A stretch of 64,000 bases of DNA from Microthyrium microscopicum. Its lineage: Eukaryota. Below are positions 1 to 64,000 of the stretch, piece by piece. Both the position numbers and the translations under genes were made by a program. Position 1 is the first letter of the stretch, and the number at the start of each line of letters is the position of its first letter. The notes under the pieces were generated by a model, which searched no databases, was not told the DNA's origin, and was given only the letters and a program-made list of their open reading frames with translations. The stretch covers positions 1,941,481-2,005,480 of the forward strand of contig MU004232.1 of NCBI GenBank assembly GCA_010405405.1, given 5' to 3'.

Positions 1-3000
1 GTTCTTAAATGTCGTCAGAAAGAAGAGTCATTCAAGCGATATGCAGCCAAAGAGCAACCACTGGATGAGCTCTTCACCATATGTTGCAAGGTTCTTCGTT
101 TACTTGGCGATCTGGTTTCGAAAGTCAACTTTGCAGAGACTGCAATGAGCTCTGTTGAAGACATCGCTATCAACAAATTGATTTTTGCAGAGAACGCTCC
201 TTCTCAGAAAGACTCTGTTCTTGGTATCCAACGATTCGAGGCTATGCGTCGCGCGGCAATGGGTGCTATTGTTCAGATATACACTCGACATCCAAATCAG
301 CGACAGGATCTCTTCAATAGTATTCTAACTTCCTTGGATGACTTACCACAGACTCGACAGCAAGCACGTCAATACAAGCTACCTGATGGGAAACCTATCC
401 AACTCGTTTCCGCATTGTTAATGCAACTCGTTCAAGCGAGCGCTACCTACTCCGATGCCCAACCAACCCGTCAGCACAAACGTAGAAAGCTCGACGAGGA
501 AGAATCAAACTCTGACGATTCTGATGACGATGCTCCTATCATGACCCGCCAACGTCTGAACCCAATCGACATGGACAATGCTGTTGACTATGATGTTGAG
601 AGAGCAGCGACGGAACTCCAAAAGGTTTCTCGTCGGTTGTCTGAAATGTGCAGAGCCGATGCAAACTACGTTGTTCGTGCTCTTGTAGCTAAAGCTCTCA
701 AACCAAAGAAGACTGGTGATGATGGATTCCGGGCCTTGCTGGACCTTTTCACGGAAGATTTCCTCAGCGTTGTGGATCTTCCTGAATGGCCTGCTGCGCT
801 CCTGTTTCTACGACTCATGCTTTTACATATGTTTGGCATCTTTCGTGACGAAAAGAACTCAGTACCGCAACGAAACATGGCTCTGGATTTGATGACTCTG
901 ATGGGCTCGAAAATCGCAGATGTTCAGACGCATACTCTGAACTCGACGCGTGCGTTGGAAAAAAACGCACCCGATGCTGCCAAACGAGTTCAAAAACAAA
1001 CTCAGCTACTCCAGGAAGATCGACTAGACGAACGATCCCTGATTTCATCGAGTGGTCCCTATCGTATCCTATTCGAAAATCTTTCTCGAAGAGTTGGCGA
1101 TTCGCAATCTGATAGTGCACGGGCATTTCTTCTCATCAACTGGGCGGACGCTTCTCTGTCTGACCTAAACAAAAAAGATGAGGATGATGTACCATATGCT
1201 TCCGTTGATGTTCTTCTTTCCATTCGAAACACTATCCCCGACCACGCTTGGATGGGTCGAGAGTACATCTTCGCACCTGCCGATTTTGACCTCGGACGAT
1301 TGGCATACTCTCTCATCATATCGGCTTCTGATTTCTGCAAAGCTCAATCAAAAATTGTCCAGATCATGCTGGAGGCCATGAACTGTCCACAGTCTCAGCT
1401 CAAAAGCAAAGGACTGAAAAGTATTCCTCAACTCTTGGAGAAAACCCCTCGTATGTTACAAGGCCATAGTAGAGTCCTTGCAGCCATCATCACGAGCGTG
1501 GAAGACTCTTCTCCCCTTGTGCGACTCTCCGCCCTCGGTCTTCTTGAAAAATGCATGGCCATCAACCCGTCCATTGAAGCCGACGCAGTCAGCAAAATTC
1601 TGGCCCTATCGGCCGATGAAAACGTGGGCATTCGAAAACGTTGCATTAAAATGCTTAAAGACCTATATTTGAAGCACGATGAACTTGACTTTCGCGCCAA
1701 AATTTCAGGGGCAATACTCAGTCGGGTCAGGGATCTCGAAGAGAGCGTTAAGGAGATTGCCAAACAATGTCAAGAAGAGCTCTGGCTTGTTCCTTTCCAC
1801 AACGAAAATATCTCAAAGGACCCTGTTCAGGCTAAACTAGCACTCATCAACCAAGTCAAGCTTGTTGTTCGTACCTTATCCAGAGAGAGGGATGGTTTAA
1901 CTACATTCGAAAGCTTATTGGCTATTTCTCTTGGAGAAAATTCAAAAACCAAACAAGCAAATCTCAAAGTCTGCAAGACCATTGTGGCCTATATGTTCGA
2001 CCTCTTGTTCGAAAATGATACCACTGGTCATGGTCTCAAGCAATCATCCATCGCTCGAGCCATCACTGCGTATGCCCGAGTGGAGCCGAAACTCTTTACC
2101 AGCCAACAAATGAAGCTGCTGAAAGTGTATGTCAAGGCTTTCGACAGAGGAACAGACTCGGGTCTGATGCAACAAGCCACTTGCGTTATCTACAAGCATG
2201 TTCTCCCAAGTTTGTCTGCAATCGAACATGATTTCTTAATTGAAATTCGTAAGGATCTTATGGGCAGCGTTTCGCGAATTCCGCCGGCTCAACTTCCAGA
2301 TACGGCAGCTTGTCTAGCTATTATTGCTTCCACACTCAAGAATCTTGCAAGTCCAGCAAAGCTGACGCTATCTACGCTATTTCCGCTCCCAACTTTTTTG
2401 CAGAGCTTTGCCGCAAAATCAATCCGATCACAGGAATTACAGAAGTCTGGTATTGAACATGATATGGACGAAGCGAAAAAACTACTCGACGTCGCCAAAG
2501 CTGATATTGATAGAGCTCGGCGGCTGATCGACATCTGTTGTGCCTTTATACATGCTTGCAACATGGATTCTCAAGCTTCCGTGTTTCGTGAAAAGATTCC
2601 AGATTGGAAGGGCAGCTCGGTTTCTAGTCTTGCGATTGAGAGAGTTACACCTTTCACCTTACTCAAGGCTGGCCGGTCGCAAATCACAGTGCCCGACAAT
2701 GTTCGTGAAGCCGCTCTTAGGGGCATTTCTGTGATATGTCAGGCTTGGCCTCAGAACTTTTTGAGAAAAGATGTCACTCAAGCTTTCACAGCTGTTTTCG
2801 CAGACAAGAACGAATCTCTGCAATTGGCTGTCTTAGGGGGCTTTCTGGTTTTCTTCAACCAAGAAGAGAAGCGCTCCGAGACTGGTGCCGAGATCAAAAT
2901 TGGATCAGGCGAGGCCATGGGTAATGAACGCCTAGCAAACACATACGTTGCCACTGATAGAGACGGTGCGGCGATGACCATTGCGCAGCAATTCTTGCGC

Positions 3001-4398
3001 CAAATTCTGCATCTGGCTCTAACTCGAAAGAGTGAGCCAGGTGAGCCGGATGAGCCATTCAGGTCTGATCGGTTGGCCATCACTGCTACTGAGGTGGTCG
3101 CAAGTATCAATCGACAAGGTGTGGTCAATCCCAAGCTGCTAGGCCCTGCTATTGTCGCTCTGAGTACGTCAAAAGACCCACATATCGCGGCTATCGCTCA
3201 TGGTGCCCACAAATCGTTGCACGAAAAGCATGGAAGTCTGTTCGAAAAGGAGTATATCAAAGCCGTTTTTGAAGCCTTCAAGTACCAAACCAATGTCTAC
3301 GCCGATCCTCGCGGCATCATTCTTCAGCACCCTCCAGTACCGAAGCTCCAAGCATTGTGGGAGGTTCTCAAAAACGGGACTGGTAAAGTGCGAAAGCATT
3401 TCTTGGGCAATTTGTGTGCGCGCGTCAATTTTGAGCTACCAAAACTAGATTTCGGAGATCTCAATGCGGGCATACCTGAGGGCGCGCTCTACTGCCGCTT
3501 CGTCATGGAGAATCTGGCATGCTTTGATTACGTCAGAATCGATGAGATTGTACTTGTGTTCATGGGGATGGAAAAGCTAGTTGTGGCTGGTGTTGGTACT
3601 GAGGTCGCTCATCATATTGAGAAGGATATTCTCAAGGTCCGGCTAGAACCTGAGGGTAGCTCTCAAGAGCAGCTCTCCCAGCCTGCGCCTGCGTCTGCGC
3701 CGTTTGCTACTGAAGGTGCTCAATCCTATGCCACCGAATACCCAATTCTCACCGAGGATGGCCTCCCAGTACAGACTGGTGCATTACCGGCGCCGCCGCA
3801 ACAGGACTTGCCAATCCGAACCTTGCCACAGCCAGATCCCGTTGATCCCGTTCGTCTGCGCCAGCTCACCGTAGCATCAATGATTCTGCTCGTCGTCTGG
3901 GAAGCTCGAACTCATCTGCGGCTCGTCTGGGGTCTTCCAAAGTCCAAAAAGGTCAATCCCAAGGATATTGTCAAAGCTCCCACTCGCGCCCCTTTTACTA
4001 GCAACCAGACTTTCCTCGACAAGACCGCTCTCATCATGCAAGCGCTCGACACCCCTGACTCTCAGATTGCCCTGTGTCGCCAATTCGCCGAGCTCCTTGC
4101 CCGCGATGACGAAGTCAAAATCGGGGAAGAAGACGATCTCGAGGCGATGGCTCGTCAGGCAGAAGGCTATGAGACACCGAACGAAGACGACGAGGAAGCC
4201 TCGACTGGTCGCGAGCGTAGTGCGAGCGTGGGCGGGAGTGCGCAGAAGGGTCGCAAGCGTAAGAGCTTTGGTGCTGGAGATCAGCCGCGCAAGCGAGCAA
4301 AGAAGACCGGGGTGCCAGGAAAACGCGGTAGGCCCAAGAAGCGGACAAGTGCGAGTGCTAGTCCAGGCGTGGATGCGAATGGTGCAGACTGGGATTGA
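1..4398 (+). CDS. SCC2: Cohesin loader Scc2/Mis4/NIPBL, 5'-truncated by the window edge
   Basis: Frame 1 is open from base 1 to TGA at 4398. HEAT-repeat region with family-typical segments (PIQLVSALLMQLVQ, LFTEDFLSVVDLPEWPAA, DSSPLVR, GIRKRCIKMLKDLY), a Nipped-B C-terminal region and a basic C-terminal tail. Confidence 0.93.
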   Translation, partial: VLKCRQKEESFKRYAAKEQPLDELFTICCKVLRLLGDLVSKVNFAETAMSSVEDIAINKLIFAENAPSQKDSVLGIQRFEAMRRAAMGAIVQIYTRHPNQRQDLFNSILTSLDDLPQTRQQARQYKLPDGKPIQLVSALLMQLVQASATYSDAQPTRQHKRRKLDEEESNSDDSDDDAPIMTRQRLNPIDMDNAVDYDVERAATELQKVSRRLSEMCRADANYVVRALVAKALKPKKTGDDGFRALLDLFTEDFLSVVDLPEWPAALLFLRLMLLHMFGIFRDEKNSVPQRNMALDLMTLMGSKIADVQTHTLNSTRALEKNAPDAAKRVQKQTQLLQEDRLDERSLISSSGPYRILFENLSRRVGDSQSDSARAFLLINWADASLSDLNKKDEDDVPYASVDVLLSIRNTIPDHAWMGREYIFAPADFDLGRLAYSLIISASDFCKAQSKIVQIMLEAMNCPQSQLKSKGLKSIPQLLEKTPRMLQGHSRVLAAIITSVEDSSPLVRLSALGLLEKCMAINPSIEADAVSKILALSADENVGIRKRCIKMLKDLYLKHDELDFRAKISGAILSRVRDLEESVKEIAKQCQEELWLVPFHNENISKDPVQAKLALINQVKLVVRTLSRERDGLTTFESLLAISLGENSKTKQANLKVCKTIVAYMFDLLFENDTTGHGLKQSSIARAITAYARVEPKLFTSQQMKLLKVYVKAFDRGTDSGLMQQATCVIYKHVLPSLSAIEHDFLIEIRKDLMGSVSRIPPAQLPDTAACLAIIASTLKNLASPAKLTLSTLFPLPTFLQSFAAKSIRSQELQKSGIEHDMDEAKKLLDVAKADIDRARRLIDICCAFIHACNMDSQASVFREKIPDWKGSSVSSLAIERVTPFTLLKAGRSQITVPDNVREAALRGISVICQAWPQNFLRKDVTQAFTAVFADKNESLQLAVLGGFLVFFNQEEKRSETGAEIKIGSGEAMGNERLANTYVATDRDGAAMTIAQQFLRQILHLALTRKSEPGEPDEPFRSDRLAITATEVVASINRQGVVNPKLLGPAIVALSTSKDPHIAAIAHGAHKSLHEKHGSLFEKEYIKAVFEAFKYQTNVYADPRGIILQHPPVPKLQALWEVLKNGTGKVRKHFLGNLCARVNFELPKLDFGDLNAGIPEGALYCRFVMENLACFDYVRIDEIVLVFMGMEKLVVAGVGTEVAHHIEKDILKVRLEPEGSSQEQLSQPAPASAPFATEGAQSYATEYPILTEDGLPVQTGALPAPPQQDLPIRTLPQPDPVDPVRLRQLTVASMILLVVWEARTHLRLVWGLPKSKKVNPKDIVKAPTRAPFTSNQTFLDKTALIMQALDTPDSQIALCRQFAELLARDDEVKIGEEDDLEAMARQAEGYETPNEDDEEASTGRERSASVGGSAQKGRKRKSFGAGDQPRKRAKKTGVPGKRGRPKKRTSASASPGVDANGADWD

Positions 4399-4669
4399 GT
4401 TGTGCGTATCAATGATGAGAACGAGTTGTGGTATGATGGTAGAGATACTTTATGCATTTTGATTGTTGCATCGATACCCCGAAGCGCGAGCTTCTTGTTG
4501 CGAAATGATGGGCCGGCACTAGATATGTAATTGCTACTATTATATACTCCTGGTTCGCTGCTACTTGATCATCACTGATTCGGACTACCTTATGATTGAG
4601 TTATCTAATTGATCAACCTGACTATACAGCCCTTGATACCCAACTAATTGGCTTTCCACCGACACTTAT

Positions 4670-5030
4670 CTAGCAGGCACAGTTCTTCGCCGCGCGCTCC
4701 GGCACCTGGCATCGCGAAGAACAGTGTGAACCTGAACACAGCGTACATAGTAGTCCAGCGTGGCAGCTGCCATCGCCAATCTTGCAACCCTGGTACTCTT
4801 CTCTGCAGTTGCGACATGCGCCAACCTCCACGGCTTTATTGCTGAGTAGTTCTTGGATGTTCATCTAACCTTTATGAGCTTGGAAATCAGGGTGGAAGGG
4901 TATGGCTTACAGGTTCTGACCAAACGCTCTCTGATAGCTGAACAAGCGCGATGCCGTTGGCGCCAATGGCTGGGTTGGGAGTGGCCATTGCTGCCGTAGC
5001 GAGAAGAGTGATGACTGTAAAAAGCTGCAT
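4670..5030 (-). CDS. Small secreted cysteine-rich protein (104 aa, 10 Cys), effector-like
   Basis: Exon 1 (5030-4911) reads MQLFTVITLLATAAMATPNPAIG...SEP, a signal peptide. A 46-nt GTAAGC...TAG intron (4910-4865) joins it in phase to exon 2 (4864-4670), MNIQELL...CRNCREEYQGC...KNCAC. Confidence 0.8.
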
Positions 5031-6179
5031 TTTGATACTGGAAAGACTGAAGTCAAATCGATGTTTAAGGAGTAGTCAGTATGTTGTCTTGAAGAAGTGG
5101 TGGAATAGTGGAATAACCGTCGAGTGGCCGATTTGGACTTTTATATACTTCTTGACTCGAGCCTGGATAAATCATACGCTACACCAACTTACGAGAGGCT
5201 ACAATACCAAGACTCTCACATATTCGTGCTTACTTTCGAAATGAACTTCAACAGGGGCTTCGCAAAGTATCACGATGGCATCCATGAGAAGCTCATTCAG
5301 CCAAGCTAACTCAGCCTCATAGTTCCAGAAATATCACATATTATCCTGTGTATTATAGTAGCAGATCTGTATTCGCCCCAAATTAGCATCGGAAAGCAGA
5401 GTAGCCGTGGCATAATTTGGTAGGTCGACCAGGTTTGTGGAAATCACGTCTTGGCTGGTAATCTATTAGATTGATATCCTAATTTTGTACCGTTTTGGTT
5501 TCCACTGTTCCCAGTGGACTCATTTGTCCAAATCATAGAACGAACAAGTCACAAGCAACTACGATCCTAGAATTCTGCTGTTATCTTGCAGTGACCAGCG
5601 TCCATTTATATGCATGCATGACTTTCAGTCACGGTCGTCACCTATCACAAAAGATTGTTTCTGGACTTTTGAAATAGCGAAGAAATAGACGTACTAGTTA
5701 CAGTCAACCTGATACTATCTATAGTCCTTGGAGTTAAATAGTTTTGAAATGGTAGCAAGTTATGCTGGAACATGAGAAAGAATAAGGCTGAAGCCTTGCC
5801 CATAGCGTCCCTTTTTGTCTTTCCACAACATCAATTCCGAATATGGGAAGAATCTTGCCTGAGGGAACTATACAAGTGCCTTTAAGAACTAGGACGAGTT
5901 TTTCAACCACTATATCTATCATTATCAAGTATCTTCTTTGAGTATATTTCTCATGTCTATTGAGTACATTGCGTTGTGATTGGCCAGCATTATCGACCGA
6001 GGGTAGACATGGATATGCAGTACCACGGAAAGAACCTTGGAACAAAGAAGGAAGGTAGCTATCGTTCGCGTGGTATGGACTTTGCTACTACAATTTCAAA
6101 ACAATTGAAGTGAAGATAACCATATCTTCTGTCTTCGCCAAAACCATTTTGCATCATATCCCATATCAAAGCCGTCAAT

Positions 6180-6821
6180 ATGTCCGCTCCAGCTTCTCTA
6201 TTTTCCGACGACCTCATATCGCCCGAGGTCCAGTCTTCACTTCCAGAAGGCTACATAGCTCGACCACTCCAGCGCACTGACTTCCAGCACGGCCATCTCG
6301 ATGTCCTCCGCGATCTTGCTGTGGTCGGTGATATCACCGAAGAAGCATGGGTTGAACGCTATGACTGGATGGCTAGCTGTCATGGGAGTTACTATGTGCT
6401 CGTATTTGTCGACACCAAGGCTGAGCCCAGCAAGCAAATTGTAGCAACGGGCACTTTGATTGTGGAAAGGAAGTTGTAAGTTATAGAACCTTATTGTAAA
6501 TGGAAGCTAACATATGGCTATAGTCTATTTAAGCTTGGTTTGCAAGGACATATCGAAGACATTGCTGTGGCCAAGGGCCAACAAGGAAAGAAGTTTGGTG
6601 TGAAACTGCTCAGCGCTTTGGATTTTGTTGCGGACAAGGTCGGCTGCTACAAGGTGAGTGTCGCTTAACTTCTACCCAATTCCAGTGTTGATTTGCGATG
6701 CTAGAATATCTTGGATTGCTCTCCTGAAAACACAGGATTCTACGTCAAATGCTCGTATGAGCAGGCTGGACAGGAGATGCATCGCTACTTTGACGCAGAG
6801 GCCGAAAAAGTCGGAGTGTAG
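6180..6821 (+). CDS. GNA1: Glucosamine-6-phosphate N-acetyltransferase-like GNAT (3 exons)
   Basis: Spliced product reads ...ATGTLIVERKFLFKLGLQGHIEDIAVAKGQQGKKFG...GCYKNILDCSPENTGFYVKC. Introns 6476-6523 and 6654-6704 are GT-AG. May be a paralog rather than the housekeeping copy. Confidence 0.88.
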
Positions 6822-7041
6822 GGCCAGTAGACTCAGTTCCTAGGAATTGCATGTTTCAAGCCATCACAGAACCACCATCCGTCAATAGTCGAAGAGACCA
6901 GATCTGGTGCTATTCCGAAGTCTAACATACGTGGCCCTCTTGTTTCTATTGTATCATGCCAACAGTACTGAAGTCAATTAGATATAGATTTCTGAGCGTT
7001 ACAGTTTATATTACCAGCTGATTGATCAGTCTCTATTCCCA

Positions 7042-8439
7042 TTATTTCTCATATTGGTGTAGCTTGATTTTTAGTGACCATTGCCACAAAAATCCATCAT
7101 ATGATGCTTTCAAGATTCCTGCCACGACAAAAGCTAGCCAGAACCGATTACCTCCAGCCAAGAGACCAGTGATACTTGGTCCTAAACTCTGAGCGAGGGT
7201 TCTTAACATACTGTTCACTCCCATCACAGCGGTTCTCTCTTCTGGTCTCACCACAGCCGCCACAAACGCGGCGCGAGGGGCCTGATCCATGTTCGCTAAC
7301 GCAGATCGAAAGAAGAGCAATCCCACAGTGGGTGCTAGTGTTGGCGGAGCGGGTAACAGTGACGTTGCTATCGAAGCGGGAAGGTGTGTAAAAACCATGG
7401 TGTTGATAAGCCCAATTCTGCGAGCCAATGGTGATGCGAAAAGGGTGGACATGGCCGATATGAAAAAAGCTACTGAGGCTATCGTTCCCAGTGTCGAGGA
7501 GCTGACGTGAAATTTGAGATCGAGATAATAATTGATCAGTGACCAAGGGCTCATGCCTCCGCCTAGAGAATCCATTGCAAAGAGGGCACACATCTTATAC
7601 ATGACTCCTCGAGACTCCGGTGAGATATGCGCAAAGACGCCAGCTTTCCTGGGCGTGTTCTTGTATGAGCGGAGGTTGTCGTCTTGGTTCGACTTGCCGC
7701 CAGGTATCATTTGTTCATCTTCGCTCTCCGAATCAGTCTCAAGAAGGACGTAGTGCTCTTCAGTCTTCTGCACGTGCTGTTCACACTTCTCACTCATGAG
7801 TAGTATCAATCCCATATTGATCGCTCCAGTCAAGCTGTAGATCCAGAAGACGGTGTGATAGGCATCTAACAAGGTCCAACCCCCCAGTGACTGCAGAAGC
7901 TGAACAAGCTGCCCACACACTTCGGTTCCAATTGAAGTCCCAATAGCTGCCGTGGTGACATACCACGCAAGAACATCTGATCTTGTTGATGGAGTCGTTA
8001 AATGGGATATGGTGCTTTCTTCCACAGCTCGAAAGGGCCCAATTTCGCTTCCTGTAGCACTGATCACTCCCACGACAGCCGCCACCAGCAGAATGTAGAA
8101 GTTCTCAGCCAGAGCGAAAGTGGCTCCGGACAGAACCATCAAAAACGCTCCCGCCAGTAAGATTCTCCTTCGACCAATCTTGTCCGCCACAAGAGTCAGA
8201 AAGAAAGATAGCGCAACATCTCCTAGAAGGGTGAGTGTCATGAACAGGCCTATTTGAAAGTCCGAGAACTTCAAGATGTTAAAAAAGAGAGCAATGATGA
8301 GCGAATTGGTTCCATATGCAAACATCCGAAGACATCTTGTGAAGATGATGAGCCAGGCATCCTTTCCCGTGTCATAAAGTGATGATAGGCCAAACTCATG
8401 GTAGAGCCAAGTGATTTGCTTTATTCCTGGAACAATCAT
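7042..8439 (-). CDS. Major facilitator superfamily transporter
   Basis: 465-aa intronless ORF with about 12 hydrophobic segments, MFS motif A (ADKIGRRRILL) and a central hydrophilic loop. Confidence 0.9.
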   Translation of the reverse strand: MIVPGIKQITWLYHEFGLSSLYDTGKDAWLIIFTRCLRMFAYGTNSLIIALFFNILKFSDFQIGLFMTLTLLGDVALSFFLTLVADKIGRRRILLAGAFLMVLSGATFALAENFYILLVAAVVGVISATGSEIGPFRAVEESTISHLTTPSTRSDVLAWYVTTAAIGTSIGTEVCGQLVQLLQSLGGWTLLDAYHTVFWIYSLTGAINMGLILLMSEKCEQHVQKTEEHYVLLETDSESEDEQMIPGGKSNQDDNLRSYKNTPRKAGVFAHISPESRGVMYKMCALFAMDSLGGGMSPWSLINYYLDLKFHVSSSTLGTIASVAFFISAMSTLFASPLARRIGLINTMVFTHLPASIATSLLPAPPTLAPTVGLLFFRSALANMDQAPRAAFVAAVVRPEERTAVMGVNSMLRTLAQSLGPSITGLLAGGNRFWLAFVVAGILKASYDGFLWQWSLKIKLHQYEK

Positions 8440-9299
8440 GTCGAAAAATTAGATGGGTTGGATCTCTGCATCCTAGACTGGCAGCTATTGGTGTTCAGTT
8501 TGCGGTCCTCGAGAGGAAACTCTCATTGTTGATTTTGGAAGAGTTGAATTGCTGAAGACTGGAGTATTGCTCTACTGCGGGAATAAGTTATTTTTTTGAG
8601 CCAGCCAAAGTCAACATTCAAGGCAACGACAGTCCTGCGTTCCACTACCCCACATTATGTCGTGTATGCCGATTTTTAGACTCGTACAGCTAATCCTCGT
8701 TGCGGAAGCGGCATGCGATGTGCTAGTGATAACCGACCTCGGGATTTTGGATCGTAATCCACTTCTCGCAACAGTGATGGAATTGTGGAACTTGCTCAGG
8801 ATATTCTATATACACACATGGCACAGTGATTTGACCACACAGATCAGAAATGCCACTTATCAATGTATGAAGTCAACTTCACTTCTTGCGGTGAAGAAAG
8901 CGCCCCCTTTTGAGTCCTGCATTACATGATAACAGTCCGCTGGTCTCCTGCATCATCTAGCTTCCACTTTCTTACGATTTCTCTCGAATTAAGAGCACCA
9001 TGAACATCGATCATGATCGCATGTTGGACATCGATCGGAGGCAGTAGCCATCAAATTAGCTTGAGCACATGCGCACCGGAAGAAGAATTAGCAGACAGAT
9101 TTTTGACGACGGGAAGAGACTAACACAGCTCCAGATATCAGCTGGCGGCTCCTGCGGATTACCTTAATCTTCATCCCGGCAGTTCGAGCATCGTGGACCT
9201 AAGTGTTTGCAAGTGGTCTTGGAGCAATTATCATCACGAGCGTTGTTCATTGTGTAGCAACTGCGCTACATGAGGTACATAAATACGACCAAAGCACAA

Positions 9300-10387
9300 T
9301 GAGGCTTCCTATACCCTCATCACTGGGATAGATGAGCGGGTGTGGACTGCATACTTTTGCACCGATACTTACTTTAGAGAAGAAGACTGTAACAACTACC
9401 TAGATAGTTTACCAAATCGAAGGACTGACAAACATGGGCCAAGCGGCGGCTGGATATGGCAGATCCGTCCGCAGTGGATTCCGCGAGGATATTTTCTAGC
9501 AGTTCTCCACCGCAGGATGCTTCGGGCTGCTGGAGAATGGACTGATTTGATCATTACACTTCTCGAACGAGTGGACATATAGGCGAGCTACAGAGCCCCA
9601 GTGTTATGGAAAGACCCTCCTAAATTCACTGCTTGCGGGTGTGCCAGAATACAAATGATTCCAACTCCATCAATCATAGAAAAGTCGAATTGAATCTGAT
9701 GGCTTTGACAATGCCGATCTAAAGATAACGAAACAGCTCAAGCCTATATTGCTGACTCTGACTCGCTTCAACGATTACATCAGCGAATTCATTTACATGT
9801 GGGAAGGGTTTGAAGATGGTTACGCAGCTTACGTAGTCTCTGACGGCAATGATGCTGTACGTGACAGATGGCGAGGCTATCTGGATACAGCACAAAGCCA
9901 GGTGGCTGACCTCGAGCGTCTTCCTACGCGATTGTCACAGAAACTACAGTCTCTGGTCAGGATTCAGGATGGCGTAAGTCTTGTCTCTCAGCGCATACCA
10001 CCATTTCGCTATTAACAAAGTTATATTTCACGGGAGCGTCTCTTCCCTCGAGGACAGTAAAAAATCTACTCGTCTAGGAATGAATACTATATCGCTGACT
10101 AGAATGTTTGAGGTACGTTTCCCCTCAAACTTTTGACCTCAGTTTCAAAACACTAATCGATCAAGCAGTGTTTTCTGCCATTAACGTTTATTTCCGTACT
10201 CAAAACTTATCGTACAAAAAGTCCAAGAAACCGACTCGCTAACTTCACGAAGACGCTATTTAGTATGGGCTTCGTGCCGAGCACGCCCTAGATGGGAGCC
10301 CCTTTCGTCTTAACACTGTTCGCAACGACCGCAATCACAATACACACTGCTCGCCATGGTCATTATCTAAATGGATTATTCGAGTAG
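9300..10387 (+). pseudogene. Disrupted gene of the fungal family with a C-terminal CorA-like transmembrane hairpin
   Basis: Fragments: TLITGIDERVWTAYFCTDTYF, PRGYFLAVLHRRM..EW, EDSKKSTRLGMNTISLT and, across two introns, FLPLTFIS/TLFSMG. In-frame TAG at 9580-9582 and 10289-10291, plus a phase mismatch near 10020. The 5' boundary is uncertain. Confidence 0.65.
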
Positions 10388-10964
10388 CTGCGGTCTGTCT
10401 GTTCCATATAAGAACCTGATTTATATGGCTTAAATAGGTGCCTCTTTTGGAAAGACAGCACGCCCCATGTGTCGAATATTGTACATTCCGTAGCTGCCAC
10501 ATACGAACTTTGTCTTGGAAGCGTGTCGCACTCGGACTTAAAGCACAACAAATATCTGACAGCAAACAAGTTGATGCAATCAGGTCGCCATTTACCTCCA
10601 GAATGGAGAGTTGGTACCTGTTGTTCTACCAAGCGGTTCAAGACAAGGAGGAGCAGGAGATAACCGAGTGTTTGGAAGGAAGTAGCATTGTCACCTCACC
10701 TTCAATGTTTGCTACCTTAGTAGGTCTCTTGAAACTACCTATCTTAAGGTTGCTATCCCAAACTTTCACCGCCTAGCTACTGTCCCGGTTTGTTTATCAT
10801 CCTCGAATCAACACCGCCTTCCGCGTCTCCATCCTCACTTTCCACTCCTTCCTACCCCAAGCCTCAAATTTATTCTGCGAGTATCATCCTCCGCCTATAA
10901 TTCACCCCTTACAAGGGCTTACTCGCATCGACTGCAAGCATCTTTCCTTACGACGATCAGCAAC

Positions 10965-12350
10965 ATGGACGGCTTCCAGACTCTCGATGATGAGTCGACA
11001 TCGCTGCAAGATGGCTCATGTGACGACTCAGACTATACATCATCCTCTGGTAACTCAACAGCAGACCATGTTTATCCGACTACAAAAACATTCAACTTCC
11101 CAATATTGTTCTTTGTTGAAGGATCAGAGCAAGGCGTCATGTCACAAGAAGGATCAGAGCCCCCATTCTTCCCATTCTTACGGCTACCGTATGAAATTCG
11201 AATGATGATCTATCCTTTCGCTCTCTCTGTTGCCTCTGAAGAAGAAGAAGAGGGACATCTTAGATCTTGGGACGACGAATACATTTACATTATCCCGTCA
11301 AACGACAACGTCGCATTTTGGATGACCGCACCATTACTCTCAGTTTGTCGGCAATTTCGACACGAAGCAGCCCCAATCATCTTCCAAGATCGTGTTATTC
11401 ATATTTCTTTCATTCCATCATTCGGTCCGTTTTTGGAATCGCTTGGCCCAATGGGACGATGGGCAATCCGAAAGCTAGAGATTCAGGATATCTTGTTTCC
11501 CTGTGGACACTCTGAAGACTACTTGCTTGAGTTTGTGTCGCTGCTGGGCGAGCTTAAAAATCTTCAGGAGCTCTACATCAACACTGACGATCTAAAAAAT
11601 TGGTACTGGGGGCCATTAAGAGATCGTGAGGGAGATCGTCCGGTGTTTAATCCTGTTCTTCAAGCACTCACTACCTTGCATCTGAATAAGCTAGAGGTCA
11701 TCTCCGATGTGAAGGATAGAGAAACGTCTGACTTCTCCTGTCTCCGGCGTCTTTTGGAAAACGCGATCGAGCAACGTCGACCCATTGAGCCACCCAGCGC
11801 ATTTGCCAACACCCTGTCTATTACGCCAGCCCATAGCAGCTATCTTCCGCCGTTTCCAGTTGGTATCAAAGAACAAGATCATTCTTCTGACATAATGTGG
11901 CAGCCAGAATGGAGCGTGGTCTCAATCCCGATCTTCAACTTCCTGTTCCTTCTTTATCGAACAAAGCTCCAAAGTGACCTGGCGATGAATGAAATGGTAA
12001 CCTATCGTGCCATCTTCCCTCTGCTACACCTCAAAATGCCAGAAAGCTCCGACGGTCCAATCATTGGATCGTGTGCCATTTGCTACCATCGCGGATGCCA
12101 TTGTGGATTTCATGAAACACCCACAAAACACGGCGGCCAGGTCGTACATTCTACAGAGTTCTCTAGTGCCGTTACAGCTCTTGCACAGCTTCTCTGGACA
12201 AAGCGACCTGAGCTGGTAAAAACAATCATGGCTGTGCACTACCACCTGGCTGTGACGAGGACGAAGCTAGAGCAAGATGTCAATGATGCGAAAGCCTTCT
12301 GGGATCACTTTGCAGAGCAATTGATGTACAAAGCCAAGGCTCATATGTGA
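10965..12350 (+). CDS. Uncharacterised fungal protein with an F-box-like N-terminal motif
   Basis: 461-aa intronless ORF with FPFLRLPYEIRMMIY followed by LLSVCRQFRHEAAPIIF, the pattern of F-box-like/2EXR-type fungal proteins. Confidence 0.7.
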   Translation: MDGFQTLDDESTSLQDGSCDDSDYTSSSGNSTADHVYPTTKTFNFPILFFVEGSEQGVMSQEGSEPPFFPFLRLPYEIRMMIYPFALSVASEEEEEGHLRSWDDEYIYIIPSNDNVAFWMTAPLLSVCRQFRHEAAPIIFQDRVIHISFIPSFGPFLESLGPMGRWAIRKLEIQDILFPCGHSEDYLLEFVSLLGELKNLQELYINTDDLKNWYWGPLRDREGDRPVFNPVLQALTTLHLNKLEVISDVKDRETSDFSCLRRLLENAIEQRRPIEPPSAFANTLSITPAHSSYLPPFPVGIKEQDHSSDIMWQPEWSVVSIPIFNFLFLLYRTKLQSDLAMNEMVTYRAIFPLLHLKMPESSDGPIIGSCAICYHRGCHCGFHETPTKHGGQVVHSTEFSSAVTALAQLLWTKRPELVKTIMAVHYHLAVTRTKLEQDVNDAKAFWDHFAEQLMYKAKAHM

Positions 12351-12545
12351 GACGAATTTAAAAGAAACATACGATAGACATGATTTTCACGATTGGGTTG
12401 ACTATATGAATCCGATAAGGCAGAAGCGATTCTGAAGACGGATGTCAGCTTTTGTAGACAATCTCAATAAAAAGTTTACAAGGACTTAATGACGAAAGTA
12501 GGAATCTATCATTAACACTAATAGCACACAGCCATCAGATTGAAT

Positions 12546-13718
12546 CTACTCATCGTCATCGCTTTCCACGCCAGTCTGCCGACTTCGCTCCAGCAGTTCA
12601 TTCCACCGTGTTGAGAACTCTCGAAGTTCTACTTCGCCTCCTTTGCTTGCATCTACAACATCTTTGGGAAGTTTGTGGGCGCTGTATTGTTGAGTTGCGA
12701 AGCCATAGGCTTCTGGGTCATCCTTCTTGATCAATCGGAAGATGGGCAATCGATCGAATTCTTCAACGTCCTCTTCCTCGGAGCCGGAAAAGTCAGCCTC
12801 TTCAAGCTCACTACCAGGAGCGGTATTGGTCGATTCGTCTTCCATGGTCAACAGCTCCAGCCAGCTGAAAAGCAAAGGATCGGTGCGCATGGCCCAGGGG
12901 TTGATATCGATGAGCCAGACGCGTTGATGTGGTGGAGGTAGGTAGACATCAAATGTGAAGCAGTCATCTGGAAATGAGTCACGTAGTTTGGTGTCGAAGA
13001 ATTTCTGGATCTTCTCCTTGAAGTCGGACTGTAGTTGGAAGAGAAAACCAAAATGATTCAAGTCTCTTTGGCAGATGGCGATGAGTTTCTTGTTGCGCAC
13101 GAAACATCGAAATTCCAGGGACGGATTAAGCTGGAAGTATTTGCGCAATACTAGATGAAATGGTATACTGCTTACAGTGATCGACTCGTCTTCCGCAGTA
13201 TCGTCAAATGCGTGGTCCAGATCATGTGTAATGAAATCCGAGCTCTTGAGAAGCAAGTATACATCGTCTGCTGACTGACACTCCATACTATTCGTGGCGC
13301 TGATCCATGTTGCATCTTTCGGAGCCGACCAGTTTAGCTTGGGGACGACCTTGCCTCCCAAGCTTGATATCGTGCTACTCAGCGTGTCGTGAAAATCCCG
13401 CCACTGTGCAGCTGGATCATCATCGACGGGATCGGTATGGTCGTCGCCGCCATCGTTATCGTTAGAGGAAAAGATTCCGCTGTCGTCTGACAATTCAGCG
13501 CGCTCATTTTCATCGTTCGGGAGGACAATGCCATCGGCGCGCAAGTAGTCCACGAATGGCTGTGGGAGTGGTAGAAGTCGGGCTTTGGGTGTAAGAGAGC
13601 GATAACCGGGATACCAAGAGTGAAACGAGCAATTTAGAATATGTTGTTTAGTGATCGGAGGAAATGGGAGGGTTTTCCGTGTCTCTGAAGGAGCTTCCGG
13701 GATGGTGGCGTTGGACAT
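12546..13718 (-). CDS. CDC123: Cell division cycle protein 123 (D123 family, eIF2 assembly factor)
   Basis: Motifs [46 protein letters not shown] and TDPLLFSW. First ATG is at 13718. Confidence 0.95.
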
Positions 13719-14519
13719 GGTGCCGAATTTGCAGAGGACGGGGTTCAGATTTGGTGGCAGAACGATTCGCTGCAATTTACTGAGTGATGGAGGTAACGTT
13801 GTAGAGCGATCCTAGAAGTTGGTATTTATGGTAAAAGTATGACTGCAAAGATGACAGTGTACCGCTGAGAGAAAGCTGGTTGCAATTGCCTCCTAATTGA
13901 AGGGATGACTCTTTCGTAACTCAACTCTTGCCCCGCATCAAACCTTCCACATTAGGAAATATCGTTGGCTTCATAAACGCCAAATTGACATGATCCACTT
14001 TTTTCACTGAAGTAAAAGTTACCATGATAGATATAACTCCTTCGGACCGTTCTGACTCCATCGCAGCATTTGCTTATATCAATGTGGCACCTTACCAATG
14101 GCATAGTTCAGCAGGGTCGAGTCAATATTATTTTCAAGCAAAGCGACCGCATCCTAGATCTGGAAAGTCGTATCAAATCATGACAGCTGCGAGTGACACC
14201 GGGTCGACCAAATTTGGAAAGCGGTATCCTTGGAAGGATTTGATCTCTAAACCCCGAAAAACCCGCCAGGCTCCCATCATATTCTTCATCTCCGCCAAAT
14301 ACGCAACTACTTCTAAGCTATAGACTTGAAGAAAAAAAGCTCTTTATCAATCTCACTCGCTTTTTAGACCATTCCTACCCATCAGGCTGTCAACTCGCCC
14401 TTTCTCTAGCTTCGTTTCCTGATATGTAACGTATCGCGACGAGTACGATCACGAGTACTTCTTCTAGCAACGTTGCATATTCATCGCCTGAGACTACACC
14501 TCAACGGACTGTTGTCGTC

Positions 14520-14976
14520 ATGTCTAAAACGCAAGTCGAGGCTTCTCAGGAAAGAATCCACGGTATGAGCCCACTCTGTTTCAGCTACGCGGGCGATCAT
14601 TAAGTAGTGCTTAACATCAGGAACAGCAATTCATGCAGGCTCTCAGACACCAACGTCAAATGAAAATGGGGATACATTGGAAGAAGAAGAAGAAGAAGAA
14701 GATCAGGCTGTCTCATGGTTTACCAAGTTCTTAGCGCTCTCTCAAGTATGATCTTGTAAGTTGTGCTATTCTTAGACTTGACGATTGTAAAGACAGAATA
14801 AATTCTCAATTTCTCAGATATCCTCCGTATTTGATCAGGAAATCATCGTGGAGATGTTCAAAGCATTCCAACTTAAAGTAGTCTCTATTGGATTTCTGTT
14901 GGAGAGTTGGAGCAACATCGTGAATAAAAAAGTTCTTCCTTCGAAGTCACTGGGCCGCTTCAACCGCTTTGCTTGA
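14520..14976 (+). CDS. Small hypothetical spliced gene or degraded gene (3 exons)
   Basis: Exons 14520-14562, 14627-14745 and 14818-14976 join in phase through GT-AG introns, giving MSKTQVEASQERIHAIHAG...LEEEEEEEDQAVSWFTKFLALSQISSVFDQEIIVEMF...RFA. No recognisable domain. Confidence 0.4.
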
Positions 14977-15276
14977 CACGCAATGTGATGGACTTTACCT
15001 TCTAAGAGAAGCTCTTTTTTATCGTCATGCTCAGGCCCGATACGAACAGATTTTACATCCGCCAATTACTTTTCGTGGATATTCAAAGCATTCCAAGTTG
15101 TATCAACCGCAGTTCTAAATTTGGACAAGGCTGATCAAGGCAGATTTGAGTATCTTCACTCCTTAACCGCAAATTTTCTATCTATAAATGCTACAGTGCT
15201 AAATTGCCTCCATGACATTTATGATTTGATTTATGACTTAACTCTTGAATGACTTTCAGACCACCATAATATCGAT

Positions 15277-15900
15277 ATGGACGCTTCAGGCTCACAATCC
15301 AACCAGGTCTACCCACCTCCCAGCAGCAACAATGCTGTCGGTTCTTCCAACACGAAGATCCTAATCACTTATGCATCTGTCAACGGTTCCACTAAAGAGA
15401 TTGCTACACAAATTGGCTCCATCATCTCCTCAAAAATCCAATCGCCAACTACAGTCTCGATCCTGCCTATGGACCAGGTCACTGAGCTTCCACAGTATCA
15501 ATTCATCATTATTGGGAGTGCGGTACACAATTTCGAATGGGTTTCGCCGGCTAAGAGCTGGCTATCCTCTAATCATACGATTTTATCAGCAAAACGGGTT
15601 TGGGCTTTCAGCGTGGGCACACCATTTGCAGTTGGCAAATTCGCTCAACGCATGATGGAGTCTGAAGAGGAAGAATCTAAATTGGAGAAAGCAATCACAG
15701 ATGAGATTGGAAAGGTTGAAGATCATGTATTGTTCAACGGCAGATTTCTCAAATCTCATGCTTCCACCAGATTCAATGTCTGGTGGCGTGTCATGGGAGG
15801 CAAATTTGGGGACTTTAGGGATACGGAGAAGATTGACAGTTGGGCTGAGGAGGTTGGAAACAAGATTATCGAATCACTTGGAGAGCTTGAAATGGCTTGA
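15277..15900 (+). CDS. Flavodoxin-fold protein of the HemG/Flavodoxin_5 type
   Basis: FMN-loop motif ILITYASVNGSTKEIA, plus IIIGSAVH, VWAFSVG and C-terminal GDFRD...IDSWA. Intronless. Confidence 0.85.
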   Translation: MDASGSQSNQVYPPPSSNNAVGSSNTKILITYASVNGSTKEIATQIGSIISSKIQSPTTVSILPMDQVTELPQYQFIIIGSAVHNFEWVSPAKSWLSSNHTILSAKRVWAFSVGTPFAVGKFAQRMMESEEEESKLEKAITDEIGKVEDHVLFNGRFLKSHASTRFNVWWRVMGGKFGDFRDTEKIDSWAEEVGNKIIESLGELEMA

Positions 15901-15920
15901 AATGGCTTGAAATGGCTTGA
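15885..15920 (+). repeat. 10-bp tandem repeat (AATGGCTTGA)x3 plus a partial copy, spanning the flavodoxin stop codon
   Basis: Sequence reads gcttga aatggcttga aatggcttga aatggcttga. Confidence 0.9.
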
Positions 15921-16038
15921 GTAGGTGATTGGTAAAGAAGCACTGAAGTAACGTTGTCCTTACGCATCAGAGAATGAAACGAACCAGATTTGAATTCTTG
16001 TTAATTTATAACGCTGTGCATATCTTGTGATATCTCCT

Positions 16039-16878
16039 CTACTCCTTCGCTTTGTTGAGTATCTCACTTCCTATTTTTGCCAAATCATCGTTCATCAACG
16101 GCTCCTTCTCGAACCCATTCTCAACTTGATTCAGCATTGCAGCAGCAGTTTCGGCTACGCCGATATTTGGCACAATCCCAGCCCAACTCAACACTGTAGC
16201 CATTATTGACACCATGTATTTACCTGGCCCAGTAATTAGACCAGGTTTTGCGACTGCAGCCTCAACATCCTTATATTCCTTTGCAAGTGCCAAAACTTGA
16301 GTTTCAGTTTCGCCCTGTTCATAGTTTAGAAATTCGCCAATGAACCAGGAACATAGACGACCAGGTTGACTTACACGCATCAGGGAATACTGGGGCATAT
16401 GTGTAGGAGTTTTTGTCTGATCCCGCTCAGCAGCCACACCGCTCATGTAAAGAAATCGGAATGGTGTCGTTGAGTTGCCACGGGCTTCAATCATTGCTTT
16501 CATACCAATGATCGTGTTAGTTTGGCATACTTTACGCACTACCTCGAAATCAAACGCTTTTGATTTGCTCGGCGTAATAGCAACGGACCTACAGATACCA
16601 GGTTAGTCCAACAAGTAGGAAAATGACCGACGAAAGTCATACCAGATACAAGCATCTGCATTGGCAAAATGTTTCTTTACCTCCTCAGAGTATTCATCGT
16701 AGTCTTTGACTACTGCGCTTTGTAGTTTGGACGTATCGGCGCCTGGTGCTAAATTGTCCGGTGCTGACACTGGTCGACGTGCGAGGGCGATCACTGAATT
16801 AATCGAGGGCATTGAGAGGCTTTGTCGAATAACTTCAGTGGCGACAAAGCCAGATGCGCCAGCGATAATGAGCTTCAT
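16039..16878 (-). CDS. NAD(P)-binding Rossmann-fold protein (atypical SDR / epimerase-like), 3 exons
   Basis: MKLIIAGASGFVATEV...ALARR; spliced ADACIW/SVAITP; FRFLYMSG; a second intron (GTAAGT...CAG) lies between MR and GETE. Confidence 0.88.
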
Positions 16879-17610
16879 ATCTCGTTACTGGTTTCACTGA
16901 AGTTGAGGTTGAGTGAAACGATTGAACAAAGTCTGAGAAGCTGTAGCCTGGTCATCAGTTATCAATGGATACACTGGAAGGAGCCTGACTTAAGTACCTG
17001 TGTGCCCAATGAACTGAGCTTATTTACAGTTTAAGAACAGTGGAATAGCTGCTTATCTCCGCTACGCTGTCAATCAATCACATAGCATTCAACTCAAAAA
17101 TAATAAAAGAAGAAAGAAGGATGTAAGCTCAATGATCAGCTATTTATGAAGTACGGCGTTAAGCTTGAGGTATTCTCCGTGACTCCGTCTCGTTCTGCGG
17201 TTTATTTATAGTCATGGATCTTGCTATAAGGTACTGCAGTACCTGCAGTTTTGAAACATTCAAGCCAAACTTGATTTCTACCGACCGAGGAACTAGAATA
17301 CGATCCTTCGAAGTGGCGATGCAAACAGTATTGCCCACCGATTAATGCAGATCACTTGAGGATAAGATATAATTCTTTGGGTAAACTCAAGATCTCTGCG
17401 GATTTTCTGTTATGTTATAGTGAATTGCCATTGGTATGCCTTCCAAAAACATCATAGCAAGGACATTAGTCCTGAATCCTGTGAGGAACAACAAGAAAAG
17501 GTAGAACCCCCTTCAGCATTATACATTAAGTTCCTACCTAAATAGTAGTGATTATGGCGTATAAAACAAGTTCTACCAATTCAGTCTCCGCCCTCACTTC
17601 GAACCTGCCA

Positions 17611-19043
17611 TTAAGCTACCGCCAGGAGCGACACATCAGCAAGATACCAATCAATCAAGGAAGTGCCATGGACTTGGAAGAATAACTGAAGGTTATACTC
17701 AGCAACAATGTTGAATGTAACATGTTGCCAAGCTCCAGTAGCCGCGTATGTATTATCGAATGTGTTGTTGGGGTTAGTAATATCCTGAACATTTATGCTA
17801 CCACCACTATTTCCTTTGACCCAGAAGGATAGCGTGTAAGTTGTTCCCGAGGTGATTGACGGAGATGTCGCCGCAGAAAGCCCCATATTGGCCAAAGGTA
17901 CTCCAGGGAGGTTGTTGACGTAGGTGAAATGCAAATAGTGTGAACTGCTTGTTGGGCAGTCGCTTCCACAAGGTAATACCTCAAAGAACGTGGCGGTATC
18001 GTTGAAGTTATAGTCAATGTCTGGCGCGGCACCGGTGCCCCAGGGTTCGAGACAGCCGTTGGCGAACTGGCCATTTTGCAAAATTGGTCCGGCTGGTGCA
18101 GCCCAGTTTGTCACTGAGTATATGTCGAGCTTTGTGGGTATGAGGCCTGTGGTAGTATCGCCCGAGCCAGGGGAAATCATGGCACCGTCGCTGTAGGCGG
18201 AAGCCCAGGTCTCACACAGGTAGCTGCCGTCGTTGTATTTGTATACAGCAATAGTGCGACAGTTGGCTTGTGAGGAGCAGAGGGCTTTACACTGCGTAAG
18301 AGCAGCGTTCGCAGTCGATGGAGCAGGAATTGTGTTGATACGAAGCTCGTATCTATAGGCACCAGGAAATAATAGCTGCTGATTACCACTACCTAGGGTA
18401 ACATCCAGCGCGTACGTACGGGCTGGGATAGTTGGTAGTGCGCAAGAAATACTGGATGACGATGTGCTGCTACTCGTCTTTGATGACGATGTGCTGCTAC
18501 TCGTCTTTGATGACGATGTGCTGCTACTCGTCTTTGATGACGATGTGCTGCTACTCGTCTTTGATGATGATGGCTTTACGGTCGTCGAAGCAGTAGATGA
18601 TGCTGAAACTCGTGCTGAGCTTGTCACTGTAGCCGTCAAGGAGATGGATGATGTTGAAGCTGGCGTTGAGCTTGAGAATTGACTGGCCGCGGACTTGACG
18701 CACTTTCCATTACTACAGGTCTTGTTGGCATCACAGAGGTTTTCGCAAGAGTCGCAGTTTTTGGAGTCGTTACTGGTGTCCGCGCAGAGTCCATCGCATA
18801 GTTTTGCCGCCGTATTGGTCTTGTAAGGCCCACATGTATAGCATGGACCAAGGTTACTCTTTGCTTGGGATGAACATTGGGCAGGAAAGTTGGTATTGTC
18901 ACACCATTTTTGACAAGTTGAATCTTGAGTTGCAGCTGGGGAAGCAGCAGCACCTAGAACATAATGGTAAGTAGAGATAATTGAATTGTGCAATGCGACA
19001 ATATCATACCTAGAACTAAAAGGATAGCAGCAAACGACTTCAT
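17611..19043 (-). CDS. Secreted modular protein: Cys-rich (Stig1-like) N-domain, Ser/Thr linker, PAN/apple-like and CBM4_9-like C-domains
   Basis: ATG at 19043 gives MKSFAAILLVL/GAAA with intron 19009-18954. Contains CADTSNDSKNCDSCENLC, a Ser/Thr repeat linker, QCKALCSSQANCRTI and ILQNGQFANG...GTTYTLSFWVK. Domain names are from motif recall. Confidence 0.8.
18455..18562 (-). repeat. 27-bp coding minisatellite x4 (KTSSSTSSS)
   Basis: Four identical copies of gatgacgatgtgctgctactcgtcttt on the + strand. Confidence 0.95.
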
Positions 19044-19529
19044 TTTTTGGCAAGACTGAGCGATGGATGAGTTACCTAAAACTTAGTATGAGTAGATCCA
19101 GTCTGCGCAGAGGAGTGGGCGGTACGACAATTTCAAGTAATGAGATCCAGTACTCTTCCAGTCACGGGGACTCGTTGTATTGCAAGAGGTCTTTTTACGC
19201 TGGCTGTATTAGAATGTGGCGCAGATGCTCAGCTCATTCTCGCATTCAGGTCTACCACCACACGCCGAAAGAATCCACCACGAGAAACCGAAAAAGTGTT
19301 GTTGTGAAGGCGCTACTTCTGAGAGAGTATTAGATGCTCGTGGCAACACAAACCTTTTTTCCAAGCTTTGGGCGCACAGCCAAACGAGTCGCGGCTTGAA
19401 TCAACACAAAATCAGGATTCAGGGGAAGAGTCCATTGTGGTGCGACTTTTGAGTTGAAAACATTATAAAATGCGAATAACAATAACTATCACTCAGTTTC
19501 CAACTGACCTTCAGCTACAGCAAGTTATA

Positions 19530-21533
19530 TCATGAGCCATAAACTTTGAAAGCATTTACATGTTCAAAGAAACTGGCCTTGTAAAATCGCTCCTGTGTTG
19601 TGAAATTGACATATTGCATGCCAAATTTGACCTGGAATAATCCATCAGCTTCTTGTTAACCAAAAGACGGGTATCAAATGATCAAAAGAAGGTATAGGAA
19701 GATACTCACCGTATAACCAGAACTCCACTCCAGATTATCAACAAAACTCCAAGCCAGACTACCAACAACATTCACGCCTTCACTGATGGCGATCAATATA
19801 GCTTGCATATACGTTCTATAATACGCAGTGCGGTACAGATCGCTACGAATGTCGGCAAGCAACTTCTTACTGCCTTCAAAGGGCTCCGCAAAGCCAAACT
19901 CACTGACGGCAATTCCGCCCCGTGGTTTCCATGTATCTTGGATGTAATGCAAGAAGGCGGGAACCCAGTCTGTAGTGAGGTGCAGCCAAGGAGCTCCAGG
20001 ATCTGCTGCAGGACCGACGTTCCAGCTGTTGTCGGATAGTGCGTATGAGTACGATGAATTTGCGCAGCTGGGATAGAGGGTGTTGGAAGTATTCGCCAGA
20101 CAGGCGTCAGTTCCGGCATCAGGTGCAAAGTAGAACTGGGCAGTGTAGGCGTCGTGCATGAAGATATCGCATGAGCCGTTGATTTGCTGTTTCTCTTCGC
20201 CTGTGAAGCTTCGTAGGAATGTCGACACGTATTGCTGGAGAGAGGTAGGATAGTCTCCAGTGAGGAATATGGGATCGGCGAACCAGCCTTCGTTGAAGTC
20301 CCATGCTCGCTGTACTGCTTGAGCATCCGCGGAACTATTCGTCAAAGGGATCTTGTAGCCTCCATTAGTTTTGAAGGAAATGGTCGCGTTGGCTGGCAAA
20401 ATCTGTTTCCCAAGTCTGTACGCTTGCGAATGTGCCAATATCACACTCTGACCACAGAAGTACGGTTGTTGGGCTTTTGGTATCGTCGTCGGCGCAAAGT
20501 ATCCATCTGGAAGAGGATATTGGTTGCAGAATACAAGTGGTTCATTGACTGTGACCCACTTGTTGACTTTGCTGCCAAATCTTTCGAAGACAATTCGAGC
20601 ATACTCAACAAAGTCAGGTACAATTTCTTCGCTTAACCAGCCGCCGTAGAGATTTTGAAGAATCAAAGGGGTGTCCCAATGGTAGAGAGTTACGACCGGC
20701 TCAACACCGTATTGTATACAAGTGTCGATCATGTCCTCGTAGTGAGCGAGAGCTTGTTCGTTGACTGTGCCACTGCCAAAGGGGAGAACACGAGACCAGG
20801 AGATGGAAAATGAGTATGCTTTGACGCCTATGGCTGCTATTCGTGCAATATCTACGGATTGATCAGCGGGTAGCCCAGGAAGGCCTGTCTATCAGTTTAC
20901 CTTGTTTGTATAGATAATAGTGATTGTCAGCAATATCACCGGTCTGATTGGCCACTTTTGACCGTCTTAGTGAATTTCGCCTTATGTGTCAAACTCAATA
21001 GACTGACCTGTATATCCGGTAACTCTATGAGTCAAGACATCCCAAACACTGGGACCTCGACCTTCATCCTTCACTGCACCTTCAACTTGATATGCGGCAC
21101 TTGCAACGCCCCACCAGAAGCTTGATGGAAAGCGCCAGGAATTGTTCGCTGATACCAGTGGCAATTGTTCGCCAGTTGGAAATGGTGGATAATACAGTGG
21201 CGGTGGAGGTTTTAGTTCCGTAGATGGGACTGGAGTAGGAGATACCGTGGTATTGACAGAAGCAACTTCCACAGGCCCAACCATGATATTCCATAATTCT
21301 GTTGGCATATTAGCTCGATGATATAAAGGAATTGGGGTAAAGAAGATGTCCTTACGGTCAAGTGAAAGCGACAACGAAGTCGTTAGCAATGTAGCATTTG
21401 ATGTAGTGCTAACGGGTTGTATTGTTTTCGTAGGTGAGGATCCATTGGATGAGCTAATTGTAGCAGGTGATGTAGTGCTCTGAGATGATACTATGGTAAA
21501 TATTATATTCCATACTAGAGTATGAGACACCAT
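19530..21533 (-). CDS. Secreted glycoside hydrolase family 1 (beta-glucosidase-like), multi-exon
   Basis: Hydrophobic N-terminus and Ser/Thr-rich region; FWWGVASAAYQVEGA, AYSFSISWSRV, TLYHWDTP; acid/base motif TVNEP, nucleophile motif VSEFG, WSFVDNLEW. The last exon VKFGMQYVNF...YGS ends at 19530. Confidence 0.95.
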
Positions 21534-22627
21534 CTTGGAAGGACTAAAACAACTTCAGAACTTCGGCAGGATTCTCAAGAATTTACAACGAAAAGGGTAG
21601 GCAGACCATGGCCTAAGGGAATTGCAAGACAGCATCAAATCCACAGCATATTCATTACATCTTATAAGTCGTGGAACGACAGAACGAGGACGCTAGAAGC
21701 ATGCATAGAATTCATGGAGACACAGGGATAAAAGTGCGGGCAAGGCGGGGAAAAATCCAAGAGCGTAATTGAAGTTACCCATGTGCGAGCGTCAAGCTTC
21801 CTATTTCCGTAGGACTCTAGAATATCTTTCTCGGCCTAAAGGAGGTGAGGTAATGAGAGTTTGTGCTCAAATCACAGGTGCTCCATCGTGAAAGACTTTC
21901 AGGAACACGAGAATTGAGACGAACTACAGTTCGAGATGATCCTCGCAGGCAATCTCTACGGTGGTTGTTGCGTCCAAGTAGAATATGGAATGTTTCGGCC
22001 GTCAAAGTGTGATCCAGTGTTGTGAATGGACCTTTCAGAGCATGGTTGTTGTTGTCGAGCGATAGATATGTACATAGTGTATTGTATGAGTGTCTTCAAA
22101 CAATTTTCAATAGGCGCGCTCGAGCATCCAGGCAGATTCGTTTAGAAACTTTCCTGCTTAGATGACATGCATATACCGGTATGTTCCCATGTTTGATTTG
22201 AGGATGGCTAAACGATTGGTTTCATAGAACATTGCAGCTCTTGAAAACATGATATCGAATATCCAAACCATGATGCTCAATTGACTTGATTTTGAAGTTC
22301 GGATTTGGATGCGACTCGACGCGCGATGTCAATGGTTTGACAGTCACTCACAGGAGAATCACCGCGTCTGTTAGCTGTTCGGCCTGAAGAGTCAAGTCAG
22401 AAGGGAACAAAACAGTTTATACTGAAGACTGTTCCAACAGTAAAGCATGCAGGCGGAAGTCGAAAGAGGTGAAGGTCGTTCAATCGTCGATGGTCAGTGG
22501 TCACTGGACAATAAGAGATGAAAACTTGCCTTCAAAACATTGATTGATGGAGGAAATGGAGACCTTCATGCCTACATATGTAGAGTTGCCTAGATCTTGC
22601 TTGCCTTCGATATGGGGCAGGAACATG

Positions 22628-23641
22628 GATCTGGGCACTTTTGATTGAAGGCAGGAACGGATCCCTGCAGGTCGACATCAACCTCACCCAAAGTGGAAAG
22701 CACCTCTCAACTGCACGAAGGAGCGACTGACTGCTTCTGCTCTGCTCTTGCCAATTTTTACTGCTACCTTAGAAACCCCTTCTTTACCCCATCTCATCAA
22801 ACAACAACATCTCGATCCATCAATATCCTCCTTCCATCATCCAAACATTCACACAAAACCAAATCTACTTCGCCTACTCTCCGCTTTGACTTGCCGTCCT
22901 CTACACAGCCATTGAACAGCCCACCATCCACTACACCTCGACTATAGTCTCTCACTCCCCAATATCGTCGCGTCTTAGGCGCTACTCGATCTTCAACAGT
23001 GGACTAAATTCTTGTCGCGCAACTGCCTTCTCAACCTACTGTCTCCTCCCTACGCTCGCAACCCGCTATAGTCACTCTTGACCACGCCACCCAATATAAC
23101 CTTCCTTGAAGGAGCGACGGTGCCCGATCTATATCCTTCTACGTTTCCACCACTTCGAGATACATCCGAGTCGCATCATCCAAATTTGAGCTAGACGTAT
23201 ACCTCATTATCCATATCTCTACCTAACGTCACTGGTTAGAGATTTGGTCACTCGTCCTAGCGCCTTGCGCACCAAGGTTGCTCGTGTGCACCATTCATTG
23301 GGCAATACTCATCGATATTCCTGCTTTAAACTATACGCAGAACCCATAAGCTCCCCTAGCTTTATCAACCAAGTCTTATAAAGTCGAATTCCACATTACT
23401 CGACCATCACTACCACCACCGAAATTTCTACCCCGCGTCCCCTAAACTTGCAGCCAACAATTCCAAGTCTAATCAACTATCAAAACAAGACTCGTTGCTT
23501 TTATAACACTCTTGATTCACGACATATTGCCTAGTGGACTGATATTCATTCTTGGCGTGAGAACACAGCTAGCGAGCTCGCAAAACACCTGTCACTCGGT
23601 CGATCACCGTTACAATTGGTCCAGTTGGACACCCCAAGATC
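22628..23641 (+). promoter_or_regulatory. About 1 kb ATG-free, C-rich/G-poor region upstream of the Eap1-like gene (probable long 5' leader)
   Basis: Manual scan found no ATG on the + strand between the ATG at 22625 and the start at 23642. Confidence 0.55.
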
Positions 23642-26138
23642 ATGGAGTATCGACGGTATACTGCAGAGCAGCTACATCATTTGAAGGGATCGCCTCTTGT
23701 AAAGAAGCCAGACAATCTTCCTTCTATAGAGGAATGGATGGAGCAAGACCCTCACTTCCTATTTTTAATGCAGTACTAATCACTAGCAGGGGATCGACCA
23801 ATGGTCGCCAACAATCACAAGATCAAAATGGACGAAGAAAACTACCACCGCCCAAAGATGAAAATGGTCAAGAGAATGCGCTATCTCGATTAGCTGGTGG
23901 CCTACGTCGACCTAAGCCAGGTTTGTGCATCTACAATTTTCCCGGTGCCTTGCTAATAATCACAAAGCAGTGGAGGATAATATCATACTCGGACCACCGA
24001 AAATGGGGTTTACCTCGAACAACCGCCGCGCTGAGCCAACAGAAAAACGTACATCTCTTGGACTCGCGACAGAAGATACTGCAGCAAAAGATGGAGACTT
24101 TAGAGAAGGCTTTTTCCGAGCTCGCAATACCGACGCTTTACCCATTCGTGAAAAACAAAATGGTCTTGGGGTAAACCGTCGACCACGCGAGTCTGGCGAC
24201 GATGCTACCAATGGTCGTCCTCGTCGGAATGGTCGGGAAGATGGCAATCGATGGGATCAGCTTGAGCGGGATCGCAATAGACGTGATCGCGATGCAGATC
24301 CGACAGAAACACCGCTAAGACGCAATGGAGTGGGTCGTGGCCGCTTCGATAGCAACTGGATTCGTCCTGAAAATGGTGAAGGCGAGAGCAATCGAGCAGA
24401 AAATAAAGCACCCCTCTGGCGTGACCGTGAACGCGATCGAGATCGTGATCATGACAAGGGCCGTCGCGATTGGACTCGGGGCAACAAGTATGACGGTCAT
24501 GCGGAAGAAGAACCTGAGTGGATGAATGATGAGCCTGTCAATCAAGAGGAAAAGCAGGCCAAAACTCAAGACGACTTTCAACGTTGGAAAGAACAGCAAA
24601 AACAGATGCAGGCGAATAAGATCGCTTCTACTGAAAAGGAGGAAACTCCGGAACCTGTTGTTGCCAAAGCACCTGCGCTTATGACGACCAAGTCAACTTC
24701 AGTTCTACCAACATTAGGTAACATGTTTGGGGCATTTGAAGAGATTGGTAAAAAAGACAAAGAGGTCGAATCAACCGCGCGTCCAGCTATGAGCAAGAAG
24801 CCGTCAAGATTTGAGGGATTATTCAAACGTGAAGAGCCAGCGATGCAGCCTCTACCATCACTGGGCGAGATGGCTTCTCGGCCGCCAGCCAATGACAACG
24901 TTAGCCCGAGCAACGAAGATCAACAAGGCTTTCAACGTATTCTTGCGATGCTTGGAAACAATACAACTCCAAAACCTGCAGACGGAGCTCGACCACCACC
25001 AGCTCAGCCAATGTCGCCTTCGGAGCACGAACGCCAAGGGGATCGCCCTCAGCTAGAACGCCAACGCGATAGTGCAAGCTTTGTAGAAGATCTTCTCGCG
25101 AGACAATCTGCGGCTAAGGATCGCAATGCTATCCAGCAGAATCAAGGCATGCATATGCAACGTGATATGGAGCAATTCGCATTGCGACAAGGTCAAATAG
25201 ATATGGGTCGGTTGCCCAATGAGCGAGAGACCAATCCCCCACGACACGAAGGATTCCCACGGGGTCATCATGAAAATGGTCATGCTCAGCCTCAAACCCA
25301 ATCGCTGGATCCCAATAGAGCATTCTTGTTGAATCTCATGAACAATCAACGACCAAGCGAATCTGCTGGTATGGACTATGCTCAGTTCGCTGGACAAAAG
25401 AATCATGGCATGCCGCAACAGGCCCAGCATCTCAATCAACGCAATACACCATCAGCACCTCCTGGTCTTGATCCTCGTCGATTAGCAGAGCAAGATATGC
25501 ATAGCACACGGCGCGCTCCTCCAGGTTTCTTCGACCATGATGCCGGCGTGCCAGAGAACAACATGGCCCCTCCAGGTCTGCAACGCCGCAATACTTCCGA
25601 GGCAGGAAACCCAACAGCTCAGATGAGTCGCCCGGGACAATCTCAGGCATCAAATTTGGGAATTCCGTCGTTAAGAATGAACGACATGATGATCATGCGC
25701 AATGGCGGACACATGGGAGCTGATGGACGTGTCATCCAGGGTCCTCCTCCAGGTCTTATGCCTTCCAATGGTGGTCCACAAAGTCAAGCTCCTGGTATCA
25801 TGGATCCGCGTATGAATGGCCCAGGTGGTCCCATTCCTAACGGTGGTATGCGGCCTAATGGGCCACCAATGGGTCCTCCCGGTTTCCCGCCACAAGGCAT
25901 GCCCATTAACATGCATGGTATGCCTCAAGGCCCGCCTCCAGGTGGCGCTGGACATTTTCCGATGGGACCTCCACATCCAAACCATTTCTTTGGCGGCCCA
26001 CCGGGTATGCCTCAGATGGGTGGACCTGGCCAGCAAGGATTCTTTCCACCTGGAGGCCGAGGATTTCCACCGCAGTTCGAGGGTCATGATATGCGTGGAC
26101 CTCTACCCCAGCATGGTCGCGGATTTCAGGGACAGTAG
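23642..26138 (+). CDS. Eap1/4E-T-like eIF4E-binding protein (3 exons; first intron GC-AG)
   Basis: Exon 1 reads MEYRRYTAEQLHHLKGSPLVKKPDNLPSIEEWM (YxxxxL-type motif). Introns 23743-23789 (GC-AG) and 23921-23970. Then LGPPKMGF, EEEPEWM, DDFQRWKEQ, SRFEGLF, GFQRILAML, several PPGL/PPGF motifs and a G/P/M-rich tail. Confidence 0.8.
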
Positions 26139-27111
26139 AATGAGCCTCATCATCCATATCAACTCCATGCCAACCAGGCAAATCCATCGCCAGCGCCTCG
26201 TTACGACCCACAATTGAATCAGATGTTATCGCAAGCAATGTACGAAAAACGACTAGACGAGCTCGAAGCGGCTGGCTTTCCACAACCAAAGTATCCTCCT
26301 CCGAAATCTACCAATCAGCACAATGGCTAGCTTTTTGTAGCCTTATAATACGCTTTCGCATTGTATCCAACATTACAGTTCACCCATTGATCGTACCAAA
26401 CCGCGCGTTATTCTTCAAGCGGTCTGGTCAACACCCATCATTCCTTTCGTATTCTTGTCTGTCTATTCCTCTCGGATCTCTTGGGACTTGTCCTTCCTGC
26501 AGCGAACTTTGAGATGTCCACGATTACCCAACAAAAAAGCTTCATGTCTGGTGAATAGCACGGCGTTCTCGATCCATCTTTCTTGGCATTCACGGCGTTT
26601 TGGTTCTTGCAAATTACACGCGCTCGCAAGGCGGTGCTTGTTCAATTTCTCCATGGCGTTTATACCTTTGGTTCTTGTGTACTTTGCTATATGCTTGGCT
26701 TCTTGTTTGGTGTTGGATTATCTTGTAGTATACTACCAAAAATCCTTTGTGTACAATCACTGGTATCAGGGACATCCCTACTGGGTCAGGTGTCATTCGG
26801 TTTGACGGAATGGGCTTGGGTTTACTTGCCTACGATACACATGTGGATGAATCGAGATGGCGAGAAAAGCATTCGATAGAGATTACCAGCGAAGGGAGAT
26901 ATTACATAGTTGGCCTTTGTCTGGCTTGCTATTGGTACAATACGGCAGTCTATGGGTTGAAGGAGCAGTGTTAGCTAGGCTATCATTCAATCATTATAGG
27001 CTGTAATGTGGAGCAGAAAAATATAACAACTATCAAGTTGAAAATCGGGGATGAAAAACAACTTTCAAAGCTCAATTCAGTGAATTCCATAGCCTGATAA
27101 TCTTCTACTAT

Positions 27112-28398
27112 TCAACCTCCAGAGCCACCCTGCCCAGGCTTCTTTCTCACAATCTTCACGCCAGAATCAAATCCCTTCATCCCTCTCCTCAAGCCCTCCA
27201 ACTCCTTGCCAAAATCAACATCCAGATCCATCTCATCTCCTTCCCCACCTCCAACTGGCACATTTTCCTCCCCGCCAGCGCCCTGGCCATCTTCCCCGCG
27301 ATTCCACTCCTCACCCTCCTTCGCCCACGCCTCTCGCTCCGCCGCATCATACTCCACTCTCCGATCTATCCACCGCTCCTGTACATCCCGTACATCCATA
27401 CTCGTCGCGCCACTCCGCACTGCAACCTGCCAAATCGTATCATTCGCGCCTCCTTCTGCGCCGAACGCATACCCAGATGCTTTATCTGCTGCATGTAGAA
27501 GAGCGGCCATGCTCGCTTTATCTTCGACGACGAGAGGTTCGTAGCCAACGAGGGAGAAATCTTCAACTAAATTGACTATGGCTGCGTTCAGCGCGTCGAA
27601 TTTGCTCGGCTCAACATCCTCTTCTCCCTCGTCTTCGTCTAGTTCAGGGAGCGTTGCTGGCCGTGTGGGATCATCGTCGGAGGGTCGTGAGGGGAGAGTT
27701 TTGCCGGTTTGCTCGGCGTTTAGGAGAGGAAGGAGGTATTGCAGGTCGTGGACTTCAGTGTAGAATTCGAGATCAAAGGGGAGGCGTGGGTAATTATGTA
27801 GATTGTCGATTTTGCTTAGCACGTTGATATGTGGCATGTCGAGCTGGAGCATTGTGCGCAGAGAGAGGAGGAGCGCGGATATATACAATGATGGGCGCGT
27901 GAGCACGAATGAATCTACTAAGTGCATCACGACCAGCTATAAGCTTCCATGTCAGTATGCGCATATCAAAATGTGTGGTGGGGAGGGGCGGTACCGTACG
28001 CGATAGTCCAGCTTTTTGGCTAGTTTGCCAATGATGTTTCGTAGGCTTTCGTGGTGTGTGAAGAGCTCGACTTGGCCGGGACAGTCGAAGAGTATGTAGT
28101 CGTTGTCGAGCGTTGCGAGGCCGTCTTCTAGCCAGTCGAAGTCTGCTTCGATGGTTTCGAGCGCGTGGAGAACGCTGCCGTTGGGGCCGAGATCTTCGTC
28201 GGTCATGATTTGTTCGAGGGAGACGAGGGAGCGCACGTCGAGGGCGGGTTTGTAGCTTGTGTGGTCGTTGGCTGGGTCGAGGTTCACGATGGAGCAGGGT
28301 CGGCCGACGGCGGAGAGGAATTGGTGCATGCCGTCGCAATAGGTTGATTTGCCGGAGCCCGGTGGCCCTATTACGAGCTGTCCGAATTTGGGTGGCAT
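27112..28398 (-). CDS. GPN2: GPN-loop GTPase 2
   Basis: QLVIGPPGSGKSTYCDGMHQFL, VNLDPAND, LGPNG, LFDCPGQVELFTHH and HINVLSKID. Intron 27999-27937. Confidence 0.93.
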
Positions 28399-29319
28399 GG
28401 TATCGATTTGGTCAGGACGTTGTTGGAGTGTTGGAGTGATGTATAAAGTTTTAGAGCTTAAGATGAGGTGGGGGATGGAACTGGTTGTTTGGTGGCGTTG
28501 GCTCGCCGAGTCGCCAGGTCACAAGAATTTATATCTACATAGACTCTGCACTTTGGTGCTTCTCAAGCTTAGACAGGTATCATGCTGGTCTTTTTAATGA
28601 ATTCACACAATTATGGTTAATAAAATAAACTGGCGCACTGCAAACGAGGGCGATGTCCACCACCTCACTTGATAAGAGCATGCTCTTTGATGCCTATCGT
28701 ATTCGACTGTCCACAAGCTTTTCGTGTATTTGGTGGGGAACAAGGGAGTCAATAGCTTGACGTGTTGGATGGAAGCAAGCGAAGCAAATGAGCGCACGCC
28801 GTTCATTTTGTCCATCGATCGCCTCTCGAAAACAACGAGTTATGTCTTAGCACCCACATATTTATCAATATCAAACCGAATGCATGAAAGATTCATTGGC
28901 TACATTCATTCAATAATGAGATCCTAAGGGGCCTGATATCCCTTAACTCCTATAATGCTGTTCAGTTGGGTATGGATTTCCCACGTTGCATAACGCCGCC
29001 CCATGTAAACTCTAATCATTTCTCTCCTGCTTCACGCGAGGATCTCCTTGCGATGATGATCCATAGGACTGCGGTGTTTGTGGGGCAATCCATGGGGTCG
29101 AAGTTCCATCCGGTCCTCGGGTCCAAGGTCGGCCATGAGGATGATGTTGGACTGGTTGAGAGGGAGCCTGTACCGAGCGATTGCGATTCCGTTCACTTCG
29201 GGCTACGACAGGTCGCACTGGATTGTTTTCCGTGAGTTGTGCAGGGAGATAGCCTTGGTCAGCGCCTAAACGAAAGAAAAATCCAGTTAGAAAGAACTTG
29301 AAGTAAATAAAAATATCTC

Positions 29320-29769
29320 CTAGGCTTCTCCGGGTTTCTTGCTGTTCATGGCAACGATCTTGATCTTCTCAGAAGTCAAGGGTGATTGGTTGTCCAGTTT
29401 GAAGGTAATATCCTTGACAATAAAGGTCCAAACGTCGTCACAGAATCGGTAGGTGTCCAAATGGCCCTTGGGTGAATAGTCAGTGCTATGCTCATTGATT
29501 GAGGAACGACTAGCAGTACCTTGAAGCTGAGTCTCGACTTGACTTTGTCACTGAGGACTTCAGCGACTACTCGATCAAAGTGCTCGAGCATCTTGATAGC
29601 AATCTGAGGCTCAATTCGTCGGTCGGCGATGAAGGCATCTAGAGCATCTACCAGAGAGTTGCCGATGCTATAACAAAGAGAATGAGCTAGTCATCCTCGA
29701 CAAAGAGTGGTGTTGATATTACCTGCTCCGTCGATACAGCTCGTAGTAAGCGCTATTTGGGGCGCTCAT
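29320..29769 (-). CDS. TOA2: Transcription initiation factor IIA gamma (small) subunit, 3 exons
   Basis: [26 protein letters not shown]...[23 protein letters not shown]...[15 protein letters not shown]. Confidence 0.96.
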
Positions 29770-30169
29770 GTTGTCGGTTGGGTGGTTGTAAAGGATATGG
29801 AGGCTGTCGGACGGAGGATTTAAAGAGTGTATATGCTGAGATGTAGTGACTGGTGTTTGGACTGATGAGGCAGGTGAAGGAGGGAAGTTACACCACAATG
29901 AGCAAGAGCAAGAGGGGCGAGAGGCCGCCTGCTTAGTAACCGCCATGATCATCTTGAAAGCCCTAGACCTGGCCTGGCTTTAGTAGCGCAACTGCAGGCG
30001 GTCGCTTGAGAGCTCAAGGTTGCTTCGAGCTTCCTTTCCGACATCAGCCAAGTTGAGTCTGCGCCGATTGTCAATCAATCCAGCAGCTTGATAATATCCA
30101 CCACACGCGCCGCTGACTGGAACTGCCGTCACTCAATTCCTTCATCTCAAGCTCCTCGACTTCACTATC

Positions 30170-30976
30170 ATGGGGCTCTATTATGCAGCAGGTGGTGCGA
30201 CCAGCGCCTTGACCGTCATCGGTCTTTGTATGTCTCTTCCGAATCAATGAGCTTGCATCATGAGATCCCAAGCTAACATGCCCAGATATGCTCTTCACTG
30301 GTAGCGGTGAATCATTCAACGTATGCTCTTTCCCTTATACTTATCGAGTAGTCCTGACGATAACCCTCCAGGTCGGCGAAGCGATCCTTAGCATATCACC
30401 CTACGCTTGGGCCTCAACAGGAATAGGTCTATGTATTGGATTATCCGTGGTCGGAGCAGCTTGGTAAACATACCTTTACTACAGATGGAATTTGCGAGAG
30501 CTGACAGTCGTAACCAGGGGAATCTTCATCACCGGATCCTCCATTATCGGAGGTGGTGTCAAGGCTCCACGGATAAGAACGAAGAATCTTATCTCCATCA
30601 TTTTCTGCGAAGTCGTTGCCATCTATGGTGTCATCATGTCGATTGTCTTCTCCTCCAAACTCGAACCCGTCTCTGCCGCACATCAAACCTCGGCCTCAAA
30701 TTACTATACCGGATTTGCGCTTTTCTGGGCTGGTTTAACCGTTGGGATGTGCAATTTGATTTGCGGCGTATCAGTCGGTATCAACGGCAGTAGTGCTGCA
30801 TTGGCAGATGCTGCTGATCCAAGTTTGTAAGTTCTCTTGTTTCACATTGTTCTAACGAAGCTAACTGGTATAGATTTGTCAAGATTCTCGTCATCGAGAT
30901 TTTCAGTTCGGTACTGGGTCTGTTTGGTCTTATCATCGGTCTCTTAGTATCCGGCAAAGCATTAGATTTCCAATGA
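30170..30976 (+). CDS. VMA16: V-ATPase V0 proteolipid subunit c''
   Basis: 5 exons. [83 protein letters not shown]. Divergent from TOA2, about 400 bp apart. Confidence 0.95.
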
Positions 30977-31467
30977 GTAACCCAATAACAATGACACGGA
31001 GTCGAGTTGTATCCTTTATAGAGGGTGGCTGAACAGTGGGCGTTCCCGGGAACGGCAATCGACAGTTCTGCAAGCCAGCATCTCGCATGGCGAGATAGCA
31101 TGGTATGGAGCTGCGGCATGTACAGAGTATCAGCCTTATACAATAATTTACGCGAAAATGTATTTTGGAGGCATGTCTGGCGAGTGCTCAATCAATATTG
31201 TTGAGACAAGGAATAGTTAAATTATACTGACATTCATCTATCCTGCCATTTGCTCAAATTGAACTTATGATTATTGCTGGACTACCTTTTGTTCGTCAGA
31301 AATGGGTTCTCAGAAGATTAACTTTGTTGATATTCCCGCGGGTTTATGATTCTTAAGATGACATCTTGACGGAGAAAATCCCGCGCTTCGCGTGGATCGG
31401 ATCGTCTTCAATCACCGAACCTTGATCGACCTCCACCCCTCAACATCAACATTGGCATACATTTAAC

Positions 31468-33737
31468 ATGGCTCAAAACAAACTCAAAGCTGCTATATTG
31501 ATCGTTTCCGACACTGCCTCATCTGATCCGACCACCGATAAATGTATTCCTGTCCTTCAGGAGGTGTTCGGTGATGAGTGGGACGTAGTTGAATCAGCAA
31601 TCGTACCAGACGACAAGAGCGAGATTGAATCATTTATCAAGAAATGGACCGACTCAGATCAGTATGCGAGCTGTATAGTAACCAGCGGAGGTACTGGATT
31701 TGCCGTCAAAGACAATACGCCCGAGGTGAGTCGCATTATCTTGATCCTCGCCAGATCTAACGAGTATTCAGGCAGTCAGTCCATTACTGCACAAACAAGC
31801 TCCAGGATTAGTGTACGGTCTTAGAAGCTTGATACTAAAATTATTCACTAATTTCGACAGGCATGCAATGCTGGCTCCATCGCTAGCAATTACGCCTTGT
31901 AAGCATGAGTCTCATAGCTATGATTGAATGAGAATTAATATATCACGACAGTTGCCATGATGGCTAGACCAGTAGCTGGAGTTCGAAACAAGACAATCAT
32001 CATAACGCTACCTGGCTCACCCAAAGGCGCTAAAGAAAACCTAGAAGCAATTGTCAAGCTTCTTCCTCACGCCTGCCAACAAGCGGCTGGCATGAACTCG
32101 AGAGCTTTACACTCTGGAGGCATCAAGAAATTGGAGAAAGAAGCCGGCGTCGCATCAAACGGTTTGTGAATATATTTCTACTACTGGCTGCAACACACAT
32201 CTCATTCTGACTAGACGACTAGCAGCGGCATCAGGGGGCACTCATTCGCATGACCATCATCACCATCACCACGATCATTCACATGGTGGCGGACATAAAG
32301 TCCCGCGGGCTCATACCAAACCAGAGGCTAGACCCGTACCAAATGATCCCTCTGCTGGTCCAACTCAACGGCATAGAAAGTCACCATGGCCGATGCTCTC
32401 TGTAGACGAAGCTCTTGACTTGATCAAAGAACATACGCCCAAGCCTGAAGTAGCAAAAATGTCTGTCAATGAACGGCTAGTAGGTCATGTTGTCGCCGAG
32501 TCAGTTGCCGCATCAGAGTCAGTGCCTGCCTTCAGAGCCAGCATAGTAGATGGTTATGCAGTCAGAATCCCAGCCTCTGGGACGTTCGAGAAAGGTACAT
32601 ATCCTGTAGCACTAGTATCTCATGCGCAGGCAGGTGAGGTGCCTGAGCTTAAAGAAGGACAAATTGCAAGAATAACCACAGGAGCCCCGTTACCACCGGG
32701 TTCTTCAGCAGTTGTCATGGTAGAAGATACCGTGCTGGTCTCACAAACTGAAGATGGCAGCGAAGAAAAGGAGGTAGAAATACTCACATCAGAGATCAAA
32801 GATGGCGAAAATGTGCGTGAAGTTGGCAGTGATGTTCAGAAAGGAGACACGATTATCCATAAAGGTCAGACTATATCCGCTATTGGTGGTGAACTCGGTC
32901 TCCTAGCTTCTGTCGGCGTCCCACAAGTCCTTGCATACCGCAAGCCCATCGTTGGCGTTCTCAGTACCGGTGACGAAATCATACCTCACGACGAAGCAAG
33001 GCCACTCAAGCTCGGAGAAGTCAGAGACACCAACCGTCCTACCCTTCTCACCGCCATTGCCGGCACAGGCTTCGAGGCTATCGACTTAGGCATAGCTTCC
33101 GACAAGTAAGCCCCTTCCCTACCTTCATTATCCAAATGTCCAAGACTAACTCAACAGACCCGGCACTCTCGAAGAAACCCTCCGTGCCGCCTTCCGCCGC
33201 ACCGACATAGTAATCACCACCGGCGGCGTCTCCATGGGCGAACTCGACCTCCTCAAACCCACCATTACCCGCGCCCTCGGCGGGACCATCCACTTTGGCC
33301 GCGTAGCCATGAAACCCGGCAAGCCGACCACCTTTGCCAGCGTGCAAGTCAAAGACAACGATGGCAAGCGCGTTACCAAGCTCATCTTTGGACTCCCTGG
33401 GAACTCAGCGTCCGCCATCGTCACGTTCCATCTCTTTGTCCTCCCGGCGTTGCACCATGCGTCAGGTATAGAGCCTGCTGGGCTGCCGAGAGTGAAGGTA
33501 GTGGTGGATCGCGATGTAAAGAGGGATCCAGAGAGGAGCGAGTATCATCGCGTGGTGGTGACGGCGGGGAGAGATGGGTATTTACATGCGGTTAGTACGG
33601 GTGGACAGAGGAGTTCGAGGGTGGGGAGCTTTATGGCCGCGAATGGCTTGCTTTGTTTGCCGGCGGAGAAAGGGGTTGTGGCCAAGGGGGAGATGGTGGA
33701 CGCTTTGCTGATGGGGAAGATTGTTAGTGAGCTTTAG
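31468..33737 (+). CDS. cnxE: Gephyrin-like molybdenum cofactor biosynthesis protein (MogA G-domain + MoeA E-domain)
   Basis: AAILIVSD, TSGGTGFAVKDNTPE, LPGSPKGAKENL, a His-rich linker, PAFRASIVDGYA, ARITTGAPLP, VGVLSTGDE, GGVSMGELD, MKPGKP and GGQRSSR. Multi-exon. Confidence 0.95.
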
Positions 33738-34379
33738 GGGAGGCTTGGGAGTACGATGTGGGCATAGGTCATAGAATAGGCGCGTGAGACTGGTCACTAA
33801 TGCCGTTATTATGTGGTTGAAGGAAGTCAAGATGCCATGGAACAAGGCAACACTGCTTCCTGACGTGTCTTTTACGATCAATGGAAGCGCACAGGCTCAC
33901 AAGGTCGATATGCATTGGTTTCCTGAGATTTGTATGTACGGAATACATGACAGCAAAAAGGATAGATACTACTAGCTAAGTAAGAATGTTGCTGGATTCA
34001 TAGCAACGGAGCGAAAAATAAACATGAAAGTTATGAAGGAGCGAAGGCCCATGGGCAATAAAACAGCACACAAGTTGGGTTAGTTAAGATAGTATATACA
34101 ACTTAAATACAATCCCTTCGTCCAAGATTTCCTTACCCAAATCGAGTAGTCACTCGTAAATTTGACCTTCCGATTAGAAGTATTCGCAAACGTATCAGTA
34201 GACGCTGAACATATTATTGTTACCTGCAAAATTTCAACCTTAGAAGGTCGAACTATGTCGTGAGGAAAGAGCTATTTTAGAGCCGTCCGACTCTGGTTTC
34301 TTTCTTGTCGAAAGCCAAACTTACCGCACCATATTTCGGCCTTGATTCAACCTACAGAAAGCTACTAGGGCTGAGCGCT

Positions 34380-35603
34380 CTAGTCTAAAGTGCCAACAAG
34401 TTCGTCAATCGTTAAGTTTTGGCTCTGTGAGATGAGGTTAGTCAAAGGCTCCCCAGACAATTCTTGCTCAGGGGTACCAGCTTGCTCAGCCATAAGCTTG
34501 ATAATGCTTGAAATATCATCTCGGACTGAGCCGACGAAAGCATAGAACAACTGATGAAAGTTCTCCTTGATCACACCTCTGATCTCATGTTCGTGGCCAA
34601 CAGTGTGAGATCTACAACAGAAGTTTGATAGTACCCACATAGTAGATGCGAGGTGGAAACGGGGCTGACCGTGCCAGAAGTTGGCAGGGTCTAGGCGGCT
34701 ATGGTGGCGATACCACTGACAGTTTTGGCATGTAGGATCCAAAGCAGCAGTGGATTCATAGCTCTCTTTGAAATAGTCAAGACGGGCCATTTCAGCATCA
34801 TGGACTCGATCAAGCTGAACCCATAGATCTTCAGAAATCCAGCTGTCGTAATGAGGATTCGTGGATCCGTCTTGAGGAAGTTGAGGTCCCCTTGCCAACT
34901 CCACGAGGGGAGTCCGTAAGTTGTAGATGAGAACGGTGGCCAACGTAGTGAAGTTGGCGTTATCGTTCAGTGCCCAAGCCGCCGCAACAGACGGCAAGAG
35001 CTCATCGCCTTGGACGTCAGCGAAGAAGAATAAGCCACCAGAAGGTAGTGCTTTGCAGCGGTCACTTCGCCATTGCTTTGTTCTCTTCTCTTCGACAACA
35101 GCGATTTCGCCTAAGAGCAATGAAGTCTGACCACTTTCAGCCAAGGCGTCCATGCATCCATACTTGTCAGCTAGTTGCACCATTTCCCATATGTCTTTGT
35201 GCTTAGCAATGATCGTACCTTGAAAGCTGCGTAATTGTCCCCAGTTATAGTAACCGTGCAACATCTGCATGAGAAGGACTAGAGGGAGAAAGTTATCCCC
35301 CCTACAGTCAACCACTGGGCATTCGGTCATGAGTTGAGGAACTGGGAGTCCTGGACGCACTTCAGCGGCGGATATCTGTATACTCCGACCCCATCTTTCG
35401 CGGTGACCTGCTGATAGAACGTCCCGGAAGTAGCCTGAAGCTCGGTTAAGGACGAATGAGTTGACAAGAAGAAGCTTTTCGGCAGGCATGCGACCATTGT
35501 GATAGTTCACGCCTTCCAGGGCATGATACTCGTCAGTAGCGAGAAGTACATCGCCATTGCCCCAGGGGCTAAGGTCGATGATATGGTCACTGAGGGCAGT
35601 CAT
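34380..35603 (-). CDS. BTB/POZ-domain protein, divergent fungal type
   Basis: IIDLSPWGNGDVLL, LLVNSFVLNRASGYFRDVL, DNFLPLVLLMQMLHG and MVQLADKYGC follow the fungal BTB pattern. First ATG is at 35603. Confidence 0.75.
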   Translation of the reverse strand: MTALSDHIIDLSPWGNGDVLLATDEYHALEGVNYHNGRMPAEKLLLVNSFVLNRASGYFRDVLSAGHRERWGRSIQISAAEVRPGLPVPQLMTECPVVDCRGDNFLPLVLLMQMLHGYYNWGQLRSFQGTIIAKHKDIWEMVQLADKYGCMDALAESGQTSLLLGEIAVVEEKRTKQWRSDRCKALPSGGLFFFADVQGDELLPSVAAAWALNDNANFTTLATVLIYNLRTPLVELARGPQLPQDGSTNPHYDSWISEDLWVQLDRVHDAEMARLDYFKESYESTAALDPTCQNCQWYRHHSRLDPANFWHGQPRFHLASTMWVLSNFCCRSHTVGHEHEIRGVIKENFHQLFYAFVGSVRDDISSIIKLMAEQAGTPEQELSGEPLTNLISQSQNLTIDELVGTLD

Positions 35604-36303
35604 TTTGTAGTGCGCTTGTCTCTTTGGTTTGTGAATTGCTTCGATGTGATGCAAGTTTTGTTCGCAATTGTGTAATACTGTAATACAGTTGTTGGCGAGT
35701 TATTGGACCGAGTCTGATATTCTCAGACAACTCGTCTTTCTTTGAGTTATATGTATCATGATATGGTAAGCGTTTCCAACAAAGCCATAGTTCAACCAAG
35801 GGCCCACAATATCTTTGTGAATATCGCTCCAAAGTCCGTCAAAGACCTTAACAAGCCCGACAAAGCCGAGCGCTGGATTTTCCCAAAGATATTGTGCTCG
35901 CCTTGTTCTCAAGCGATTTTCAGACACTTTGAAAGAGAACATATTTGGGATATAGCCTCGGAGAGGACGACAAAGGCTACCACCCATTCTGTATTGAGTA
36001 TCGACTGACCCAGTCGACCTCCATCTCCCAAAATTTGACCAGTGAAAAGTCCACCTCTCTTGATGTAGTGTATCTGATGTTATTGTGCTGTCTACAGAGG
36101 ACTGGTCTCACAGATGATGAAGTTTGAGCATTGTACAGCAAGCAGAAAGAAGAGATGAAGTTGGAGAGAGGTCATGAAAAGGAAGTCGCGCCACTCGACT
36201 TTTCCCGCCCCTAGTCCCCTACCCTACCAACGCGCCCATCACTGCAAGCAACATCATCGTCATGTCATCGGCATATTAAGACTTCATCAGGTGGAGATTG
36301 AAA

Positions 36304-36909
36304 ATGGTTCGAATCAAGCACCGCTATCTGCTGATAAATATTCTCTACCCCGGCGACAGCAACCTCAACCAAAAACCCCACGAACCAGAGCTTCCAAATG
36401 TCGTGCAATTCCACCAACCATGTCCTTTCAGCTTCAAAGCCCAAGACCTTCGCCGACTAATCATGGCCTCTATAAGCGAGAATTTTGGAGAGTACGGGAG
36501 TGCTGCAACAAATCCGAGCCTACAAGGTGCGTTAATGAACGAGCTCTCTTTTGCTCCCTTTCTAATGTTTGTCTATGTAGTCAAATACTTTTCGCAAGCC
36601 ACATCGACTGCTATCGTGCGCGTGCACAGAGAGCACTTTCGGCTTGTCTGGGCAGCAGTCACAATGATCACCAAACTGCCAAAATCATTTGACACTCCTT
36701 GTGTCCTGCAAGTTGTGCGTGTATCCGGAACAATCAAAAAGGCCGAAGAGGAGGCAATTAGACGTGCGCGCGAGACATTGAGGCGTGCAACCAGCGAGGC
36801 GGGTAATGTCTCAGCTCTAGATCGTTTGATGGCAACTTCTGGTGCCGAGAACGACATTCTCGATGACGATGAAGAAGACCAAGAAGAAGGTTCTGATGAA
36901 TACACTTGA
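36304..36909 (+). CDS. POP5: RNase P/MRP subunit Pop5 (Rpp14/Pop5 family)
   Basis: MVRIKHRYLLINILYP, VKYFSQATSTAIVR and VVRVSGTIKKAEEEAIRRA. One 54-nt intron at 36527-36580. Confidence 0.95.
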   Translation: MVRIKHRYLLINILYPGDSNLNQKPHEPELPNVVQFHQPCPFSFKAQDLRRLIMASISENFGEYGSAATNPSLQGALMNELSFAPFLMFVYVVKYFSQATSTAIVRVHREHFRLVWAAVTMITKLPKSFDTPCVLQVVRVSGTIKKAEEEAIRRARETLRRATSEAGNVSALDRLMATSGAENDILDDDEEDQEEGSDEYT

Positions 36910-37220
36910 AAGAATGTGTTCTGCAGCTGGTTTGCTGTCTCGGTCTCACGAACAATGAAGTGCACAAAACATTTGGGAGCCAAGCTTTGCAATGCTACGG
37001 GTTCCTGCATGATCAAACATTTCATCTCTAAAGCGGGCTTTCATATGGATCCTCTAATCATCAGATCCGGAACAAAGGCAAATGAACCAGAGGATACTTG
37101 AAATCGCATACAAATACCACACACTTGCTCTAGAAAGAGATCGGGTTCTAATCAACAGCAACTGGATCCAGAGTCATTGTGTTGAGCGGTTACCATCAAA
37201 TATACCAGCTTCACTATACC

Positions 37221-38054
37221 ATGCCGCCAAAGTTCCCATATCCAGAGGATCCCTTCAATGGCCAGAAGCCCCCCTGGCTTGACCCCCAGTCCGGCCCTTG
37301 GCCAGCATTCTTCTGGCCTCCCGCTCCACTACGAGCTCCCGTTCCATTTCCAATTGCATATCCTGCTATAGTCCCATATTCTGGCCCTATGTGGCATCCG
37401 TCCGCTGCAATGATGGACAGTAAGTCGACCATGAAACTCAAAGGTCGCGCAAAACAACAACTCGAATCCCACGAGCAAGAAGAAGACAGTGAGACAGAGC
37501 ACTATGACAAGACACCCTCCAGACAAAGACACCACACCGAAGCCCGATTCAAGGTGGATTCATCCCGCTTTCATATGCGCCAGTCCGTCGTCACAGACAT
37601 TCAAGAAATTCCTTCTTCTCCCCAAAGTCCACCACGCACTCACACCAAAATGCTCGCTAGCTGGAATGACCTCAAACATGCACTCACCACTCGAAATTCA
37701 TTTGGAAACCCGTACAGCCAGTTCGATGAGTACTCCAAGACCGTCCTCATCATCGGACTCTGCTGGTTACACGACCAGGCGACACTGCTTTCAGCGGAGC
37801 ATTCCAGTACGGCTCATGTCTACCGACAGATGAAGGACCACTGCGAGGGCACTTGGGCACGATACGAGAGAGACCTGCCGGCCATATTTGGCGAGTGTCC
37901 GTTGGGAGAGCGAAGACAGGTGCACGATGATTGGGAGGGAATGAGTGCCAGTGACCTGCGACTGAGACTGGCTGAGACTTCGAGGAAGTTGGTACAAGAT
38001 AAAAAGTATTGTCGCGGAGGTGGAGAGTATCCATATCTTGGCTGGGTTAGCTGA
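37221..38054 (+). CDS. Hypothetical protein with Pro/Trp-rich N-terminus
   Basis: 277-aa intronless ORF from ATG 37221, in a gene-sized gap between POP5 and BUB3. No recognised domain. Confidence 0.55.
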   Translation: MPPKFPYPEDPFNGQKPPWLDPQSGPWPAFFWPPAPLRAPVPFPIAYPAIVPYSGPMWHPSAAMMDSKSTMKLKGRAKQQLESHEQEEDSETEHYDKTPSRQRHHTEARFKVDSSRFHMRQSVVTDIQEIPSSPQSPPRTHTKMLASWNDLKHALTTRNSFGNPYSQFDEYSKTVLIIGLCWLHDQATLLSAEHSSTAHVYRQMKDHCEGTWARYERDLPAIFGECPLGERRQVHDDWEGMSASDLRLRLAETSRKLVQDKKYCRGGGEYPYLGWVS

Positions 38055-38276
38055 CATCATTGATGATATATGGAGTGCAACAAGGATGGGAGCACGATCT
38101 GGATCGCGGATTATTGTAGTATTATACTGTGGATAATATTTCTGGAGGCTGGTTGGTCATTTATACATTCAAGCTTGGCCTTGGTCATACTTGAAGCTAG
38201 AATTGTTCACGATTGGCTGCTTGGTCCTCGCAAAGACATTGCTAGCTTAGACTCATCAAAATTATATCATTCATCA

Positions 38277-39363
38277 TTATTTCGCGCCTTTGCCCTTGGT
38301 CTCGTTCTCTGACAACTCTCTTATGGCTACGCCCACTGGGCCCGCCATGTCTTCCTTTCCATCTTCAAATCCAGGGCTGTATGCCACTGCCAGATACCGC
38401 CCATTAGGCGAAAATGCTAGTGCTGCAATACTGCTCGGAAACTTCTGATATTGCCGTATACGTCTCTTTGTCGCTCCATCCCACAACGCCACATGTCCGT
38501 CTCCACCTCCACTCGCAAATGTCGCCTTGTGGACTGAATGATATGCCAACGCATTAACAGGGTAAACCACATCGATGCCGTCAACTGTTTCGCGATGGCA
38601 CTTGAACGCATATTTCTTCGCTTGCGCCTCATCACTTGGGTCGAACCACTCAACAGACACACGCCCCTCAATGCTACTAGACGCATAGCCCAGCTCCGAC
38701 GGCATGCACGCGATCGCGCGCGTCATGAACTTCATTGATGATTCCCGTCTCTGCAATGGCTCAACAGTCTGCGGCGTGCCCGCATTATGCTGCATAGCCA
38801 ACTTCTCTAGTGGTTTCAAGTCGTAGATATCCACCAGCCGATTCGCCATACCCACCACCAGTTTATCAGAAGTCACCGAGATGGAGAATGGCTTTGCGGG
38901 TAGTTGTATGACAGCAGGAGGCTGACCAGGTTTTGAAAGCGCATGCACATGTAGCTGGCCATCCCAAGAAGCTGATACGAGCAAGTCGGTCTTGGCAGAG
39001 TAGGCGACGCAGTTTGCGCCAGCTTTGTGTGTACTCAGTACGGTATCTTCGCCAGTTTCGAGGTTGATGCGCCTTACTGTCCAGTCGAGGCTGGCGGTGT
39101 AGGCGTGGCTCTCGTCATCGCCAAAGCAGACATCTAGGACGGGCGCAGAGAGGGAGTATTTTCGAACGAGTTGTTCGGCGGCTGGGGCGCGCACGTCGTA
39201 GAGGTAGACGTTCTTATCCCAGGAGGAGACGAGGAGACGGGAGGAGTTGGGTGCGAATCTTATGGCGGAGATGACATCTGAAGGAGGAGGGGAGAGCTCA
39301 TATTGGGCTTCGTATGTTAGTGTTTAGCGTAATTTCAGGAATTGAGGACGCACCGGAGCTCAT
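38277..39363 (-). CDS. BUB3: Spindle checkpoint WD40 protein Bub3
   Basis: Micro-exon MSS, then AQYELSPPPSDVISAIRF...LLVSSWD; QRRESSMKFMTRA, YASSSIEGRVSVEWFD, KYAFKCHR, VYPVNAL, TFASGGGDG. Confidence 0.95.
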
Positions 39364-39882
39364 GGCGAAAGCTGTGATATCTCTGCTTGTATATTGGGGT
39401 GGGTAAAGTGCCTTGCGCACCAAGTCAATCAGGCTTTGGAGTTGTCTGGAGTTGTAAACACCAGAGAAACTTCGAAAGCTCAAAGCTCAAGATCCTGGTC
39501 AAGAACCCCTGCAGCTAGCGATCGGAGCTGGAATATGTTAGTACCGGGCGCGGCTATTGTGGCCGCGCGTCTAATTACTCGACTTCCATTTTCCCACTAA
39601 CAAATCTTTTGACGGAAAACCTTTCCCAACGCAGCACTTTGAGCCTCATCAACACTCTGTTCCTGATCCACAGGAAAAGCTCCATGCTTGTTCAACCCAT
39701 GCTAAAGAGCCAGCGCGTCTCTTTACGCCAATTGGGCTCCGTTCCAATGCTGATCAACCGCTGAAGCTTCCATTCAACCACGCGGCTACCCTCGGCTGTC
39801 GTTCTTGTTTAACTTCACTAATGCTTTGCATTCTGTGAGATGTTTACTCTCTATCCGATTCCAAGAGAAAGTACTTGAAATC

Positions 39883-41138
39883 ATGAGTATCACCGCTCTA
39901 CGACCAACCATGAGGGCCAGTCGGGCTACAATCCGTGGAGTTGCTCTACGTCGCACCTTTTCCAGTACTACCCATAATCAAGCATCATGGGGTTTTATAG
40001 GACTTGGTCAGATGGGTAAGAAGCAAATGCGCATTGAGGTTTTACATTCGAATTGACTCGAGATAGGATACAACATGGCCAAGAACCTTCGCCAGAAGAT
40101 TCCTAAGGAGGACACACTCTACATCCAGGATGTCAACTCTGCTGCAACTGCAAAGTTTGTCACCGAGTTTCCAGGCGCCGATATCATTGTCTCAAAGACT
40201 GCCAGAGAAGTTGCCGAAAATGCAGTAAGTTTCCTTTGAGCCTTCTCGCATATTTTATGATGAAACCCTTACTTTTCCGACAATTATGATAAGTTGGGGC
40301 TGCTTGCAGCTTCCTATGATATCAAAATATATAGCCAATCCTCTGATCTTTTCTATTACACGCTGCTTTCCATTGCCCTAGTTGTAAACACATGCTAACG
40401 CTTTGAAAGGAAACCATTGTATCAGCACTTCCAAATCCACCTCTGGTTAAGTCTGTTTACGAATCAATTCTCAGCCCCGGAGCGCTACCAAAATTCCAAA
40501 ATGAGAGACTTTTTATCGATACCTCAACCATTGATCCTACCACCAGCATTTCAGTCGCAGAGACCATAAGCCAAAAAGGCGAAGGATCTTTTATCGACGC
40601 ACCAATGTCTGGCGGTGTGGTTGGTGCTTCAGCTGGAACTCTTAGCTTTATGTTAGGCTGTCCAGATACACTTGTACCACGTGCTACTAAAGTGCTCTCT
40701 CTTATGGGCCGGAAAGTCATTCATATGGGACCTCCAGGATCCGGACTAAAAGCTAAACTCGCCAACAACTATCTCCTAGCACTAAACAACATTGCTGCAT
40801 CAGAGGCCATGCACATGGGTATTGCTTGGGGCTTGAAGCCGGCTGACCTTGCTGGTCTCATCAACATAAGTACAGGCAAGTGCTGGCCTTCAGAAGTCAA
40901 TAATCCTGTGCCAGGTGTGGTGGCAACGTCTCCAGCAAGCCGGAATTACGATGGTGGTTTTGGGGTAGCACTTATGAACAAGGATCTTAAGCTCGCTCTC
41001 AAGGCATGTGCCGACGCCAATGTCAGCACCGCATTGGGTGACAAGGCTGCCGAAGTGTATAGTGCGGTGGAGGGAGATGCTGAACTCAAGAGCAAGGACT
41101 TTTCAGTTGTGTATCGATGGCTGGGAGGCAAGGAATAG
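39883..41138 (+). CDS. 3-hydroxyisobutyrate dehydrogenase, mitochondrial
   Basis: Arg-rich presequence, GFIGLGQMG, FIDTSTID, FIDAPMSGGVVGA, KLANN and YDGGFGVALMNKDL. Two introns, the second at 40225-40409. Confidence 0.95.
40252..40351 (+). ncRNA. Intronic box C/D snoRNA in the second intron of the 3-hydroxyisobutyrate dehydrogenase gene
   Basis: Box C ATGATGA at 40257-40263 and box D CTGA at 40343-40346, with guide AGCCAATCCT directly 5' of box D and an internal hairpin GGGGCTGC-TT-GCAGCTTC. The host intron is 185 nt versus about 50 nt for most others here. Confidence 0.75.
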
Positions 41139-41474
41139 GTAAATAAAATAAAAAAGCATTGCCATGTTTTGAACTTTCGCTCCATTGCATCTATTCATTC
41201 ACTCTTGCTAAATTCCGAGTAGGGTCTCTGACCTAAAATGTATCATGCCACTTCAGAATACAAGATCCTACCGCTTGCTACAGCGTCCTACATGGGAGAC
41301 GTTATAGAGTGTGACGAAAATGCTAGCACATATGCTTGTGTTTTTGCTTCCCCACAAGTGTAATGTTCCACATACAAGAAGTCTATATAAAGGACACTGT
41401 TGACTGCTATCAAAGGGCCAACCTCGCTCCAATCCATCACTGAAGATTCAACAACACTCAAATTCGCACCCGAC

Positions 41475-41987
41475 ATGATGATTAAAGTCATTCCAATCCT
41501 CGTTCTCTTGTCGACCGCATATGCGATCCCTAGGGCAGATCCAGTGCCAGTACCTGCCGAGGAATACCAATGTAATCAGATGTGTCGATTTGGGTAAGAC
41601 CTTTCTATTCAACAATCTCTTCCGATTGAAGTCCTGACTGGAGCGTCTTACTTTGTTTATGTCACATCTCCTTATCTTAGTCATGGCGAGACCGTTCAAA
41701 TATAGATTTCCATCGCCGCGTGCTAGCTGTCATCAATGGCGTCCATATCTCTCATCAGCAATCTCTCACTAACATCTTTTCCAGAATTCAAGCCTGCCTT
41801 GGGGTGAGGAGCATATCGTCCTTGGTTTGCTAATGTCGAATCGCTGACTATTACAGCAACCAAAAGCTGCAGATCTCCTGGAATGTATGCGGGTGACTTG
41901 TAAAGGCTTTGTTAGTTTTCATCTTCTTCCCATCCGTACATTGACTTACTCTACAAGCCTTGCTATGGTTGCTGTTCCAGTACTTAG
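41475..41987 (+). CDS. Secreted 8-Cys peptide precursor, 73 aa, 4 exons
   Basis: Exons 41475-41593, 41785-41803, 41857-41910 and 41958-41987 join in phase: MMIKVIPILVLLSTAYAIPRADPVPVPAEEYQCNQMCRFGIQACLGQPKAADLLECMRVTCKGFPCYGCCSST*. TATA-like TATATAAA near 41384. Confidence 0.75.
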
Positions 41988-42403
41988 TTCGAGTACTTAA
42001 AATAGCAATAGCAATATCAAATTGAAGCTCTTGACCAATTCAACTTCATTTCTCAGCGATAGTACCTTAGTGTTGCCTCAGTGACTGATTGCTCTAGTCG
42101 CCACTGCCTACTTCCCCAACACCTGCTCAACACCATGCCTATCTCGATGCTAGCGTGGCATATGTCACTTGATGTTGCCTCCTTGGTGCCTTCGTTCTTT
42201 CCCTCGACAGCTCTTTAGTTACTGCGCGTGCTGTCACTGCCTGAGTCTAAGCTTGCTCGAACATTCTCTGCTGCTATTTAAGCTTCTACCGTTTCATCCT
42301 CTTCTTCCTTTCCTCACCATACCTTTTCGCCTACATTTACACCATTAACCCTTCATCTAAACTCACAACACTTACTCAAAACCACTCGACACCATCATCC
42401 ACG

Positions 42404-44419
42404 ATGATGCTTCTCAAGGGTAAGTCATTTGATATTGCGCAACAGCGCCAGTGTAGTTGAGCTTTGGATTTCTGACACTTTCTAGGCCTTGCTCTTGCTG
42501 CTGCTCTGCTTCCAGCAGTCCTTGCCTCGCCTACTGGCGCCGATATCAAGGCGACCACCGATGGAGCTGTGGAAGGTCAAATCTGGCCTCCACCCGTCTG
42601 GAAAAAGTCGACCGCTGACACTGCCGATATCCCTCACTACTGGCCTCCAATCGTTGCAAAAGACCTCCAAGGATTGAACCCTCCACCCTCATGGTGCTTG
42701 GATACCTTCCATCACTGTACCTGTGTATGCTCTTTTCAAATCTCATCTTGAAAAACAAAAAAAGCATTAAGCTAACCTATGTTAAATAGGTCACTCACGG
42801 CAACTTGGGTTATTGCGGTGTTCACTTCTGTCAATCCGATCATGCAAGTCTTTCCCTCCTGCTTTTGATATCACATCTAACATCTGGTAGGGCTTCAAGT
42901 GTGCTGACTCTTGCGACGTTCTGCACGATCAAGGCCCACTGTGTCTTCCTGGCCCTCTTTCGACTCCCAATGATCCTTCTGATGTCTTCTTGACTTCTCC
43001 GCCTCCCGGTACAATCATACCGGTCGTCTCTACTCGTGACCTCAAAGCTACGGAACAGGAATCTGCTTGCTCCAGCACCTGTTATAGCTTGATTGATGAA
43101 TGCACTGCGGTAAGTTGTATTCTCGGCGTTTTAGGTTCATACTTAACCATGGATTTAGGAATACCACGATGCCAACTGCGCCGCACAAGTTTGTGTCAAC
43201 GAGCTTGTAAGTCTCCAATGTGCAGCAATGTCTTGTTCAGCTACGCCCCATGGTGCCAATGCTTGATATGACTATGCAGATGACAATTGACTAGCTCGCT
43301 AACATATGATTAGGCCTGTATCGATTGCTGCACCACCAAGAAGCGTTCTGTTGAAGAGATTGCTCCAGTCAAGGCCGCGGAGGGCGACTGCGATCAATGC
43401 GCCAAGAACATCAATGACTGTATCGCCGTAAGAACATCCCGACCTTGAAGGTTTTGTTAAGAGACTGACATTATGTTTAGCGCGGCGGTGAGGGCGCCAT
43501 GTGTGCTGATAGCAATTGCGGCTCTCCTCTAGTAAGTCGTACTCGATCTCCCCCCAGCTCCAGCAGCTTCTTTTGCCGCCATTACAAACTTGACTGCCAT
43601 TATTGGGACTAACGTTAGCATAGTGTGGTAGCTGCTGTAATGCATCAAAGCGTTCCGAGGTCATCTCTTTTCCGGTCGTTCCCGCTGAGAAATCGGCTGA
43701 AGCTGACTGCAACAACTGTCGATATGCACTTGCCTACTGCGACTTGGCTCCTCAGAACCAGGACAAGCCCGGTTGCATCCAGAGCACTTGCAACAACGTT
43801 GACTGGTGCGGAAATGGACAGTCATGCTGTCATTCACTCGGTGTTACCAAGCGTTCTGGTATCGAGGCTAATGTGACTGAGCCTTCCCCGGTCACGCTTC
43901 CTCCTAAGTGTGACAAATGTGTTGACGAAATCGAAAAATGCATGAAGGTATGTATTGCTCAGAAGCTCGGGGAAATTGGGCGACGTATTTGAGGCTAATT
44001 TTGGCACAGGAACTCAATAGTAACGAATGTGCTCCCTTCCTTTGTGACAACTCATCAGACGTAAGGCCTTCCTCCCTTTTGTTGCAGAAGCTGGCAACTA
44101 ACATTCAAAAGTGCGAAGGCTGTTGCGACGCACCACCGGTCGTCACCCGAGCTGTAGCCCAATCTGAAGACGATGGATTTGATTGCACCAACTGCTATTC
44201 AGTTGTCAATGGTTGCGTTCAGGTACGATCTTTCTCATATCACCACAAAGCTCCCAATTAACCTGCTTTAGTCTGGAAACTCTTTGAGTTACTGCTCCGG
44301 CGCTGTGTGCTCAGACACCGCTGTAAGTAAAACCCCTACTTGCAGAAGCATAACACTGACTTCATTAGCTCTGCGGATATCCTGGTGCATGCACCGCTAT
44401 GTGTTTGCCGACTGTCTAA
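42404..44419 (+). CDS. Secreted repeat polyprotein (~442 aa, 12 exons) with six 8-Cys domains separated by Kex2-type sites
   Basis: Exons 42404-42419, 42486-42724, 42790-42843, 42891-43109, 43159-43206, 43314-43427, 43481-43531, 43624-43947, 44010-44060, 44112-44222, 44272-44322 and 44369-44419 splice into one stop-free frame (1329 nt). Signal peptide MMLLKGLALAAALLPAVLA; 48 Cys. Confidence 0.85.
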
Positions 44420-44976
44420 GTAAGCGCTCTTTCAGTGCCGAAATCTTGTTGAAGTGGACTAACGATCCCTCAAGAAGTCGATCTTTTTGCGTCTCATCTA
44501 CGGCAAACATTATCGACTATGTGATTGCTTCGAATAGAACAGATGACAATGACCAGCCTTCTTGTTAGTCTGAGTGCGGTGGAAAGGACGAATGTTAGAT
44601 ATGACTACTCAATACATGTTGTTATAGTCATGATTGGATGGTTCCGATAAAACAATGAACCAGTTGATTTGACTTAATTTTCCAAACTTGTGATTGAACT
44701 CCGTGTTGTGTTTCCATTATAAGTGAACAGAATGGCAAAGAAAATGCCACGCTCTCATCAACGGCGATGCCTCAGACCGAGGTCGCTAAACACAAGGTGT
44801 TGTACTTCCCGACACCTTCGATAAGTTATTTGGGAATCAGAGTACTTGATAATAGATCGCGGTGGGTGGTTAATATGTAAGTGCCTGCAAGCATGTCATG
44901 AAATAGTGTCGGAGCGTATTGACATCTCTGTACAGCTTTGTGGCTTCCCGGCTTGACATTGTAGAAGCCAGATTGA

Positions 44977-46134
44977 TTACTTCTGAGCAGGCAAAATGAT
45001 GTTATCTATCAACCGAACAGGCCCTGTGTCACCTCCCATCCCGAGCTCTTCGTTCTGAGATTGTTCTTCCAGCGGCTGCATTATTATAGCTCCACTCAGC
45101 ACCGCTCCACGTGCAGGATCAACTTCATCAATCTCCTCCAGCGAATCCGGGTCCGCTAGCGAGATATAGTCAATCTTAAACAGCGCTCGCTTCCCCGGCG
45201 CCAAAGCCTCCTGTGCCTTCCGCTTCTCCTCCAAATATGTCATCGCCGACAGCTGAATATCTTCTCTCGATTGTAGCCCATTCGCGAAAAACATCTCCCC
45301 CAACTCTAGCGCCTCGCTCAGCGCCAGAGCAGCCGTCCGCCTCCTCTTGCCAAGGTATACATTCCGACTACTCATCGCCAGCCCATCACTCTCCCGCATC
45401 GTCGGCCCTATCCGAAATGCAATGGGTAGATGGAAATCTTGTATCATCCGCCGTAGCACCACCGTCTGCTGTACATCCTTTTGCCCGAAATACACACTGT
45501 CTGGCTGCACAATGTTGAACAACTTCATGCACACCGTCGCCACACCTCTGAAAAACACTGGCCTGCTCTTGCCCTCCAGCTTCGTCGCGAGCGGTGTCAC
45601 CGTCACAAAGCTCCCGTGTCCATCAATCTCAGAGGTCGGCGGGAGGGTAGGGTACATGACTTGCGTGGTAGGCGCAAATATTGCTGTTATCCTTCCCAAG
45701 GCTTTTGAAGCGGCGAGCTCGGCGTCGAGGGAGGCGAGTTGTGCGATGTCAGAGTCCCAGGTGCGTGGGTAGCTGGATAGGTCTTCGGTGACGCCGAATT
45801 GCGTTGGGTTTACGTATATGCTAACGAACACGTCGCTGACGTTCGCCGCGGCAAGACGTATCAGCGAGAGGTGGCCTGCGTGGAGTGCGCCCATGGTGGG
45901 CACAAGGCCGACGGTACGCTTGGGTGCATCTGCGGTTGAGTGGGCGAGGGAATTGCGAAATTGGCGGAGACTGGGTACATCGCGGAACAGGTGGGCGGAT
46001 GGGAGTCCTGGGAGAGCTTTGGTAGTTACGATGGGAGGCGAGGTACTCTGGAAGCGACGTGGTATTCTTATGCCGGAAGATGGTGCGTGTAAAATGGAGA
46101 GAAATATGTTTCTTGGTGGTATAAGTTTGCGCAT
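44977..46134 (-). CDS. PAN6: Pantoate-beta-alanine ligase (pantothenate synthetase)
   Basis: VGLVPTMGALHAGH, SIYVNPTQF, LEGKSRPVFFRGV, YFGQKDVQQ, RESDGLAMSSRN and VRLIDN. Confidence 0.96.
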   Translation of the reverse strand: MRKLIPPRNIFLSILHAPSSGIRIPRRFQSTSPPIVTTKALPGLPSAHLFRDVPSLRQFRNSLAHSTADAPKRTVGLVPTMGALHAGHLSLIRLAAANVSDVFVSIYVNPTQFGVTEDLSSYPRTWDSDIAQLASLDAELAASKALGRITAIFAPTTQVMYPTLPPTSEIDGHGSFVTVTPLATKLEGKSRPVFFRGVATVCMKLFNIVQPDSVYFGQKDVQQTVVLRRMIQDFHLPIAFRIGPTMRESDGLAMSSRNVYLGKRRRTAALALSEALELGEMFFANGLQSREDIQLSAMTYLEEKRKAQEALAPGKRALFKIDYISLADPDSLEEIDEVDPARGAVLSGAIIMQPLEEQSQNEELGMGGDTGPVRLIDNIILPAQK

Positions 46135-46367
46135 TGTGAAATGTGGAGTATATGCAAGAGCGACGTGACGAATGCTCGGAAGCTTTCGATTTTTATACTG
46201 CGTATGATGCAGGACAAGGATTACGCGTGGAAATTGTGGGACGCAAGACGGATCTAGCCGCAGCCATCTAATCTAATCTTGACCCTCTTGCTTTTTTTTT
46301 CTAACTTCATCCCACTTCGAACCTTTTCCTTCTTCACAACAGCGAGATTTACATTTACACCAAGATC

Positions 46368-48755
46368 ATGGCGGACGACGGCCTTCTTGTCAATTTTGAA
46401 ATACCGCAAGGAACATTGGCCACAAAATCTGTATTGCGAGGTGGTCCTTGGTCTGAGCGACGACGAATCAGACAACAAGAAAACTACCATACTAAAAAAC
46501 GGCTGAGAGACACGAATACTCACATCGATAGCGAACTTTTGGAATATGTTGGAACGGGAACAAATCACGAGTCGAAGCGACGGAAGACGAGTCCTGCGAG
46601 CGAAGCAAAGGTCCACGCTAAACCTTTTGGCGGGCCGAAACCATACCATATCACAGCTTCTCCACGCGAGCCACGTACTGGAGCAGTCGACAAACCAATA
46701 ATTTCTTCCCTATTTTCTTCGAATCCAGAGTCCAAGACGACCTTTGATGACAAACCTATCGATCCAAATGCGGAACCGGTAGAACCGTCCAATGCGCCAC
46801 TTTCGAAAGAGCTTCTCAATTTCACAACTTTGGGATTGACTCCTGCGATTGCTGCTCATCTCACCAGCAAACTTGCCATCAGCGCCCCTACTTCGATACA
46901 AAGAGCTGCCATCCCAACGCTTCTCAATAGTGATGAAGATGCCTTCATACAAGCCGAAACAGGATCCGGAAAGACCCTAGCATATCTCCTACCTATCGTA
47001 CAACGAATCATGGCATTGTCACGACCAAAGTCGGATGCAGAGGATGGGATAGCGAGGAATTCCGGACTCTTCGCAATCATTTTGGCCCCTACCCGAGAAC
47101 TCAGCAAGCAGATCTCTGTTGTGTTAGAATCCTTACTACGACGCGCACATTGGATAGTGGCAGGAGCGGTTCTTGGAGGAGAGAGCAAGAAGTCTGAAAA
47201 AGCAAGGATACGGAAAGGCTTCAATATCTTGGTTGCTACGCCTGGAAGACTGGCAGACCATTTGGAGCATACCGAAGCACTGGATACGAGCTCAGTCAGA
47301 TGGTTGGTGCTTGATGAGGGTGACCGTCTTGTGGAGCTAGGCTTCGAAGATGACATCAAAAAGATCATAAGTAAGCTGGACTTTCGACTCCACAAGTCGC
47401 AAGGCAAGGTCCTCGAATCATTACCAAAGAAACGAGTGACGATCCTTTGTTCTGCGACCATGCGCACCGATGTTGAAAGATTGGGCACTATTAGTCTGAA
47501 AGACGCAGCTCATATTGCTGCTGATCCGACACATACAGATCCATCTTCAGAATCAAATCCGAATGGCACCCAGGTCGAGAAGAAGTTTTCCGTCCCTTCT
47601 CAACTCAAGCAATCATATGTTATTGTGCCTGCAAAACTACGCCTTGTCACATTGATTGCATCTTTAAAGAGAGCATTTATTCGATGCAAAACAACCACCA
47701 AAGTCATCGTGTTTGTATCTTGTGCAGACTCTGTCGACTTTCACTTTCAAGCATTGACCAGAAACGAGTCTAATGATTCCACCATCCAAGCCGATGCTAC
47801 CAAAGAAGCGGAGAAGGAAAAAGACAAATGGCGATCCAAGAATGACTTCAAAGCTAAAGCCAGAGCTTCACAGCAGCCTAATGTAGAGCTGGGCACTTCC
47901 GCTAATTCACCCTCCCTCTCAACGGATAGCCAACAAGTCTCCGTATTTCGTCTCCATGGCTCGCTTCAACAATCTCTGCGCACCAGCACTTTACAAGCGT
48001 TTTCCAAATCATCGAACCCTTCTCTTCTCCTCTGTACCGACATTGCTTCCCGTGGTCTCGATTTGCCAGATGTTGACCGCATCATCGAGTATGATCCTGC
48101 CTTCAGCCGGGAAGAACACCTGCATCGCGTGGGTCGAACTGCTCGCGCCGGCAACGAAGGTGCCGCGACCATTTTCTTGCAACCAGGCTGCGAAGAGGGC
48201 TACGTTGATGTGCTCAAGGCCGAGCGAGGCGACCTAGGTGCCGTAAACCTTCGTGGCATGACGGCTGAAGCTGTCCTACGCGCTGGCTTCCCGACTGTCA
48301 CACAGAACGCCGGACGACCTCGCAAAAATGTAGAGGAACTGCAGCCGTGGGAGGTTCTGGCAACAGACTTCCAGCTTGCGGTTGAGAGATGGGCGTTGGC
48401 AGAACCAGGCGTGCTTGAGGCTGCGAGACGAGCCTTTCAGAGCCATATTCGCGCGTATGCGACCCATGTCAAGGATGAACGGCAGTGGTTCGATATGAAG
48501 CAGTTACATCTAGGTCATCTTGCTAAAGCATTTGCTCTTCGCGATCGACCTGGAAGCGTAAACGTGCCGGGCTTGCGAGTCTCAGCTGGCAAGGTCAAAG
48601 CTGATAGGAAGCAAGCTGGAGGTGGTGCAAAATCAGCGAAGAAAAGCGATAATGATGGCCAAGGTGGAGAAGATGCTGATATCGCAGAAGCAAGACGCAA
48701 GATGAGTAGGATGGGACGTTCCACAGGCGGTGCAAGCGAGTTCAATCTCGCATAG
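46368..48755 (+). CDS. DBP7: ATP-dependent RNA helicase Dbp7 (60S biogenesis)
   Basis: MADDGLLVNF, AETGSGKT, PTREL, KKSEKARIRKG, DEGD, SAT, RGLD, HRVGRTAR, SHIRAYATH, LHLGHLAKAF and C-terminal SEFNLA. Confidence 0.96.
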   Translation: MADDGLLVNFEIPQGTLATKSVLRGGPWSERRRIRQQENYHTKKRLRDTNTHIDSELLEYVGTGTNHESKRRKTSPASEAKVHAKPFGGPKPYHITASPREPRTGAVDKPIISSLFSSNPESKTTFDDKPIDPNAEPVEPSNAPLSKELLNFTTLGLTPAIAAHLTSKLAISAPTSIQRAAIPTLLNSDEDAFIQAETGSGKTLAYLLPIVQRIMALSRPKSDAEDGIARNSGLFAIILAPTRELSKQISVVLESLLRRAHWIVAGAVLGGESKKSEKARIRKGFNILVATPGRLADHLEHTEALDTSSVRWLVLDEGDRLVELGFEDDIKKIISKLDFRLHKSQGKVLESLPKKRVTILCSATMRTDVERLGTISLKDAAHIAADPTHTDPSSESNPNGTQVEKKFSVPSQLKQSYVIVPAKLRLVTLIASLKRAFIRCKTTTKVIVFVSCADSVDFHFQALTRNESNDSTIQADATKEAEKEKDKWRSKNDFKAKARASQQPNVELGTSANSPSLSTDSQQVSVFRLHGSLQQSLRTSTLQAFSKSSNPSLLLCTDIASRGLDLPDVDRIIEYDPAFSREEHLHRVGRTARAGNEGAATIFLQPGCEEGYVDVLKAERGDLGAVNLRGMTAEAVLRAGFPTVTQNAGRPRKNVEELQPWEVLATDFQLAVERWALAEPGVLEAARRAFQSHIRAYATHVKDERQWFDMKQLHLGHLAKAFALRDRPGSVNVPGLRVSAGKVKADRKQAGGGAKSAKKSDNDGQGGEDADIAEARRKMSRMGRSTGGASEFNLA

Positions 48756-48777
48756 ATACGTAGATTGATGGGTCAAA

Positions 48778-50017
48778 TCAAAATATATCCCACAATGATA
48801 CTTTGCCATCTTTGGACCCGGCTGCTAGCCAGTGTGTTTCTTTTGTTCTCAATTCTCGTCGCTGCTTGACTGTTAGACTGGACGGAGCCTGAGTGAATAC
48901 CACCTCCAGGCTCTGATTAACGGTTTCCTCTGCTGAATCAGAGACAGAAACCTTATCCTCGGCCTCACGCTCATTCGTTTTGGTCCTTGCTGGTCCGATG
49001 TCAGCAAATGCTATGGAATAGCAGCCTTCCTTATGCCATTTCAAGACTGCAATTTCGTTCAAGGACTTGAGACCATAGACTCGTATCTTCGTATCCCATC
49101 CTGCAGTAGCAAAAACACGACCGTCTCCTCGAACAGCCAGTCCTTGTTGACCAGAATGGCCTGTTTTGATACTTACGACTTCCTCAGACCTCAATTTGTC
49201 CTTGAAGGAGTTTGGTAGCGGATGGCTTGCCACCACAGCATCAGCAGACGAAGTGAAATATCGCCCAGCAGACCATGACAGATCTAGCGATAGAATAGGC
49301 TGCGAGTGCGGTTTGGCTGAGTACATCGTCATCCACACTTTATTCTCAGCATCGAAAACCTGTACAGTAGTAGCTCCAGCTTCATTACCGAGAACAAGAC
49401 AGAGTGTGTCATCCTGTAATCGCAGTAACTTTATCGCCATAGACATGGTCGCCTGCACTGCCGTTGATGGAGGCACAGAGTGCAAGCGCTTTTCAGACGG
49501 CAGTTCCCAGATATCAACAACTCCATCTTTGATGCCCGGCACTCCCACCAACACACCGTCCTGATCTTTTGCGACCGGACACATGGCAAACTTGCAAAAG
49601 CTCAGACTGTTCACTCGCAGCGAATGCAATAGCCATGGACTCCGACGCTCGACTTCCGCGCCCTCTGCGGGCAACGCGCGGGACATTTCTGCCTCTGCAG
49701 TCGAAGGGACTTGCCAGACGCGTAGCCAGTCATCACGCCCGTGTCTATTCCAGATCAGCCAATCCCACCATGTGCCGTGCGATTTGAACGTACGTCAGAA
49801 TCTTGTCCGAGCCCCACGAGTCCATTCCCAGTATGCTCTTCTCGTGCGGTCGCCAGACACCTGCAGGTCGGCGCGAGACCATGTCCCAGAGGACGACAAA
49901 GCCATCGGCATCGCCAGAGAGCAAGCGAGTGTTGGCGCGTAGAAAATGTAGGGCGTGGATCTGGGCAGTATGGCCGCGGAGTATGTAGGCAGGTTGAGCG
50001 GGCGGACGCGTCGTCAT
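48778..50017 (-). CDS. ASA1: ASTRA-associated WD40 protein Asa1
   Basis: PAYILRGHTAQIH, KILT/HGRD across an intron, VNSLSFCKF, TGHSGQQGL, ATAGWD, VLKWHKEG and WLAAGSKDGKVSLWDIF. Confidence 0.9.
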
Positions 50018-53000
50018 CTAGTGTACTGTGAAAATGAGTGAAGGCGTTGGGCGTATCGAGGATTCAGATTCCACATTCGTTTGTAGAAAGCAGTTGGTAC
50101 CACTGAAGAAACGAGACAGATGGCGGACGGTAAATTGCGCTATGGGGAGTATCGTGAAAGTGCAAGGATCATTGCTCGAGAATATACGGTTCGCACCGTA
50201 CCTTCCGAATTTCAGAGGTTCCTTCCCAATTCGACTAGCTGTCGTCCAATTTCGGATACGCTAAACTTTAATCCGTCTTCTTTGCGTCTTTCATCGGATC
50301 GTGGAATTGTGGGAAAACAAAAAGCTGAAATATTCTGTTGCCAGGGGCACATTCGAGGGGCGGGCATACCAGTAGAGGCTGATCCCAATATTCTCACTAA
50401 TGATCATCTAATTGTGATACAGGTATCATTTCTAATAGCCCGGTTGTACTCGCAGGTCGACAAGTAGAAGTTGATGCAGCATACTAATCGCTAGGAAAGC
50501 GAACCAAATATAATGGACTTTAGTCGTACTTGGACATTTGGGCGCCCTCACATATCATCCGACGACTTTGTCGTCCGAAGCGCGCAGAACGGAGGAAATA
50601 GGTACCAGCACATTTTCCTCTTCATATAAAAGCTCTGACATGGAAACTTGATATGTCCCAGGGAACTTCAAGACAGGAATCCTTCAAGACTGACATGCAT
50701 ATGGTAGATTCCGGAACCCTCGAGGAACAAAACCCGCAATTGGCATTATTGTTGAGCGGTATTGTGTATGGGTAGTTGAGAATCGCAAGCTTGCCCTGCA
50801 ACTCGAGTTTTAGGTAGACCTGGAGTTACCAACAGTCTGGATCTATATTCTGACTCAGGGTCAGGATCCTAATCGGTTATATTTTCCGGACATGAAGAAC
50901 CCGGGGAAGAACCACCGTAGGATCAAACCTGCTGGGTTCTCGACATCTCTTAACCATCTCTTTTCCACTTGACTCCCATGTAATGTGAGGAGTAGTACAG
51001 ACAACGTACATCATGCATCGGGAGGACCTTTCCGAACCTACTTCTTGCCACTCATTATGGCGATAAATGGCACTTACAGTCAAGCACGCTGATCTGGAGA
51101 GTGCAAATATCTCGGTGACATATTGCTTGCTGCATTTGGCGTTTATACTGCACGGTATCACCTAGTTTTCTTGTTTGAAATGCGAATACTTGTAGCGACT
51201 TGCATAATTGATATGTTCCTCAAATGATTTGCAGCGATCCGAGCTTGTCAGCTGTCGCTTGAACAAGGATTGTGAAATGAATGACTCTGTCACTTCATTT
51301 CACGGTTGGTAGACTTGGTTCATCATGAAGAGACGAGGATACAAAGTGTTGTAGTCAATGATGCTTTTTAAGGATTTTCAATTGGCTCTGCTTTTCCCAA
51401 TTGCATCTTCGTTTTGTCAAACTCAGACAGCCACGACCGTTTTGAAAAGCCAAATAAGAAATGGCAGGGAAAGTCGGCCCGGCGGGCGGGAACAATAGCT
51501 AAATTCAGGCATGGCTTATTGGGAGGTCAAGGAAGAAGGCCGGTATGGACCAAAAGCAATCAAGTTTGATATGTGCGGCTTCCAGATTCCAAAATCTTAC
51601 GTCAATTGACAATGAAAGATGGCCGGTATCTAACTGGTACCGATAATCGATTCATATACGTAAGTAATCTGGGTATGAATGCACACAGGACTGGCAAAGT
51701 GAATGGCAGGCTCCTCAATCTTACTAAAGAAAAGATGTTTTATTCCCCATCGCCTTTGATAACTGATCAAGAGACTAACACCGTGTTTTTGGCAACTGGA
51801 CCGCTTAACAAGGAATCGTTGCATTGGAGAGACACCGAAGGTGTAGGAAGGACGACGACTGTTCTGTTAATCAATCGATTCAATCCACAAGGCAGTCAAG
51901 GCAAATGGTTCATGGAACACAAGCATCGTATGACAAGTTGGATCTAGCGTGCGCGCGTGGCGTCAAACAGGCCTCGCTCTAGCCAGCTTTGACTCCCTGG
52001 AGCAATAGCCGAAACACGCGAAGTTGGTGCACGCTTTCGCGGACTGCGCTGCTCTTATTCATCTGCACGCAGCACAGTGCAGCCTGCAGTGAACCTTTTC
52101 TTCTTGTCTTGTTGAGCCTTGAGGTACCTTGATGTGGATCCGAGCTCCTGTACTGCACTGACAGCTATCCGTGTCTTCTACAAGGATATCTTGCAGACAC
52201 CCGGGGACGGCGAGAAGATTGTTCCTTGCCGAAGATGCGATGAGCAATGCTGAAAAGAGAGAATTGAGGCCTGAGCACGATCGACTGAATTCAACAGATT
52301 GAAGAACACAAAAGAACAAGCGCAAAAGTACCACTGGCCAGTAAGGACATCCATTCGCTGTCACACCAATGGCATTTCTTAAATCAGGATAGGTTGGCCA
52401 CTATTAGCGAATATCATTTCCCGCCTAAAGACGTTCCTTGAGGCTTCGCCAGTCTAATGCAAAGCATCTCAACTCATCACTCTCCTACTGCTGCTGCTGT
52501 GGTTTAGGGGCCAGACCACGAGGCGCCAGCGCCGTTGCATTTTGCAATATCTTCCTTTTCTCTTGGTACTTCATACATGCGGATTGACCCGTCCAGAGCG
52601 CATGGGACAGCCGCTGAAAACGCTGTAGCGCTTCGAAGCCTGAACAAGGCCAGGTTAAAACTCCAGGCGGCTCACTCTTGCTTTCTTTCATCCTTACAAC
52701 GCTCAACATTGTTCCCGTCTCGTCGCATTTGCCATACGGAGTAATGCTTTGTGTTACCTGATTGCACAAGCAGAACTTTGTAAGCCTATCCGGCCAATGA
52801 AAATCTCTCTACGGATACCAAATTCTCCTCTCATCGAGCACATACAGTTGCAGCCGAGCGCATCCCGATTTGTCGTTGTGGTCGCATCTTGGGCCACCTA
52901 GGAGAGACCGAGTTCGCCATTGACAGTCTCTTGCCGGAAAGATTGCAATCAACGTACTATTACTGGCATACTGTACTCACAAACAGCCTGGTCTAATCCG

Positions 53001-53933
53001 CGACAGCTTGGCTACTTTGTTTGTGTTCATTTCGACTATCACCCAACCTCTAAACTGTCATTCTAATCTCTGAAGCTGCAGGGCTTAGTTGAAGTTGGTG
53101 CCTGCAGAGCCCCAAAAACCAAACTCCTGATCCAATTCGGCTCCAGTTTACTTAGGCTTGTCTGGTGCAGTGCTCCTCTTTTCCGCCTGCATAAGCTCGT
53201 CAAGACCTGCCGCCTAGTTCAACGCCTTCTCCAAATCCAACAGCCGCACAAAAAGCTCCCAAAACTTGTCTTTTTCAACGTTCCGAACCGCTGAATGTTT
53301 TGACAATCCTCTTACCGGCCGAATTGTAATCGAGGATCAGCTTCTACGGTATCTGTTGCGGACAGTTTGCTCTTGCTCGGCTGGTTGCGGCAGCACTGCT
53401 TTCTCTGATTCTCGTTCTTAGCTCTCAACGCCATAACATTTTACTGGTGCATAATCAGTCCTTCAAGCACGTCGCCTGCAATTGCCACAACCTTAATTTG
53501 TTCATTGGCCAAACAGATCATCTTTGGCTTTTCGTCTCTTTCTGACCACGGATCCGGTTGCCATTTGGATATTGGCAGACTACAAGTATCAGACCTCAAC
53601 ACCATTGGATCTGTGCAAGCGTCCCCATTGACGGCCACCGCCCACATATCAACGGAGCCAGTTGCTGTAATTTTCCCCTTGGACTTAACCTCTTCTGCTT
53701 CGCAAAAAAACAGAAAAGTCGGCTTATCCATTTCCAGTCTGGTCATTATGTTTCGCTAACCGGAGGTTCGCTGTGTCCTGCTATTTTGATCCTTTGCCAC
53801 AAGCCCAATTCATGTTGCGCCTTTCATGAGCTGTCGAATCTGGAAATAAAAATGTTCTCAATGGTCCTTACAACAATCACGAACCATATAGCATCGCCAA
53901 CTCACAGGCAAAATCAATAAGGGTCTGCACAGC

Positions 53934-56423
53934 ATGTCTCGGCGACACTCAAGGACGTCGTCGAACGAATCAGTTTCGCCTGCGCCTTCGGCATCAAAAA
54001 GAACTCGGCGCAATCCTCCGCCCAAACCCACCAGCATGGAAACTCTACAGGTAAATCGGGAAAAGGACGACGGGGCTCCAGAAAGAAAGCGCACCAGGAC
54101 TGGCTGCCAGACATGTCGGATACGGCATCTCAAGTGTGACGAAGCACGACCCGAATGTTCACAATGTGTCAAAGGCAAACGACATTGTACGTATGAAAGA
54201 CTACTGAAGTGGCCTAAGGATCAACCACAAACCGAGAAGGAGATGAAGAACTTTCAAGTCAGCGAAATCCCCTATGAAGTTCCTATTGAAAATCCTCTAT
54301 CTTTCGAGGACGAATCTGTAAAAATCGCATCGGAATATATTGGGGGAGAGGGTTGGTATGCCGCACACCATCGACAGAGGGAAATGGAGAATCCATCCAC
54401 AGATGCCGCCCAGTCTCAAAGCAGTGTCAATGCAAATATCGGGTCTCACAACATAGATCCCTATATCACAGCGACTCCAACACTACGCCAGTCGACCATA
54501 ACAGATCAACCCCAAACAAGCATTTCAATGGCCTTTCATACTCCTACACAGGGTGCATCAAGGGAAGCAAGCCGCCATTTATCACTCACCAACTCAACAA
54601 AGAACAGTGTACAAGGCGCTTCTCCTCGTGAATCCGAGCACCAGTTTCCAAGCAGGCCGCTGTCCTACAACCCAATTGAGGATCCTTTAGATGAGTACTT
54701 CATGCACGTATTCATTGAAGAAATGGGTAAATGGATGGACACCATGAACCCAATAAAATATGTTGGTCTAACCTCTAATCTTGGTATTTTTTATGTAACT
54801 AACTGGCTAGTTCTCCAACATGCTCCCTTACGAGTCTACCACGCAACCCATACTCTACTATTCTTTTCTTGCATGTGGTGCCGCGCATCAATACATGGTC
54901 CGGCCCAATCAGTGGTCAATTGATTGCCCTCGAAACTATTACAACAAAGCAACTACCGAATTCAAGGAAGCGTTCATTAACGTACGAGATGATGACCATC
55001 CATCAAAGAATGCAACACTGGCCAAAAGTTCAGTGGTGCTGGTCGTCTACCTTACTCTGATGGGGACCACACAAGAGCGAATCGAAATGCTGGAGTCAAG
55101 TCGATATCTAATCAAGCTGTGTCGCTGGAAAGCTACTTCGATTGGTCCAGAAGGAGCGTGTTTTTGGCTTCAACGAGGCATGGAGCTATTGACATTTCTT
55201 TCTTTTCCAAAAGCCATTCCATTTGATCAAGACGAAGAGTCAGATGCTCAGAAACTCGGGCTTACATTCGACCACATGATTCAACGAGACACCCAGAGAA
55301 ACATGGAATCCCTCTGGACTCGGAAGATCATCTGCATTGTGACGAAGATCACCAACGAACTTCTTTACACGCCCGCACAAGGTCAAGATGTTCAGACTCG
55401 CTTACGGCTTTGGACAGAACTCAGCCGGCTAATGGAGGGATGGGATCAATCGGTTCCAGTGACCATGCTTCCGTTGTGGAAGCAGCCGCCAGGAACACGC
55501 TGTTACCAGGCTGACTCGCAGGTTACAACATCCAATTTCCCTCGGATATACCTCCCTGATCGTGCCTCGGTTTTTGCGAGGATTTTCTACCATACGGGCT
55601 GGATCTTACTTGCCAAAACGCATCCTTACGGAGAATCATCAGAAGAGGAACAAATGCGTGCGAAACGTCTTGAGCATGCAAAAGACATATGTGGTATTGC
55701 AAGGCACGTCGAAGACAGGTAAAGTAAGTCATTCCATACATTCTACACTTCTCACCATTTTCTAGAGCTCTAGCCAGCGTTATGCTCCGACCTTGCTTCA
55801 TGGCCGCAGAATGCCTAGAAGGATGGGATGAGCAAGAAGAAGCACATGCCATGCTCACCGATTTTAAACATCAAACAGGCTGGAAGATTGATCCGCTCCT
55901 AACCAAGTTGAAAAAGACCTGGGGTCATCCCGAGCCGTTTCAAGCGGCCATCCATCCAGAAAAAGCATATACCGCATCTACGCTATCCCCCGACCAGCCA
56001 ACTTCTCAACATGCTCCTCCCATACATAATACGATCCACCAACCGGCACCACAGTCCTTCTCATCTCAGCAAGCTCAATCTGCTCCTGGCGACTTCTACC
56101 ACCCAAACTTTGACCCTAATCTACCCCAAGCGCCACCGAATGTGCAACAGCAACACATCCATCACACACAGCGAGCACCCCAACAATACGACACTCATCG
56201 TAGCAACATGATGCAAGCCCCACCCGGCGTGCGCCGGCCAACTATGGTCGCATACGAGCCACAACAAGCACCCTATCCTAATACAGTATACCCTGAAAGC
56301 GCACCAGGCACGTATCCAGCCTTCACTACACCACCATCCGCCAGCTTAGCACATGAGCCATACATCAACAATATTCCAGCCGCAGGAAATCCATATCCGG
56401 GGCATTACTCTGGCAATTACTAG
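53934..56423 (+). CDS. Zn(II)2Cys6 transcription factor (3 exons)
   Basis: RKRTRTGCQTCRIRHLKCDEARPECSQCVKGKRHC, a fungal TF middle region and a P/Q-rich C-terminus. Introns 54762-54810 and 55719-55765. Confidence 0.93.
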
Positions 56424-56827
56424 CCAGCATTCTTCACCGTTTCTAAGCGTTTGCTTTCTTCTTTGCGATACCCCTGACTTGTGAGCCGGCGTATGCTTAA
56501 GTCTTTGGTCACGGCGGAATAGGATTTCTTGATCAATAGCGCTGTTCTTGTAATTACATTCAATACTACTAATTCATTTCAGTAACAATACGGTTTTTAG
56601 CCGTGTCGAAAATACGTAGCATGACCTTCTATTCGCCCAGTAGTTTCGGTCAATTTATACGTCAATGACTCTTCATTCTATATCGCCAATTCCTTTGGTA
56701 AATTCTCTGCAAATTCAAAGGCTAGGATACCAATCTTCCTCTTGATGCAAATACCCATCAAGATGTAGCGACTCGCATTATCGTGAAGCAATCCCATGCC
56801 ATGGACAAGAACAAGTACAATTCCGCT

Positions 56828-57953
56828 TCACCAAACAATCCTCTTCCCCTTCTTCCTAACCACCTTTCTTGCAGAATGACACTCCCTCACATGCTCCATC
56901 AACTCCACCACCGAGTACGCCCGCCGAGCCCTCGCATACAACACAACCTGTGTACAAAACCGGCACACGTCCGGCCCCTCCAGCCTATGCAGAGCAGGAC
57001 ACCGACAGTCAACTTTGACATCCAGCGTATAATCTTCCCTATCACCTAGATGATCCGCCAGAGTCCACACACAACCACGACACCAAACCCCATTCTCCAA
57101 CCTACGCATCACCAACGACGGAAACGCCACAACGCCCAACCCACGATAATGGTCCACCGCGCCCTCTGTTTCCGTAAAATTGCCGTCCCGGTCCCGCTGC
57201 CACAGGGCCGCGTGGCGGATATATATATATATCTCGTCTACACTCCGTCCTCGTAGTTGTGCTCTGCTTCCAAGCTATATTCGCCTTTACAGTCTCCATC
57301 CCAGCCTCAGAGCCATGGACTTTTATCGCCAACTCTTTCGCTGCTCGGACACTCGTCAAAACATACCGTTTCGGCGTATCAAGGTAGTATGGCTCAGGAA
57401 AGCTGTGGCCCGGCACGACGTGTTGCATGGCTGGCAACTTCTTCACATCGTCTGGGGCGAGGGCGAAGATTTTGTGCGCTTCGTTGGTGGTTAGGAGCCA
57501 TAGGGAGGCGTTTTTCTCGAGACAGATGCTGCAGCAGCGCTGGGCGGTGACGAGCAGGAGGAAGGCGCCGTAGTGGCCGCAGGAGATGCAGAGAGTGGAG
57601 GTGAGGGCGGCGTGGAGGGTGGAGAGGGAGTGGAGGGTGATTATGCGCTTGTGGGGTAGGGTGGGGAGGATATGGCCTGTGGATGATAGGAGGTGTTGGA
57701 AGGCGGGTAGGGAGTCTATGGTTGTATGTGCGCGGACTGAGGTGCTTGAGAGGCGTAGGAGGGACTGGAGGTCGAGGAAGTTGAGAATCATCTCGAGGAG
57801 CTCATGAGGTAGGCTGTCAAGAAAGCCAAGTGATGAGTGACAGTTGGGTCGGATGGTTTAGAAGGTTGGCGTTGTATTTTTAGCAGTTAAGATTACATTT
57901 TTGTTGATAAAGTCTGGCTAGTAGACGAGATAAGTAAAGACTTGCTCCTATGC
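56828..57953 (-). pseudogene. F-box protein gene, disrupted by a frameshift and 5' nonsense codons next to the RIP block
   Basis: SSLGFLDSLPHELLEMILNFLDLQSL F-box, CISCGHYGAFLLLVTAQRCCSICL and LENGVWCRGC. Frameshift at (AT)7 57219-57232; in-frame stops at 57858-60, 57918-20 and 57948-50. Confidence 0.8.
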
Positions 57954-59197
57954 TAGGGTATAAGTTAGGTAACCTATTAGGGTCAACCTAATATATATAG
58001 GTTCTTAGCGTTAGGTTAGGTTTTGAAAATATTTTATAAAACCTATACCTAACCTAAGCAAGATAAAATTATTATAGGTTAGACTTAAGGAATCTAAAGA
58101 ACCTAAATTAGAAACCTATTAGGTAAAGTTTATTTAGTATATAATCTATTTAGGTTATAAAAGAAGGGTTACTATACCTAATATAATTAATAAAAGCTAA
58201 GTAGATAAAGATAATCTAATATATAAATTAGAAAGTTAAAAAAGTATTAATTAGAATATTTAGTATAGTATATAGATTAAACTATATATTAACTAGTTAC
58301 TATTACTAAAATCCTAATAATTAGTTTAAACTTTCTTCTTCTTACTAGCCTTACTAGAGACTATACTTATTAGTAGTTACTTTTACTTATTTTCTAATTT
58401 CTATTAAAAGGTAGACTTAAATATTAGTTTATAAACTCTTTTGCTAATAGCTACTATAAATAGAAGCCTACTAATATCTTTTAGTAATTATCTATAAAAA
58501 GAGTCTTAAGTATTACTATTCTTTACTTTATTACTATTTTTACTATTATTTAAATCTATACTATAGAATCTAGAAGAAGTCTCTAAGTTTATAAATTTAC
58601 TAGTACTAGTACCTTTAAGGTTTTCTTCTCTTTTAGTAAACTTAAAACTAGTATTATTTTTATTATTAAAATTATCTTTATTAGCTTTATTTATATTCTT
58701 ATCTAAAATATTATTATCCTTATTTAAATTATCTAAATTATCTTCTTTATTAGAAATAATAGGTAATCTATCTAAATCTTTATAATAAGTTATATAATTA
58801 AATATTTAATAGTATATAGCATTAGAATTACTAAAATAAATATAATTAAGTAGGGTATTTATAAATTATTTTATAATTATATTAATATATTTTTTATATA
58901 TACTAACTTCTACTTTAATCTTATTAGAATTACTTTAATAGTCTAAAATATTAGCTATTAATTTAATAAACTTATTATTATTATATTAATAGAGTATATC
59001 TTATAATAATATAAGGTTATAAAATATTTAAGGAAAGTAAAAATAATTATATTTAGATTAGTTATAGATAATAGAAAAGATATATTCTACTTTAACTTTA
59101 GTAGCTAGTATATAAAAATAATTATATACTATATAAGCTATTATTAAGTAAAAGTCTAGATTATTATTTTCTTTCTATATAAAAAGAGAATTATTAT
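57954..59197. mobile_element. RIP-degraded repeat, possibly the end of a hAT-like DNA transposon
   Basis: Abrupt shift to very AT- and TpA-rich DNA. Begins TAGGGTATAAG with clustered TTAGGT/ACCTAA motifs in both orientations, resembling mutated subterminal repeats. No transposase could be read. Confidence 0.4.
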
Positions 59198-59359
59198 TAT
59201 TAGGAGTTAAACCCCCTAAAGCTATGCCTATTTAGGCTACCCCTATTGTATATAAATACCTTAATTAAAGAGTCTCTTAACTCTTCTTTCTTTCTAAGTT
59301 ACCTTCCTATTTAGTAGGCTTATAATATAACTTATCTCTTTATTATTTAACTTATAATA
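59198..59359 (+). repeat. Putative 5' LTR of the Gypsy relic
   Basis: Starts TATTAGGAG (TG to TA by RIP), contains TATATAAATA followed by a pyrimidine tract, and ends CTTATAATA (CA to TA). The partner LTR is outside the window, so the boundaries are unconfirmed. Confidence 0.45.
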
Positions 59360-62300
59360 TTAAGTAACTTTAAAACTAACCCCTCTTTTTACCTACTTCC
59401 TCTTTATCTATTAATAAATAGCTAGAATAGTAGACTAAGATCCCTCTTACTTAATAATTACTAGATAGGATAAAGAAACGTTCTTTAAGGGCTTTACTCG
59501 TAAGAACGTAGAAGCGTACTTTATGTATATTAACTAATAATAGATAGAGCTATAGAACTACTTAGATATATCTTAGGAAGTAACTAATAATAGCTTATAA
59601 TAAGTAATAAATAGTATTTTACTACTTAATAATATACTTAATTTATTTATCTTATAATTATATATAACTACTACTAGTTATAGATAAGCCCTATAATAAC
59701 TAAATAAGTTAACTAGCAAAATTTATATATAATTAAATAAGAATACGTAATAGATTATAATAGTTTATGCTAAACTCTAGGCCTAAGTTAATAGCTAGAA
59801 TAAATAGCTTACTAATATCTATGCTAGTAGTAAAATCTTTATATAATAATTAAATAATACTATTTATAAGATGCTAACCTAGTAATAGTAGTAGGAATAA
59901 AAATAACTCTAAAGAGAATCTATAATGCCTAGTATAACTCTTTCTTTAATACTAGCTATATTCTTTACTAAAGAAACCTCTAACTATAGCTACTACCCTC
60001 CTCTAATTCTATAAGCTAATCTTCCTTAGACTCTAATTATAATAACTAGATTAGTAGCCTCTCCTCTACCTCCTCTAATAAATCCTCTAGCTACTTAATA
60101 TAAGCTACTTTAACTACTATTATAAAACCTCTAACTAGCTTTCCTAAACTTAGAACGATATTTATATAAGAACTTAACTCTTTATCCTAGTTTTTGCTAA
60201 ATAATTAAAGCAAAATTATATATTAATAGATAGATTTATATAAATAACTATACCTAAATCTACTATATATTTAGCTAATTTATAAAAGACGCTATTTAAT
60301 AAATTTTTTCCTAAATCTAGAATTCTACTAGCTATAGTATTATAAGTTTTAGTAAGTTTATAGAATAGATAAACCTTCTCTTTTATAATCTATATAAAGA
60401 AATAAAAGCTTTAGTAAATCTCTAAGGAATTTAATAAAGAGGTAGAGAATAAAGAATCTTTTAGGCTAAGTTTTAGTAGTATCTTATCTATATTAGAGTA
60501 TAATTTTAAGCTACCCTTATCTAGATATAGTTCTTAGAAAATACTATAGATTCTAGTCTTAAGATAGCTTTAATTACTTATTCCTAGCTTAATAATTTAG
60601 ATATTTTTACCTAAGAAGCTTTAAAGACCTAGAATTAAATAGTTTAAGCCTATATAAGCTATTATGGCTTAAGAAGCCTAAGTACTAAAATAAGTACTTA
60701 GTAGAGTTAACTATTTAGGAATTAGAACCTAGATATAATAGAAGATATCTAGGTTAGAGCTAGCTAAGCCTAGCGTAACTATTATAAATAAAATAACTTT
60801 TATTTTTACTATAGCTTAGCTAATTATAGAATTTAGGATTATAAATAGGCGCTCTAAGTATTATTTAAAAGTTAGAATTCCTTTTATAGCTAAGCTAGCT
60901 ATAAATAAGGACAAGGTAGAAAAAGTACTACTAGAGGTAAATACTTATAGGATAATACTAGTAGATTCTAGGCTAATACTATTAATACTTTAAATGTTCT
61001 CTAGAGTAGCTAGCTAGTAAAGGCTACTACTACTTAGCTAAGAAATAATAATCCTTATAATAATCTATATAATATTACTAACGTAGAATTAGAAAACTAG
61101 TAAGCTTAGATTAAAGACATAATACTAAGCTAGAAAATTATAAAAATATTATTTTAGAATAGTATTAGAAGTTCTTTACTTAGAATATAGTTATAGAGCC
61201 TTTTTTAATACTTTTAATAGTAAATTAACTTTCTTTATATATAGGCTTTATTAATAATAGCTACTTAACCTATTTTTTTATAAGTCTTTACTTTACTTAA
61301 AGATATAAACTTAAATATATATTACTACCTTAAGTAATTTTTATTAAAGAAATAAATAGTAAGGCTAAAAAAATTTATAAAATAGTAATTATAAAGATTA
61401 ATATTAAAGGCTATAAAGAAACTATTTAAGCCTTTATAGTAAAAGAGACCTTAAGCTATAATATAATCCTTAGCCTACCTTAGATAAAGAAATAGGATAT
61501 TATTCTCTATATAAAACTTAAGAAGCTAGTCTTTAACGAAATAGGTTATATAGTTATAAGTCTAAAGACTCCTTAGAAGAAGTATAACTATATAGTAATT
61601 AGGGCTATAGTATTTAGGATACTTACTTAATAAGCTAAAAAGTAGGTAAGATAGTCTTAAGAAGGCTTAATATTAATTATATAAGTCTTTACTATAAGTC
61701 TTTATAACTTATAAAAAGCCTTTACTCTAAAGAAGTATATTAATCCTTATAAGAAGCTTCCTAAATAATATTTAGATTACTTTAACCTCTTTTAAAGAGA
61801 GCTAGCTAATAAATAGCTACCTATTTAAGGCCCTTTTATAGACTATAAAATTAACCTAATCCTAAACGCTAATAGAAAAGAACCTTAGTTACCTTAGTAG
61901 GTATTATATCCTATAAATTAAGACGAATTACTAGCCTTTAGAAGAATTCTTAATAATTTACTAGAAAGTAGGTTTATTTAAGTAAGTAACTTACTTGCTA
62001 GAGCACTAGTTCTTTTTATTTATAAAGTAGATAGATTAATTTAGTTTTATTATAACTACTATATATTAAATAAGTTAATTATAAAGGACTATTACTCCTT
62101 GCTACTTATTTATAAGATACTAAACGCTTTAGGAAAAGTATAATAATTTACTAAGCTAGACGTATCTTAAGTATTCTATAAGATTTAAATATATAAAGAT
62201 AATAAGTAGAAGATAGCCTTTTAAATATAATATAGCTTATTTAAATAGATAGTAATACTATTTAGGTTATTAAATACTCTAAGTACCTTTTAGAAGTTTA

Positions 62301-64000
62301 TTAACTCTACTCTTTAGAATATCTTAAATAACTATATTTCTATATACTTAGATAACGTCTTAATCTTTAGCTTAGGTACTAAGAAGTAATATAAGGCTTA
62401 TATTTATAAAGTCCTTAAGTAGCTATAAAAAGTAGGACTTTACCTTAATATCTAGAAGTATAAATTTATAACTACTTAGATAATATACCTAGACTATATT
62501 ATTAAGACTAGATAAAGAATCTTAATAGACCTAGCTAAAGTTAAAGTAATCTAAGAATAGGAGGCTCTTAAGAATGTTTATAAAGTTTAAGCTTTCCTTA
62601 GCTTTACTAACTTCTATTATAGGTTTATATTAAACTTTTAAATAATTATAAAACCTCTTATTTAACTTACTTAAAAGGATATTCCCTTCTTATTTAAAGA
62701 CCTAGAGAGAGCTATATTTAAGGAGCTAAAATAGCTCTTTACTACTAACTAAATACTAGCCCTATTTAACTATAATAAAGAGACTCTTATCTATACTAAC
62801 TTCTTTAGTTACTCTTTAGAAGCTATACTAGTATAAAAAAATAAGATAAGTAAGTTTTAACTAGTAGCCTATTTCTCTAAAAAGTATAACTTTACTTAAA
62901 GTAACTACCTAATCTATAATAAAGAGATACTTATAATTATACTTACTCTAGAAGAATAGGACTTAAAGCTATAAGTAGTAGAGAAGTTTAAAGTAATATT
63001 TAATTATAAGAATCTAGAGTATTTTATAAAACTATAAAAGCTTATAGAAAGGTATATCTAATAATTTATTAAACTTATAAAGTATAATATAATAATTAAG
63101 TACTAACTAGGCTTATAAAATAGCATAGTAAATAGTCTTTCTTATTATAAATAAAATATATCCTAAGACGTAGCTAATAAGAAAATCTAGGCTAAAACTT
63201 TCTAATTACTTTATACCTAAGGGAATTAATTACTTAAACTACTATAAGCCTTATTTATCTATATTACTACTCTTCTTATAGTAGTTAAAGATAAACTAGT
63301 AGAGACTCTACTAGCTAATAAAGCTCTAATTCCTAGTTTACTACTACTAATATTAAATATCTCTAAACTATTAGTAACCTAGTAGAATAAGGTAATATAA
63401 GCTAATAATACCTATTAAGTAGCCTATTAGATAATTAAAGCTAGTAGATAAAAGTTTCTTCTATTAATTATAGGTATTAAAATCTTTATTCTTAACTACT
63501 TAATTAATAGTAAGGATTACCTTTACTAGAGAGAATAACTATAGATCCTAAATCTAGAACCTCTATAAATAGTAATACTATAAGTAGCTTATACGTTCTT
63601 AACCTAAAGCTATCCTAGCTATAAAGGTACTTACTAAGCTCTATAGCTATACTTCTTCTAGCTTAGAATTATAACTAATATAAGGCATTTTATAAAAAAT
63701 TATAGTATATATAGCTAATTAAAGGTTAGTTATAAGCAAAAAAGAGGCTTCTTAAAGCCTTTACCTATTTTAAGCTAATAATAATAAAAACTATTTATAG
63801 ATTTTATAATAAACCTCCCTTTATTAAATAGATATATAATCTTAATAGTTATTACTAATTAGCTAAGTAAAGAAGTAATCCTAATCCCTCTTACTTAGAG
63901 AGAAGCTAAAAACGTTATAGCTATTTTCTTATAATGCGTCTATTTCTTCTATAGTATTCCTAACGTAATTATTTATAATTATAATCTAGTATTTATAGAA
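59198..64000 (+). mobile_element. RIP-inactivated Ty3/Gypsy LTR retrotransposon, running off the window end
   Basis: Stop-riddled pol in Gypsy order. RT: DELLAFRRIL...FTKLDVS, YLDN (from YLDD) at 62345. RNase H: LVAYFSKK, NYLIYNKEIL, NYKNLEYF. Integrase: LLKPLPI, VITN*LSK. CpA/TpG nearly absent. Confidence 0.92.

Follow-up and report, generated by a model that had tools for sequence, protein, structure and literature searches.

The analysed stretch of DNA from Microthyrium microscopicum (64,000 nucleotides, hereafter the window) carries a gene for a protein with six eight-Cys domains and, 400 bp upstream of it, a paralogue with one such domain (Table 1). The six-domain gene is real and transcribed. 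Its coding region, rebuilt from the window by coordinates, runs from an ATG at 42404 to a TAA at 44417-44419 and consists of 12 exons and 11 introns, ten of the GT-AG and one of the GC-AG type. A CTRAY-like branch site was found in all 11 introns, and every intron past the first is in phase 0. In addition, a non-coding exon 13 lies downstream of an intron in the 3'UTR. The rebuilt gene agrees with the hidden splicing proposed in the initial annotation, which gave about 442 aa, 12 exons and six eight-Cys domains, and the domain strings are identical.

The same annotation had supposed that automated gene calling could miss the gene. This proved wrong, since NCBI already lists it as the hypothetical protein BT63DRAFT_452774 of Microthyrium microscopicum (424 aa). 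The public protein is identical to the 442-aa hand model except for the 18 aa of exon 3, and its junctions are those of the hand model for all other exons. Exon 3, with two structural Cys, is missing from the public model because of the GC-AG intron. Public run X1, presumed to be RNA (its type was guessed), contains joints on both sides of this exon, introns 2 and 3 being joined in a single 159-nt contig. This spliced contig supports the 442-aa model, and with it the earlier inclusion of exon 3, over the public 424-aa model.

Of the 11 junctions put forward in the initial annotation, those of introns 2, 3, 8, 9, 10 and 11 were recovered as joints at the predicted bases in X1 contigs, one of them with a GC donor. 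Introns 4-7 are covered in X1 by unspliced contigs of low depth only (2.8-5.8), and their splicing is therefore taken from the reading frame and the public model. X1 cover is absent from the bins 42368-42619, which include intron 1. Meanwhile, X1 may share source material with the annotation and is therefore not independent support.

Table 1. Features of the six-domain gene and its one-domain neighbour (window positions; aa, residues of the 442-aa product)
Feature	Position	Strand	Description	Basis
Six-domain gene, coding region	42404..44419	+	1329 nt, 442 aa, 48 Cys	rebuilt from window by coordinates
Coding exons 1-6	42404-42419, 42486-42724, 42790-42843, 42891-43109, 43159-43206, 43314-43427	+		coordinate rebuild
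Coding exons 7-12	43481-43531, 43624-43947, 44010-44060, 44112-44222, 44272-44322, 44369-44419	+		coordinate rebuild
Signal-peptide-like N-terminus	42404..42526	+	aa 1-19, ends VLA before SP; split by intron 1 (42420-42485)	hydrophobicity
Pro/Trp-rich Cys-free region	42527..42694	+	aa 20-75, three WPP/PPP-W motifs	translation
R1	42695..42944	+	aa 76-121, 8 Cys, 6 His, divergent spacing, introns 2 and 3	both introns joined in X1
Exon 3	42790..42843	+	18 aa, 2 Cys; missing from public model	joints 42724>42790 (GT..AG) and 42843>42891 (GC..AG), run X1
Intron 3	42844..42890	+	GC-AG, 47 nt, donor GCAAGT	joint with GC..AG ends in run X1
VSTR	43026..43037	+	aa 149-152, extended Kex2-type motif: P4 Val, P2 Thr, P1 Arg	
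R2	43068..43331	+	aa 163-198, introns 4 and 5	coordinate rebuild, Cys spacing
TKKR	43335..43346	+	aa 200-203, canonical dibasic Kex2 site	
R3	43389..43638	+	aa 218-252, introns 6 and 7	coordinate rebuild, Cys spacing
ASKR	43642..43653	+	aa 254-257, canonical dibasic site immediately after sequon N253-A-S	
R4	43708..43830	+	aa 276-316, sole intronless domain, inside 324-nt exon 8	coordinate rebuild
VTKR	43843..43854	+	aa 321-324, canonical dibasic site, P4 Val	
R5	43909..44126	+	aa 343-377, introns 8 and 9	both introns joined in X1
VVTR	44139..44150	+	aa 382-385, fits extended Kex2-type motif	
R6	44184..44404	+	aa 397-438, introns 10 and 11	both introns joined in X1
3'UTR intron	44420..44474	+	55 nt, GT..AG, starts directly after stop codon	joint 44419>44475, 1872-nt contig, run X1
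One-domain paralogue	41475..41987	+	4 exons: 41475-41593, 41785-41803, 41857-41910, 41958-41987	hand model, GT-AG introns

The 48 Cys of the product make up 11% of its residues and fall into exactly six blocks of eight. The signal peptide proposed earlier stands as a hydrophobic, signal-like N-terminal segment ending in VLA: the top 19-residue Kyte-Doolittle windows begin at aa 1-6 (2.08), and no window past residue 25 exceeds 1.04, so that there is no further membrane span. In the same scan of the whole protein, the C-terminus lacked the hydrophobic tail expected of a GPI-anchored protein. The Pro/Trp-rich region behind the signal-like segment, in which DNA repeat D11 (42583-42597 and 42640-42654) codes for two of the three WPP/PPP-W motifs, may be a pro-region.

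The scaffold of the domains is C-x2/3-C-x6-C-x8-11-C-x4-C-x4/5-C-x2-5-CC. In R6 the last two Cys stand apart (C-x3-C instead of CC), and R1, with Cys spacings of 6, 1, 8, 4, 7, 3 and 9, has only the central C-x8-C-x4-C in common with the other domains. A seven-Cys regular expression for R2-R6 gave five matches in the protein and one in the neighbouring peptide; when the mature sequence was shuffled 20,000 times, no shuffle contained at least two matches and 61 contained one. The Cys pattern of the domains is not a product of chance. Pairwise identity among the domains at non-Cys positions amounts to 0-5 of 21-31, as expected from the fixed scaffold and variable surface of the earlier description. 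In a Cys-anchored alignment, the position four residues past Cys 2 is occupied by Ile, Leu or Val in the paralogue as well as in R2-R6.

The upstream paralogue is predicted to encode 73 aa, comprising a signal-like N-terminus, the Arg site AIPR, an acidic spacer and, behind these, one eight-Cys domain with the pattern C-x3-C-x6-C-x11-C-x4-C-x4-C-x2-CC. Its last two introns are in phase 0 and occupy the same domain positions as those of R2, R3, R5 and R6. In all five domains the first intron lies two residues past Cys 3 and the second 0-1 residues ahead of Cys 6, and the mid-domain exons measure 54, 48, 51, 51 and 51 nt in the six-domain gene and 54 nt in the paralogue, with all of these introns in phase 0. 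The six-domain gene probably grew by repeated copying of two exons. One exon type runs from the last three Cys of one module through the linker to the first three Cys of the following one; the other is the 48-54-nt mini-exon with Cys 4-5. No DNA-level repeats or tandem arrays connect the modules, and the duplications are therefore undatable. An HMM built from R2-R6 and the neighbour detected no further eight-Cys copies in the six-frame pieces of the window (best match outside both genes, E = 0.25). The flanking genes have housekeeping functions (3-hydroxyisobutyrate dehydrogenase, pantoate-beta-alanine ligase, a DEAD-box helicase, WD40 proteins and MoeA), and a reading of the locus as a biosynthetic or effector cluster was dropped on this account.

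Relatives of the protein were sought with the public 424-aa sequence (BT63DRAFT_452774) as query unless another is named. An exhaustive phmmer search of 1.84 billion representatives (E up to 0.001) returned one protein, the query itself. In word-indexed comparisons, exon 8 found itself only among 142 candidates of greater length, residues 140-424 found themselves only among 499 candidates of near length (E up to 10), and none of 572 shorter candidates matched the public protein (E up to 10). A metagenome scan with exon 8 gave 207 pattern stretches, none of them confirmed. A lone 35-aa module scores too low in libraries of this size, and single-domain relatives elsewhere would therefore escape these searches. 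The lack of any relative leaves no second species in which the Arg sites could be compared.

The protein likewise matched no family in Pfam-A (E up to 10) or NCBIfam, and four exon translations gave a single Pfam-A match, TMEM213, below its cut-off (E = 0.075). Membership of the hydrophobin, CFEM, AFP, bubble protein, hevein/CBM18, LysM and PcF families was rejected, as no Pfam-A or NCBIfam profile matched. A PDB sequence search (E up to 10) returned one chain, a copper-ion-binding protein, at chance level (E = 1.2, 11 bits). The statement of the initial annotation that the Cys pattern belongs to no recognised family is thus upheld in Pfam, NCBIfam and PDB sequence searches. In the ESM Atlas, the best feature match of the whole protein was an ascomycete cluster automatically named 'Pheromone 1', whose score of 0.75 is below the meaningful level; its structural TM scores were all below 0.3, and residues 196-300 gave no usable feature match. 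AlphaFold2 run without an alignment gave models of too low a confidence to define a fold, with a mean pLDDT of 39.8 for exon 8 and of 37.3 for the public protein. The helices that these models place across Cys 1-3 and across Cys 4-5 are unreliable.

The whole protein has only seven Arg, five of which lie in linkers, one per linker at the same relative spot (P = 0.002 for all five linkers holding an Arg by chance). The five linker motifs named in the initial annotation are all present at these places. [KR]R occurs three times in the protein (aa 202-203, 256-257 and 323-324), always in a linker and 4-7 residues past the CC. Kex2 requires Arg at P1, prefers Lys or Arg and accepts Thr or Pro at P2, and favours the aliphatic residues Leu, Ile, Val, Ala and Pro at P4, according to the passages of PMC8528282 that deal with its specificity. 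Compared with this extended motif, P1 is Arg in all five linkers, P2 is Lys in three and Thr in two, and P4 is aliphatic in four (Val three times, Ala once), the one Thr at P4 belonging to the canonical KKR site. The earlier description of the linkers as Kex2-type therefore holds for the Arg in every linker, while a dibasic site is confined to three of the five. From these motifs we infer that a Kex2-type protease would cleave the linkers. The sequon N253-A-S, which abuts the KR at 256-257, could hinder cutting at that site.

When the chain was cut in silico at all five Arg, units of 51-67 aa with pI 4.0-5.2 and an N-terminal piece of 133 aa were obtained; cuts at KR only gave four fragments of 184, 54, 67 and 118 aa, two with one domain and two with two. 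The mini-proteins of 35-47 aa in the initial annotation hence correspond to the Cys-to-Cys cores, which span 35-46 aa, and not to the longer Arg-cut pieces. All domains and predicted products are acidic (net charge -1 to -6, pI 4.0-5.2), which weakens the likeness to a venom or defensin polyprotein that was drawn earlier.

Taken together, we consider that there is about an even chance that the gene encodes a lineage-restricted, secreted precursor of disulfide-rich mini-proteins, processed by a Kex2-type protease, in the leaf-litter ascomycete Microthyrium microscopicum. The N-terminal signal segment would bring the chain into the ER, where each module, its eight Cys being an even number, would form a compact unit with four disulfides, a fold that is assumed because AlphaFold2 gave no confident one. 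Cutting after the linker Arg would follow once the chain reaches the late Golgi, where a Kex2-type protease should process the three Lys-Arg sites efficiently; the two Thr-Arg sites may be poorer substrates. The secreted products would thus number four to six, all of them acidic, with R1 contained in the 133-aa N-terminal piece at full cleavage. Since nothing beyond the Cys scaffold and a single hydrophobic position is kept among the modules, their common fold would display a different surface in each of the six. The pieces would then bind or inhibit outside targets and not act as cationic membrane-active peptides.

Among fungal proteins, the predicted precursor resembles the Kex2-processed repeat proteins (KEPs), such as alpha-factor-type pheromone precursors, in its putative signal peptide, its units between KR sites and its several predicted products per transcript; however, KEP cores are short, near-identical and linear (9-24 aa for alpha pheromones in PMC6339444), whereas the units here have 51-67 aa and eight Cys and are dissimilar. 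In PMC6339444 the word cysteine concerns two-Cys pheromones only, and in the main texts of PMC7329392 and PMC9769878 the words cysteine and disulfide are absent. Measured against the KEP definition of PMC6339444, the three [KR]R sites yield four fragments (at least four from KR/RR cuts are asked for) and the cores sum to 235 of 442 aa (repeats are to fill at least 15% of the protein). The definition uses SignalP and TMHMM for a signal peptide and the lack of transmembrane segments; by Kyte-Doolittle, the protein has a hydrophobic N-terminus with VLA and later windows of at most 1.04. At least three fragments with a common motif are also asked for, and none such were seen, as judged from fragment make-up and non-Cys identity.

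Rep1 and Hum3 of Ustilago maydis contain 12-17 imperfect repeats of 31-55 aa between Kex2 sites, and the Rep1 peptides, at 35-53 aa, come close in length to the predicted units of the present protein (PMC4617103, in extract). Unlike the latter, the repellent peptides are described there as amphipathic, as forming amyloid-like fibrils and as being without a cysteine scaffold. No sequence relation of Rep1 or Hum3 to the six-domain protein exists, phmmer having found the query only. Kex2-processed pro-domain (K2PP) effectors and the AFP and bubble-protein families are, in the excerpts of PMC8528282 and PMC13525654, small disulfide-stabilised secreted fungal proteins cut by a Kex2-like protease at KR or an LxxR-type motif. 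The one-domain neighbour, with AIPR before its domain, resembles the K2PP/AFP type. In the same excerpts their precursors pair a single domain with a single N-terminal pro-domain and AFP is described as cationic, in contrast to the six acidic domains per chain found here; no Pfam match to their families was obtained.

Outside the fungi, the precursors of pacifastin and progranulin release Cys-rich modules (6-12 Cys each) from one chain. Quinoa and oats possess cleavable hevein-like hololectins, and in the excerpts of PMC8512870 and PMC9127739 their tandem eight-Cys modules are freed by linker cuts made by asparaginyl endopeptidase. Hevein, pacifastin and progranulin differ from the present protein in being non-fungal and in their Cys patterns, the plant cases also in their protease, and they have Pfam models, none of which matched.

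An alternative that we regard as unlikely, and yet the most serious of those weighed, is that the protein stays uncleaved as a modular extracellular glycoprotein, with disulfide-stapled domains as beads on a string, serving as one multivalent molecule, for example a surface or matrix protein or a binder, as has been proposed for fungal repeat proteins such as Cin1. Linkers of 19-41 aa in which P, S, T, V, E and A abound would give such a chain its flexibility. N-glycosylation sequons in two of them (N253 and N330) and a total of only three dibasic sites would also suit such a protein. A comparable case is Cin1 of Venturia inaequalis, likewise a secreted dothideomycete protein, for which the extract of PMC4617103 gives eight imperfect tandem repeats and flexible linkers, with no processing reported. 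The Cin1 repeats are 52-64-aa three-helix bundles (PDB 2LHT) in the same extract, and the PDB sequence search (E up to 10) revealed no match of 2LHT to the public protein. However, an uncleaved chain would not account for an Arg at the homologous spot in five of five linkers of a protein with so few Arg, for the restriction of KR to linkers, or for the Arg site ahead of the paralogue's domain, and the hydrophobic tail for a GPI anchor is missing.

Improbable, in our view, is the narrower proposal of a processed precursor of protease inhibitors, a fungal counterpart of the pacifastin-type and potato type II precursors in which each module would serve a different protease. Multi-domain precursors of disulfide-rich inhibitor domains of about 35 aa exist in animals and plants, and the modules here combine small size, acidity and dense cross-linking with loops that vary around a constant scaffold; against this, neither Pfam nor the PDB sequence search gave any inhibitor at E up to 10, and no reactive-site loop can be named. 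A secreted metallothionein-like binder, whose Cys would hold metal through thiols and His instead of forming disulfides, is very improbable. The Cys content, the six His of R1 and the copper-ion-binding chain as the lone PDB match could be quoted for it, but that match is not significant, the signal-like N-terminus implies folding in an oxidising ER, and exactly eight Cys per module at fixed spacing are typical of disulfide scaffolds. Finally, a chance open frame or decaying pseudogene is close to refuted, for although the searches gave no homologue and introns 4-7 lie under unspliced contigs, the removal of 11 properly signalled introns restores one 1329-nt frame, six of these introns are matched by spliced contigs, and the retention of the Cys pattern in six old copies without DNA similarity implies long-term selection on the scaffold.

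Returning to the processed precursor, a stronger form of it may be put tentatively and is somewhat unlikely as it stands. The gene would be the first fungal precursor of a 'mini-protein library', its single transcript yielding, by Kex2-type cuts at the conserved Arg of the linkers, up to six different acidic four-disulfide proteins built on a hitherto undescribed eight-Cys scaffold; the fold would be new and fast-evolving, with only the cysteines surviving, the modules would have multiplied by two-exon duplication, and the one-domain neighbour would be the ancestral form. Fungi would then have a parallel to the venom, pacifastin and hevein polyproteins of animals and plants.

The scope of these claims is one species, with evidence at the gene and transcript level. 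The locus exposes a gap in annotation, in that a GC-AG intron cost the public model an 18-aa exon with two structural Cys, and surveys that demand near-identical repeats are blind to precursors of this kind. Kex2 processing in fungi is known from the precursors of short linear peptides, namely pheromones, RiPP cores and repellents. If the processed-precursor reading is true, several folded, disulfide-rich and mutually dissimilar products would widen this class. The modules would also provide a new small scaffold for the biology of effectors, toxins and inhibitors and for peptide engineering.

The gene was rebuilt by coordinates from the window, with the start ATG at 42404 and the stop TAA at 44417-44419. 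Splicing joins 12 exons into 1329 nt encoding 442 aa, and the 48 Cys of the protein form exactly six blocks of eight (modules R1 to R6, from N- to C-terminus); the six domain strings of the initial annotation were recovered identically. The 11 introns (46-107 nt) all contain a CTRAY-type branch site, and all except intron 1 are in phase 0. Ten have GT-AG ends, and the other (42844-42890) has a GC donor, GCAAGT. The GC content is 0.53 in the exons versus 0.42 in the introns. The initial annotation held that automated annotation could easily miss this gene; in fact, a query with exon 8 retrieved from NCBI, at 100% identity, the 424-aa 'hypothetical protein BT63DRAFT_452774 [Microthyrium microscopicum]', which is the rebuilt model less the 18 residues of exon 3. 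Thus the public model lacks an exon bounded by a GC-AG intron, together with two of the eight Cys of R1, and the model first proposed, which includes exon 3, is the better one.

The model was compared with X1, a public sequencing run stored as contigs, in which 0.52 of the sampled words are present and whose label as RNA is only a guess. The X1 contigs are uninformative on the relative amounts of spliced and unspliced forms, and the material is possibly the same as that of the annotation. Seven joints map to 42200-44700, and six of these match modelled introns to the base, confirming the splicing in outline. Introns 2 and 3 are both removed within a single 159-nt contig (78 + 54 + 27 nt), indicating that exon 3 is used. 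The seventh joint, in a 1872-nt contig, begins directly after the TAA, and the gene therefore has a 13th, non-coding exon. This contig also continues for about 1190 nt past 44700 and enters the gene for pantoate-beta-alanine ligase, which lies convergently on the minus strand (44977-46272); the transcripts or 3' ends of the two genes appear to overlap, or to have been merged in assembly. Introns 4-7 are covered by unspliced contigs alone (records 3-5, depth 2.8-5.8), which counts against the model, and retention of the 49-nt intron 4 truncates the protein. The unspliced low-depth contigs span 42846-43675; the introns nearer the 3' end have been removed in a contig of high depth. The unspliced cover could come from pre-mRNA, from retained introns or from DNA carry-over. 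Support for introns 4-7 comes from the reading frame and from the public model.

Features of the six-domain gene, its product and the neighbouring one-module gene
Feature	Position	Strand	Remarks
Neighbouring gene	41475-41987	+	Four exons, predicted 73 aa; 400 bases upstream of the six-domain gene, same strand
Intron 2	42725-42789	+	Joint in X1 contig
Exon 3	42790-42843	+	54 nt; skipped in public 424-aa model; included in spliced contig; precedes GC-AG intron
Intron 3	42844-42890	+	GC..AG; joint in X1 contig
Introns 8, 9, 10, 11		+	Each a joint in X1 contig
3'UTR intron	44420-44474	+	55 nt, GT..AG; seventh X1 joint
Linker sites, in order			VSTR152, TKKR203, ASKR257, VTKR324, VVTR385

The modular architecture is evident in both the protein and the exons. 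The Cys spacing is 2-3, 6, 8-11, 4, 4-5, 2-5, 0-3 in R2-R6 and 6, 1, 8, 4, 7, 3, 9 in R1. Written as a regular expression, the pattern of the first seven Cys occurs five times in the protein. When the mature sequence was shuffled 20,000 times, 61 shuffles gave one match and none gave two or more, showing that the Cys modules are real and far from chance. Mini-exons of 54, 48, 51, 51 and 51 nt hold Cys 4-5, and longer exons run from Cys 6-8 of one module through the linker to Cys 1-3 of the next; both introns have been lost from R4. Apart from Cys, any two modules are identical at just 0-5 of 21-31 positions, and the sole recurrent feature is I/L/V at four residues past Cys 2. No DNA similarity was found between modules, which points to old duplications or to a fast-evolving sequence. 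All six modules are acidic (net charge -1 to -6), which weakens the defensin or venom analogy drawn initially; R1 has six His.

Judged by hydrophobicity and sequence, aa 1-19 are signal-like and end in VLA, and no hydrophobicity window past the N-terminus suggests a membrane span or GPI tail. Residues 20-75 have no Cys and carry three WPP/PPP-W motifs. A 15-nt direct repeat (42583-42597 and 42640-42654, 87% identity) encodes both WPP(P/I)V motifs, and the third, PPP-W, lies ahead of the first Cys. The protein would be secreted, with its modules probably folded by disulfides.

Arg is conserved in the linkers: five of the seven Arg in the protein lie there, one in each (probability of an Arg in every linker by chance, 0.002), and the three occurrences of [KR]R are all at linker sites. 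According to PMC8528282, Kex2 takes Arg at P1 nearly without exception, prefers Lys/Arg at P2 but tolerates Thr, Pro, Glu and Ile, and favours aliphatic residues (Leu, Ile, Val, Ala, Pro) at P4; by these preferences three of the linkers carry a canonical Kex2 site and the other two conform to the extended motif. Kex2-type processing is therefore plausible. Cuts at all five sites would give products of 133, 51, 54, 67, 61 and 57 aa, each with eight Cys and a pI of 4.05-5.19, and cuts at KR only would give 184, 54, 67 and 118 aa. The chief competing reading is a glycoprotein that stays uncleaved, its modules arranged as beads on a string; the sequon N253-A-S abuts one KR site. We put processing of the precursor into four to six units at roughly an even chance.

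The product predicted from the neighbouring gene, modelled by hand, starts with a signal-like segment, followed by AIPR, an acidic spacer and a single module that shares the Cys pattern. The last two introns of this gene are in phase 0, at the module positions seen in R2, R3, R5 and R6; no intron of the six-domain gene corresponds to its first one (41594-41784, 191 nt, phase 2). On sequence grounds it looks like a single-unit form of the module family with its own Arg site. No further copies of the module were found within the window, where the genes around the six-domain gene are housekeeping genes. About 10 kb downstream, an open frame (53892-54923, plus strand) encodes a fungal Zn(2)-Cys(6) binuclear cluster domain (E = 7.4e-10); no link between it and the six-domain gene was seen.

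Searches with the protein gave no family in Pfam-A (E up to 10) or NCBIfam, and a single chance-level match among PDB sequences (E = 1.2). The protein itself was all that turned up in an exhaustive phmmer search and in word-indexed searches of proteins of similar or smaller length, and a metagenome scan gave no confirmed match. A multi-domain relative should sum to a detectable score, whereas a lone 35-aa module would not; the module family may therefore exist elsewhere unseen. AlphaFold2 run without an alignment produced no usable model, with mean pLDDT values of 39.8 for exon 8 and 37.3 for the public protein.

In the literature searched, fungal Kex2-processed repeat precursors yield short linear peptides, the products of the Ustilago maydis repellent precursor Rep1 are amphipathic repellents of 35-53 aa (PMC4617103), and K2PP effectors, AFP and bubble proteins, disulfide proteins whose pro-domain is removed by a Kex2-type cut, have a single domain. 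The pipeline for Kex2-processed repeat proteins (PMC6339444) looks for at least three similar KR-bounded fragments, which the six-domain protein does not have. In the main text of open-access papers, no precursor with several multi-disulfide modules in tandem was found for fungi. Outside fungi, the cleavable hevein hololectins are functional parallels, and the pacifastin and progranulin precursors are further ones. The six-domain precursor, built on an undescribed module and known to date from one species, fits best as a variation on the theme of Kex2-processed precursors.
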